Source: Blastocladiella emersonii ATCC 22665 (Eukaryota > Fungi > Blastocladiomycota). From it: a DNA stretch of 64,000 nucleotides. Position 1 is the stretch's first letter. Each line of letters opens with the position of its first letter. Location: positions 1,736,001 to 1,800,000 of the forward strand of contig JANHCV010000003.1 in the NCBI GenBank assembly GCA_025594325.1, read 5' to 3'. The position numbers and the translations under genes were made by a program. Under the pieces are notes generated by a model. The model did not search any database. It was not told the DNA's origin and worked only from the letters and a program-made list of their open reading frames with translations. Below are positions 1-64,000 of this stretch, piece after piece.

Positions 1-117
1 GGCCGGCCGCGGGGGTCCAGGCCGGCGGCGCGCTCGCGGGGCCTTGTCCAAGGTTTGCTTCTGCTCTCGCCCTCGCTCTCCCACACAGCACGAAAGCAAA
101 CAACACAGACCATTGCA

Positions 118-801
118 ATGAACGCCTCGCTCCTGCTCCTCCTGGTCGTGGTTTTCGCGACGCTCTCGACGGCGCAGAAGGCCGAGTCGCCGACGGGCGC
201 GCAGTTTTCGTGCACCAAGCTGGACGCGAAGACGGACCCGACGTGCGCGCTGTTCCCGTTCGAGAGCGCGCTGCCGGCGGGGCAGACCGAGGGCTTCATC
301 AAGAAGATGGGGCTGACGGCGCTCCTGTGCCCGACGCTGCCGCCCAAGACCATCGGCCTGTTCCTGTGCTTCACGCCGCTCGGCAACTGCAACGGGCTGC
401 CGTGGCCGCTGCCCAAGGACGAGAACGACCTGCCGGGCGTCGTCAACATGTACAACACGGTCAACCTCGCCGAGTTTGTGCCCGTCGCCAAGGCCAAGGG
501 GTTCCCCGACAAGGTGCTCTGCTACGACGAGTGCAAGGCCTCTATCGACTTTATCAAATCGTGCCCCGCCGCCTTCAAGGGCGTCAAGCCCGACGCCGAC
601 CCGTGCGCTGGTCTCCCAACCACCAACTGCATCTCGGCCAAGGACCTCAACGCGACGACGACCGCCACTGCCGCGACCACTGCGGCTGCCCCCGCTGCGA
701 CGGCGGCGGCGAAGCCCACCAACAGCGGTGCTGGGGCGTCGGCGGCGGGCAGCCTCGGTGTCGCCGCGGCCGCTGTCGCGATTGCGGCTGCTGCCCTCTA
801 A
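118..801 (+). CDS. Secreted, probably GPI-anchored, 10-cysteine protein with Frizzled-like cysteine-rich domain
   Basis: ATG at 118. Signal peptide MNASLLLLLVVVFATLSTAQ. Ten Cys, including FLC-x6-C and C-x3-C spacing. Thr/Ala-rich stalk and a hydrophobic C-terminus (SGAGASAAGSLGVAAAAVAIAAAAL) typical of a GPI signal. Confidence 0.75.
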   Translation: MNASLLLLLVVVFATLSTAQKAESPTGAQFSCTKLDAKTDPTCALFPFESALPAGQTEGFIKKMGLTALLCPTLPPKTIGLFLCFTPLGNCNGLPWPLPKDENDLPGVVNMYNTVNLAEFVPVAKAKGFPDKVLCYDECKASIDFIKSCPAAFKGVKPDADPCAGLPTTNCISAKDLNATTTATAATTAAAPAATAAAKPTNSGAGASAAGSLGVAAAAVAIAAAAL

Positions 802-973
802 GCCGTGTGTCCAGCTCGGGGCAAGAGTGAATAGATGAGCATTGTGTGTGTAAGCTTGTTCTCACGAGTACGCGCTCGGTTTCAAGTGCTAGCTGAAGCG
901 TCCGATCGAGGTCAGGCGGATCCCGCGAGAGGCAAGATTGTGGGAGGAACGGTTTATTGCGGCGACTCCAGTC

Positions 974-1657
974 TCACTCACATCGCCCATCCTGAAAGTA
1001 TGGCCACTCGCCTGGCCACTCGCTCACACTCACCTCTGACCCGAACGCGCTAGCGCCAGCGTCGCGGCCGTCCGAGGTCACAGGTGGAGGCGGCGGTAGG
1101 GGCGGCTCGTCAAACGAGTCGAGCAGTTCGAGGAGCGTGGCCGTCGGCGAGTCAGGCCGGTTGGGCACGGGTTCGGGCGGTACGGGGCTCGTCGCGACGG
1201 GCGACACGGACGCGGGCCGCCAGGTCCCGCATGTCCTGTGCGGCGTCGAGTACGGGAGGACCGACGGGCTCGGCGCGGCGAGCGAGGCGCCGCTGCCGAA
1301 CGCGGGCGAGGGCGGCGGGATCGTACCGTAGGGTGTTGGGCCCGTGAAGAGAATTGTTGGCGGAGGTGATGGCGGGAGTGCCGGCGGTGGTGGTGGCCGA
1401 CGCACCGCCGACAGCCGCGTCGGTGTCGATGCACCCGTGGAGGACAGGTCGCCGCGGGGAAACGACATCCTGTCAGCGCAGTGGTGAGGACCCGCTCACA
1501 CCCAGAACGGCGGACGCGGTGCGCACCGCGCGTGCGGGATGGCGGCGAGGTCGGCCGACGGGCGCGCGACCCTCGGCGCCGGGGCCGGCGGGTCGTCGTC
1601 GCGCGGTCGCTCGCGGCGGTGTGATTGCACGGAGTGGTCGCGGTCGCGGTGATACAT
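974..1657 (-). CDS. Hypothetical proline/serine-rich protein (2 exons; start uncertain)
   Basis: ORF ...RPPFW(V) can be joined through a GTGAGC...CTGACAG intron to ORF 974..1468 (MSFPRGDLSS...PPPPP). Codon usage is host-like. No family recognised. Confidence 0.4.
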
Positions 1658-2140
1658 GGTCGCCGGGATCGTTGATTCGGCGGCTCGCGGCGCCGGACAT
1701 GAGCGTCGCGAAGCCGACGACGAGGGCCGATGATCGGTCACGTTCCTCTTGCCATCCATCGCACGTGGCGCGTGAGTCACGGCCACGCGGCTATCTTTGG
1801 GGCCCGCGCAGCAAAAGGTGTTTCGGATCCTAGGAACAGCCCGCTCCGGGATTTTCCGATGCAGCCCAGCCACGGCGTTTTCCAAAACGGGACGCGCCGC
1901 ACTGCTCCACTCACGCGGCTCCATCGCATTTCCATCGGCCGGCCGGCCCACGCTTGCCCCAGCCCTGCACGCGGCCCTGCACACTTGCGCCGACCAACTG
2001 ACCGACCGGCCGGCCACCGGACCCTGCACGGCCCCACTATAAAGCCCGCGCTCCCCCGCACCCTCCTACTCTTCTCCTTCGAGCTCCCTCCACACCTTTG
2101 CAAAGCCGTTAAACCCGTTACCCCCACCACACCTTTCACA

Positions 2141-3504
2141 ATGACCAACGTCCCGTCCATTTCGTCTGCCGAGGTCATGGCCCTCGAGCACGACTACTCG
2201 GCTCACAAGTATGCTCTCTCGAGAAGCCGCCGCCGTCGCACCGACCACTAACCCTCGACCTCCCCTCCGTCCACAGCTACCACCCGCTCCCCATGGTCTT
2301 CTCGCGCGCCGAGGGCGTGCACGTGTGGGACCCCGAGGGCAACCGCAAGATTGACGCGCTGTCGTGCTACTCGTCGGTCAACCAGGGCCACAGCCACCCC
2401 AAGATCCTCAAGGCGCTCGTCGACCAGGCGGGCAAGCTCGCGCTGTCGTCGCGCGCCTTCTACAACGACGTGTTCGGCCAGTACGCCAAGTTCGTGACCG
2501 AGTACTTCGGGTACGAGATGGTCCTGCCCATGAACACGGGCGCCGAGGCCGTCGAGACGGCCATCAAGCTCGCCCGCAAGTGGGGCTACATGAAGAAGGG
2601 CATCCCGCACAACCAGGCCATTGTCCTGACGGCCGCCGGCAACTTCCACGGCCGCACCATGGGCATCATCTCCATGTCGACGGACCCCGACGCGCGCGGC
2701 GGCTTCGGCCCGTACCTGCCCAACGTCGGGCCCATCTGCCCCTCGGGCGCCGTCATCGAGTACGGCAACCTCGAGTCGATGCGCCGCGCCATCGAGCTCC
2801 ACGGCAAGAACATGGCGGCCGTGCTGCTCGAGCCCATCCAGGGCGAGGCCGGTATCGTCGTCCCGCCGCCCGAGTACCTGCCCGGCGTCGCCGAGCTGTG
2901 CAAGAAGCACAACATCCTGCTCATCATCGACGAGATTCAGACGGGCCTCGGCCGCACGGGCAAGATGCTCGCGCACCAGTGGGACAACATCAAGCCCGAC
3001 ATTGTCATCCTCGGCAAGGCGCTGTCCGGCGGCATGTACCCCGTGTCGGCGGTGCTCTCGTCCAAGGACGTGATGCTCTGCATCAAGCCCGGCGAGCACG
3101 GCTCGACGTACGGCGGCAACCCGCTCGGGTCGGCGGTGGCCATCGCCGCGCTCAAGGTGCTCAAGGAGGACAACCTGGTCGAGAACGCGCAGGTCATGGG
3201 CGAGCGGTTCCGCACCAAGCTCGCCGCCATCGACTCGCCGCTCATCGAGCTGGTCCGCGGCCGCGGCCTGCTCAACGCCCTCGTCATCAACGAGGCCGCC
3301 TCGGACAAGACGGCGTGGCACATCTGCCTGCTCCTCAAGGAGCGCGGCCTCCTGTGCAAGCCCACGCACCAGAACATCATCCGCCTCGCGCCCCCGCTCA
3401 CCATCACGGCCGAGCAGGTCGACGAGTGCATCGACATCATCGCCGGCGTGCTCCGCGATATCGTGTCCATGAAGATCGAGGACATTCCCGGCATCGAGCA
3501 CTAA
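2141..3504 (+). CDS. CAR2: Ornithine aminotransferase (class III PLP-dependent)
   Basis: Exon 1 [22 protein letters not shown]. Intron 2209-2276 restores NYHPLPMVF. Motifs [46 protein letters not shown] (PLP Lys) and [10 protein letters not shown]. Confidence 0.97.
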
Positions 3505-3838
3505 AGCGAAAGCGCGCGGGCCGTGTTGTCGTCGTCGTCGTCGTTCGACTCGTCGAGTGTCAAGACTCTTTTTGTGTGGTGTGTGTCCGCGACTCCACTT
3601 GTACATTCCCAATCTCTAGTCCTTCGTGCCTTAATCATCATCATAGCATCTCTTTCAACATGACCATCATCTCCACTTCGCTCGAGAAGGAGTTGTCCCA
3701 CGCCGTCAGATGATTCCGCGACGCGTCGCCGAAAATGTCTCGCACCCTTGACCCTCGCGCTTGATATCATCCTCGTCGTGTCCATACGTGGCGATGCCAT
3801 GACGCAACAGCCTGAAATGTAACTGAGCGCAAACAACC

Positions 3839-5898
3839 ATGCCAACCGTTACGATACGATCCAACAACGGCCACGGCCACGGCCATGCACACCACGCGCC
3901 CACGTCGTCCACGAGCAAACCCGCCGCGGGCGCCGGCGCGGCCAAGGTCGAGGGTAACGCGCCTAACTTGATCCCGGGGAGCGTCGCTACGGCTGCGCCG
4001 ACACCTGTGCCCGAGCTCGGTGCGGGCGATGAAGAAGAAGAAGAGGCGGCAGGAACAGCGCGAGATGGACAGCTCGAGGTACGCTCCGTGACGATGGTGG
4101 TGGAGAGGGCCGGTCGCTAATCCGAGCGCGGTAATGTAGGAGTACGCGCGCATCCTGCTCAACGAGCTTGAGCACAAGAATGCCGAGATCGAGGAGCTGC
4201 GCGAGGTGCTCGAAGGTACGCCGACATTCTCACGCCCTCCCTCGTCAAGCGCTCTCACACCCGCCCCACTTCGTAGAAGCCAACGCCCGCGCCGCCGCCG
4301 CCGACCCGTCCGCCGCGCACTTCGCGCCGATCGCGTCCGAGGAGCTCCAGCGCGGCGCGCTCCTGGACCTCGCCAAGAAAGTCCGCCGCCTGACCGTCGC
4401 CCTGGAGCGCGAGCGGCGCACGACGAAGCGGCAGTCCGACCGCGTCAGCGAGCTCGAGTCGGCCCTCGCGGCCAAGACGTCGCCCGCAGTCGCCGTCGAC
4501 ACCCAAATTCAGGCGGTGCAGGCCGACGCGAAAGCCGTGCGCGACCGGCTCGCGGCCGCGACGCGCAAACTCGACGAGGAGAAGGCGACGGCCGCGGGAC
4601 TCCGTGCCGAGGTCGCGCGGCTCCAGCGCGCGCTGGCGGCGGAGCTCGGGACCGATGGCGCGGCAACGGTCGCTCGCGCGGCGGCTGCTGGGGCGAATGG
4701 TGGGAGCGGCAGCGGGTGGAAGGGTCGCGCGCAGCAGATCGCGGTGTTGCGGAGTAAGAACAAGGAGATGCAGCGCAAGATCGAGCAGCTGACGGTCGCG
4801 CTCGACGCGGCCGGCAAGGCCGAGCCGAACAAGTCCGCGAGCAGCGTACGGTCGACTCCCGCTCCTTCCGCATCGCGGTCCGCGTCGACCACGGGCCAGC
4901 ACTTGCCCGACGTTGAGCAGCTGCTTGATCTCGACGAGCGCGCTGTGCAGGCGCAGGCCAAGGTGTTCCGCAAGCTCGAGGCGCGGCGCAAGCAGTCCGA
5001 GGCCGACCGCGACGCCGAGCTCGACAAGCTGCGCGACGAGGCCGCGGGTCACACGCGCACCGTCGAGGCCCTCCAGGCGCGCAACCGCACGCTGGTCCAG
5101 GCGCAAAAGGACCTCAAGGCCAAGCTCACGGCGGTTCTTGACAAGGCCGGGAACGACGATAAGCTCATCCGCGTGCTCCAGAAGGAGGTCGCGCAGCTCA
5201 AGGGCCTGCTCCTCGCACCCGTACAGCAGCAGCAGCAGCAGGTCCGGACCGAAGGCCGTCGCGGGTCCGGGTTCCTCACGGTCCCGGGCCAGCAGCCGGC
5301 TCCAGCGGCGACGAGTGGTGGTAGCAGCCATCCCGGATCCGCTTCGAGCGGGCACCACGGCGGCGGCGGGCTGGTCGGTGCCGCGGCCGCGGCGTCGCAC
5401 GCGGCAACATCGTCGGTCCTCCTCGACCCGGCGGCGCGCGTCGAGCTCGACCGGCTGCGCGAGCTGCGGCGCGTGCAGAGCGAGGCGATCCAGGCCAAGA
5501 CGCAGAAGATTGCGCAGCTCGAGATCGCGCTGCAGCACGAGCGCCGGATGCGCGCGCAGTGGCACCCGCCGCCGCACGGGTCTTCGACGACTACGGCCGC
5601 GCCCGGAGCAAGCGGGGTAAGCCCCGTCGCGCCGCACATCGTGCCGCCGTCGGAGCGCGACGCGTACGAGGCCGAGACGGCCCGGCTGCGGTCCAAGGTC
5701 GAGGTGTTGCGCGACGAGGTGCGCGTGCTCCAGTCGGCGCTCGAGGCCAGCGCCGCCGCCAAGGAGCGCGAGCTCGCCATGTACTGCCGCATGCTCGACG
5801 AGGCCAAGCGCGCCATGGTGCATCACGGCGTCGCGATCGGGCACCACGGCGGCGGTGCGGCCGCGGCGGCTAAGGGCAAGGTCGGCGTGGCGACGTAG
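3839..5898 (+). CDS. CCDC13: Coiled-coil domain-containing protein 13-like (centriolar satellite/cilia), 3 exons
   Basis: Long coiled coils. LLDLAKKVRRLTVALERE and GWKGRAQQIAVLRSK match the recalled CCDC13 signature (W[RK]GRAQQI..L). Two GTACG introns near 4080-4140 and 4217-4277. Confidence 0.8.
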
Positions 5899-6473
5899 AG
5901 AACTGTACGATTCCGTGATTGATAGAATGACTGAGCCACTCGAGTCACTCCGACATGCGAACGCGTGAGTCGCGTCGGCGTCGCGCGAGTCTATCCGCAC
6001 GTGCGCGGCGCTGAGTGACGCCATGGGCCGAGCTGCTGCGGTGCTCGCTGCTGCGCCCACGGCCGCGTCGCGGACTTCATCTCACTTCTCCGCTCGTAGA
6101 GTGCACTCTAACCGACGCGCAATCCTCGCCGTCCACCACTGCCTGCAACAGGTGTGCACGAATGCATCTCATGGACCCCGCGGGCGCTGACGATGGATCT
6201 GCGAGCGCAGAAAGCCGTGTAGCCTGCGCGTCCTCGCGGGAGAGCTACCCTCACCCGTCCTCACGACACCCACCGTTGAACCAGCTTCTTCGCCCTGCCT
6301 CTCTGATCTGTTCCGCGCACCGGCGCGCTCTCGCGGTTGGCACCATGGCCTGCTAAGCGGCCCTCCCGACCCATCACCACCCGCTGCCTGCCCCTGCACT
6401 TGCCGCCCGTCTACTCGCCCTCTTCGCACTCTCGCCCAATCGCTCGACCCGCCGCTTCTACCTCAACTCTGCC

Positions 6474-9400
6474 ATGGACCCGTCCATAGAGGAACTCCAG
6501 TCCAACGAGGTACCGCTCTCGCTGCAATCGCACTGTTACTCCCGCTCACACTCCCCCAACCTCCAGGTCGAGGCGATCCGCGCCATCTACATTGAAGAAT
6601 TCGAGCCCCTCAAACCGCCACCTTCCGCATGGAAAGTCGTGACGCCGAACCCACGCCCGCCGCTGCCGAGCTTCCGCCTGCGCCTGCGCCCGACCTCCGA
6701 GCAAAACCACATCCGCGACCTCGTCTTCCTTGACCTCGAGGTCCGCTTCACCCGCAACTACCCGCGCGATGTCCCGGAACTCGCCCTCGGCGCCAATCAG
6801 GGCGTCGCCGCGTCGCGCCTGCCCGGCCTCCTCGCCGAGCTCCGCACGCGCGCCCGCAGCCTGCGCGGCCAGGAGATGGTGTACGAGCTCGCCACCTTCG
6901 TCACCGAGTGGCTCGACTCCAACCACACCATCAGCGTGCTCCCCGTCCCGCCTGCGCAGGCAAAAGGCGTCGTGTCGTCGTTCGAGAAGATGAAGTCGCG
7001 CCACGCCATCGAGTCGGAGCGCCGCGACGCCGAGCAGCGCGCCCTCGAAGAGGCGAGAACGCGCGAGCGCGAGCGCGAGGCCCTCGCCGTCTCGCGCCAG
7101 CTCGACGCGCACCTCCAGCGCGAGCAGGAGCGCCGCGAGCGCGTCAAGGACGAGAACCGGCGACGCCGGCGCCACGACTCGGCGCTCCCCGGCCTCGCGT
7201 GGTACCAGCTCGAGGGCACCATTGATTTGGGGACGCGGTTCCACCTCAACCGCGTCGTCGCCGTGTCCCCCGACGACCCCGACTCGCAGGTCTTCGAGGC
7301 CCTGCTCGTCGTCCGCCGCCTCGCAGGCAACGCGGCGCTCCCGTCGACGGGTTCCGGCGCCGCGGGATCGTCGGGCAGCGGCGATAGCGGGAACGGGGGT
7401 TCCGCCGCGGCCAAGAGCGCGCGCCAGTTCCACTGCACGCGGCTGCTGTGCGTCGACACGCGGTCGGAGCGCCCGCTGCTCGTGCACCTCGCGCGGACGA
7501 ATCACGTCATCGCGTCGGCCATCATCCACCAGCTCAAGCCGCTCGCGCTGACGTGCTCGTCGGCCACGTTCCACCCGCACATCTGCACACTGTACGACTT
7601 TCTCCTGCACCACGAGGACGACGCGTGGGCGATCCTCGCGCTCGAGGAGCCGTGCGACGACGGGTCGCTCGAGCAGCTCCTCGCGCAGTGCCGCAAGCTT
7701 GACATCAACGTCGCGTGCACCTACGCGTTCCAGCTGCTCGGCGCCCTCGGCCACCTCCACGAGACCACCGCGCACGGGTGCCTGGACCTCGAGCACGTCC
7801 TCGTCTCGGGCGACGGCGCACTCAAGCTCTCGTGCGCGACCGCCGTCATGGGCCGCCGCCCGCCGAAATGGGCCGACCCGTGGTGTACCGACTTTGACGA
7901 TCCGAAGGGGTGCGACGTCTACCACGTCGCCCTCGCGTTCCTCGTCATGATCGCCGGGACCAAGGTCCTCGACTACTTTTCGCCCTCGTCGCTCCTCGAC
8001 CTGTGGCGCCACGCCGCCACGGCCGCCGGCGGCACCAGCTCACCCAACGGGCCCAACGCGCCCGGCGGCGGTCCCGGCAGTACCGCCAACGGCGGCCCGA
8101 GCGCGCCGCCGAGCCGCGCCGGCAGCGAGCGTGGCGGGATCCGCGAGAACTCGCTCCAGTACAAGGAGACGCGCGACCTGCTGTCGCGGCTCCCCAAGTC
8201 GCTCAAGGACACGCTGACGGGCATGCTCACGCACAACCACCGGCCCGTGACCGAGCTCGCGCACTACTTCGGGTCGCTCTCACGCCGCATCCAGGCGTCC
8301 GCGCTGACCGGCGGACCTGGCGGCGGCGTCGCCGCGCTCGACTCGTTGCTCCTCCTGCCCGGCGCCGCGGGACTCCACGCAGCGGCAGCTGCCGCGCGGG
8401 GCCCGCTGCACCACCTCCCGCCCATCGCGTCGGCCGCCGGTGGACCCGGTGCTGCTGCGGCCGTCGTCGCAGGCGCAGCCGCGTCCCCGCTGTCGCGGTA
8501 CCGCACCGACTTCGAGGAGCTCGAGTACATTGGGCGCGGCGGGTTCGGCCAGGTCGTCAAGGCGCGCAACCGGCTCGACGGCCGCGTCTACGCCATCAAG
8601 ACGGTCCCGCTGTCGCGCGACTCCAACGACAACCGCAAGCTCCTGCGCGAGGTCCGCACGCTGTCAAGGCTCAACTCGTCGCGCTGCGTCCGATACTACC
8701 AGGCGTGGGTCGAGGACTCGCAGGGGAAGTGGGTCGAGGACTCGGACGGCGAGCTCGGCGGCGCGTCGGCGTCTGCGACCGAGTCGGAGACTGAGTCGAG
8801 CAGCAGTGGCAGCGACGAGGATGGGGATGGGAGCGCGGCGACTGACTCGCTCAACGCCCGCGGACCACCGCGCAGGGCGTCCCGCGCCAACACCAAGACC
8901 GCGGCGGCGGCGGGTAAGAAGTCGCCGCCGTCCCTGTCGTCGTCCGAGGCCGAGACGTCGAGCGGGTCCGAGTGCGAGTCGGACTCGAGCGAGGAAGAGG
9001 AGGAGGAGGACGACTGGATCTCGTACGACCGGTCCAGCTCGTTCGTCCAGTCCAAGAACGCGCACATCAACCGCTTCTTCGTCGTGCCCTCGTCGTCGTC
9101 CGAGAACGAGGACGACGAGTCCGAGTCGAGCAGCAGCGACGAGTCGGGTCCCGGCGGCGCCAGCACGGCCAAGACGGCGCGGTCCACCAAGTCGCGCGCG
9201 TCCTCCACGTCGTCGCTCGCGCGCAAGGGCGGCCAGCCCGCTTCGATTGCCAACGGCAAGAAGAAGCTCACCCGGTCCATGTCGCCGTCGTCGCTCCTCG
9301 ACCCCAAGGTCCTCGGCGCGCTGCAGTCCCCCTCGTCGACATCGTCGTCGCTGTCCGAGTCGACCGACGCGCCGCCCCCGCCCGGCAAGAACGGTAAGCC

Positions 9401-12400
9401 CGCCGCCGATTCGGACCCGACGAGCGCCACGAGCGGCGGGTTCAAGACGCTGTACATCCAGATGGAGTACTGCGAGAACCGCACGCTCAGCGACGTGATC
9501 GAGCACGGGCTCACGGTCAACGAGGCGTGGCGCCTGTTCCGCCAGATCGTCGAGGGCCTCGTCCACATCCACGCCCAGGGCATGATCCACCGCGACCTCA
9601 AGCGTACGTTTCCGGCGTGTGATGCGAGCAGCGCCGATGCTAACTCGTCGTCGCGTGGTATGTAGCCAAGAACATTTTCCTCGACTCCGAGTCCAACGTC
9701 AAGATCGGCGACTTTGGGCTCGCGACCACATTCTTCTTCACGTCGTCCATGGACGGCAGCGCGCTGGCGCACACGTCGCCGGTCGGCGGCGGGACCGCGG
9801 GTGCCGCGCTCGGCGCCGCGCGCGACGAGATGGCCGCGTCGCTCAGCCGCATCGACCGGTCGCTGACGGGCGACATCGGCACGGCCATGTACACGGCGCC
9901 CGAGGTGCGGTCGGCGCACGTGAAGTACGGGCAGAAGGTCGACATGTACTCGCTCGGGATCATCTTCTTCGAGATGCTGTACTCGTTCTCGACGGGCATG
10001 GAGCGCGTGCACACGCTGCGCGACCTGCGGTCGCCCGAGGTCGTGTTCCCCGCGGGGTTCCCCGCCGCGGCCGACGCACCGCAGCGCCAGGTCATCGCGT
10101 GGCTGCTCAGCCACGACCCGGCGGCGCGGCCCACGTCGCTCGAGCTGCTCCAGTGCCACCTGCTGCCGACCACCATGGAGGACGAGTACATCCAGGAGGC
10201 GATGCGCACGCTGACCAACCCCAACAACACGGTCCACTACTCGCGCCTCATGCACGCGCTGTTCGAGCAGCCCGCCAACGACTTCCTCCAGTACACGTAC
10301 GACGAGCGGCAGCCGCTCGACGCCAAGTACCTCCACGCGCTGACCACGGTCCAGGACCTCGTCACCCGCACCTTCCGCATGCACGGCGCCGCGCACGTCC
10401 CGACCCCGCTCATGGCCGCCGTCACCGACGCGTACTCGGGCAAGCGGATCGCGCAGTTCATTGACCCGCAGGGAAACCACGTCATGCTCCCGTACAACCT
10501 CACGGTGCCTTTCGCCCAGTACGTCGCCCGCAACAACGTCACGCAGTGCAAGCGGTTCGCGTGGGGCCACGTCTACCGCGAGAACGGCGTCGGCGGACAG
10601 CCGCGCGCCGCGCTCGAGGCCGACTTTGACATTGTCTGCCCGATCCCGCGGTCGACGCCGTTGCCGCTCGGTACCGGTGCGGGCGGCGCGTCGGCCAGCG
10701 GGTCCTCGGGTTCGGCGGCCGGTTCTTCGACAAGCGGCGGCAGTGCGTCGGGCGCCGTCTTCTCCGAGTCGAGCCGCGCCAAGGTGCAGGCGGCGCTCGG
10801 GATCGCGCCGTGCGTGCCGCTGCCGATCGAGGCCGAGGTGATCCAGGTGACGGCGCAGGTGCTTGACGCGATGCCGCCGATTCACCGGCAGGGGTACCAC
10901 CTCGTCATCAACCACACGCTGCTCGTCGACGCGCTGCTGCGGTTCGCGCGCGTCCCCGAGCACCAGCACCAGGTCGTCATCACGACGCTCGACCAGACGT
11001 ACAAGTCGACGGCGGCGCAGATCCGCGCGCGGTTGCAGTCGATTCTGACGAAACGGTGCGTCGAGGAGCTCATGCCGTTCATCGCGCCGCAGGACCTCGC
11101 CGCGCTGCGCAAGGCGCTCGCGCCCGTGGTCGCGGGAAAGGGCCAGGGCGCCGTCGTCGGCCCGCTCGTCGCGCACCTCGACTGCCTGATCGCGTGGCTC
11201 CGGCATCTCGGGGTCGCGTGCACCGTCCTCGTCGCGCCGCTCCTCACGTACAACTACGCGACGTACCGCGGCGGCATCGTGTTCCAGGCCCGCCTCAACG
11301 CACTGCAGCAGCGCGCCGACGTGGTCGCGTCCGGTGGGCGGTACGACTACCTGATCGCGCGCTCGTTTCCGCCCGGCCAGCGGCCGCCGTCGTCGACGGG
11401 CGGCGGCGGTGGTGGAGCTGGCGGCGCGCATCTTCTCGGTGTCTCGGCGGGCCCCGCGGGGATGGGCATGCACCTCGCGGTCCAGAAGCTCGCGTGGATC
11501 CATCAGCAGCACTTTGACCGGACGTGCACGCAGGTCCTCGTCGCGTCGTACGGCGTCGGGCTGCTCGCGGAGCGCATGCGCGTCGCGCGCGAGATGTGGC
11601 AGGCCGGGATCCCGTGCGAGTTTTTGTGTACGTACTGACTGCCGCGACTTTTATGAGCCGTGACGGACACGCGCGACCACGACGTGTAGACGAGGACAGC
11701 TCGAACGTGGACGTGCTGATGCAGCAGTGCAAGCAGCAGGGGATCGCGTTCTGCGTGTTCGTCAAGGGCGACGCGTCGGGCACCGTCAAGGTGCGCAACG
11801 TGCGCACGCGGACCGAGGTCGAGCAGCTGCGCACGGGGCTCGTCGACCACCTCCTGCTCGAGCTTACCGCGGACCCGGCTGCCGACGCGTCGCTCCTCGC
11901 CACGCTCGCGCCGCACTCGAACGCGTCGTCGGCGGGTGCCAGCCCGCTCGTCGGCGGCCATGGCCACGGGTACCACGGTCACGGCCACGGTCACCATGGG
12001 CTCGCCGCGCACCACCACGCGTCCGGCAGCACGGGCAACATGGCGCCCGTCTCGACCGGGCCCGTGTCGATCGTCACGCCACCGGCCGTGCTGCGCAAGA
12101 TGAAGCACAAGCAGAAGCAGCAGGTCATGGAGAAGGCGGCGAGCTCGGTGACGCGGTGCGCGAGCGACGTGCTGGGCGGGCCCGTCGTCGCCGTCTACTC
12201 GCTGTCGCTCGACGTGCTCAAGGCCATCGCGGCCGAGTTTGCCGCGCAGATCGGCGGCGCGGTCGCGTCGGCGCCCATTACGGTCGCGAACCGGACCGCT
12301 GCAGCACCGGCATCGGCTGCGCGGCAACCGTCTGCGGCGGTCGTCAAGTCGGCAACAGACCTGGTGCACTCAAACGCAGACCGCGACCTCGTCGCGCAGG

Positions 12401-12498
12401 TCCGGTCCGCGCTCGCCAAGTTCAAGAGCAACGGGCACCGCGTGTGCTTCCTGTACGCGGTGCACCAGGACGCGCACTGTCTCGCGCCGCTCAACTGA
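6474..12498 (+). CDS. GCN2: eIF2-alpha kinase GCN2 (RWD, pseudokinase, kinase, HisRS-like, C-terminal domain)
   Basis: RWD (EVRFTRNYPRDVPEL). SRYRTDFEELEYIGRGGFGQVVKARNRLDGRVYAIK, LYIQMEYCE, HRDLK|PKNIFLD...KIGDFGLA, IGTAMYTAPE, KVDMYSLGIIFFEM. HisRS-like GGRYDYL. Introns near 6510, 9604-9668 and 11631-11690. Confidence 0.96.
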
Positions 12499-12703
12499 CG
12501 ACGGCGCGACGCGCGCGCAGAGGAGGCTTTTTCGTATTGCTGCTATACCATTCACCCGCTCTTTTTGATTCGTCGGGTTTTGTCGTGCGAGTGTCTCGTA
12601 GTGAGGCACGGTATACCGCCTGGTTGCACATCGCGGCGTGGGAGGGTGCCGGACTGAAGAACGTGTATATCAACAAGCTTGCAGGAGGATGCGGGAAAAC
12701 CAA

Positions 12704-13225
12704 TCAGGCCTCGCCCATCTCGATCTCGTTGGACTCGGGCGCCGCCGCCGCGTCTTCTGCGGGTGCGGCGGCGGGCTCGCTTGGGTCGCTCGCGCCGCGG
12801 ATGTACATGACGTTGTTGCACCTGCACACACGGGAGCGCGGTCAGCGGGCGATGGTATGGTAGAAAAGGGGGAAGGAGAGCGTACCGCACAAGCACCTCG
12901 CCGAGCTCGCCCGTGCTGACGCCGTTGACGTACTCCTCGGTCTTCTCGAGCTACATTCGTTCGAAGACCGGTGAGAACGAGGTGGTTCGCGACGCCGCGG
13001 ACGCGAAGAGAGACGAACGAACCTTGAAGTTCATGTACTCGTCGTAGGCAGCGAGGACGCCCTTGTACTCCATGCCCCACTTGAGGCGGACGATGACGGG
13101 GTTGCCCATCAGGTCGTTGAGGAAGGGCTTCGGGTTCACGGGCTGGAACTACGCGGGCGGTTGGCGGTTGGCGGGTCAACATGAATTCATGGAATTGCAT
13201 GGAGTGGGCGGGCACGAACGGTCAT
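12704..13225 (-). CDS. SMX3: Small nuclear ribonucleoprotein Sm F (4 exons)
   Basis: Spliced product MT|[42 protein letters not shown]|[18 protein letters not shown]|[13 protein letters not shown] contains the Sm1 and Sm2 motifs. Confidence 0.93.
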
Positions 13226-13597
13226 GGTTGCGTTGGTGCGTAGGGGTCAAGGAGGAGAGGAGCGGGAGCGCGACGAAGCGCGAAAGGGCGCACACGGCGA
13301 TCTGCGAGGTATTTCGCGGTCACCTGAGGCATCCGCGTAGCGCCGAGTCGTTTCCGGTGGCGAGAAATTGCTGCAAGGATCGCAAAATGATTCTCAAGGC
13401 CTCTGTTCAGCGCTACGGCATTATGGAGACCATTTGTCGCAACGGGGAAAGCAGGAGAGTTCGGCGCGAGACGCGGATATCAATCATGTGGCGTCACTTG
13501 AGGCAGTCGCACTTCGCGCGCGCCCGCGGTTCCCCCTTCGCGTCGGTCGCGTCGCCAATTTCGAATCCGTCACACCCTAAACCCACACGATTACACC

Positions 13598-14493
13598 ATG
13601 GTAACCACATGCAACACCTCCGCGACCCCCTCAGCCAGCAGTAACCCCTGACATTCTGGCGTTTAGGGCCGCCGCAACGAAGAGTGCCTGAACAGCGACA
13701 CTGGGCGGCGCCTGGACGGGCGGCGGGCGAACCAGCTGCGCAACGTGTCGGCCAAGACGGGGATCCTGAGCCAGGCCGACGGGTCTGCGTACATTGAGAT
13801 CGGCAACACCAAGGTGCTGGCCGCCGTGTACGGGCCGCGCGAGTGCCGGTTGCGGTCGCAGGCGGTGCACGACCGCGCCATCATCAACGTCGAGTTCACC
13901 CAGGCCACTTTTTCGCAGACGGTGCGCCGCCAGGCGCGCAAGTTTGACCGGTACGGTTGGTCTGCGGGCGGTGATGGGAGCGATGGGCTGACAATTCCCG
14001 CGAAACTAGGAAAAACATGGAGATTGCGCTGCAGATCCGCGACACGTTCGAGGCGGTGGTGCAGACGTCGACGTACGCGCGGTCGCAGATCGACATCTAC
14101 CTGACGATCATGCAGAGCGACGGCGGGCAGGTGCAGGCGTGCATCAACGCGGCGACGCTGGCGCTCATCAACGCGGGCGTGGCCATGCGCGACTACGTGG
14201 TGGCCACCACGGTCGGCGTGCTGCACGACACGCCGGTCCTCGACCTCAACTGGGAAGAGGAGTCGGCCCACAAGGCGTCGGCCATCACCCTCGCCACGCT
14301 CCCGCGGTCCGGCAACGTGGTGCTGATGCAGATGGAGCAGCGCCTGCACATGGACAAGCTCGAGGCCGCCATGCGCCTCGCCCAGGACGGGTGCGAGCAG
14401 ATGCACGCCCTCCTCGACGAGGTCGTCCGCAAGGAGTTGCGCTCGCTCGCGCACAAGGTCGGCGAGCGCGAGGCCATTGTCCGCGGCGCGTGA
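13598..14493 (+). CDS. RRP41: Exosome complex RNase PH-like subunit Rrp41
   Basis: ATG followed directly by an intron, then [54 protein letters not shown] and [14 protein letters not shown]. Confidence 0.92.
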
Positions 14494-14931
14494 GTGGTTT
14501 CCTGCTCTTCCCCGTAACTTTGATAAATAATGTGACTGATCTCCTTGCCATGATGTCGTGCGTGATGGGGGGATTCCCCGTGCTTTGCAACGTGACGGCC
14601 GATTTTGGGGATGAGGGAGCGGAGAGCAGAGCGAACAAGCAAGCGATCGGCGGCCGCGGCGCCGTCGCACGTCGCACACGCTGTGCGTCCCGCCGCCGCT
14701 CCGCCGCCGCCCCAGCCTGCGCTTCTCCTCCCGCAGCTCTCGCTCTCTCTCCCCCTCGCCCTCCACCTGCACCTTGCACGCTACGAAGCACACACCCATC
14801 ACCCATTGCACTTGCACACCCACGGCGCTCTAAGCACGAGCAGCCGTCGTCATCGTCACATCTGCACACTCCCACGGACAACCCACCGTGCCGCCGCCCC
14901 CGACTTCCCATCACCACCCTCATCATCAGCC

Positions 14932-16276
14932 ATGTCGAGCCCGCGCCAGCAGCAGCCCAACACCGAGAACGTGCCCTCGGCCGCCGCCTTTGCCGACACG
15001 TCGAGCTCCAAGGAGACGCTCCTGCGCCGCCAGCTCGACGTGACCGCGTCGCCGTCGTACAAGGCCATGTCGCAGGACAAGGTCGTTGCCAAGGTGCGTT
15101 GCCGTGCTGCCTCGCTGATGGGTGACCATAGCGCTGACCCGTCCGTCCGCCTCGCTGACAGGGCATCGCGCAGTGGGAGGACGCGGCGCCCGTCAAGTCG
15201 CCCAAGCAGCTCGCGTCGCCGTCGAGCGTCGTGTCGGCTGCCGTGCAGGCCGTCGCCAACGCGCTGTCGCCCGTCAAGGCCCCGGCTGCCGCTGTTGCTG
15301 ACGAGGTACGCTCTTCGGCTCGGCTCAGGGGTAGGTGCTGGCATTTATCCCGCTGAAACTCACCCCCTCTGCCCGCTCGTAGACCCGCGCGAGCAAGCGC
15401 AGTCAGCTGAGCAACGAGGTCGCCGCCTCTGAGGAGTCGGCCCTGGCGCCTGCCGCCGAGGGTGTCGTCCCCGCCGGCGACGTGACGCAGGAGCTCGCCA
15501 CCGCCAACCCGTCGTTCCTCGGCGCCGCGACCGAGACCCCGCGCCCGCCCGTCACTGCTACCACCACCACGACCAACTTCCGCACCAACCCGCCCCTGCG
15601 CACCGCGAGCCTGCTCAACGCCGAGTTCCCCGACGAGGACGCCGAGGACGTCGAGTTCACGCCCGCGTCCGACGACGAGGCCGACGCGGTCGAGGAGCTC
15701 GACATCGACGACAACGAGGTGGACGTGGCCGCGCTGCAGGCCGAGCTCGAGGAGCTCAAGGCGCAGCGCTCGCGCTGGTCGTCCACGGGCAACGCGCCTG
15801 CGGCGGCCTCGTCGCACAAGTCGGGCGGCCGCAAGACGGCCACCATCGCCGAGCAGTACGTCGCCGACACGGACGACGAGGACCTGATGAACCTGGTTGA
15901 CGACGGCGCCGCCGAGGAGGTGGTCGTGATCCGCCGCCGCGTGTCCAAGGCCAGCAAGGGCGCTGGCGCCTCCGCCGGCAGCCACCGGTCGGCGCCGCCG
16001 TCCATGTCGACGGCCGCGTGGGTCGAGTCGCACCTGCGCGCGGCCGATGCGCGCGCCGCCGAGTCCCGGTGGGCGTCGACCCGCGCCACGCTTGCCTCGT
16101 TCCTGTACTCGGTCATGCTCGCCGTCATCCTGTACTTTGTCATCTTCGCGCGCAACCCGCTCGACATCGACGCCGCCACGGTCCGCGGCGACCTCCGCAC
16201 CGCCCGCGCCACCGTCACCCAGATCGCCCTCGTCGCGCACGACCACTTTGGCAAGTGGCTCCGCCAGTTCATGTGA
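14932..16276 (+). CDS. Uncharacterised acidic low-complexity protein with a near-C-terminal transmembrane helix (3 exons)
   Basis: ATG 14932 (MSSPRQQQPN). Two GT-AG introns (about 15094-15160 and 15306-15381) join to ORF 15482..16276. Hydrophobic helix LASFLYSVMLAVILYFVIFA. Confidence 0.7.
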
Positions 16277-16557
16277 GTCGTATGGCCGTCGTTGTCGTCG
16301 CGGCGGGGCGCGTGCCTCGCTCGCGGTCGATGATGATGCATACATCAACCAACTGTAACTCGTTCTCGCCTCCTCTCCCCTCGCTGATTTCCACCCTTTG
16401 TCCTTTCCCTAAGCGCCGCCGTGCGTCCACTATTGTTGTTGTTGTTCCTTTCACGTAATTTATGGCGACGCGGCCGACTACGGCCTCGCTCCCACACTTT
16501 CTACTCTACCTTTGCTCAGATGTCCAAAGTCAACATCATCTGTGTTCCGAATCTTCG

Positions 16558-17539
16558 CTACAGTCGTCCCATCGACAACCCGCCGTCCTTCTTCCCGAAA
16601 AACGACGACAGCCCGATACCCGAGATCCCGCGACCAGGGCCCAGCGCGGCGCCCGCGTCGCCCATCGGCATCCCGCCGCCCATCCCCCCGCCGGCGCCGC
16701 GCGACATCATGCCAGGCACGCGCGGGACGCGCAGGTGCCGCACCACGTGGTGTTCGGACGAGTTGTTCTCGTCAAAGTAATTGAGGTTCAGGTTCGCTGC
16801 GATCAGCTGGCCGAGGCGGCGGATCTCCTATATTGGCGGGCTGTGAGCGGACGCGACGCGGCCATGGAGGTGGCGGAGCGTACGTTGACGTTGGTCGACG
16901 ACCCAGAGATCCGGCGCTGGTCGATCTGGTACCCGTTGAAGACGAGGTAGTAGTAGCGCTGCGAGCGGGCGCCGCCGGCGGCCCCGCCGCGCGCCTCGCG
17001 CTTGAGCCGGACGTACACGTTGTGGAAGTCGCCGCGCGTGTACAGGTTCGTGTCGTGTGAGAACGTGTACTCGAGCGTCTCGAGGTTCAGCGTGTAGATG
17101 CGCCGCGAACGGTAGTTGTAGATGGACGCGATCGAGATGACGGCGCCGAATAGCGGGAACAGGAACAGGTTCTACGAGGGGCCGACAAGATGTGAGCGGA
17201 TGGTGGAGGGTACCAGGCAGCGACGCCGTACATTGTCCGAAACGAGGTTGCTCGAGGACCAGATGATGATGAACAGGATCGAGATGACGAGCCCGAGGAC
17301 CGCGAGAACCAGCTTGCGGTATCGGACCGTCAGCTTGAACACTACCGTACCGTCGCGCGCGCCTTCAGTCAGCCCCACCGTCCCTATAGCGACGCTCGGC
17401 TCATGCACGGGCATGATACTAACCTACCTCCGGGTCCTATCCGCGTGAACGGGTAGTACGGGTTCTTCTCGAGCTTTTCCCGCAGCTTGGCCTCGGCCGG
17501 CCGCATGTAGCGCTCGATGCGCAAAAGAATCGACGCCAT
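16558..17539 (-). CDS. TMEM249: TMEM249-like protein (CatSper auxiliary subunit family), 4 exons
   Basis: Exons 17539-17428, 17341-17232, 17171-16884 and 16827-16558. Product: MASILLRIERYMRPAEAKLREKLEKNPYYPF...2 TM helices...HNVYVRL...YYYLVFNGYQID...LIAANLNLNYFDENNSSEHHVVRHL. This matches recalled TMEM249 motifs (FYPF, VYVRL, IARKLNINYFD...HVVRH). Confidence 0.75.
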
Positions 17540-17651
17540 GGCGGTGTTGGGTTCAGCGCTATGCAGGGAGTTTCATTCGTTGCAAAAAGTCGTTTGAAGG
17601 ATCGCCAACGAGGGACTCGCCCGAAAAGAATGTCTCGCGGCCCGCGATAAA

Positions 17652-17727
17652 ACGCGTCGCGAAACGCGTCGGGCAGCGATCATGTGAGCGTCACGCCGCT
17701 GATTTGGAGACGCGTCGAGAGACGCGT
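17652..17727. promoter_or_regulatory. Two pairs of ACGCGT (MCB-like) boxes in a bidirectional promoter
   Basis: ACGCGT at 17652/17664 and 17710/17722, each pair at a 12-bp period, between the divergent TMEM249-like and KATNAL2 starts. Confidence 0.55.
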
Positions 17728-17808
17728 TTTGCGGGCCGCTCGGTCGAGCGACCGTTTTTGCTGGCCTGAGTCTATGAATCACACTGAGAACTTTACGCAA
17801 CGGCCATC

Positions 17809-19864
<2,056 letters not shown>

Positions 19865-20047
19865 AAGCAATAGTATGATCTAGAACAGTTTATGAGCGTA
19901 TTCTTGAGGTACCGATGACCAGAAGTGAACCTCAACAGTCCGGTTGCAATCGTGGTCATCACGGCGTGACCGTGGCTGTGGACACACTACAGCTCATTGA
20001 ACTCTGAAAAAAAAGACTGGTGATAATCGATTATCGCTCCACAATAA

Positions 20048-21094
20048 TCACGGACGACGAATCTTGACAACGGTGGCGGGCTTTCCATAGCTGTTGTAAC
20101 GGCCAAACTCGAGTCCGTAACGACGCCAGCAATCCGTCACCTTCTTCAGATCAGTGCGGTAGTTACACTTGAAGGCCTCGTCCGTGCACACTAGCGGGTG
20201 GTCGGACTCAAACCAGAGCTCGAGAACCTCGATATGGCCGAGCCGCGTTGCACGGGTCAGTGCCTCGGCCGTGTACTGAAGCGGACAGCCCGACTCGAAC
20301 AAGAACCAGCGGACGACTTCAGCGTGTCCGTTAGAGCTGGCCATGTCAAGCGCTTGATGCGTGTAGCGAAGCTCGTCGGGAAAATAGCGGTCCCACCATC
20401 TGAGAATGTTGCAGTGTCCGTTCGAGCTGGGCAAGTCAACCCACGCGGCCGCCATCTCTATCCTGTCCCAGCGCTTACGTTTGGCAACCGTCGACATGAA
20501 TTGAGAGAAATCGATGGCGCCTTCAGCATCAAGGCAGTCCGGGTACCTTGAGCGTAGCCAGAGGTCGAGGACGCTGGTACGCCCGCAAATGCTGGCATTC
20601 TGCAGCGTTCTGACAACCGGGAGCCACTTCGGAGGATTCTGCAGGAAGCGCTCGAGGACGGCAAGTCGCTCATACTTGCAGAGCAGGCGGCCAAGTTCAA
20701 AGACATCGATAGCTGGGCCGATATCATCGAGTGACAAGCGGGTGATGCGTGTAAGAACGTCGAGCCGATCGACGTGATCTTCGAACAAGGCGTGGAAGAC
20801 CGACATCCCGGGAATGTACTTGGAGACGAAGCAGTGCAGCCGGCCAAGCCCGCGGGCAACTTTGAGTAGCTCACGAAGCTCTTGGGCCGCGGCTGCGGAC
20901 TATGGGGGCGGGAAAAGTCGGTGCTTGACGGTAAGCTCAACTTTTTCCTGAGGTATGTGGTAATACCCGTGTCGGGCGATCAAGAATAAGCAGCGGCAAC
21001 GCTCGTGGACCGGAGCGCCCCCGGCGCATACAGCAGAGGCTGCATGAAGTAGTACGTCTTCGATTGCATCGAGTGGTAGCGTCATTTGCTTCAT
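20048..21094 (-). CDS. Divergent ankyrin-like repeat protein (probably 2 exons)
   Basis: Repeats ASICGRTSVLDLW, SSNGHCNILRWW, ASSNGHAEVVRWF and ATRLGHIEVLELW. The frame is open upstream to an AG at about 20900, and a short upstream ORF begins MTLPLDAIEDVLL. Composition is lower-GC. Confidence 0.7.
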
Positions 21095-21396
21095 TTATGC
21101 ATGATTTGGAGAGAGGGAGTGCGGATCCTCTTCAACCGACTTGATGCGGAAGCTGATGCGCCACTGGGTTGTCCCGCACCGCACGTGATTTCTCGACGCG
21201 TCTCGCGTCTCGCACCTCGCCTCGCGATAAACGCATCCTCTCTTCGAGTCTCTGACAACGGCATGTTTCTAGGACGGTGCTGCAACCCGAGACGACCGGC
21301 GCCGACCGTTCATTCCCCGCCCTCGCCGTGGCGACAACTGTCTCGCGGCTTCGGCGCGTGTACGGTGCGAGCGTCGAGTACGTGACGTGACAAGGC

Positions 21397-22305
21397 GTGT
21401 CCGTCCTGCGGGCAGATCCTGCGTCCAGCGACGGTGCACGGGTGCAGTCGCTATACAGCGGCAAAGTAGCCGACGAGATCACGTCGACATGCGACGGTAT
21501 CAAGCGGTTCCTGATAGCAGAACTCTCGGTCGTGGGCGAGTGCCTGTGTGGCACACCCGAGGAGCTCGACCGCGTCATGGACGTGGCCGGCAAGCAGCTC
21601 GCGGCCTGTCGAATCGGCGAGCCCAACTCGGACATCCGTCACGTCGTGCTCAACTTCGCGATCACATTCAAGGGTCTCGCCCAGGTCCGCTATGTCCGGT
21701 TCGTCTTCATTCCGCAACAGTTCACGCACCCGAACAACAACCGCGCGCTCAAGACCCTCTTCCGCGAGCAACTCGGTGGCCTCAGCCAGGCCAACGCCCG
21801 CCTTCGGCCAGGTGTGACCCGCGCAAAAACCATCTTCTTCCACGTCGTCGAGCGCCGCGACGAGCACGCGCGCCGGTCCTTGCTCGCCTTCAACGACGCG
21901 CTGCGGGCCGCCCAGACCACGAACGAGGAGGCGGCCGATTTCAAGCGCCATCTGGTCCAGCACCCGACCGGTCACGGCATGTTCCAGACGCTCATCGGCA
22001 ACATGAACCGACACCTCGACGGCATCCTCGCGCAGATTCCTCCTCCTCCGCCGCCGCCGCCTCAGCAGCAGCAGCAGCAGCAGCGCTCGCCCCGGTTCCA
22101 TCCGTACCGCTCGCCGCCAAGTCACGGCGCCCATGGTCAAGTGCAGGCCGAGGAGGTATAGCGGAGCGTCACGCAGGCGCGCGCTGACCTGCAGGAGTTT
22201 GCGACTCGGTTTGACGGCCTGGCGTCCGGGTACAACACCATGTGCGACTTCCAGGAGACGTGTGCCATGTTCGAGAACATCAACGAGCCCGGTGGTTCGC
22301 AGTGA
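21397..22305 (+). CDS. Hypothetical protein (globular N-terminal region + polyP/polyQ tail), 2 exons
   Basis: 254-codon ORF with host codon usage. A 39-nt intron at 22156-22194 (GTATAG...CTGAC...GCAG) extends it to TGA at 22305. Confidence 0.6.
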
Positions 22306-23239
22306 TTGATGTCGGCGGGTAAGGAGGGAGGCGTTTGACGGAATACATGACTCTGACTTCTTCAAGGAGGGGGTTCCCGGCGAGCTTGAGCGAAGTGAAG
22401 GAGTCGTTGGTCCAACGATGACCGTCGCTGGCCTCCGCCGCGGAAGCCCCTGCCGTGCGGATGATGGACGAAAGCGAGTTGCCACGATGGAGACAATGTC
22501 AAGACCGAGAAGCGACGAGCAAGTTCCTCGCACGCGACGCGAGGTTGATGGTCGGGCGTGATCTGAAACGGGCGCGCGAGCCGGTGCCGAAGCCGCGACG
22601 GCCATCGTGACCAGCTGTAACGCGCGCTCCTTCCCGTGAGGCGTTCCTCATCATCAACGGGGCCACTCGCGCGCGTCAGCGTACAAGCAAACCCCCGCCG
22701 TGCACGCGCGAGACTCGCGACCCGCGCGACGATTGGTCGCCGAGGCGAAACAAGTCCTTCTCGCTCGCGTGCGCGCTCGGCAACGGGCTCCGAGCCTGAT
22801 GCCGACGATGGGAGCATCCCTGAGAAGATGCCCCATCGTGCATTGCAGCGCCTCCGAGCCGCCGCCCCCTACAAAAGCAGGCGCCGCCCCTCGTAGACGA
22901 GACGATACATCCATCTCGATCTCCTTGCTCGATTGGCGCGTAGTTCGCCAAGCTTCGAGCAGCAGCAACAGCCGGAACCCATTTGATTCGTGTACGTGGC
23001 GAGAGCGAGCGAAGCGTAGTGGCCCTGCCGCCGTCGTGATGCGACCATCGCCGCCGCGATGAACAACGCGTCGGCCTGCAGCGATGAGACCATCGTGGCG
23101 TCGCCGTCGGCAGTGACGCGGTGGTCGGCTGCGCACCACGACCCGCGGGCGTGTCTCATCGCGACGAAGGCGACGCGCAGAACGACGAAGCACCATGTAC
23201 TCACCGCCACTATACGCAACGTTGCAGAGACCCGCCAGT

Positions 23240-24739
23240 ATGGCGAACGCGACCCTGAAGACGCTGTCGGCGAAGCGCGTGCTCGTGTCGAGCATCACGC
23301 TGGTGCTGTGCTGCTGTGCGCTGCTCGCGGCCGCGCAGGGCGCCGGACCCGAGTTCGACGCGTGGGTGCAGCAGCAGCGCGGCGTGGCGCTGGCAAAGAC
23401 GCTCGCCAACATCTCGCCGGCGGGCACGGCGCGCGGGTGCGTCGTCGCCGCCACGTCCAAGGACACGTCCAAGGACGCGCCCAACTACTGGTACCACTGG
23501 GTCCGTGACAGCGGGCTCGTCATGGACGCGCTGCTCGGCGAGTACGAGACCACGGCCAACGCGACGCTCGCGGCGGCGCTCGAGCGCACCTTCCTCGAGT
23601 ACGCGACCTTCACGCTCAAGAACCAGAACACGCGGTCGAGGTCCGCGTCGCCGACGGATCCCATGGGCCTCGGCGAGCCCAAGTACGAGGTCGACGGGAC
23701 GCCGTTCCTCGGCGACTGGGGCCGCCCGCAGCTCGACGGGCCCGCGCTGCGCGCGTCGGCGCTGATGCGGTTCGCCCAGGAGTACCTGCGCCGCGGCGGC
23801 AGCCTCGCGACGGTGCGCGACCTGCTTTACGCGCCGGCGCTGCCCGCCAAGACCGCCGTCAAGGCCGACCTCGAGGTGGTCTCGCACAACCTCGGCGTGC
23901 CCAACTTTGACCTGTGGGAGGAGGTCCAGGGCCAGCACTTCTACACGACGCTGGTCCAGCGGCGGTCGCTGCTCACGGGCGCGGCCTTCGCGCGCTTCTT
24001 CAACGACACGGGCGCCGCCGACTGGTACCAGCAGCAGGCGACGCCGCTGGCGCCGGTCCTCGCCGGGTTCTGGGACGGCGCGCGCAAGTACATTGGCGCG
24101 ACGCGCGACCGCACGGGCGGGCTCGACTACAAGGCGTCGAACCTCGACATTGCCGTGGTGCTGGGCGCGCTGCACGCGCACGGCGACGCGACCGACGGGT
24201 TCTACGCGCCCGACGCCGACCAGGTGCTCGCCACGCTGCTCGCGCTCAAGGACGCGCACCGCGCCGCGTTCCCGATCAACACGCGGTACCGCGCCGACCT
24301 GCCGCCCGCGCTCGGCCGCTACACCGAGGACCGGTACTACGCGGGCAACCCGTGGTTCCTGACGACGCTGGCCGCCGCTGAGACCCAGTACCGCGTCGTG
24401 GCCCGCGCCAGCGCGCAGAACTCGCTCACCGTGACCCCGGTCAGCCTGCCCTTCTTCCAGGACCTCGTCGCCGGCACGGGCGTCACCGTGGCCGTCGGTC
24501 CCGTCGCCAAGGGCACCCCGCAGTTCACGGCGCTCACCCAGGCGCTCGTCCGCGCCGCCGACGGGTTCATGCAGCGCGTCCGCGTCCACTCGGGCGCCGG
24601 CGGCCGCATGGACGAGCAGATCGACCGCTACACGGGGTTCATGCTCAGCGCCACCGACCTGACGTGGAACTACGCCGCGTTCCTCACGGCGGCCGCGGCC
24701 CGCGAGCGCGCCCGCGCGGCGTACCCGCCGGCCTTCTGA
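23240..24739 (+). CDS. Secreted glucoamylase, glycoside hydrolase family 15
   Basis: Signal peptide. Motifs WVRDSGLV, LGEPKYEVDG, WGRPQLDGPALRA, FDLWEE, GRYTEDRY, GNPWFLTT and EQIDRYTG...LTWNYAAF. Confidence 0.95.
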   Translation: MANATLKTLSAKRVLVSSITLVLCCCALLAAAQGAGPEFDAWVQQQRGVALAKTLANISPAGTARGCVVAATSKDTSKDAPNYWYHWVRDSGLVMDALLGEYETTANATLAAALERTFLEYATFTLKNQNTRSRSASPTDPMGLGEPKYEVDGTPFLGDWGRPQLDGPALRASALMRFAQEYLRRGGSLATVRDLLYAPALPAKTAVKADLEVVSHNLGVPNFDLWEEVQGQHFYTTLVQRRSLLTGAAFARFFNDTGAADWYQQQATPLAPVLAGFWDGARKYIGATRDRTGGLDYKASNLDIAVVLGALHAHGDATDGFYAPDADQVLATLLALKDAHRAAFPINTRYRADLPPALGRYTEDRYYAGNPWFLTTLAAAETQYRVVARASAQNSLTVTPVSLPFFQDLVAGTGVTVAVGPVAKGTPQFTALTQALVRAADGFMQRVRVHSGAGGRMDEQIDRYTGFMLSATDLTWNYAAFLTAAAARERARAAYPPAF

Positions 24740-24817
24740 TCCCCTTTTGTCGCACGCACACATCACATCGCATGTTGTAATCACACACACACATCCATTT
24801 TGTTTACATCTATTGGT

Positions 24818-27367
24818 TCACGAAACGACCCGCAGCCGGTCACCACTCCATGCGGCCTGCACCGCGGCGCGCACCTGAGCGCCTGCCGCGCTCCACGCCG
24901 CTGCCGAGACCTCGAGCGCGGGCGTCAGCGCAAGCTCGCCCGTGGCACGCACCCGGAGGACGTGCCCCGCGAGCACCTCGACCGCGCCCACATCCTGCGC
25001 GCCGATCGCGAGCGCTACAAGCTCGAGGAACCCGGCCCAGTCGCCGTGGCGCAGCGGGCTGGCTACCGACAGCAGGGGCTTGAGCAGGCGCGCGCGGCCG
25101 CCGCCGGACGTGATGCACTGCTCGAGCAGGCGGGCTGACTCGAGTCCCGTGGCGTCGAAGCGCGGGTGCTTGACAAGAGCCCACAGGATCGACGCGTGGT
25201 TGGTGTCGACGGCGGCCTGGGCGTCGGCGACGCGCGGGATGGTGGACGGGTGCGGCAGAAGGCAGTCGAGGAAGATGTGGTTGCGGCGCAGCGTAATGGC
25301 GTTGCGGAGCCAGACGCAGTTGGGGGAGGAGAGGGTGGCGGTGGTCGCAGACGCGACGGCGTCGTGGGAGAGCAGGAGCTGGAGCACGCCGCGGTGGTTG
25401 CGCGCAATGGCGGTCGAGGCGAAGAGCTGGATCTCGTCGTGCGGCATATCGGGCGTCGCAGCGGGGGTATCGAGGAGGAGTCGGACAATGGATTGCCGGC
25501 CGTGGGCCACGGCCGTTTTGAGCGCGTCGGGACCGAGCGACGCCATGAACTCGGGCGCGTGCTGGACGAAGGGGGCGAGCAGCGCGTCGCGGCCGCGCTC
25601 AATGGCGTGCAGGAACGCGGAACGGCGGATCGCGGCGAGCGGGAGGTTCATGGGGGAAACGCGCTCGAGCAGGACGGCGACAGCGCCCGCGCGGTTACAC
25701 TCCATGGCGAGCGCCATGGCCGACGCGGACGGAACCGTTGTGAATGTGCCATGGGGCCACGAGAGGATCTTCTCGACGATCACGTCGAGCCCGCGCACGA
25801 GCGCCGCGTCGAGCATCAGCTTGGCAGCCTCGGGGAGCGCCTCGCCGTCGCCGTGGTCGAGGATCCACACGACCACGTCCGCACACCCGTTCGTGACGGC
25901 CGCGGGCGCGAGGCGGAGCGTCTCGGGGCGCGAGAGACGGGTATCTGCGCCGCGGTGCGCGAGGAGGCGCTCGAGGACAGGAACCTGGCCGGCGCCGACG
26001 GCAGCGTCGAGGACCTGGCCCATCCACGCGGGCTCCGCGCCGCCGGCGGTGAGCGCGAGCCGCGGATCGCGGAGAAACGTGTCGACGACATCCACGGCGC
26101 CCGTGCCCGCGGCCTCGAGGAGCGACGGGACGAGGTCGGCGGCGGCCGTATTCTGCCCGGGCCCTGCGGCGAGCAGGAGGTGCACGATCTCGCGGTTGCC
26201 CGTCTTGCACGCCTCGACCAGCGCAAGGTTATTGCGCGCGGCCGCGTCGAACCGGCCGTCCGCCAGAATCATGCGCACGGCATCGACGTTCTGCTCGCGG
26301 ACGGCCTTGACGAGGAGCGGCGACGCGGACCAGTCGAGCCCGGGCTGCGCGAGCGCGATGCGAAGCGCGCCGTCGGGGTACTGCACGAGGTCGTGGTCCC
26401 ACTCGGGCCGCACGATCTGGTCGGCGAACCGGCGGATCCTGAGCAGCGACGCGAAAAAGGGCCAGTCGGCGCTCGACAGTGCGTGGCGCAGCGCAACCGT
26501 GCCCGTCGGGTCGACGCGGTCGTCGGCGAGCAGCATCTCGGCGATCGCCGTGTGTCCGGCCTCGAGCGCCGCGCGCAGCGGGTAGCTGTCGCCGGCGGCC
26601 GGGTTGACGCGCGCGTCGGCCATGAGCAGACGCACGGCCTCCGGGTGGCCCTTCTGCGCGGCGAACCCGATCGGGAAGTTGTCGTGGGTCGCCGGGTCGA
26701 CAGCCGGGTGCGCGAGGAGCAGGCGCAGGAGCGGGATCGTGCCCTTCTCGGACACGCACACGACGGCGACGTTGCCGCGGACCGCTGGGTTGATCTCCGG
26801 GTGCGCGAGCAGCAGCTCAAAGCACCGCAGGCGGCCGGGCGTCGGGTCGGCCTGGAAGCTGCGCAGTGCGGCGCCGAGCGCCATGAAGCTCAGGTCGCCG
26901 ACGTACATGTCGTAGGCGTCCATGAAATCGGCGTCGGGTGCGACCTCGGTGCCGTCGACGGGGTCGTCGAACTGGCGCTGGTCCGCGAGTAGCCGTGCCA
27001 CGAGATCGGCCCACCCGCGCGCCGCCGCCGCGCGGATGCCCCAGAACAGACAGTTGGTCGGGTGCCACGCCGGGTTGTCGACGAAGGCGCGCAGCTGCGC
27101 GTGCGTGATGGGCTTCTCGTCGGCGCCATCCCCGTCGCCGCTCAGGACCTCGGGGTCGCGCTGCGCGTACCACTGGAAGTGCAGGTCGAGGAACTGGTCC
27201 ATGGACAGCGTGGCGGCGAGCGTGCGACAAGACTGCCGCAGCCGGGCGAGGTCCCGCGGCGAGTCAAAGTATCGCTGCAGCTCCTTGAGCACGTCGCTCG
27301 GCAGCGCCACCAGCGTCGGCCGCGGCGTCACTGAAAGCCTTCCATGAGTGTTGCAGCTAGTTGACAT
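24818..27367 (-). CDS. F-box-like + ankyrin repeat protein, intronless, 849 aa
   Basis: N-terminal LVALPSDVLKELQRYF...LARLRQSCRTL (F-box-like). Many ankyrin repeats, e.g. VDPATHDNFPIGFAAQKGHPEAVRLLM and VNPAAGDSYPLRAALEAGHTAIAEMLL. Confidence 0.85.
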   Translation of the reverse strand: MSTSCNTHGRLSVTPRPTLVALPSDVLKELQRYFDSPRDLARLRQSCRTLAATLSMDQFLDLHFQWYAQRDPEVLSGDGDGADEKPITHAQLRAFVDNPAWHPTNCLFWGIRAAAARGWADLVARLLADQRQFDDPVDGTEVAPDADFMDAYDMYVGDLSFMALGAALRSFQADPTPGRLRCFELLLAHPEINPAVRGNVAVVCVSEKGTIPLLRLLLAHPAVDPATHDNFPIGFAAQKGHPEAVRLLMADARVNPAAGDSYPLRAALEAGHTAIAEMLLADDRVDPTGTVALRHALSSADWPFFASLLRIRRFADQIVRPEWDHDLVQYPDGALRIALAQPGLDWSASPLLVKAVREQNVDAVRMILADGRFDAAARNNLALVEACKTGNREIVHLLLAAGPGQNTAAADLVPSLLEAAGTGAVDVVDTFLRDPRLALTAGGAEPAWMGQVLDAAVGAGQVPVLERLLAHRGADTRLSRPETLRLAPAAVTNGCADVVVWILDHGDGEALPEAAKLMLDAALVRGLDVIVEKILSWPHGTFTTVPSASAMALAMECNRAGAVAVLLERVSPMNLPLAAIRRSAFLHAIERGRDALLAPFVQHAPEFMASLGPDALKTAVAHGRQSIVRLLLDTPAATPDMPHDEIQLFASTAIARNHRGVLQLLLSHDAVASATTATLSSPNCVWLRNAITLRRNHIFLDCLLPHPSTIPRVADAQAAVDTNHASILWALVKHPRFDATGLESARLLEQCITSGGGRARLLKPLLSVASPLRHGDWAGFLELVALAIGAQDVGAVEVLAGHVLRVRATGELALTPALEVSAAAWSAAGAQVRAAVQAAWSGDRLRVVS

Positions 27368-27482
27368 TGCGTGCGGGTAGATTCATGGGATGTGCGAGTG
27401 ATTGGCGGGGAGGAGGGAGCGCAAATCAGCACGTTGATCAAACAAAAATCGCGACGCTTACCTGGACGCCTACTCGAGCAGC

Positions 27483-29106
27483 TCACAGCGTCGGCGCCAC
27501 GCTCGAGTACGACGGCGGTGGGGCGTCGGCCGAGAGGAGCGGCGCCGTCTCGCTCGACGCCGCACACGCCTCGACGCGGGCGCGGTGGACGCGCTCCGCC
27601 AGGCCCTTGGCCTCGCGCTCGCGCATGGTCTTGTCGCGCTGGTCGAGGAACGCCTTGCGGATCGGCTTGAGTAGCTTTTTGTGCGTGGCAACCGTGAGCG
27701 CGGCCGAGGCGATCGAGGCCGCGGCGCGGAGCGTCGACGCGTGCGCGACGGGCGACTTGGCCACCTCGACAAACGGGCGCGTGTGCACGTCGACCCCCGG
27801 CACGCCGACGTAGAACTGCGGCTGCAGGCCCGGGACGGCGTGGCTCACGTTGCCAAAGTCGGTGCTGCCCATGGACTCGGCGAGCATCTCCTCGTCGGAC
27901 GGGAACGTGACGCCGCGCACCGTCATTTCCTGCTGGTAGAGCTTGGTCAGGACCGGGTTGGACACGAGGTTTGTGTAGGCCATCGTGTACATGACGTCGA
28001 GCTGCGTGCCCGACGCCTGCGCTGCCGCGCTGAAGCACGCGACCGTCTTCTCGACGAGCGTCGTGAGCTCGGGCTCGTTGCGCGACCGCGCAATGAACTT
28101 GGCGCCGGCGTGGTCGGGGATGATGTTGGGCTTGGCCCCGCCGTTGGTCACGATGCTACTCACCGGGAATGGATCAGTTGTCGGGGTCGGTACGACTTCG
28201 TAGAGCACAGGCATACCCGTGAACGCGGTCCGAGGGCAGGATCTGCTGGCGCATGTGCGAGACGTTGGAGAAGGCGAGGCACACGCCGTCGAGCGCGTTG
28301 GTCCCATCCCACGGGCTCGCCGCGGCGTGTGCGGCCTTGCCGACGTAGTTGACCTCCATCCACTGCATGGCGAGCGACGCGGGCATGCTGTTCTCGCTGT
28401 CGCCCGGGTGCACCATCATGCAGATGTCCTGGTCCGCGAAGGCGCCCGCCTCGAGCATGCGCACCTTGCCGCCGCCGCCCTCTTCGGCCGGGGTCCCGAA
28501 CAGCGTGACGCGCGCGTAGATGTTGTGCTTGATGATGGCCTCCTTGGTCGCGAGCGCAGCAGCCACGCCGGCAATGGCGATCAGGTCTACGAGTCGCGGG
28601 TCGTGAGAAGGTTTACGGATCGGCACCGTCGCTGATGAAGCGTACTGTGGCCGCACGCGTGACCGAGATCGGGCAGCGCGTCATACTCGGAGCAGAAGCC
28701 GATCTTGACGGGCTCGTCATCCTTGGCGGCAGTCGGCGACGCCTCACTGTACTCGTACGTGGCGAGGAACGCGGTCTCGATGCCAAACGCGTGCTCAACG
28801 ATGGTGAAGCCGCGCAGCTTGAGGAACGCCGTGAGCACCGAGACAGCGTGGAACTCCTGGAACCCAAGCTCCGGGTTGCTGTGGATCTACCGCGGAAGGG
28901 CGGCGTAAGGGTTATGTTCGTGATATGGGGCGCAATAAAGTCTATACTTCTAGGCTGAGAGCGCGGAGGGCCTCGTCGTTGGACTGGATGGTGCCGTCGA
29001 CGGTGGCGCGGATCTTCTTGCTGAGCGAGGGCAGCGGCTTGGCGGCCTTGTCGGTGCCGCCGCCGCTGCAGCAGAGTGCAGCAAGTAGGTTGCGAAGCGT
29101 CTCCAT
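27483..29106 (-). CDS. PM20D2: Peptidase M20 domain-containing protein 2-like amidohydrolase (multi-exon)
   Basis: IHSNPELGFQEFHA, EYDALPDLGHACGH(N)LIA, GTPAEEGGGGKV, GKAAHAAASPWDGTNALD, GGAKPNIIPD and GSTDFGNVSH. Three introns. Confidence 0.9.
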
Positions 29107-29211
29107 TGCAGATAGTGGCGTTGGGGATACGGTGGGAGCAAGGGCGAACTCGGGGAAGGCGAGCCCGGGGGCGCCGCGAGCAACGCGACGCTCACGTGGC
29201 TGCACGCGCAA

Positions 29212-29240
29212 CTGATCGACGCGCGACGCGCGTCGATCAG
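29212..29240. repeat. Perfect 14-bp inverted repeat with 1-nt spacer
   Basis: CTGATCGACGCGCG-A-CGCGCGTCGATCAG, about 105 bp upstream of the M20 gene start. Confidence 0.9.
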
Positions 29241-29593
29241 ACCACCCGTGCTCGCCCAAAACCGTGAGTACCTGCCCACCAGCAGTCATGCGACGTTCCA
29301 TCACTCTAAATATCATGTTAAGGCCCTTATCTACGAGGGTCGGTGACGGAAAAGCGTCGTCACCATGTCCTCCTGAAGCGCAAGGGACGTCACGCATGCT
29401 ATCCTCGGAACTGTCAGAGTTGAGGGAAAACGAAATCTCTCGACCCCGAAACCATCCGTGTGATCGACCACCTCGCCCCGCGGCTCGGCTGCTGAAGTTG
29501 AACTCCCTCCAAACGTTCGCACAACGCTGCCGTTGAGATCCTTAAAACACACACACTTGTGGCCTCATCGATGAAAGCAAAACGTGGGTTTTA

Positions 29594-30199
29594 TCACACT
29601 AATTCAGGGCCAGAAACACAGTCATGTAGTGTACCAAGCTGCGAGGTCAAGACAAACAAGAGGTCGAGAACGCTGGCGATGCAGAATGCGTCGTAATACA
29701 CCGGCTCCACGTGGTTGACCAGAACCATGATCACAAAATACACCATAAAACAGGTACAGAGCATTGCCATAATCAAGAAGCCGTTGGCAGCGATACCAAG
29801 CCCCTTGGGCCCTTGGACAAATTTCCCCACGATGGACGACAGGATGAACGCGATGATTGGATCCATGCAGCACGACCCACACCCCGAAGGCCGAGCGGAG
29901 GAAGGTTTAGCTGGAGCAGGGGGTCGAGCAGTAGCAGGCGCTTGAGTGGGGACACGAGCAGGAGTGGGGATTTGGACTGGAGCAGCGCGGCGACTAGCGT
30001 TCTGCGAAACAGCTACAGCTTGCGATGCCTGCACAATAGGGCCAGCGTGACCTCCGGGGACCACGATCTCGACGGTCGTGGAAGTGACTCGCTCCCAGCT
30101 CTCTGAGTTGGCTACGCACGATGGGTCGTCAGCCCCCGCAGTTGAGCCGATTTCATCTATACAGCGGGCACGTACGAATCCCCCTCCATTCGAATCCAT
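29594..30199 (-). CDS. Orphan membrane protein (Pro/Ala-rich N-terminus, 2-3 TM helices)
   Basis: Open frame from MDSNGGG. Hydrophobic segments GFLIMAMLCTCFMVYFVIMVLV and FCIASVLDLLFVL. Atypical, AT-richer codon usage. Confidence 0.5.
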   Translation of the reverse strand: MDSNGGGFVRARCIDEIGSTAGADDPSCVANSESWERVTSTTVEIVVPGGHAGPIVQASQAVAVSQNASRRAAPVQIPTPARVPTQAPATARPPAPAKPSSARPSGCGSCCMDPIIAFILSSIVGKFVQGPKGLGIAANGFLIMAMLCTCFMVYFVIMVLVNHVEPVYYDAFCIASVLDLLFVLTSQLGTLHDCVSGPELV

Positions 30200-30594
30200 T
30201 GCGGCGGGTAACAGAGTTTGGGCGGGCCCGCAGCAGCTGAGCACTACCGAGCTGGAAGAGCGTGAGCGGTCCGCCTGCCCCCGCTCGCCCGAGCTGCAAC
30301 CCCCAAAATGGCATGCATTCAACCAAGAAACTGGACTCAATTGTTGTCAGTGCCTCGCGTGACTCTTCTTGATTGACCATCGGTTCCATCGTGGACGTTG
30401 ACGGGTTCAAGTGAGCTTTGTAAACAAAATGCGTCTTCCAACGACGGACCATTGTCGATTGGCGTTGGTGTGCGTCGAGCAATCGCCTCATCACCATCAC
30501 CGAAATCGGAGGCCACTTGCTCAGTCAAACTATATTGTCAAGATTCCAAAACAGGCAAACATCAACGTGACACGGGAACTCTGCCAAAACCAAG

Positions 30595-30888
30595 TCAAAC
30601 GGTGGAATCCTTGGTCAGAAAGTCCTTGGCCGATGTGAGGGGAGTGTCAGAGGTGGATGCGTCGGCTTGCTTGGCGAGGTAGGCAAACTCGAAAGCGATC
30701 GCGATACAAAGGAGTTCGAGCGCAAACACAGGCAGAAACATGCCAAGTGGAATAGGGTCCACAAACAAAAGGATGAACAAGCCAATGAGCGCAAAGAGGA
30801 TAGCGAGCGCCATGACACGGTTTCCAGCGAGGCGAGAGTCACGGACGGGTCTGACGAGATGCGAGAAGCGAGACTTTGAAAAGGTCAC
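30595..30888 (-). pseudogene. Short two-TM orphan ORF, possibly a fragment with an upstream in-frame stop
   Basis: VMALAILFALIGLFILLFV and FLPVFALELLCIAIAFEF. The upstream frame reads ...LFLINLP*FILRAPINII... with one TAA. Confidence 0.35.
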
Positions 30889-31421
30889 ACGGATGATGTT
30901 GATTGGGGCGCGCAGGATGAATTAGGGGAGGTTGATGAGGAAGAGGCGAACTCGCAAGGACACGCTAGGCTGGATAGGGGGAACTTTGAGCGGCCAGTGG
31001 CTGTCGCTTTGCAGCGCGGCGAACGTCTCGGAGAGCAATTCGACGAGAAACTGACCGCCATGCGCGATGCTACCGCGGACGCTCCCTGCAAAGCGCGAGG
31101 ACTCGGCTTCGAGCTCACCCTTGGCAAGTTGCTGATACTAAGTTCAAACGGCGCGCAGTCGGTTCACTCAAGTCGTGACGGCTGGTCAAGGATCAAGACG
31201 TACGGACGGATGTTTGCCCAAAGCCACGTTGAAGGACATTTTAGCGCGAATCTGGTTGCTTGCGAGTTGTACGGTCTTAGGGCAGACGAGGGAGTGCGGG
31301 CCTGTCGAGAGAGAGCGAGAGGGAGTCCCGGAACCTCCTTGAATGCAGTGCCACTCGCTGAACCTGCATTCAATCAACCTCACGTGTCAACTCGCGAATC
31401 AGCGTAAGGCTTGTTCCGTGT

Positions 31422-33246
31422 ATGGGTGTGTCCAATAGATGGACACGAGTCCAGCGTGTTCCGTTCAGCTCATTTTCGAAAAAAAACCCTCTTTATTTGC
31501 TGGACACAGAGGCTGAAGTCACAGGCAGGGTGCTGGCTGCAAGCGCGACGGCATCATTTGTGATAGCGACGAGGTTGCGAGCCAACATCGTGACCGACGT
31601 GTACCGCGACCGCAACGAGCAGCCGTTTAGGCGCATGCAGCGGCTCGTCAACCTGGCCGAGCGCGACTTCGAGAACGGCCGCACCCTCCACCTCGTCGAG
31701 CCGCCGTCATTCATCCCCGTGCTCGGTGTCCGCCGCCGCACCATCGGCCTCGACATGAAGTCGCTGCGCAGCGTCATCCACCTGCCCGAGGTTAGGGCGC
31801 CGCCCGACGAGAAGGCGCACAAGGGCGAGGCGCCCGAGGAGAAGGCCGCGCGCAGCGCCTGCATCAGCGCTGCGCACTGGGACCACCTCATCGAGGCCCT
31901 CGACAGCGTGCTCAAGCCCAAGATCCTGCGCGACGCCAACAACAAGAACAAGTACCAGGGCCTCACGGACGGCTTCCTCGCCCGCGTCGTCTACGTCAAG
32001 GGTGGCGTGCGCGTCAAGAAGGGCCACGGCAACAAGGCGTCGGCCAACAACGGGTTCAACAACCGGGAGGAGGCGGCGACCGCGGCCAAGGGCACCTTCC
32101 TGCGCTACAACAACTCGGGCAAGGCCATCTACTCGAAGCTGTCGCGCAAGCAGTCGTCCGACACGTTGGCCACCACGTCGGCCTCATCGTTGCCGCCGGC
32201 ACCGCCCGGCCCGCGCGCCGAGCTCAAGGTCCACTCGCTCAAGACGATCCACATCCCCGAGGGCAAGTACACGGTCTGGATGGACCCCGGCGAGAACGAC
32301 ATCTTCACGGCGCTCAGCGTCGACCCCGAGCTGTTCGAGGCCCACGCTGAGCTCATGCGCCTCGTGCTCCAGGCCGCCGAGCTCGAGCGGAAGGCCGAGT
32401 CGCTCAAGGCCAAGCTCGCCGACGCCAAGCTCAAGCGCAGGTTCAGGTCGTCACTGTCGTCGTCGGTCGAGTCGCCCAATGTCGAGATCATGCCCAAGGT
32501 CGCCAAGATCGCCCATGAGGTCGTGCCGTCAGTCGTCCTCGAGAGGTCGCTGTCCCACTCGGTCTCGTCCAAGACGTACCACCACCAGACGCTGCACTAC
32601 AAGATGACCGAGCGTCGCGCCGTGTGGTGCGAGGAGGCCGGCATGCCCGAGGAGGACCTCAAGCAGTCACTCGCCGCTCGCAGCGACCCCAAGGAGTTGG
32701 CTGGTTGTGACCACGTCGCCGAGGCCAAGGCGCTCATCGAGAGCCTCGACAAGCGTTTCCGAGGAGTTCCACGATCGCCTGTCGCGCATGCGGTTCATGG
32801 TCGAGGCCCGCGAGCGCAGGTGGTGGTCCAAGCTTGCGTACTCGCTGCGCGACGCGGTCGCCATGGTCGGGTGCAACCTACACGGTTTCGGCATGGTCTC
32901 GTCCAAGCTGAAAGCGCCCGTCAAGACCATGATCCGCGAGCTGCGCGCCGCCGGCATCCCCGTGTACCTGGTCGAGGAGAACTACTCGTCCAAGTGGTGC
33001 GCGGCGTACTTCTTCGCCGACCCCACGGCCGACATCGAGACCTTCAACCTCACGGGCAAGTCGTACAAAACGCGGACGTGCCGCACGTGCGGCGTTCGGA
33101 TCCAGCGGGACCGCAACGCCGCGGTCAACATCTTCGGGTTCGCGCTCGGCCGCTGCCACCTTGTCCGCGTCGCGCCTCAGATCAAGTCCACGTCGTCCTC
33201 GTCGTCGCCGCAGGTCTCACCCTCCTCACCGTCGACCTCGTCCTGA
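31422..33246 (+). mobile_element. Fanzor1-type (eukaryotic TnpB-like) RNA-guided endonuclease gene; frameshifted and probably 5'-truncated
   Basis: Frame 1: PSFIPVL...IGLDMKSL, LTDGFLARVVYVK and RuvC-I VWMDPGENDIFTA (D 32283-32285). After a 1-nt shift at about 32756, frame 2: bridge helix LSRMRFMVEARERRWWSKLA, RuvC-II VYLVEENYSSKWC (E about 32977), Zn knuckle CRTC and RuvC-III QRDRNAAVNI (D 33109-33111). Stop at 33246. Confidence 0.85.
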
Positions 33247-33302
33247 TCTGCCGCCGCCACCACCATCACCACCGTTTCTACGGTTTCTTCACGCGCACGT
33301 AT

Positions 33303-33406
33303 CCGCAATCGATGCAGCGCGTACGGTCCCGGGTGCGCCAAGTCCCCCATGTGTATAAAGCGCCCGCGTGGGACGATTGGGTGGCGCAGGACAATCGAAA
33401 TCGCGG
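33303..33406 (+). ncRNA. Candidate Fanzor omegaRNA scaffold (nested stem-loop downstream of the ORF)
   Basis: Nested complementary pairs: CCGC 33303-06/GCGG 33403-06; TCGAT 33309-13/ATCGA 33394-98; GTCC 33326-29/GGAC 33389-92; TGCGCCA 33334-40/TGGCGCA 33382-88; GTCCC 33342-46/GGGAC 33370-74. It starts about 60 nt after the stop and ends at a compositional boundary. Confidence 0.5.
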
Positions 33407-34367
33407 CGAGAGGGAAAAGAGCGAGTGTTAGGAGGAGGGCGAAGATTAGGAAGAGCGTTGCAAGCTTTCGGCTTTGTTGGGATCTCGGATAGGGTTGAAG
33501 GACATCACAACTCGCTTGGGGATGAATGTACAAGCGACGACGCTGTAGAAGAGCTTGAAAGGTAGAAGTGCGAAGCTCAGGAAGAGTTCCATCAAGCGGG
33601 CGAGGATCCCAGCCGGTGCCGGGACGACTTCCGCTGGTAAAACGGAACGGAGGTGGCATGGCCATCGTCATCGTCCTGGGGAAACGTTGCGTAGCCAAGT
33701 TGCGGACGACTGTTGCGAGAAGCGTGTCCCGCTTCAAGAAGGGGCGAATTCGCACGGTCAACGCTAGTGGATGCCACAGCTGAATGCTCCTGGGAGGGTT
33801 CCAGAGTGTGAGAGGGACGTGAACGCTTGTGCACGGCAACGACAACGTACAAGGGCTGCATCAGCCAATGCATCGGCTTTCGGCGCCATGGTAATTGAAT
33901 GAAGGACCGATTGAAGTGTGGAAATGCAATACAGTGGCCAAGCTCAACCGAATGCGACAGAAAGGAGGGCTCACGACGAGAGGTTCGCCAGCTCACGTAT
34001 GCGACGTGGCGAAGACCATCAACAACTTTATATACATACCATCGCCCCAAGCGCCCAAGCCTCCCTCCCCGTGGCATAATGTGACAAAACGTAACTGATA
34101 CGAAGGCACATTATTCCAAATCTGTCCTCAAGTGCTGAGTGCGAACCTGATGTCAAATCAACGGCTTTGACAAATCACCGCACAAACGGCGACGATAGTT
34201 GAGTAAATAAGCTCTAGGAGAACACGTAGAGCGTGCTGGGGGTAATTCGGGCAAAGGAAAGACCGCAGACCACAGACCTTAAACGTCCTCAAGACGCGAC
34301 GGCTACAACACGTGACCGCGTGGCGCCTCAGCCCGCGGGCCCACGCGGCCTCCTCCGCGCTTGATCG

Positions 34368-34385
34368 ACGCGTTGTGCGACGCGT
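34368..34385. promoter_or_regulatory. ACGCGT pair at 12-bp period
   Basis: GACGCGTtgtgcGACGCGTttc, about 140 bp upstream of ATG 34522. Confidence 0.5.
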
Positions 34386-34521
34386 TTCAGGGCCGCCCGA
34401 GTGGGAGACACCGTGGGACAGCGTCTCCCGCACGATACGGCCCGCTAAATTATGCACGACCTGCTGCTCCCTCCACTACGTAGCACGTCCATGAAGAGAA
34501 TGCATCGTGCCACTTGACGCA

Positions 34522-35711
34522 ATGGGAAACGCACACTCGAGCAACAGCAGTCTCAAGGACGCGCGAGCCGCGGTCGCCGACGCGGGCGTCGCGTCCTCAA
34601 ACCAGGTCGCGCCCGACGCCGGCGCCAACAAGGGTCCGCTGCGCGGCCTCGGCGAGTCCCGCGCCGTCGCGCCGAACCCGTCGCTCGTACAACCTCAGCA
34701 ACCGCCGCCAAGGCAGCAGCAGTCGCGCCAGCCGCAGCCCCAGGCTCGATCGCAGCAGCGGCAGGCCCGCGGCCAGCCGCAGAACGACGATGTCGACGCC
34801 ATGGTCGACACGCTGCTGCAGGACATCCAGTCGCCGGCGATCGCGGCTCCGTCGCCGCGGAAACCTCCCGCCGCGTCACCATGGCCGGAGGGCCGGGATA
34901 GCGACCCGATCGTGCCGCGAGCTCCGCCGCCGTACTCGCCGTACCGAACGCCAGCCGCCGTTCCCGCGCCATCGCCCTCATCGAAGCCCGCCGTCCCGCC
35001 GCTGTCCTCTTCGCCGCAACCCGCCGCGTCGTACGTCGGCTCGGCCGACCCGCTGCTCACGCGGACCAACGGCGAGGTCCCGCAGCGCAAGCGGTCCGAC
35101 GCGAGCGGGGCCGCGCGGCCGCCGCTGCAGATGTCCGCCGTGTCGCCCCCACCGCCGCGGCCGCGGCCGATGCCCGAGGTGTCGACCACGGGCCAGGACG
35201 GCGTGACCGACATTTACCTCGACGACGGGACCCCGCTCCATCTCGTACGTCTTCCGCACCTGGCTGCACGAGCTTTGAGACTAACGACCGCCCTCGCCAC
35301 CGCATCTCGTAGCGCCAGGCCAAGCGTCAGTTCGACCGGGACAAGTTCAAGCGCGCGAACCGCGGTTCGACCGACGACGGGTCGATGCCGCTGTCGCCCG
35401 CGACCTCGACGAGCGTCGTGAGCGCGTCCAACGGCTCGATCGCGTCGCCGCACGCGGCGTTCGCGCTGGCCACGGAGGTCGGCGGCCAGCGCTCGAGCTC
35501 CGTCACCAACAGCACGTCGCGGCTCGGCGGACCCGGCGGTGGCGGCGCGCTCGGCCTGTCCCCGGGCCCGACGCCGGCCACGTTCGCGTCGCCCGTCATC
35601 CCGGCGAGTCGAGGGCCGCAAGCGCCGCTCGCGCAGCCGGTGGCCGCGGCGGTGACGGTGCTGAGCGCCCTAGATGAGGAACTCATGAACGAGATCCTGA
35701 TGGAAACGTGA
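34522..35711 (+). CDS. Putatively N-myristoylated proline-rich protein (2 exons)
   Basis: MGNAHS fits MGxxxS. Intron 35245-35312 joins in frame to ...RQAKRQFDRDKFKRAN...DEELMNEILMET. Confidence 0.7.
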
Positions 35712-35951
35712 TCGTAGCCCGCTCCGCAGTCCCGCGGAAGGAATAAATTAATTCGATGCGCGTGCTTTGGCCAGAGTTCCTCGAAGAGGGGCCGCGGTCT
35801 GCGCGGTTTGCGGTCTGCGGCTGAAACGGCGGGAGGGGCTGCCCTACGTGTGGCACTCGCCTGCGCTGGAGTCCCCGTCACAACAGCTGTGGCCTGCTGC
35901 TCTCCCTTTCTCTCTCCCCTTGACCGCGGCCATCACCTTGCAAAGTAGCGA

Positions 35952-37892
35952 ATGAAAACGACAATGACCGCGCTGACGCCGCTGGTCCACCTCGCGCTCC
36001 TCTCCGCGCTGGCGTCCGTGGCGCTGCTGCCGGGCTCGACCGAGGCCGGCCCGTGGCCCGCCGAGTTCGGCAAGTACGGGTACCGCTACTTTGCGGGGAC
36101 GTACATGTCGCGGCTCAAGCTGCTGACCATGTACGGTCCCGCGACGTCGGTGGCGGGCAAGGACGACCAGCAGCTCAACACGGTGTGGTCGGTCGACTTC
36201 TCCAAGCCCATCGACCTGGCCGCCAACCCGGAGCCAGACATCGTCACGATGCAGCCGCCGCTCGACGTCGGAATCGACTACACGACGCCGCTCATGGTGC
36301 AGTCGTCGGCCGACCAGTCGTACCGCGTGACCATCGCTGGCGGGTACGGCGCCGGCGGGTACAACCTCGCCATGTTCGAGTACGCCTTCCCGGCGTCGGC
36401 GGGCGGCGATCCGAGCAAGGTGCAGGCGACCAAGAGCAAGGGTGCCAAGGAGATGTCCCTGCCCTTCATCCCGGCGCAGGCGTCGATCCTGTCGGACCTC
36501 AACCCGGGCGACACGAGCCGGTCGGCGTACATGTACGGCGGGTTCAACGGCAACGCGACCGACATGGTCACGGTCATGTCGCAGGGCGGCGACAAGACGA
36601 CCATCACGACGTACCCGGGCGCGTACCCGCCGCAGCAGATCTTCGGCAACTTCGTCCACGTCAACGAGACCCACATGCTGCTGAGTGGCGGCACCAACTT
36701 CAAGGACGAGGAGTTCACGCACCTGTGGCTGTACGACACGGCGGGGAACAAGTGGACCAAGCTCGCCGGCGCGCTGCGCCAGGGCCGCCACAAGCACGCC
36801 ACGGTCATGTACCACGGCGTCAAGAAGGGCAAGCACGCCATCAACATCGGCGGCGGGTCCGCGCCGCTCGTCGAGGTCGTCGATATCGAGACGGGCGCCG
36901 TGACCACGGGCACCATCTCGAACCCCGACAACGGGCCGCTCGCGTTCGACGAGGCCGGCGCCCTCGTTCTCGGCGACACCATCGTCGTGCTCGGCGGGAT
37001 CAAGTTCACGCCCACCACCTGGAACCGCAAGGTGCTCAACTTCCTCAACATCGAAAAGGCCAAGGACGGCGCCCTGTCGTTCAAGTGGGCCGACAAGTTC
37101 GACCCCGCCGCGGCCGCGGCTGCCACGTCGTCGCGCGCTGACGTCAACGGGAACTCGAATGGCGGCAGCTCGAGCAACGGCGGCAGCGGGGGTTCCGGCG
37201 GTTCCGGCGGTTCGGGCGGGAACGGCGGCTCGTCGTCGTCTTCCGACAGCCAGGGCTCCTCGAGCTTCCCCGCGGCCGCGGTCGGCGGCGCCGTGGCCGG
37301 CGTGGTCGTGCTCGGCGCCATCGGGTTCTTCCTGTACCGCAAGGGCCAGCAGTCGGCGCAGAACAAGGCCGCGAGTAGCACCATGGCCAAGGTGACCGGC
37401 GGCGCTAGTGGAGCCGGCGGTCAGCACCAGCGTCTCCCGACCACGGCCGACCCGCTCGACCGTGTCGCGCCGTCCGCGCCCGCGCCGACGCATGCGCAGG
37501 CCGATATCGTCGTCGACATCCCGGCGTCGACGGCGGCCATGTTCATGAGCTCGTTCGGCGCCGCGGCCAAGAAGGAGGACAAGCCGTCGGCCGTCGCGTC
37601 GCCGCTGGGCGTCACCACGGGCGGGTTCAGCAGCTCGGTTCCCGGCACGCCGACTCCGGGGACGCCGATCGCCGAGCCTGCGCAGCCCAAGCACGTCATG
37701 GGCGGCGCCGCTGCTGGCGCGCGCGGCCATAGCGACGACGACCTGATCCTCCCGACGTCGGCCATGGCTGAGGAGGAACTGATCCTGCCCACGGGCCCGG
37801 TCCCGCCGGCGCCCGCGGCGATCCGCCACCAGTCGGTGCCCGGCGTCACCATGGTGTTCGACGACGCGCCGCAGGGCCGCCGCGTCAACTGA
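35952..37892 (+). CDS. Single-pass type I membrane protein with Kelch-like beta-propeller ectodomain (paralog A, intronless)
   Basis: Signal peptide. Kelch-type motifs YMYGGFNG, MLLSGG..., LWLYDTAGNKWTKL and IVVLGG. Gly/Ser linker, then TM AVGGAVAGVVVLGAIGFFLY followed by RK. Confidence 0.85.
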   Translation: MKTTMTALTPLVHLALLSALASVALLPGSTEAGPWPAEFGKYGYRYFAGTYMSRLKLLTMYGPATSVAGKDDQQLNTVWSVDFSKPIDLAANPEPDIVTMQPPLDVGIDYTTPLMVQSSADQSYRVTIAGGYGAGGYNLAMFEYAFPASAGGDPSKVQATKSKGAKEMSLPFIPAQASILSDLNPGDTSRSAYMYGGFNGNATDMVTVMSQGGDKTTITTYPGAYPPQQIFGNFVHVNETHMLLSGGTNFKDEEFTHLWLYDTAGNKWTKLAGALRQGRHKHATVMYHGVKKGKHAINIGGGSAPLVEVVDIETGAVTTGTISNPDNGPLAFDEAGALVLGDTIVVLGGIKFTPTTWNRKVLNFLNIEKAKDGALSFKWADKFDPAAAAAATSSRADVNGNSNGGSSSNGGSGGSGGSGGSGGNGGSSSSSDSQGSSSFPAAAVGGAVAGVVVLGAIGFFLYRKGQQSAQNKAASSTMAKVTGGASGAGGQHQRLPTTADPLDRVAPSAPAPTHAQADIVVDIPASTAAMFMSSFGAAAKKEDKPSAVASPLGVTTGGFSSSVPGTPTPGTPIAEPAQPKHVMGGAAAGARGHSDDDLILPTSAMAEEELILPTGPVPPAPAAIRHQSVPGVTMVFDDAPQGRRVN

Positions 37893-38277
37893 GTGAGCGT
37901 GGGGGTCTTGTATTGAATAGATATCCGGGTTCCAGTTTTGCACAACCGGATGGTGGGATTGGGAGGCGAGGAGCCTGATGAGGAGGGACGCTGTGGGCGG
38001 GCGACCATATTCGCTGATGGTCGACGTGATGCCAGCCGATCAGGGGAACTCGACGCGCGCGCGACTCGTTTCGGACTCTGACCTACGGCAACTGCACAGC
38101 CTGGTGGCGCAGTGGCGCGGATGCGACCATCCCGTGGCGCACGAAACTCCGGAGGAGGCGCCCCCTCAGCACAGAGCGAAAGCCCGTGGGCCGCGACTTC
38201 GGTCCCCGCTCCCGAGCTCCAAGGCATCTCAAGCGAGCTCGAGCTCCCCCTCCCCTTACTACTTACATGAAGCAAAC

Positions 38278-40334
38278 ATGACGATCAACACGCTACTCCA
38301 CCTTGCGCTGCTCTCGGCGCTAGCGTCCGTCGCGCTGCTGCCCGCGGCGACCGAAGCCGGCCCGTGGCCTGCGGGCTTCAACACGAACGGCTACCGGTGG
38401 TTTGTCGGGACGTACATGTCGCGGCTCAAGACGCTGACCATGTACGGCCCCGGCCTGCACGTGTCGGGGTCGGCGGACCAGCAGCTGAACACGGTGTGGT
38501 CGCTGGACCTATCGAAGCCCATCGATCTCGCCGCTTCTGGCCCCGAGCCCCCCATCGTGACGATGCAGGCGCCCATCGCCAACGGCGGCGTCGACTACCT
38601 GACGCCGCTCATGGTGCAGTCGTCGGCCGACCAGTCGTACCGTGTCCTGATGGGCGGCGGGTACGGGCCGCAGGGGTATAACTTTGAGCTGTTCGACTTT
38701 GCGTTTCCGGCGACGGCCGCCGACCCGGGCTCGGTCCGCGCGGTCCAGACCAAGGGCAGCAAGAACCTCACGCTGCCGTTCATCCCCGCGCAGGCGTCGG
38801 TGCTGTCGGACCTGAACCCCGGCGATTTGAGTCGGGTTGCGACCGTGTTCACGGCCGCGAATTTTGTCACTCCGACGATTACGACTCTGGACCTGGTACT
38901 TGTCTTCGCGCTCCCTCGACCGTGAGCGTGCGCGCTAACCATCACGCGAACCACGAGTAGACGGGCAGCGCGACGACGACGAACACTTTCAACTCGGCCA
39001 GTGTCTCGCCGGCCGTGTCGTACGGTTCCTTCATCCACATCGACGAGTCGCGGATGCTGCTGAGCGGCGGCAGCTTCAACGGGACGACGTACTCGCACCT
39101 GTGGGTGTACGACACGGTCGGCAACAAGTGGAGCAAGCTGGCGGGCTCGCTGCGGCAGGCGCGCGACTCGCACGCGGCCGTCATGTACCACGGCGTTAAG
39201 AAGGGCAAGCACGCGATCCACATTGGCGGCGGGTCGGCGCCGCTCATCGAGGTCGCTGACCTCGAGACGGGCACCGTCGCGACGGGCGTGATCTCGAACC
39301 CGGACAATGGACCGCTCGGGTTCGACGACGCCGAGGCGCTCGTCCTCGGCGACACGGTGCTGGTGCTCGGCGGCGTCAACTTTGTCCCCGCGACGTGGAA
39401 CCGCAAGGTGCTCAACTTCCTCAAGATCGAGCCGCAGAACGACGGGTCGCTCGCGTTCAAGTGGGTCGACAAGTTCGACCCGGCGTCGTCCTCGGCCAAC
39501 ACGGCGCGGCCCGACGCGAACGGCGGCGCGGGCGGCAACGGCGGCGGGTCGGGCTCGAGCGGCGACGCGGGCGCGTCCAAGGTGCCCATCGGCGCGATCG
39601 GCGGTGGCGTGGCCGCGGTCGCGGTGCTCGCGGCGGCCGGGTTCGTCTTCTACCGGCGGCGCCAGCAGCAGCAGCGCAAGGCGGAGCAGGGCAAGCTGTA
39701 CGGCAACGGCGGCGACGCTGGGTTCAACGGGCAGCACCAGCAGCTCCCGACGACCACCCCGACGGCCGTCGACGTGCACGACACGATCACGCTGCCGCCG
39801 GCGACGCACGAGCGGGCGCCGTCGACGCTCGTGTACTCGACGCCCGCGTCGCAGTACCAGCAGACCGAGGTGGCAATCCCGATGGCCGCGACCGCGTACA
39901 GCAACGTCTCCGCGACGACGTCCTCGTCGTACACGCACGGGTCGTACGTGGCGGCGTCGTACAACAACCCGTCGCTCATGGACCCGCTCGCGGCCAAGAA
40001 GACGAAAATGGACCCGGCGATGCCCGGGCTCCCGTCGCTCGACACCATGATGGCCAGCAACAACCACCAGTACCCGGCGGCGGCCGCGAGCAGCAGCAGC
40101 GCGTCGGTGCCGGGCACGCCGATTCCGAACACGCCGATCGCGGGGCCCGCGCAGCCGCAGCACTGGGGCGCGTCCATGGCGGGAAGTATTCGGGGAGGCG
40201 ACGGCGAGGACGACGGCGAGGACCTGATCCTGCCCGGGGCGCCGGTGCCTGTGCCGCCGACCGTGTACCAGCAGATGCAGAGCACGACGGGGGTGCGCGT
40301 CGTGTACGAGTCGGGGCACCGCGTCAACAACTAG
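38278..40334 (+). CDS. Kelch-like single-pass membrane protein (paralog B, one intron)
   Basis: Near-identical N-terminus (LLHLALLSALASVALLP..TEAGPWP) and shared MYHGVKKGKHAI and WNRKVLNFL. Phase-0 intron 38896-38960 (GTACTT...GCTAAC...TAG). TM IGAIGGGVAAVAVLAAAGFVFY followed by RRR. Confidence 0.85.
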
Positions 40335-40486
40335 CGCGCGCGGCGCGAGCGATACCCCCGGATGGACGAAGCGCGCGCGCGTGAAATACATGACTTCTCT
40401 GGCTTGCAAAGACTCGATTGGTGGTGCTTCGACGCAGAAGCGGAGAGGAAGGCCAGCGCAGAGCGTCGCAGCCTCGCTGCAAGGGG

Positions 40487-40659
40487 CACGTGACCGCGCG
40501 TCTTGACGTGGCAGAGCGTTGGTGGCTCGGCTCTCCCCCCGCTGGCGCTGCTGCTGATGCGTGACGGAGATCCGCGGGCACGGCGGCGGCGGCGGCCGGG
40601 GGAATATGCCGTGCTATCATTTGGCCCGCGGCCTCTGCGCACCAGGCGCGGCCACGTCA
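40487..40659. promoter_or_regulatory. bZIP-type boxes (CACGTG and two TGACGTGG) upstream of the bZIP gene
   Basis: CACGTG 40487-92; TGACGTGG 40504-11; CCACGTCA (reverse TGACGTGG) 40652-59. Confidence 0.45.
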
Positions 40660-41021
40660 AAACCCCGGCGAGCCCCTCGCGCTCTCAGCTGAAGCTCTCG
40701 ATTCCTGCCTCGCTCGACGATCGCTTCTCCAGTGCACAGCCTCTCTACGCTGCCCTCAGTTCCTCGTGTGCGTTCATCGCTTTTGCTGCATCGCGTCAGG
40801 AGCCCGCGCGATGTGAGAGAGCGACCACCGTCGGCGCTCGCCGTTGCCGTGGCCATGTCACCGTTGGCCGCGGCCGACCCGACCCGCGCCTTGGCTCCAC
40901 TTCCACGCGCTTCCCTCCGCGCCGACCATCATCATCGTCATCGTGACTGACCAGTGCCGGATGCGTCGCGAAGGCCGTAGAAGCGCCGCACGTGACAGCC
41001 CCATTGCGCGCCCCCACCGCC

Positions 41022-43823
41022 ATGTCCTCGTCTTGGTCAGCGCAAGCGGCCGCTCCCCGCCGACGCTCCGACCACAACCACGAATCAACCTCTGCGGCGC
41101 CGCAACTTGCCGCAACGCCGCCCGCCTACCCGACCGCCGACGTCGCGCACCTGCTGCACCGCCTGCGGCATCCGGCCTCGCTCGACTCCCTCCCGTGGAC
41201 GTGGGCCTTCAACGACGTCTGCCCAACCACGACCGCTGCCGCCATGGTCGCGCCACCACTCGCTGCGGCCAACCCGTCCGCTGCCGACGGTACCGGCGGC
41301 ACCCTCGCGCCCGACCAGCAGCTCGCCCAGCTCTTCTCGGACCCGAGCTTCCGCTCGTTCGCCGCCGACATGTACAACGCCGTCGCGGGCGCCGATGGTA
41401 ACGCTCCGTCGTGCAGTGACCTGCTCGCGCCACCGTCGCCCGCCGACTCGGCCATCCACGCGCCCTCGGCGCCCGTCGCGTCCGCTGCCGACGACGCCCT
41501 CTTCTTCGAGTTCCTCAACGGCGACGTGTTCCAGTCCTCGGCCAACGCTGCGGCTGCCGCGGCGGCTGCACCGTCGTCTGTCGACGCCGAGCTCGACGCG
41601 CTCCTGTCCTCGCCGCCGTTTGGTGCGCTCGACGACGGCGCGTCCCCCGAGTTCGCCATGGACCTCGACGCCGTCCCTGCTCCGCAGTCCAAGTCCTCGG
41701 CAACTACTTTTGCCGGCGCGCCGCCATCGCCCGCCGCCTCGCACACGAGCGGGTCCGGCACGCCGACACGGTCGCCGCCCGCCGGTCTCGCTCCCACGGG
41801 CGCGCCTGCGACCCCCGCGAGCGACGACGACGCCGACATGCACCTGCTCGGCCCGAGCCCGTCGCCCGCCGTCGGCCGCCAGCAGCAGCAGGCGCAGCGG
41901 AGCGCCACCGTGCAGCGCCCGCCGGTATTCTCGCTCGGCACCAACCCGCAGTCTCAACCGCAGGCGTCACTGCCGCTCATCTCCGTCACCTCGCCCCTCG
42001 CGACCACGGCCGCCTCCCTCCCGCTGCTCGCACCCGGCTCGTCCCTCGCCATGAACAACCCGTACCCGTCGGCGGCAGCGGCCCTCGCTGTCAACCCGTT
42101 CGCCGCGACCACTGCCGGGTACCCGTTCCCCGCCATGAACCCGTACCTCGCTGCTGCCGCCGCCGCCCAGCAGCAACAGCAGCAGCAGGCCGCCGCGGCA
42201 GCGCCGTTCGGCGCGGCCGGCCTCGCCGCACCCACCACGCCCAACCCGTACCTGCACGGCCTCGTCCCGCCCTACTTTTCCGCGTCCACCAACCCGGCAG
42301 CCGCGGCTGCTGCAGCGGCAGCGGCAGCGGCGGGGATGGGTATGCCCGCGTCCATGTACAGCCTCATGGGCCTCCCGAGCCCGACCGCCGAGTTCGACGC
42401 CGCGCGCTGGCCCGCCGCGGCGACAGCGGCGCGGACCACGCCTGTCCCGATCATGGCGGCGCCGAGCGTACTACCGTCGCCACCTTCTACGGTGACCGCG
42501 TCCTCGGTCTCGCCCGCCCGCGGCGACGACGCGCAGTCGACCAAGTCGGCGTCGTCGAGCACTCGCCGCCGCCCCGCCGCGTCAACCCGTGCGCGCGTCC
42601 CGTCGGTCCTCCCCGAGCAGTCCAGCAGTCCAGCGACCCGCGCGACCGCCTCGTCTTCCTCCGACACCGCGGTCCCCGAGGTCGAGCTCGACAAGGTGGA
42701 CCAGGACAACCTGACGCCGATCGCGCGCGAGACCATCAACCTGCTGACGAGCCGCCCGAAGCGCCGCCGCCGCAACTCGCCCGGCGACGCGGGGCCCGAC
42801 GCCAACGCGACCATCTCGATCCACGCGCCGCCGCCGACGCTCCTGCCGCCGCAGTCGGCGGCCCCGTCCGCGGGACCGCCGCCGCGGACCATCCTGCCCA
42901 ACCCGAACACGGCCGCGGACCACGCGGCGCGGCGCGCGGGGAGTAGCGGCGGGTCCGACGACGACAGCAGTGCGATGGCCGTCGACGCCACCCCCGCCCC
43001 CGCCGCGGGCGAGATGGTGACGGAAGAGTCTCTCCTCGCGGCGGCGTCGGCGGCGGGCCTCCCCGCGCACCTCGACGACAAGAAAAAGCTGCGCATGATG
43101 AAGAACCGGCTCGCGGCGTCCGAGTCGCGGAAACGCGCGCGCGCGCACGTCGACACGCTCGAGGCCACGGCCGCTGCGCTCGTCGACGAGAACGCCAAGC
43201 TCGTGGCCGCCCTGCGCGACGCCAAGGCCGAGATCGATGATCTCCGCGACCAGGTTCGCGGGCTCACTGAGACCGTCGAGCTGCTCCAGGCCGGCGGCGG
43301 CGGTGGCGGTGGGTCGGGTAGCCGCGGGAGTGTCCTGGGTGGACCCACCTCCGTCAAGTCGTTCGGCGCCCTGTTCGCCCTGTGCGTCGTCGGCGTCGCG
43401 TGGCTCCTCCCCGGGTTCTCGGTCGCGCCCATCGGCGGATCGTCCATGATCGCCGGCGGGCCGGGTAACGCGCTTGCCACCGCGCGGTTCTCGGCCAGCG
43501 GGTCCGCCGCGCTCGTCGGCCGACTCGCCCGCAAGTCCCTCCCCGCCGGGTGGTCCGCGGGGACCGCCGGCGGCTGGCTCGCGGTCCGCACCAACCCGCG
43601 GGAAGAGGGGGACCGCGAGCTCTTCGACACGGCGTACGACGAGGACGAGGACGACGACGATGTCCTGTTGCTCACCAACGACGTCGTCGAGTGCCCCGTC
43701 CCCCGCGCGTGTGCGCCGCCCGTCGCCGCGCTCCCGCCCGCGCCCAGCGAGCAGCCCGCCGTGGTTGTCGAGGCGGTCCGCGCGGCCACCGAGGACGGAG
43801 TCCCGCCGTTTGTCGCGATCTGA
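41022..43823 (+). CDS. Membrane-anchored bZIP transcription factor (ATF6/CREB3/bZIP28-like topology)
   Basis: Basic region KKKLRMMKNRLAASESRKRARAH with a leucine zipper. A single TM helix SFGALFALCVVGVAWLLPGF follows, then a tail of about 140 aa. Acidic and Ala/Gln-rich N-terminal activation-like region. Confidence 0.85.
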   Translation: MSSSWSAQAAAPRRRSDHNHESTSAAPQLAATPPAYPTADVAHLLHRLRHPASLDSLPWTWAFNDVCPTTTAAAMVAPPLAAANPSAADGTGGTLAPDQQLAQLFSDPSFRSFAADMYNAVAGADGNAPSCSDLLAPPSPADSAIHAPSAPVASAADDALFFEFLNGDVFQSSANAAAAAAAAPSSVDAELDALLSSPPFGALDDGASPEFAMDLDAVPAPQSKSSATTFAGAPPSPAASHTSGSGTPTRSPPAGLAPTGAPATPASDDDADMHLLGPSPSPAVGRQQQQAQRSATVQRPPVFSLGTNPQSQPQASLPLISVTSPLATTAASLPLLAPGSSLAMNNPYPSAAAALAVNPFAATTAGYPFPAMNPYLAAAAAAQQQQQQQAAAAAPFGAAGLAAPTTPNPYLHGLVPPYFSASTNPAAAAAAAAAAAAGMGMPASMYSLMGLPSPTAEFDAARWPAAATAARTTPVPIMAAPSVLPSPPSTVTASSVSPARGDDAQSTKSASSSTRRRPAASTRARVPSVLPEQSSSPATRATASSSSDTAVPEVELDKVDQDNLTPIARETINLLTSRPKRRRRNSPGDAGPDANATISIHAPPPTLLPPQSAAPSAGPPPRTILPNPNTAADHAARRAGSSGGSDDDSSAMAVDATPAPAAGEMVTEESLLAAASAAGLPAHLDDKKKLRMMKNRLAASESRKRARAHVDTLEATAAALVDENAKLVAALRDAKAEIDDLRDQVRGLTETVELLQAGGGGGGGSGSRGSVLGGPTSVKSFGALFALCVVGVAWLLPGFSVAPIGGSSMIAGGPGNALATARFSASGSAALVGRLARKSLPAGWSAGTAGGWLAVRTNPREEGDRELFDTAYDEDEDDDDVLLLTNDVVECPVPRACAPPVAALPPAPSEQPAVVVEAVRAATEDGVPPFVAI

Positions 43824-44056
43824 AAGAGTTGGGGTTGGGAGGGAGAGAACAGTAGTCTTGTACAGCATTCTTTATATTCGCATTCTTATCTCCGCGCATG
43901 GTCTTCTTGCTGGTCCTCGGCGTGAGTGAGGAGGGCAGCGGGCTCGGTCGACGCCGTGGTCGGATCCCGGGTCGGATCACCTCGCTCGACCGACCACGGC
44001 CGCTTCTCTTTCTCTCTCCCCTTACACAACCCACACCTACTTGCAACGTAACTCTC

Positions 44057-45276
44057 ATGGAAGCCAACCTCGACTCAGTCCGCGCCCGCGCCGCGCGCCT
44101 GCTTGCCAAGTTCTCCCCCTCCACGACCCCATCCCCCTCGTCGTTGCCGACCGTCCGCCACCTGTTCCGCCTGCTCCCGCTCACCTTCCCGCCGCCGTCG
44201 CTCTTCCTCTCCCCTCCCTCCTCCCCCGAAACCGTCCGCGTCGTCGCCGTCACCGAGCTCGGCCTGCACCCGCGCGGCACGCTGACGGCGCCGACCCCGC
44301 TCGCGGTCCGCGTGCTCGTCGGGCGGCTCGAGGGAAGCACGCTGCACGGCGCGCGCGAGGTCGCTATTGGGGTTGTGGAGGGGAGCGGAAAGCTGTCGCC
44401 GGTCAACGGCAAGGGCGAGGTGAGCGTCACGCTCACCGGGCGGGTGGAAGGTGAAGTGGGCGAGGCCGCGTTCCTCGAGATCAGCGTCGCGCACGGTGCT
44501 ACTGGAGAGGAGGTCAGGAAGCAGTTTGGCGGGCTCGGGTGTATGCCCGTCGTCCTCGGCCCGTTCCCGCTCGCGGGCGAGTGTAACGAGGACGAGGTCG
44601 TCGACATGTACCGCGTGTTCGAGGTGCCGCCGCCGTCGGACGTTGAGGGCGGGGAGGCGACCGTGTGTCTGATCCGCGAGGATTGGGGGCTCGGGATCCC
44701 GGGTACGTCTACTTTGTGGGGAGCATGACGCAGCGGCTGACGTGCCGCTACGATGTAGGCAAAGTGTGGGACTCGGCCGTCGTCCTCTCGCACGCGCTCA
44801 TTTCGTCGACGTCGCTTCCGTTCCTCGCCCCGCCGCCCGCGACCGTGCTCGACCTCTCGAGCGGGACCGGCCACCTTGCCGCGCTGCTCCGCCACCGCCT
44901 CCCCTCCCCCACCACGCGCGTCGTGTGCACGGACCTCCCCGAAGCCCTGCCGCTCCTCCGCGCGAACCTGGCCTCGCTACCCAACGTGCACTGCGCAGCG
45001 CTGCCGTGGGGCGAGACGACGCCCGCCGACGTGCTCGTGTGCTCGGACGTGCTATACGAGCGCGAGTTCTTTGCCCCGCTCGCCAAGACGATCGCCGGGT
45101 GTGGGCCGCGCGCGGTGCTCGCGTACAAGCCGCGCGGGTTGAGCGAGGACGAGGAGGATGTGTTCTTTGAGCGGATGTTGATGGGCGAGCACGGGGTGCG
45201 GGTGGAACGGGTGCTCGAGGTCGGCGTTGAGTATGGTGTGCTGGTTATGGTGCTGGCGAAAAAGAAGATGGTCTAG
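44057..45276 (+). CDS. METTL21-family (Methyltransf_16-like) protein lysine methyltransferase with extra N-terminal domain
   Basis: An intron at about 44703-44758 gives GIPGKVWDSAVVLSHAL. Motif I VLDLSSGTG, VVCTDLPEALPLLRANL, LPWG and SDVLY. Confidence 0.85.
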
Positions 45277-45302
45277 AATGTATCTTATGTGTGTGCTAGC
45301 AG

Positions 45303-46517
45303 CTAGAGGGCCTGCGCGAGCGACGCCGTAAACGCGCGCAACCGCACCATCGCCGGGTGCGTCTCGGTCACGGCGCCGCGCTGCATCGCGACAAACGCCG
45401 GCCACGCGGAGTGTACGGTCGCCGGCAGGTACCACTGGTCTGTTTGACGGGGGAAAGGGTGAGTTGGGAGGGGATCGCACGGCGGCGTGAGTGCGCGTAC
45501 CGAGCAGACACTGCTTGTAGTCCTCGAGGCCCGCGACAAACAGCTCGTCGTGGCCGTGGCCGGGCAGCGGGTCGAACGACACGCCCGTGATGCGCCCGCT
45601 GCGCGAGTTGATGACGCACGTCTACACGAATCCCGCGGGTTAGCTTTCGTAACGGCAGGGAAGCAAACCAGTAAACGTGCAACGCCGTCGAGCTCAAACG
45701 TGTGCGTAAACTCGGGCGTCTGGCCCATGCGCCACTCGTCCGACTTGAGCTCGTCGTACGCCTCGCGGACCTTGGGCTCGCGGTCGAGCACCGTCTCGGT
45801 GAGCTTGTTGACCTTGAGGTACCCGAGGTCGTGCGCCTTGCGGAACTGGTCAATGACGGCCTCGCAGAAGCTCGAGTGGTCGACCGTCAGCGAGTACGGG
45901 CGCAGATTCGTCACGGGCGACGGGACGGACGGCACACCCTTGGTGACGAGCCCCGGGCGACTGATCTTGAGGTACTTGCGCAGGCGCGGCAGGTCCGCGT
46001 CGATCAGCATCGTGCCGTGGTGGTACGCGCGGTGGTTGGTCAGCTTGAACGCGGACCCGGACACCTTCTTGCCCTCGACCACCAGGTCGTGTCGCTCGTT
46101 GACCTCGGCCGGGATGTCGAGATTCTGCAGCGCGCGCGCCACCAGTTCCGCGTTCTTGCGCCGCGTGAACGCCTCGCGCGGCTCAATCACGCTGTAGATG
46201 GAGTTGCCCCGGTCGTGGAACACGGTCCCGCCCCCGCTCTTGCGCCGCACCCACGGCACGTTGTCCGCTGACAGCGCGTGCACGTTGCACTCCTTCCACG
46301 GGTTCTGGTTCCGCCCCACTACCACGCACGGGTTGTTGCGCCACAACAGCAGGACGTGCGAGTGCACCGGCGTCGAGCGGAACAGCCTAGACTGGGTGTG
46401 TGAGATGTCGTTCGAGGGGAAGCGGCGAGGACCGATGTCGTACCACTCCTCGATGGCGAGGTTCAGGAACGGGTCCGCCACCCGCGACACGAAGCAGCGA
46501 ATGTCTTTGTGCGCCAT
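45303..46517 (-). CDS. Lipoate-protein ligase A / lipoyltransferase (Aim22/LIPT1-like), multi-exon
   Basis: PFLNLAIEEW, LLLWRNNPCVVVGRNQNPWKECN, VRRKSGGGTVFHDRGN, KKVSGSAFKL, HHGTMLI and VPSVPSPVTNL. Confidence 0.92.
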   Translation of the reverse strand: MAHKDIRCFVSRVADPFLNLAIEEWYDIGPRRFPSNDISHTQSRLFRSTPVHSHVLLLWRNNPCVVVGRNQNPWKECNVHALSADNVPWVRRKSGGGTVFHDRGNSIYSVIEPREAFTRRKNAELVARALQNLDIPAEVNERHDLVVEGKKVSGSAFKLTNHRAYHHGTMLIDADLPRLRKYLKISRPGLVTKGVPSVPSPVTNLRPYSLTVDHSSFCEAVIDQFRKAHDLGYLKVNKLTETVLDREPKVREAYDELKSDEWRMGQTPEFTHTFELDGVARLLVCFPAVTKANPRDSCRRASSTRAAGASRACRSTRCPATATTSCLSRASRTTSSVCSVRALTPPCDPLPTHPFPRQTDQWYLPATVHSAWPAFVAMQRGAVTETHPAMVRLRAFTASLAQAL

Positions 46518-46675
46518 GTCGTAGGCGCAGTCGTCTTTGATAAGTTGCAGCAAGTTGCGCTAGGCGCGATGCATGGCAGAGTGGCGATCGGGGAGCGCAA
46601 CAGCTGGCGACAAGCCGCGCGAGATCGACACGAAGGTGGCGCGCGGTCATGCGAAGATCACGCGGCGGGTGCGAG

Positions 46676-46693
46676 ACGCGTTGTGAGACGCGT
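46676..46693. promoter_or_regulatory. ACGCGT pair at 12-bp period
   Basis: GACGCGTtgtgaGACGCGTttt, about 160 bp upstream of the lipoate ligase ATG. Confidence 0.5.
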
Positions 46694-46809
46694 TTTGGTC
46701 GGCCGTCCTCGCTGTCGGATGAAGGCGCGGGACAAGAAGGAACAACACCAATTTATATTACAGACAACACGCGACCACGCTCGCGGAAACAAACAACACA
46801 CGACTGCGC

Positions 46810-49800
46810 TTATGGGATGGAAGGCTGCGCGGCCCACGGGAAAAGCGGGAGGAGGAGCACCTTGTGGAGGTACGGGCGCACGCCTGCATAAGAGTTGCGA
46901 ATGAACCGGCTGTCGACCTCTGGGAGTTCGGCGTGCGGAAGGATTCGCATCTTCATGGCCTCAACAAAAGTCGCGTAGTCCTCGAACCGAGGATGCGCAG
47001 TCCCACCAACGTTAATCTTGCCGTTGGCGCCCTCGACGTTGAAACTGGTTGCGGCCGCATGCATGAGTTCGCCAAACTCCTTGCTGAAGCTTCCGCGCCG
47101 ATTATTTTTGTCGTATGCCCAGTAGCACTCGATGGCGGGGGTCGCGTCAAAGCCAGGTCCCACGGGCGGGATGAGATGGAAGCGATCGGGGATGATGAGG
47201 CCGACCGCGTTGTAGTCGTACGTCATATAAATGACATGGTTGTCCGAAGCGAGATCGAACAGCATGCGGAAGGTGCCCAGCAAGGCTTTGGCGGTGAGGA
47301 AGGGCGGAAAGACGTCCTTGTGCGGCGGAAGTGCCATGACCCGACCAAGCGCCAAATGCATGCGGGTCGAGTTGAGCGGAACCTCCGCGTACCGGCCAAC
47401 ATGGACACGAGGCCGGACTAAGCCAAGCTTCGCACGCACCGGCGCAAGAACGCGATCAAGGCGGACGGTCACGCGGCCCTGTTTGCGCGAAACCTGCACC
47501 TTGGCAAGTTTCACGCACGCGGGCAGCCGCATGGTCTGAGCAACGCCGTCGACAAACAGGGTCACGGCGCCGCGGTCAAGGTGCGCGTCTTTGTCCTCGC
47601 GAATGCGAAGCGCGGCAGACCCCTTGCCCAGCGGAAGCTCGAGTTGAAGCTCGATGTGGGTCGCGAGGTCAGCGGCGCGCATCACGGGAAGCGGCCAGTC
47701 GCGAACGGGGGCGAGCGCGCGCGACTGTATGACGCCGCGGAAAGCTGCGTGGAAGTGGTCGCTGAGAACTCGAGTCATGGGGAGTGACCCAAGCAGGACG
47801 GGAGCTCCGCTGACAAGTTCGCGCTCCACACCCGGATTGGCGTGCTCGCGGTATACGGCAACCGTTGCGGCAGCACCAACAATGCTCACCATAGCGCGAG
47901 GAAGGTAGATGGCAACGCGCTGGCGTCTCGGATCACCCGGAACCGGCTCGACGACGAGCCCATCGAATCGGCGGACAGCGGTACCATCCACCACGGGAAC
48001 AGGCGATGGCTTGCTGCTCTCCTTCACGGGCACCACCATTTCAAGTACGAGGTAAGAAGGCGCCAGAGCTGGAACATCGCTGAAAGAAGATGCTTGAATC
48101 GTAAGCTCCACGCGGCAAAGGTATTTGATGGACCGGTTTAACTCGCGCCTGGCCTGAGAACCGAAGCCGTACAGGTCGGAATAGTCCGAGGACGCCCAGA
48201 ACGGGTTGAACGAGGTGATCGCGGGCCAGAAAGTTGAGTCGTGCGGGGCTGCTCCGGACCAAACAAGACGACCCGTGGCGTATGCAAATCCAAGAAGCTT
48301 TGGACCGAGTCCAACGGAGACCTTTTCCCGGGTTGGCAGAGTAGGACCTACAAATAAGCGGGCACGCCGTGTGAGAGCCGTGGTCAAGAGAGTCAGCAAC
48401 GTTACTTGTGCGACGCACCGAAGTGGTGAACTGCGTCGTGTTTCGCAAAGGCTTCCAGCGCGTCGCGAAGCATGGTCGAGTCTTCGAGAGCAACGGGCAC
48501 ACTTGGCGATGGAAGACGGTAAAAGGTAAAGTATTGGTAGCGCTGGCTCTCGAGCTGATCGATGCTCCACGCAAACGGTTGCAAGAGATTGGTCCAATGG
48601 TCATCGCTGGGCCGCTCCATAAGTCCAAGACCAAGCAGGGTTGGGTAAGTTTCGAGCGGGAGACGCGTGACAATGGAGAGGTAATCATCGCGCGAAGATG
48701 CGATCTGATCCATGCGGGTCGAGTACGTGAGCAGCAACGACTGCCGCTCAGGGTAATCGCCGGGTTTGAGAAGTATTGAGCCGTGGACCAGGAGGCTGAG
48801 CAAGCCGACTGAGTCCTGCAGGTTGGCGGTGTCGATGACATCGAAGCGCTTGTCCGGGTCGGCGGCGAGTTCCTCCATGAGCGCTATGGCGTGCCCGGTC
48901 GCAAAAGTGATTGAAGTCGTGAACCGCGGGGCAGGTCGGTACCCCTTGCTGAGCGTCGCCAAAAAGTCATCGACCATTGTAAGCATTTCCGGCCCAAGCG
49001 CGACTTCGTTGATATAGATGTCCGCCGACTCGAACGGGAAGAGCTGGGGATCGGCAGCGAAATAGACTGATCCGTCAACGCGGACAAGAAGCATCGTCGG
49101 ATTGGCAACAAGTTGCGATCGAGACGAAGTGTCCACGAAGTAAGTCTCGGACGTCGCAAAGCGTTCCGCCTCGCACGCAATCCGGGTCGCCCGCGAAGCC
49201 GCAAGGCGGGTACCAAAGCGTGCTTTCATCCGCCGCATGTAAGCTTTAGCAGCTGTCGCAGGGTCGGTGTCGCGGATTGCAGGGTCCGGGTGGGAGCGAA
49301 TGAAACTTGAGCTTCGCTCGAAAAGCGTCTCGACGGACCAGTCGACCTCGAGCCACGATCGCCAGCAGTGGCGGATTGCGCGCTGCGTCTCGACGTCGAA
49401 CACACGGATATTTGCAGTCAAGTCGGTCCAATCCTTGGCGAGACACTCGTGCATCTGCGTCTCCCAGAAGGCACGCGTGTCGGAGTCGAGCACCAGCGAG
49501 TACCAAAGCTGGGCAACGCGAGTGGCGAGCGCACTCGGATCGTGAAGTTCGTGAACAGCGTGGAGAATGAGCAGATTGCGCGCCAGAACTTCGGGGCGGA
49601 TGTCGTTGAGCATAAAATGAAGCGGACGAGTTGCACCATTGGCCAGCGCGTCGCTCATTGTGTGCACGAGATCGCGTAGATCGCCGCAACCACAGACAAG
49701 AACGTCGAGCCCGTCGTCGCCGCCTCCACCGTTCGACGTCGTTGAGTGATAAAGCAAGAGGTTTCGCGGGAAGATGCATCGGTAAGGACGGTAGGTGTCG

Positions 49801-50021
49801 ACCCGCTCGTCAGCGGCCCGCGAGAGGCAGCTCAGCGGCGGCCGGGCCTTGCCGACGTGCGAAGGGGGCAGCGGCAGGGCGCCCGACGTGGGACTCGTGC
49901 CACTGCCGTTGCCATAACTTTCATTCGCTTTCCTTGCTTTCATTGCAGTGTAGTGGAGCGGGAGAGCAGGCATTCCCACGACCGCGACGAAATGGTGCCG
50001 ATCGAGGTGTGCCTGCCACAA
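46810..50021 (-). pseudogene. DUF4470-type large protein (fungal MYND-associated family), frameshifted
   Basis: LDVLVCGCGDLRDLVHT, LNDIRPEVLARNLLIL and FDVIDTANLQDSVGLLSLL. The reading frame switches near 48400-48430 (ORFs 48402..50021 and 46810..48597). The upstream continuation (50030-50500) contains stops. Lower GC. Confidence 0.65.
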
Positions 50022-50602
50022 ATATCAGAGGCGCCCCTGTGGCGCATCGCGTCGCAGCCGGGCCCGAAGGGATCCTTTTAAAAAACGCCAACCTGTCGCC
50101 ATGCTCTTGCTCACGACAATGCGGCTTAATGCAATTCACTTGAATATTCGGATGGACGTGATGCCTCAAGTTCATCGCGGACGTGGTCGTGAATCTCATA
50201 GCGTGCCACGAACAGCGCGCGTTGGCCGTTTGCGACAACTCCGCGTCATTTGAAAGCTAGATCTGAGGACAAAGTTCGAGTTGAAGATGCGAAACATGAC
50301 GATCGGCTGAGAAGAATTTGCTTGAATTGTCACGCAGGATCAGGACGAAGTCGGCGCGCGGTCACTTGAGGATGTGCAGCAGATGCAAGGCGTGTTCTTA
50401 GTTCCCGTTCAACACATACGTCGAACTGCTGCTGATTGCAGCGTGCGTGAGTTGCTTTACACGTGGCTCTAGTTGTTCCGAAATCGGGACTTGGAGTATG
50501 TGTGAGGCTACGGTTGTCCGACAACGACAGAAAATGCAATAAATTGACTAAGACAACAGAACAATAGTACAAATAGGAGGGCTAGGATGATGGCGAATAA
50601 GA

Positions 50603-51001
50603 TCAGGGGAGAGACAACTGGGCGGCCCGCGGAAACATGGGCAAAATCAACAGCTTTCGCAGGTGAGGGCGCAGCTTTGAATAGTACTCGGGGATGAAGC
50701 GGTTGTCCGTTTCAGGAATGTCGATGTCCGACTGAAGAAATTCCTCGAGGACCGTGAAAACGACGTGGAAGTCACTGGCGCGCTCCATGATGATATTTGG
50801 CGCGACAACTTGCTGCTCACCATTCGCGGCGTACATGTTGTTGCCAATGTCTCGAAGCAGTTGGCACACGGTCTCGTCAAACTGGTCGGTATCCGCCTCC
50901 ATTGCAATGAGTTCCATTGGTCTTGCCTTTCTTTTTTGCCATGTTTTCATTGAGCAGAGAGGGCGCGACGATGGGCACTCGCCCAGGATTCTGACGACCA
51001 A
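50603..51001 (-). pseudogene. C-terminal fragment of a paralog of the 46810..50021 gene
   Basis: DIPETDNRFIPEYYSKLRPHLRKLLILPMFPRAAQLSLP* aligns with ELPEVDSRFIRNSYAGVRPYLHKVLLLPLFPWAAQPSIP*. Confidence 0.7.
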
Positions 51002-51477
51002 CTTAGCGGCTGCCTGTCAAACACATCAGCGGCTTGCGATCACACTTCTCATCACGCGGCGTTCCCGAGCCCGCAAGTTTTCCTTCCTGTTGTGTGCTCA
51101 CGGGTGCGCTACTCGCTTCCAATGTCTGGTCAGCGGTAGCCAAGGTCCTTTTGCGAGATACTAAGCTACCAGCGCAAACGAGTGACCCAATATATATTGT
51201 CGGCGCTTGGGGCCGCTCGTTGCTCACGCAGGTTCAGTAACGGGGGATAGTCACGACAATGAACCCCACGTCGATGAACCCCGCGTCCTTGGTAGGGAAA
51301 GAAACCCATGTGAGTGACGACCGCGCCCGTGAGATCGTGCGTTGTAGGTGTTCTAGAACAATGCAGCAAGTCGCCTTCAGGTTTAATCTATGCAAGTGCT
51401 GCGATCAGGTAGCGCGCGTTAAAGGCGGCCGATCGAAATGAACAGCGCGCTCGACCATGTGCGATCACGCGTCGGGT

Positions 51478-51528
51478 GCGAGACGCGTCGCAACGGCGCG
51501 AGACGCGTCGCAACGGCGCGAGACGCGT
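51478..51528 (+). repeat. 20-bp tandem repeat (about 2.5 copies), each unit containing ACGCGT
   Basis: AGACGCGTCGCAACGGCGCG at 51481 and 51501, plus AGACGCGT at 51521. Further ACGCGT at 51467, 51762 and 51819. Confidence 0.9.
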
Positions 51529-51985
51529 TCCGGACCGCGCTGTCCCCCGCGTCAGGAGACACTGCCGGCGGGTGCCGTGGCGTATAATCACACGCGCGAG
51601 CGCAGCAGCTGGCTCGCGCCGCGCAGCCTGCGCGGCCCGATGGAATGTCGCTCGCGGCGGCGCGCCCTTGTCCCACGTTTCGCCCACGTTTGCTGGAGCA
51701 CGGAGCCGCGCCCGTACGCATCGCTAGGAATCGGCGACCCCGACTGTCTGGGACACGCGACACGCGTAATACGGCGCGCCTTCGATACGCACACGCGACC
51801 GGCCGCCGCGTCCTGCACACGCGTCACATGCGATCAACGATACGAACCGAGCACGACTCGCTGCATCGGCCATAGGGGGCTGTGCCTCGCCCTTGCATGG
51901 AGTCTCAACCACACGCTGCCTCGCTGCCGCCACCACGACTACCACCAACACCAACACCGACTACGATACCTCCAACGCATCGACC

Positions 51986-54900
51986 ATGACGGAGACGACG
52001 AGCGGTGAGGCCTTGCCGCCCGCCGGGCCCGATTCCGTCTCGGACCCGCCGCCGTGCACTATCCCCGCCATCGCCGGCGCCAGCGACGATCCCGCCGCCG
52101 CGGGCGTCGTCGGCCCACCACCTACATCCACGGACGCCGCACCATCGGTCGCTCCGCCACCGCCACGACTCGCGGTGCTCCTCGGACCACCCGCGCCGCA
52201 CGGCGGGAGCCCGACCACGGCCACGCCGAGTCCCGGCCCGTACGAGGCTCTAATCGGGACGCTACAGTCGTCCTCGGCCCAGCTGCCGTCGTCAAGTCCC
52301 GGCGCAGCCGCTCCTGCCCCCTCGTCATCTGCATCCGCATCGGCGACGTCCATCTCGGGCGCTGATCCCGGCGGCATCCCCGCCGCGGGGTCCATCGACA
52401 CGAGCGCGTCCGCGCCCATGCAGACGCCCGTGTTCACCGTCGAGGGTTCGCGGATAGCCTCGACCTCGGCGCTCGAGCTGCCTGAATCGCCGTCGTCGGG
52501 CCGCGGCAGCGGGAGCGGCGAGAGCAAGTGCGACCGGGACCGGTCGACCGCGTCCATGATCCTGAGTCAGCCGGGCCTGCCGGTCCCCGAGACGCCGCGG
52601 CGCACGAGCGACGCGAGCAGCCTGCTTAGCGTCGAGGGCTCGCTGGCGAACGGCAACGAGCTGCACGGGTCGTCGTACTCGATCATCCTGTCGCCCGAGC
52701 CGCGCAAGCCGCCGCGCGCGCCGCCCGTCGTACGCGACACACGGCGGCAGTCGCTCGCCGTGATCGCCAAGAGCGGGACCGCGTCGCCCGAGATGATGTC
52801 GTTCGCGCGACGACCGACGCTCAAGGGCGCCGGGCTCGGGCTGCCGGACCCGAGCGTGGCGCGCGCGCTCGAGCCCGTCGACGAGTCGTTTGCCGGGCAC
52901 TTCAGGCGGCGGTTCGGCGGGATCGAGCTCGACAAGCGCATGGCGGGCGCGGGCGTCAACCTCAAGACAATCCGCGAGGAGTACTACTTCTACTACTACT
53001 ACTCGTACACCAAGCAGTGGCGCGTCATGGCGCTGGTCGCGCTGGCCGTCGCGCTGCTGTTCATCGCCGCGGGGTACCTCAACGTTAGCTCGGCCGTCGA
53101 GTGGAGCGCGCCGCTGTGGGCCGTGGTCGGCGTCATGTGCGTGACGCCCGTGGTCGAGCTGGTCCTCATGTCGTTCCCGCGCCTGTTCCAGCGGCACGGG
53201 CTGCGGATCCACTTCATCGCGCTGTTCATCTACGGCGTGTTCCTCGGGTCGCTCGAGCTGTTCCTCGGCTCGCTGTACGTGCCGAGCTACATATTCCTGT
53301 TCCTGCTGTTCAACTACACCAACAGCTGCCAGCCGTCGGGCCCAACGGCGTTCCTCGGGTGCACCATCTCGCTCGTCGACTGGGGCTGCCTGGCCTACGC
53401 CGTGGCGACGCAGCCCGCGCTGCACGCGCAGTGCCACGGGAACGCGGCGCTGTCGTGCGCGAGCCGGCTCGCGGGCAACGCGGTCCTGTACGTGTGCACG
53501 AACGTGACGGGGATCCTGTACACGATCAACGCGTGGAACTACACGCGCAAGACGTTCCTCAACAACCGCGAGCTGTACCTCAAGAAGAAGCACTTCGAGG
53601 ATGAGCTCAACAAGGCCGAGTACATTGCCCTGTCGATCCTGCCCAAGACCGTGTGGGACGAGCTCAAGGGCGGCCAGCACCAGCGGTTCGACATGGACTC
53701 GATCTTCCACAAGTCGCTCATGTACTTTTACAGCGACGTGTCGATCCTGTTCGCCGACATTGCCGGGTTCACGGCGCTGGTACGCTTCCCTCGAGCTTCG
53801 GTTCGGCTCGTCAACGCTGACCGATACGCGAGTGTAGTCGGGCACCATCTCCGCGGCCGAGCTCGTCAAGCTGCTCAACACCATCTTCTTCGACTTTGAC
53901 CTGATCGTCGGCGACCTGGGCATCGAGAAGATCAAGACCATCGGCGACTGGTACGCGCGTTTCCCCGACCCTCATGGCCAAGACCTGACCAACAACGTTA
54001 CGTTCGTGTAGCTACATGATCGTGGCCGGCGCGCCCGAACCGGTCAAGGACCACGCGCGCAAGGCGGTGCTGGCGGCGCACCGCATGATCAAGGTCGTGA
54101 ACAAGGTCCGCGCGCAGTACCCGACGCTGGCCGTGCGCATCGGGATCCACACGGGCGACGTGTACGCGGGCCTCATCGGGCACGAGAAGTTCATCTTTGA
54201 CGTGTTCTCGAACGACGTCCTCATCGCGTCCGCCGTCGGTACGCGTTCTCTCGGAGCGAATCGTTTGACCCAACTCACTCTGATGTGTGCGTGCGTGTGT
54301 AGAGCAAACGGGCATCCCGAACGAGGTTCACGTCTCCGAGACCACGTTCCAGCAAATCAAGGCGTGCAGTGCGTACCGCACGGGCCCGCCAATTGGCATC
54401 TTCGGCAAAATGATCCCGTCGTACTTCATCACCGAGATCCGCGAGCGCGACACACATCTGTCGCCGCACTCGTCGTCGCCGGCGGCGCCCGGCACGCCGC
54501 CGTCCAGCACGATCACGCGGCTCAACCACCTCCAGCGCAAGCTCGCGCACAAGTCGCGCAGCCGCGTCGCCAGCAGCGTGGTCTCGTACCTCCTCAAGGA
54601 CGTGTCGCGCACGTCGTTCCCGACGGTCCCTGCGGCGCACGACGGGACGCGTGGCGAGCTGCCGTCGAGCTCCGGGACCCCGTCCGAGACGCCGACCGAC
54701 GACGAGGGCGCGGGCGAGTCGGGGCAGAACAACACGACGGCCGCGGCGCTCGCGCGGCACGGCGGAAACCCGTCGGCGAGCGGCAATGGCGGCGGGAGCA
54801 GTCTCGGCGAGTCGCGGCGGCACCGGTCGCTGCTCCGCCTCGCCGACAACGAGAGCGACTCGCTCAACAAGCTGACGTGCCGGTTCAACGACACGTACGT

Positions 54901-56562
54901 CGAGCAGGACTTCCAGGACAACTACGTGGCGCGGTGCGCGGGCAAGATGGCATTCCCGCTGGCCGCCATGTGCCTGCTCGCCATGTTCTTTGGGGTACTC
55001 GACTGGATCGTGTTCGCGAACGCGGACGTGGGCCACTGGTGGATCGTGCTGCTCATCCATGTCGTCATGTTCGGGGCACTGTGGGCGTTTGCGTTCGTGG
55101 CGTCGGCGACCTTCTTCTCGTCCGAGTCCAAGCCGCTCGACGACCTCGGCCGGCGCAGCGGCGAGGGCAGCGGGTCGAACGAGTTCCTGGCGCGCGTCGC
55201 GCGGGCGAACCGCAAGATCAACTACCAGCTGCTCGGTCCCGCGGCGCTTCTGCTCCTGTTCCTGTCGCGCGTGGTGCACGCGGCGCACCACACGGTGGTC
55301 GTCGACTACCTGTACACGCAGCTGTACCCGATCATGATGGTCGCGACGCTGTGGACGCGGCTGAGCTCGCTGTACCTGCTGTGGACGCTGGTGGCGATGC
55401 TCGCGGTGCTGGTGCTCACGCTGGCGGCGGCGTCGGGCCTGCCGGGCACCGATATTGCGTGGATCGCGCTGTACGGGCTCGCCATGCTGCTGTCAACGTA
55501 CGTGGTGATCCGTCGCATGGAGATCTACATCCGGCGCAACTACATCCTCAAGAAGCACCTGGCGCAGAAGCAGTTCGAGATTGACGACCTGCGCATCAAG
55601 TCGGAGCGGCTCCTGTACAAGCTGCTGCCGCGGCCCGTCGTGGCCAAGCTCAAGCAGCGGTCGCCGGGAACGGGCCCCGACGGCAGCGGCGGCAACATGT
55701 CCGAGATCGCCGAGGCCGTCGACTCGGCGGGGATCCTGTTCTGCACCATCTGCCACTTCAAGGAGATGGACCGCACGTCCATGGCGGTGCTCAACGACAT
55801 CATCTGCAAGTTCGACGGGATGCTGGCCAAGTACGACATTGAGAAGATCAAGACCATCGGCCCGATCTACATGTGCTCGTCGGGGCTCGGGCGCGTGTTC
55901 GAGGAAAAGGACCCGAACGCGCCCGTCGACGAGTCGCACGTCTTTAACCTGGCCGACTTTGCGCTCGCGATGCGCGCCAAGATGGCGCAGCTCAACAAGG
56001 ACTACCCCAAGGCGTACGCGCTGCGCATCGGGTTGGCCGCGGGTCCGCTCCTGGTACGCTTTCACGGGTCATGACGGCGGCCACGGTGGATGATGCCTAA
56101 TCAAACACGCGCGTGTAGGCCGGAATCATCGGCAAGACCAAGTTCGCGTACGACGTGTGGGGCGATACGTGCAACGTGGCGTCGCGCATGGACTCGACCA
56201 ACCTCGAGGACCACATCCAGGTGACGGAGCACCTGTACCAGCTGCTCAAGGGCGAGTACCTGCTGCGCGAGCGCGGCGTGATCAAGGTCAAGGGCAAGGG
56301 CGAGATGCGCACCTACTTTCTGCTCGGCAAGAAGGGCCGGATCAAGACGCCCACGCCGTCGCGGTGTCCATCACCCACGCCCACGCGCGCTGCAACAGCC
56401 CCACCCTCGGCGGCGGCAGGCAACGACGGCGAGCCAAGGGAGCCGCCAGGACTGCCACCAGCGCCCGAGTTTGTCAAGACGACGGCGGCAACGGTCCCGT
56501 CGGGCGTGGCGTCTCCGCCGATACGAAAGTCGGGGCTGTCGTTCCCAGAACAAGATCCGTGA
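51986..56562 (+). CDS. Transmembrane class III adenylyl cyclase, animal-type 6TM-C1-6TM-C2 architecture
   Basis: Two blocks of six hydrophobic helices. C1: [21 protein letters not shown] and [16 protein letters not shown]2: [11 protein letters not shown] and [23 protein letters not shown]. Four introns (about 53780, 53950, 54239, 56054). Confidence 0.92.
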
Positions 56563-56653
56563 TGGCGGGCGGTGCACGAGCAAGCGAGTGGAGTAGCGGA
56601 TAGATCACCAGTTTTGCATCTATATTTCTCGTTCGTAGCGGGTTCAGAATCAG

Positions 56654-57217
56654 TTACTGCTGCTGCTCGCTGGGCGCGACGGGCTCAGCAGCCTTGATGG
56701 TCTTCTTGACAGGGGCGACCATCCACTCGGCGTCGCAGACGGCGACCACGTCGCCCGAGAAGTCCTTGATCTCGGAGCGCACGGTGACGGGTCCCTCGCC
56801 GCCGTTGCGCAGCCAGGCACGCGTCTCCTCGGGGACGACGCACTCGGCGTAGACCATGCCGCGGGCCTTCTTCTTGTACTCGCCCGAGAGTTTGGTGATG
56901 ATGGCGCGGCGCTCGAGGTCCTGGGTCAGCGAGAGGAACGCCATGCCCGTGGACAGCTCGCCGGCGTTGAGCAGGGCGAGGGCGTGGATGGACTGGAACG
57001 GGTTCTGCAGGCGCCAGCGCTCCTCGAGCTCGATGCGGCAGTCGCCGTGCTCGAAGCGCGTGATGCGCGGGGCCACCGACCCGCTGTAGGGCGCGGCGAC
57101 GCGGATGTACAGCGTGAACAGGTGGCCGCCGAGCAGCGGCACCTGCTTGCACGCGCGGTACACGTCCAGGAACTTGTACTGCAGCGCCAGCTTGGTGAGC
57201 GAGGCCATGGACGTCAT
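56654..57217 (-). CDS. Hotdog-fold thioesterase-like protein (DUF4442/PaaI-like)
   Basis: APYSGSVAPRI, NPFQSIHALALLNAGELSTG and SGEYKKKARG. Intronless. Confidence 0.8.
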   Translation of the reverse strand: MTSMASLTKLALQYKFLDVYRACKQVPLLGGHLFTLYIRVAAPYSGSVAPRITRFEHGDCRIELEERWRLQNPFQSIHALALLNAGELSTGMAFLSLTQDLERRAIITKLSGEYKKKARGMVYAECVVPEETRAWLRNGGEGPVTVRSEIKDFSGDVVAVCDAEWMVAPVKKTIKAAEPVAPSEQQQ

Positions 57218-57727
57218 GGTGTAGCGGGGTCTGTCACGGAGCCCGGGCGGGCGTCAGCGCGCGCACGAGGGCGGATTGCCAGCGGTTACATGAGCGTGTA
57301 CATTGTGATGAAAGGTGGGGGTGGCACAGGCGAACTCTATGCTGGGAGCGCGAGGAGAGAAAGAACCGCGTACGGCCGGGCGCACCCGGGTGCCTCGCAG
57401 CATGAATTCATGCAGCGCGCACGCCATGTCTCGCAGCAGCGATCCCGACGCGTGATCGCAAGTGTGACGGGCGTGGCGGGCGGCTCACGCGATGCGCGCC
57501 CAACGCGTCTTTTTCGCTTTCGCTTTCGATGCCTTTACCTGCGGCTTCGCTTCCGCCCCCATCGCGGCATCGGCGCTCCCGGCACCCCGCAAACGCACAC
57601 CCAATTTGCTACGAATTACACGCCGCGACTGGCCGCACTCGCCCTCCAGCGACGGGCGACGCGGGCGGATCCACTGCTGCTTTGCCTCCAAATCCGCTCG
57701 CTTGCGCCACCATCCACCGCAACCACC

Positions 57728-60700
57728 ATGAGCGCCGCGGCCAAGCCTACCACCACCACCGCTGTTGCCGCGCGGCAAGAAGTCTCGGGCGACGACCTGA
57801 TCCGGTCGCTCGGCGCGCACCTGGTGCAGCAGTCGCGCCAGCTCAAGGCCGCGGCCGCCGCCGCCAACCCGGGCGGGCTCGGCACCGTCAACGAGGACGA
57901 CACGCTGAGCCTCGCGAGCCGCACCACCGCCGGCACCACGCTGGGCAATGCATCCCACGCCGGCAACGGCGGTGGCGTCGGTGCCCGCCCACCGCGCAAG
58001 TCCTACGCGCCGTCCATCATCTCGTCCATCTTCAGCTTCGCCTCGCCGCGCCGGTCCGCGCAGTCGGTCCAGATCCTCGCTCCGCCACCACCGTCGGCGC
58101 GACCGCCGCCCATCCCGACGGGGATCCAGGTCCGCCGCGCGTCGTCGCCGTCGCACGCGCCGTCCGTGGTCTCGACCAGCGCGCCCGCCGCGTCGACCAT
58201 GGCGGTCCCATCGCCCGGCCGGTTCACCATGGACCCGGCGCACCTCGCCTACCTCGAGTCGCGCTTCCGCTCGTCCCCGCTCGTCCGGGAACATCTCGGG
58301 CTGCCGCCACCACCGCCCTCGTCCGTGTCGGGCGCGGCGGCATCGGATACGGCGTCCGCATCGGGGTCCGGGTGGGGGATCGGCGGCTGGTTCAGGGCGT
58401 CGCAGGAGCCCACCGTCGACGAGTACCTGCTCATCATCTTCAAGTTCCTCGAGTCGCTGCGCATGCTGCGCGTCGCGCCGCTCGGGCGCCGACGAATCGC
58501 CGATTGGGCGTGGCCGCCATCGCAGCTGCTCCCGCCCAGCAGCTTGACCAATGTCTCGACCCTCGAGTTCAAGGGCGTGCTCCCGGCCTCGCTCGATCTC
58601 GCTGAGCTGCACCTCCAGATCTCCACGTTGCTGGTCCAGGCTTCCATCGAGTCGCTTGGTACGCGCCACTCTCGCCCTGCGTGACGACTGTTGCTAATTT
58701 TTCCCGCCGATGTTTCTAGACCAGGCCCTCGCGTACTCGTCGTGGACGCGGCTCGCCCTGCTCGACCTGTCCAACAACTGCCTCGCGCGTCTCGACGCGA
58801 CCGTCCTCGCGCGCGCGCCGTACCTGACCGACCTGGTCCTGCAAAACAACGGCCTCGTCGAATTCCCGGACCTGCGCCCGCTCGTGCACCTCGCGCATCT
58901 CGACCTGTCCTTCAACCGCCTCACCGACGCCTACTCGCCCGCGTGCGCCGCGTACGCCGAGGAACACGGCCAGCTGCCCGTCCACGACTCGCTGCAGCGC
59001 CTCAACGTGCACGCCAACGCGATTGCCTCCCTCGAAACGGTCGCCGCGCAGTTCCCCAACCTCGGCCAGCTCGTCGCGTCGAAAAACCAAATCGTCTCGA
59101 TCCCGCCGCTCGCCGGGCTCGCGAGTCTGGGCGACCTGCAGCTGTGGGGAAACCCCATCGCCGAGGACGAAGCCACGTACCGCGCGGCTCTCCTCGCCGC
59201 GCTCGACCGTACGGACCACCTGCTCGTTGACGGGAATCGACTCGCCCCGCGGGACCCTAAGGCAGCGGTGGCGAAGGGTAAGGGCCGCGCGCGCGTCGTG
59301 TCCATGGCGGGAGACGTGCCGGCCGAGGGCCAGCTCGCGGCCGTCGTCGAGGTCACGCCGCCCAGCACGCCCAGTGTGCAGGCATTGACGCTCGAGCCGC
59401 CATCCTCGGCGCACTCGCAGCAGCAGCTGTCGCCACGGCCCACGGCCCACGCGCGGCGGCCGCGGTACGCGCAGATCGCCGAGACGCCCGCGGTCGCGCC
59501 CGCCGCGCCGCTGGTCCTCAAGAAGCGCGCGTCGTCGACGTCGGTCACGTCGCGCCCGCCGCTCTCATCCAGCTCGCTGTCAAGCCCGACACCTACCCCC
59601 GTCCTCTCGTCCTCGCCAACCGAATCCGCTGCCGAACCCGTGGTCCTCGGCTCGTCGCTCCGCTCGCGCAAATCGGGCGGCGAGCTCGACGCGGCGTACG
59701 CCGAGGAGCGGTACCGGCAGCGCGTCGAGAGCCTCAAGAAGCAGGGCGGGCCCAACTGGATGAAGCAGCTCGTCCAGCAGGACAAGGAGCTCAAGCGCCG
59801 GTCCAACGAGGACATGCGCGACTCGGCCAGCGCGCGGCGAGCGGGCGCGGGTCATGGGCATGGCCGCGGCGCGAGTCTCGGCGGCGCATCGAGCCTGCAC
59901 GAGTTTCTCTCGGCAACGCCGCCGTCGATCGCCGATATCCCGAGTGTCCCCGTGCGCGGATCGGGGGATGGGCTGCATCGCTCGTCCTCGGTCAGTAGCG
60001 CGATCGGGTCCACGCCCGCGGGATCGGCGGTCCTCGAGGCGGGCGAGTCGCGCACCATGACGCCCGCGCGGAATGGCGCGGCGAGTAACGGGACCGGCAG
60101 CAGGACCGGGCTCGCGAGCGGCGGCGGCGGTGGTGGCGGCGGCGGGTCCGACTCGGCCGTCTCGTCCACGACGCCCGTGCAGGACGACTCGCCAGGCCGG
60201 ACACCCGCCGCCGCGCCATCCGGTCTCGCCCAGAAAGTCCCCGTCCGCATCGCGCACCACACCAAGCCCGCGTCCTCCGCAGCCAAGGCCGCCGACCTCG
60301 ACTTTACGGACGGCGAAGTGGACGCGGCCCTCGCCGACCTACCGCTCGCGTCGCTGCTCGTCGCCGAGCTGCACCTGGGCGGCGACGACCAGTCGACGCC
60401 CGCGCGCGTGCAGCTCACGTTCAAGGCGTCGCGCGCCGGCGGCGTCACGTACACGACGCTGCTCACGCAGTCGCCCGAGACGCTCGCGCGGTGGCGCGCC
60501 GCGCTCGACCGCCAGGTCCGCCTCAACGTCGCCAACGCCCACTACGACACGGTGTGTCCACGCGCACAGTGTCTCCTGTGCCACCGGTCTGGGTTCGTGC
60601 GCGATCACGTCCCCAAGAAGGTGGTGGCGGGCGGCGGCAGCGCGGTGGTGGATGAGAAGGAGTCGGCACAGGGCGTTGAGGTGCTCGATGGCCGCGCCGG

Positions 60701-60800
60701 CGCGTACCTCACCGTCGTCCGCCGCAACAAGCAGCTCGTGTGCGCGATGTGCGACAGCGTCGTCGCCGTCCTGTACGGGAGCCTCGGGCCCGACGGCTAG
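57728..60800 (+). CDS. STK11IP/nischarin-like leucine-rich repeat protein with C-terminal Cys knuckles (2 exons)
   Basis: FKFLESLRMLRV, STLEFKGV and WTRLALLDLSNNCL, followed by about six LRRs. YRAALL...LLVDGNRL and YRQRVESLKKQGGPNWM. C-terminal CLLC and CAMC. Intron at about 58658-58720. Confidence 0.7.
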
Positions 60801-60986
60801 GCCGCTGGCGGGAACCGCGTGTAATATATCGATCTCAGTCCTCTCCCAGTCCTCAGGGTCGCCCGGCAAGCGACCGCCTTGGGAGTCGCTCCGGTCTCGG
60901 GAGTCATCGCCACCGCGCTCGTCATCGCCCGTCCCACGACCGCCCGCGCCGGCGCGACTCCTCATGTAATACTCCCTAGCTACTCG

Positions 60987-62940
60987 ATGCAACACGAACC
61001 AGACACCCGATCCGCCGCCCATACCCCAGCGCCAGGCTGCCCGCCCTGGTCCAGCGGTGGTGGTCGACCAGATGCCGCTGCCGACGCCGCGGTGCTTGCG
61101 TACCTCGACACGCACCCGAATCTCACCCGCGCTTTCGTGACCGCAAAGTTGGGCGACGCCGATCTCAACGCCCTGTGCGCACAGATCGCAGCGCACCTGC
61201 GCGACACGACGGCGGTGCGGCCGCCGGCCGCACAGATCGCCGCTCGTCTCACGGCGCTCCGCGCTTCCTTCTCGCACGCCTACCATCTGCGTGATTTGGC
61301 GCAGCGCCGGTTTGCGACGAGCGGCGGTGCGAACCGTAAAATGATCGCCAGGTTTGATGGTATGCGTTTTGTTTGCAGATCATGTGCGAGGCACAGCGGC
61401 CTGATGATGTATCGCTCTTGAATGTATAGCGCAGACGGCCGTCACGTTCCCGCTGTTCCCGCGGCTGCTCGCGGCGTGGGGACCGTTCCTCGACCCGAAC
61501 GCACGGCTGCGGCCGCTCGAGGCCGCGCCAGCAGGCCAGCCGCTTGAGGTCGCGCCCGCCGTCCAGCCGCTCGCGATTGCGCCTGTCGCCGCCCCGCCGG
61601 CCGTCAAGGTCGAGGCGGCAGCAGTCTCCTCGACCGCCGCGCCCATCGAGACGCCGGGTGTTTCTGCAGCGGTGAAGCGCACCGTCAAGGCCGAGCCGGC
61701 AGCGGCGTCCACCATCAAGCAGGAGACGACCCCACCCGCGACGGCGGCCCCAGCAACGCCGCCTCGCGCCCAACCTGCGGCCTCCTCGTCGCCGGCGTGG
61801 TGGCACATGATCGGCACGGACCCCGACGCGGACGTGTCGCCGCTCTCCACGACGCACACCATGTCGCCGCGCTCGCCGCTCTCGCCCACTTCTTCTTCGC
61901 CGCCGTTTCCCGAACCCGTATCCCCCGTCCCGGTTTCGCAGCCACGCCCGCGCCCGCGGCGGCCGCGGCGACCGGCGAGCCCCGACTTTGATCCTCCGCC
62001 CGCAGCAAAACGGCCGCGGCGGTCCAACCGGCCGCAGACCAACGGCGCCGCGACGCCCGCGCGCCGCAGTGGGCGGCCGGATATCATGGCGCCGCTCGTG
62101 TCGTGGCTCGGCGAGGCGCGCAACGGGCTGTTGTGGAGCACGGCGCGCATGGGGTCGATCCGCAAGGTGATCGCGGAGCGCGCGCACACGGCGCTCGCAG
62201 CCAAGGGCGTGTTCGGCGGCAGCCGCGTCACGGCGGCGCAGGTCAAGGAGACGCTCGAGCAGATGCTCGACGCGACTGAGCGCGGCGCCGCGTGGCTCAG
62301 CGGGAACCCCGATCGGTACGTGTGGATCGCGAAGGCGTACGGTAGGGCGTTTCTGAACGGTACGGATTAGGTCCCGAAAATTTGGGGTGTGGGTGGCTAA
62401 CGCGGCATCGGCGTAGCTAGCGGTCGTCGACTACCGGTGCCCGCACTTCCGCGCGCTGTTCCGCGCGTTCATGCTCGGTGACGAGGCCACGCTGCCGAAA
62501 TTCATCACGCGGCCCGACGAGGTCAACGGTGACGATCTCCACGAGCTCGACGACGGCGCCTCGCAGCCGCTCGAGGACCCCGCGGCGGTGCCCGAGGCGA
62601 CCGCGCCCGGGCAGGCGTACCCGCCGTCGTCCGAGGAGTACTATGTGGACAAGATCCTTGACTCGGTCGCCGCCGCGGACGCGGACCACCCGTTCCAGTA
62701 CCACGTCTCGTGGTACGGGTACCCGCCGTCGCACAACCGCTGGAATTTCGGCGAGGACACGGTCCCGACGGCTGCCCTGGCCGTCGCCGAGTTCCACGCC
62801 AAGCACCCGACCGCCCGCGGCCGACGGTCGCCGACGTGGCCGCGTGGGTCGACGCGCGCGAGGACGAGCTGATGCGCGCCAAGGTCGAAGCGGCTGCGGC
62901 CGTGGCGGCGGCGAGCAAGGGCGGGAAGCGGTTTGCTTGA
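60987..62940 (+). CDS. Putative chromatin protein: two Myb/SANT-like helical regions plus C-terminal chromodomain (1-nt frameshift near the end)
   Basis: Chromodomain EEYYVDKILDS...QYHVSWYGYPPSHNRWN...AVAEFHAKHP. Upstream helical regions end in FPLFPRLLAAWG and CPHFRALF. Adding one C at about 62807 gives HPDRPRPT and joins ORF 62710..62940. Confidence 0.6.
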
Positions 62941-63439
62941 GTTGACAATAGAGTGTGCGTGATCTGTTCCAGCGTGTGTGATGGCGGCTCTGATCCGACT
63001 GGGGGGGCGGCGACGAGTCCGACGCGGCCATGAAAATCGCGGCTGAACCCAGGGCCAAACCCTCCGCGCCCGCCACGTGACCTTAACGCGTCTCTCACCG
63101 CATGTCTCGCACCGCGACGCGTCTGCCTCGCCGACCCAGCGGCGACTCCTGGCCGCGCAAAATTAATAAAGGGTAAACAAGGATGGGATCTATGAACTAA
63201 CTGGTGTAAAAATCTGAACAGACGCGCGCCGCGGCCACTGGTTGCGCTCGCCGTGTCCAAACTACTTGGGCTAGCTACGTCACCGCTTTGCTCGTCGCGC
63301 ACTCTCCCCCGAAGCGGTCGCCCCAGTCGTTCATGACCCCGCGGCACAGATCGCGCAGCTCGCGCATATCATAGACGAGGCCGCGGTGTTAGAGTCAGCT
63401 GGCTTCGCGCAGTCGGTTCTCTCGCTCAACCTTCCTGAA

Positions 63440-64000
63440 CACGCGCGTGCACCGCGAGCGGGATCGTTTACGCAGACGGATCGCACCACGCCGCAGTCCT
63501 CAGGCGCCGGACGCGGCCGCGGGCGCAGGCGTTTTCGTGAGTGGGTCACCAGAGCTCGCTGTTGCGTTCCTGGCGGAAACTCCTTGAACCTCCGTTCCGA
63601 GCTGTGGGGAGCACCCGCCGCCGCTGCTTCCACTCGCCACAACGCCAAGCTCGCCTTCACGTAAGGATACTCTCACTTTATCTGAGGGTGCGGGTCCGCG
63701 CAACGTGCTCGCTCGAGTCGGCCATGCTTCGCTGGATCATCGTGGCCCGCGAGCTCCAAGTGAACTTCGAGTGGGTTCGCGGCCACGCGGGGAACTCGGG
63801 CAACGAGGAGGCCGACGCGCTGTTCAACGAGGGCGCCGCCATGCATCTGCCACTGGGAGTCGCGGCCGCCGTCCCCGCGGAGCTGGACACGTGCTTCAAG
63901 GTGCGCTGGCGGGGCTGCAATTTTAATCAAGATGGGCCCGCGACGCGCTCTCCGCCGCCTACACGGTGCGCAACGCGGCTCGCTGCTCGCTCTGACCGCG
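63440..64000 (+). pseudogene. Degenerate RNase H domain, probably a retroelement relic (runs off the window end)
   Basis: FTQTD...GAG and NLRSELWG in one frame, then stops and a frameshift, then VNFEWVRGHAGNSGNEEADAL in another frame. Confidence 0.65.

Follow-up and report, generated by a model that had tools for sequence, protein, structure and literature searches.

A probable relic of a Fanzor1-type element, frameshifted and cut at both ends, in the genome of Blastocladiella emersonii

Proteins of the Fanzor group are recognised by a DPG motif at RuvC-I and by an alternative catalytic glutamate, the residue in the canonical RuvC-II position being inert (PMC10711439, PMC10530073), while the Fanzor1 type carries a TDG motif in the WED domain (PMC10711439). 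In Spizellomyces punctatus there are 42 Fanzor1 loci, 19 of them full-length (PMC10432273). Our literature search found no paper that links Fanzor with Blastocladiella, Blastocladiella emersonii is not among the entries in the supplements of Saito et al., and a paper on the giant viruses of zoosporic fungi merely cites the Fanzor paper. Here we analyze a 64,000-nucleotide stretch (hereafter the window) of contig JANHCV010000003.1 of B. emersonii ATCC 22665 (assembly GCA_025594325.1). One locus on the plus strand of this window carries the DPG motif and the alternative glutamate of Fanzors as well as the TDG motif of Fanzor1. We consider it about 85% probable that positions 31594-33368 are a decaying fragment, cut at both ends, of a Fanzor1-type element, that this element belongs to a young subfamily of a family largely confined to B. 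emersonii, and that the NCBI gene model of the locus is an artefact. A first-pass annotation of the same DNA had presented the gene as hidden, but NCBI already annotates it: H9P43_003446 corresponds exactly to 31422-33246 and its product (P0001) is a hypothetical protein of 536 aa with a PF07282 domain.

The locus is covered by a 669-aa open reading frame (31422-33431) that is coding-like until the residues LDKRF (32745-32759) and then turns into arginine/proline-rich nonsense. The +1 frame is open at 32608-33246 and carries the remaining motifs of the protein, a change of frame that the first-pass annotation had noticed and that is borne out by translation and by a profile match (see below). 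We refer to the two parts as frame A (31594..32759, ~388 codons), that encodes the rear WED/REC part, RuvC-I and a helical insertion and is 92% identical at the DNA level to the paralog L001 from its position 10467 onward, and frame B (32761..33246), that ends with a stop codon at 33244-33246. As read, frames A and B have GC3 values of 0.95 and 0.93, whereas 31422-31592 has only 0.56. This contrast indicates that the frames, and a start of the coding region near 31594, are correct. The preceding lead (31422..31593, GC 0.52) is unlike L001 upstream of 31594, is not homologous, and shares the reading frame of the Fanzor part by coincidence. The earlier statement that recognisable homology begins near 31590 is in good agreement with the start of the paralog alignment at 31594 and with the shift in GC3.

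The motifs are found in the expected order in the two frames. In frame A, the TDG motif of the WED domain is at 31965-31973 (LTDGF at 31962-31976; the family consensus is TDGY..RV...KGG, and the TDG..RV..KGG columns are conserved across 13 family members), and the DPG motif of RuvC-I is at 32283-32291 within WMDPGEND (32277-32300), with the catalytic Asp at 32283-32285 in a column that is conserved across the 13 members. Frame B contains AMVG (32860-32871), whose Gly (32869-32871) occupies the canonical RuvC-II site in the family alignment, and VEENYSSKWCAAY (32971-33009), which includes VEENYSSKWC with the alternative catalytic Glu (32977-32979), 36 residues downstream of the AMVG Gly. The zinc ribbon has a Cys at 32998-33000 and the CRTC pair at 33079-33090, and is followed by QRDRNAAVNI (33103-33132) with the RuvC-III Asp at 33109-33111. 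In the numbering of P0001, residues E448, C455, C482, C485, D492 and N494 are invariant in the 13-member alignment, with D236 and C458 almost invariant; the catalytic triad of the window copy (D236, E448, D492) is present and falls into these columns, as had been claimed from the sequence. The loss of one zinc ligand had also been noticed correctly, as a Tyr (33007-33009) stands in the nearly invariant C458 column. The long insertions described in the first-pass annotation do exist, but the alignment reveals them to be family-wide features that are not peculiar to the window copy.

Frame B matches the Pfam family PF07282 (Cas12f1-like TNB) at 1.1e-9 (38.7 bits, cutoff 26.3), and the NCBIfam model guided_TnpB at 6e-7, a score that is below the whole-protein cutoff of the latter model. 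A HMMER search with a two-copy profile against 1.84 billion representative proteins gave 17 matches at E <= 1e-3. Ten of these were looked up, and 9 are hypothetical proteins of B. emersonii while one is a metagenome protein; PF07282 was detected in all nine relatives that were scanned against Pfam (9/9). The metagenome protein (P0013, ENA, 590 aa), the sole one of the ten from outside B. emersonii, is of an AT-rich type, has a full N-terminus as well as TDGY, IDAG and RDKNA motifs, and may point to the nearest outside lineage. A word-indexed protein search, both with a single sequence and with the 13-member profile, returned only the three close copies, as low-complexity words saturate the candidate list. 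Among proteins with solved structures, the family profile matched TnpB, Cas12f and LaTranC chains at 1e-5 to 1e-4, and the Fanzor chains PpFz1, ApmFz2 and SpuFz1 at 4.5e-4, 5.5e-4 and 0.08, respectively.

The structural comparison points in the same direction. The AF2 model was built from P0001, and thus is without the 20 codons at the break, and its N-terminal 214 residues are of low confidence; the mean pLDDT is 63.5, with a core (residues 220-510) at 80-90. Foldseek returned only TnpB, Cas12 and Fanzor structures for this model, with PpFz1 in the first place, and many of the matching AlphaFold DB clusters are TNB-domain or transposase-named proteins. In VIA-align the best match was SpuFz1 (Z 14.6, rmsd 2.8 A over 197 residues, covering residues 215-508 of the model), followed by PpFz1 (Z 12.7), and the best five matches were all Fanzor1; lower scores were obtained for Cas-phi (11.4), ISDra2 TnpB (10.9) and ApmFz2 (10.9). 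Overall, the core gave Z values of 8-14.6 with Fanzor, TnpB and Cas12 chains, and the best 50 rows all belong to the TnpB/Cas12 superfamily. Both the fold and the profile match speak for membership of this superfamily. With regard to the REC2 pair of kinked helices and the enlarged REC/WED part of Fanzor1, what the model shows behind RuvC-I is long helices at 250-288 and 304-321, while its N-terminal 214 residues are the low-confidence part noted above and the window copy is without the true N-terminus. The assignment to the TnpB/Fanzor family, and to the Fanzor1 type within it, is supported by the motifs (TDG, DPG, alternative Glu) and by the structural ranking, in which Fanzor1 stands above Fanzor2 and TnpB. 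At the same time, the family is, as judged by its sequences, very divergent from other Fanzors.

At the break between the two frames the window reads TTC-C-GAG, and the paralogs L001 and L003 both read TTC-GCC-GAG, i.e. a lone C at 32760 stands in the place of GCC (alignment with L001, columns 1394-1395, translation of L003, and read contigs). According to this alignment the lesion is a 2-bp loss relative to the paralogs, with KRFAEEFH as the predicted ancestral reading. The joined frame proposed in the first-pass annotation is arithmetically correct in its 607 codons, but the extra T that had been blamed for the break is not. Programmed frameshifting was considered and rejected, as a slippery heptamer is absent at CGTTTCCGA and the other lesions of the copy are independent of the break. 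A sequencing or assembly error in a gene that is continuous in the genome would produce the same picture, and the site does follow a few consecutive T (CGTTTCC), a setting where assemblies made from long reads can occasionally go wrong. However, the Logan contigs of two runs, which come from the same sample as the assembly and are not a fully independent strain, span 32546-32812 (depths 28 and 160) without a single gap or difference. As they match the window, the frameshift is no slip of the NCBI assembly, and moreover the copy would be cut at both ends even if the frame were continuous; such an error is in our opinion extremely unlikely. The sole indel reported in 2.3 kb of contig comparison is at an A8 run at 31479, where the contig of one run is one A shorter; a polymorphism in run length or an error of the reads may account for this.

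The NCBI model offers another way around the break, namely that a genuine 58-nt intron removes the frameshift and that the locus expresses a Fanzor of 536 aa whose N-terminus is short and whose triad is intact. We could rebuild the model exactly from the DNA and P0001: exon 1 consists of 4 nt (31422-31425), "intron 1" is at 31426-31581, and "intron 2" (GTTGGC...ACAAG) is at 32696-32753. The model translates cleanly to P0001 with its PF07282 domain and its catalytic residues, the second intron has GT...AG ends, and its length of 58 (60 minus 2) restores the frame. On the other hand, these 58 nt are conserved in-frame coding sequence in both L001 and L003, the donor (GTTGGC) and the acceptor (AAG) are poor, and the same model requires the 4-nt first exon. 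The expressed protein would still be without its N-terminus and one zinc Cys, the right-end tail of the element is missing as well, and the dN/dS of 0.91 (see below) also argues against it. We regard a genuine intron as quite unlikely; by comparison with the paralogs, "intron 2" reads as the gene predictor's patch that steps over the frameshift. In short, the model with its two implausible introns is most probably a predictor artefact and the locus a pseudogene.

The extent of the fragment becomes apparent from its paralogs. L001 (H9P43_008291), located on another contig (JANHCV010000011.1), has 92% DNA identity to 31594-33368 of the window and to nothing beyond, a third copy (L003) corresponds to H9P43_002144, and the DNA identity among the three sequenced copies is 92-95%. 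Ahead of its counterpart of 31594, L001 has a further ~155 codons, and a tblastn search with its N-terminal residues 1-155 found no match in the whole 64-kb window. The window copy therefore appears to be without ~155 or more N-terminal codons, as judged from L001, the single longer paralog, none of the copies compared being a full-length element with its left end. The first-pass annotation was right in that the N-terminus is missing, but its alternative suggestion, that it might lie in unrecognised exons, is contradicted by the tblastn result, which indicates that the N-terminus is absent from the window. At the other end, a conserved 3' non-coding tail (33247..33368) can be aligned with L001 and L003 up to ...AAAGCGCCCGCG. 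The two paralogs remain alignable for ~145 nt past the point equivalent to 33368, to a common right end (the homology between L003 and L001 extends until position 12402 of L001), whereas the window copy continues into an unrelated single-copy flank (33369..33520) where the read depth is back at flank level. The final ~145 nt of the element, including a terminal hairpin, are hence missing from the window copy. This hairpin is seen at the right end of both paralogs (L001:12377-12411 and L003:11010-11041), with three wobble-compatible one-sided changes between the copies, and is a candidate for an omegaRNA terminal stem or for a transposase-recognition hairpin.

The sibling copies seem to be no better preserved. 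L001 is interrupted by a TAG and a TAA and has lost 1 bp, L003 keeps only the last ~262 codons, and judging by these lesions both are also dead. One member of the wider family, H9P43_004874 (639 aa), is apparently intact. The summed depth of read contigs, which is only a rough guide to copy number, is ~1.3-2.7x that of the flank in the 5' part and rises to ~5-6x at 33071-33301. Read-derived contigs match the element to or from 31935, 32407, 32420, 33186 and 33378 and then run into unrelated sequence; these junctions probably mark additional partial copies whose break points are staggered. Taken together, the rise in depth and the loose ends suggest several more 3'-anchored copies. LINE-like retroposition as the cause of the 5' truncations is unsupported, as the paralog right ends have no poly(A). 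As to the surroundings of L001, L001:8136-14692 on JANHCV010000011.1 is a perfect inverted repeat of 1703 nt (100% complementary), each arm of which contains a 524-aa Peptidase_S8 gene while the 3151-nt spacer between the arms holds the L001 Fanzor pseudogene. This repeat could be a recent inverted duplication, a product of gene conversion or an assembly artefact.

The neighbourhood of the window copy was inspected for associated genes and for element ends. In agreement with the first-pass annotation, no transposase family was detected among the called genes within ±10 kb nor in the flanking ORFs, and an IS607-type TnpA serine recombinase was not found within ±10 kb either. A search for TIR and TSD around the window copy and L001 gave only short pairs at chance level and no 30-nt inverted repeats. 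Some of the validated Fanzors (GtFz1, NlovFz2 and MmeFz2) are reported to be likewise without TIR/TSD or an associated transposase (PMC10432273). The flanks at 29400-31593 and 33369-34330 have a GC of 0.54-0.55 as compared to 0.68-0.70 in the neighbouring genes; their ORFs belong to no Pfam family and they are single-copy by read depth. A giant-virus origin, a possibility prompted by PMC12247965, was rejected, as the GC3 of 0.93-0.95 is host-like and the neighbours are ordinary host genes.

By analogy with characterised Fanzor1 proteins, we infer that an intact member of the family would encode a protein of ~700 aa or more, composed of WED/REC domains, a RuvC in split form and a zinc ribbon. 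Like SpuFz1, such a protein would use a single RuvC site, would be guided by an omegaRNA that is transcribed from the 3' end of the element itself, and would cut DNA next to a TAM at sites matching the guide that follows the right end. In such an intact element, 33247-33368 would be the proximal part of the region encoding the putative omegaRNA scaffold. An Rfam scan of 30500-34500 gave no match, and the folding of 33100-33380 is no better than that of shuffled sequence (z = 0.0), while the paralog tail has z = -1.9 and the terminal hairpin. An omegaRNA hairpin considered at 33303-33430 is unsupported, as z is 0.0 and the stretch straddles the end of homology at 33368. The window copy itself is unable to act as a nuclease, because ~155 or more N-terminal codons, and with them the N-terminal part for target recognition, are missing, the frame is broken by the 2-bp loss at 32760, a zinc-ligand Cys is changed to Tyr, the last ~145 nt with the terminal hairpin are missing, and its evolution since copying has been near-neutral. 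Without the ~145-nt 3' end there is no site where the omegaRNA scaffold would meet the guide.

The near-neutral evolution is seen in the comparison with L001, where the Nei-Gojobori dN/dS is 0.91 over 540 codons, with 1.10 in the N-terminal part and 0.5-0.6 in the C-terminal part. The lower C-terminal value may reflect constraint that predates the separation of the copies, or weak ongoing constraint. The D/E/D residues and 3 of the 4 zinc Cys are intact, and there is one frame-breaking lesion in ~1650 bp, which indicates that the decay is recent. Yet the dN/dS of ~0.9 and the Cys-to-Tyr change speak for a decaying pseudogene and not for a nuclease that could be restored by one edit. One can also imagine that the fragment is kept for a role other than that of a nuclease, either as a "ghost" source of omegaRNA that serves intact members in trans or as a piece of RNA-binding protein that has been exapted. 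For SpuFz1, ghost loci of omegaRNA have been described (PMC10432273), the 3' end is the most repeated part of the element (33071-33301, as above), and the C-terminal dN/dS is below 1. However, the window copy is without precisely that terminal part, including the right-end hairpin, in which scaffold and guide would meet, and the tail that it does retain folds like shuffled sequence and has no Rfam match. We therefore find a retained role of this kind very unlikely, and prefer to describe the window copy as a relic, and a rather unremarkable one, of a type of mobile gene that is already known.

Beyond this single copy, we may speculate that B. emersonii contains a deep, lineage-restricted Fanzor1 clade with a young subfamily that spreads through partial copies, anchored at the 3' end and broken off at varying points on the 5' side. 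The fragments might then be by-products of an unusual copying process (interrupted one-ended copying, or a rolling-circle-like termination at the right-end hairpin), or else ghost guide-RNA loci for intact paralogs. This wider scenario is rather unlikely, and we mention it as a speculation. More immediately, the analysis corrects a gene model in GenBank, as H9P43_003446 reads as a pseudogene that is patched with artificial introns, and it extends the list of fungal groups that possess a diversified Fanzor1-type family by the Blastocladiomycota. The window copy is worthless both as an editor and as a functional gene. The extreme divergence of its family from other Fanzors is of possible interest for the mining of compact nucleases.

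Finally, the features of the locus can be compared with those of the known systems. Prokaryotic TnpB and Cas12f (ISDra2 TnpB, 8H1J; Cas12f, 7L48) share the RuvC fold and the Cas12f1-like TNB with the Blastocladiella protein (Z 9-11). They differ from it in as much as the Blastocladiella gene resides in a eukaryotic host with a codon usage of GC3 0.93-0.95, the Glu of the canonical RuvC-II site is replaced by Gly, and the protein is much larger. Fanzor2 and the IS607 TnpB group, represented by the mimivirus protein ApmFz2 (PDB 9B0L), have in common with it the RuvC with DPG and alternative Glu and the TNB zinc ribbon. Here again the Blastocladiella protein is larger and has a TDG-bearing WED domain and a helical insertion, the structural score is below that of Fanzor1, and the IS607-type serine recombinase is absent within ±10 kb of the window copy. 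The closest known systems are the Fanzor1 proteins SpuFz1 of Spizellomyces punctatus (PDB 8GKH) and PpFz1 of Parasitella parasitica (PDB 9CF0/9CF1). The identity to SpuFz1 and PpFz1 is just 15-17% over the aligned core, and the window copy differs from them in being frameshifted, cut at both ends and deprived of one zinc Cys, with no TIR/TSD found and an omegaRNA that is putative. Shared features are the fungal host and the descent from TnpB, the TDG motif of the WED domain, the DPG of RuvC-I, the alternative RuvC-II Glu immediately ahead of the zinc ribbon together with Gly in the canonical position, a ribbon of the form CxxC...CxxC, and RDxNAA in RuvC-III; SpuFz1 and PpFz1 are also the best structural matches. 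The same holds for the organisation of the families, as the Fanzor1 genes of S. punctatus and those of the B. emersonii family are both multi-copy and both include partial copies.
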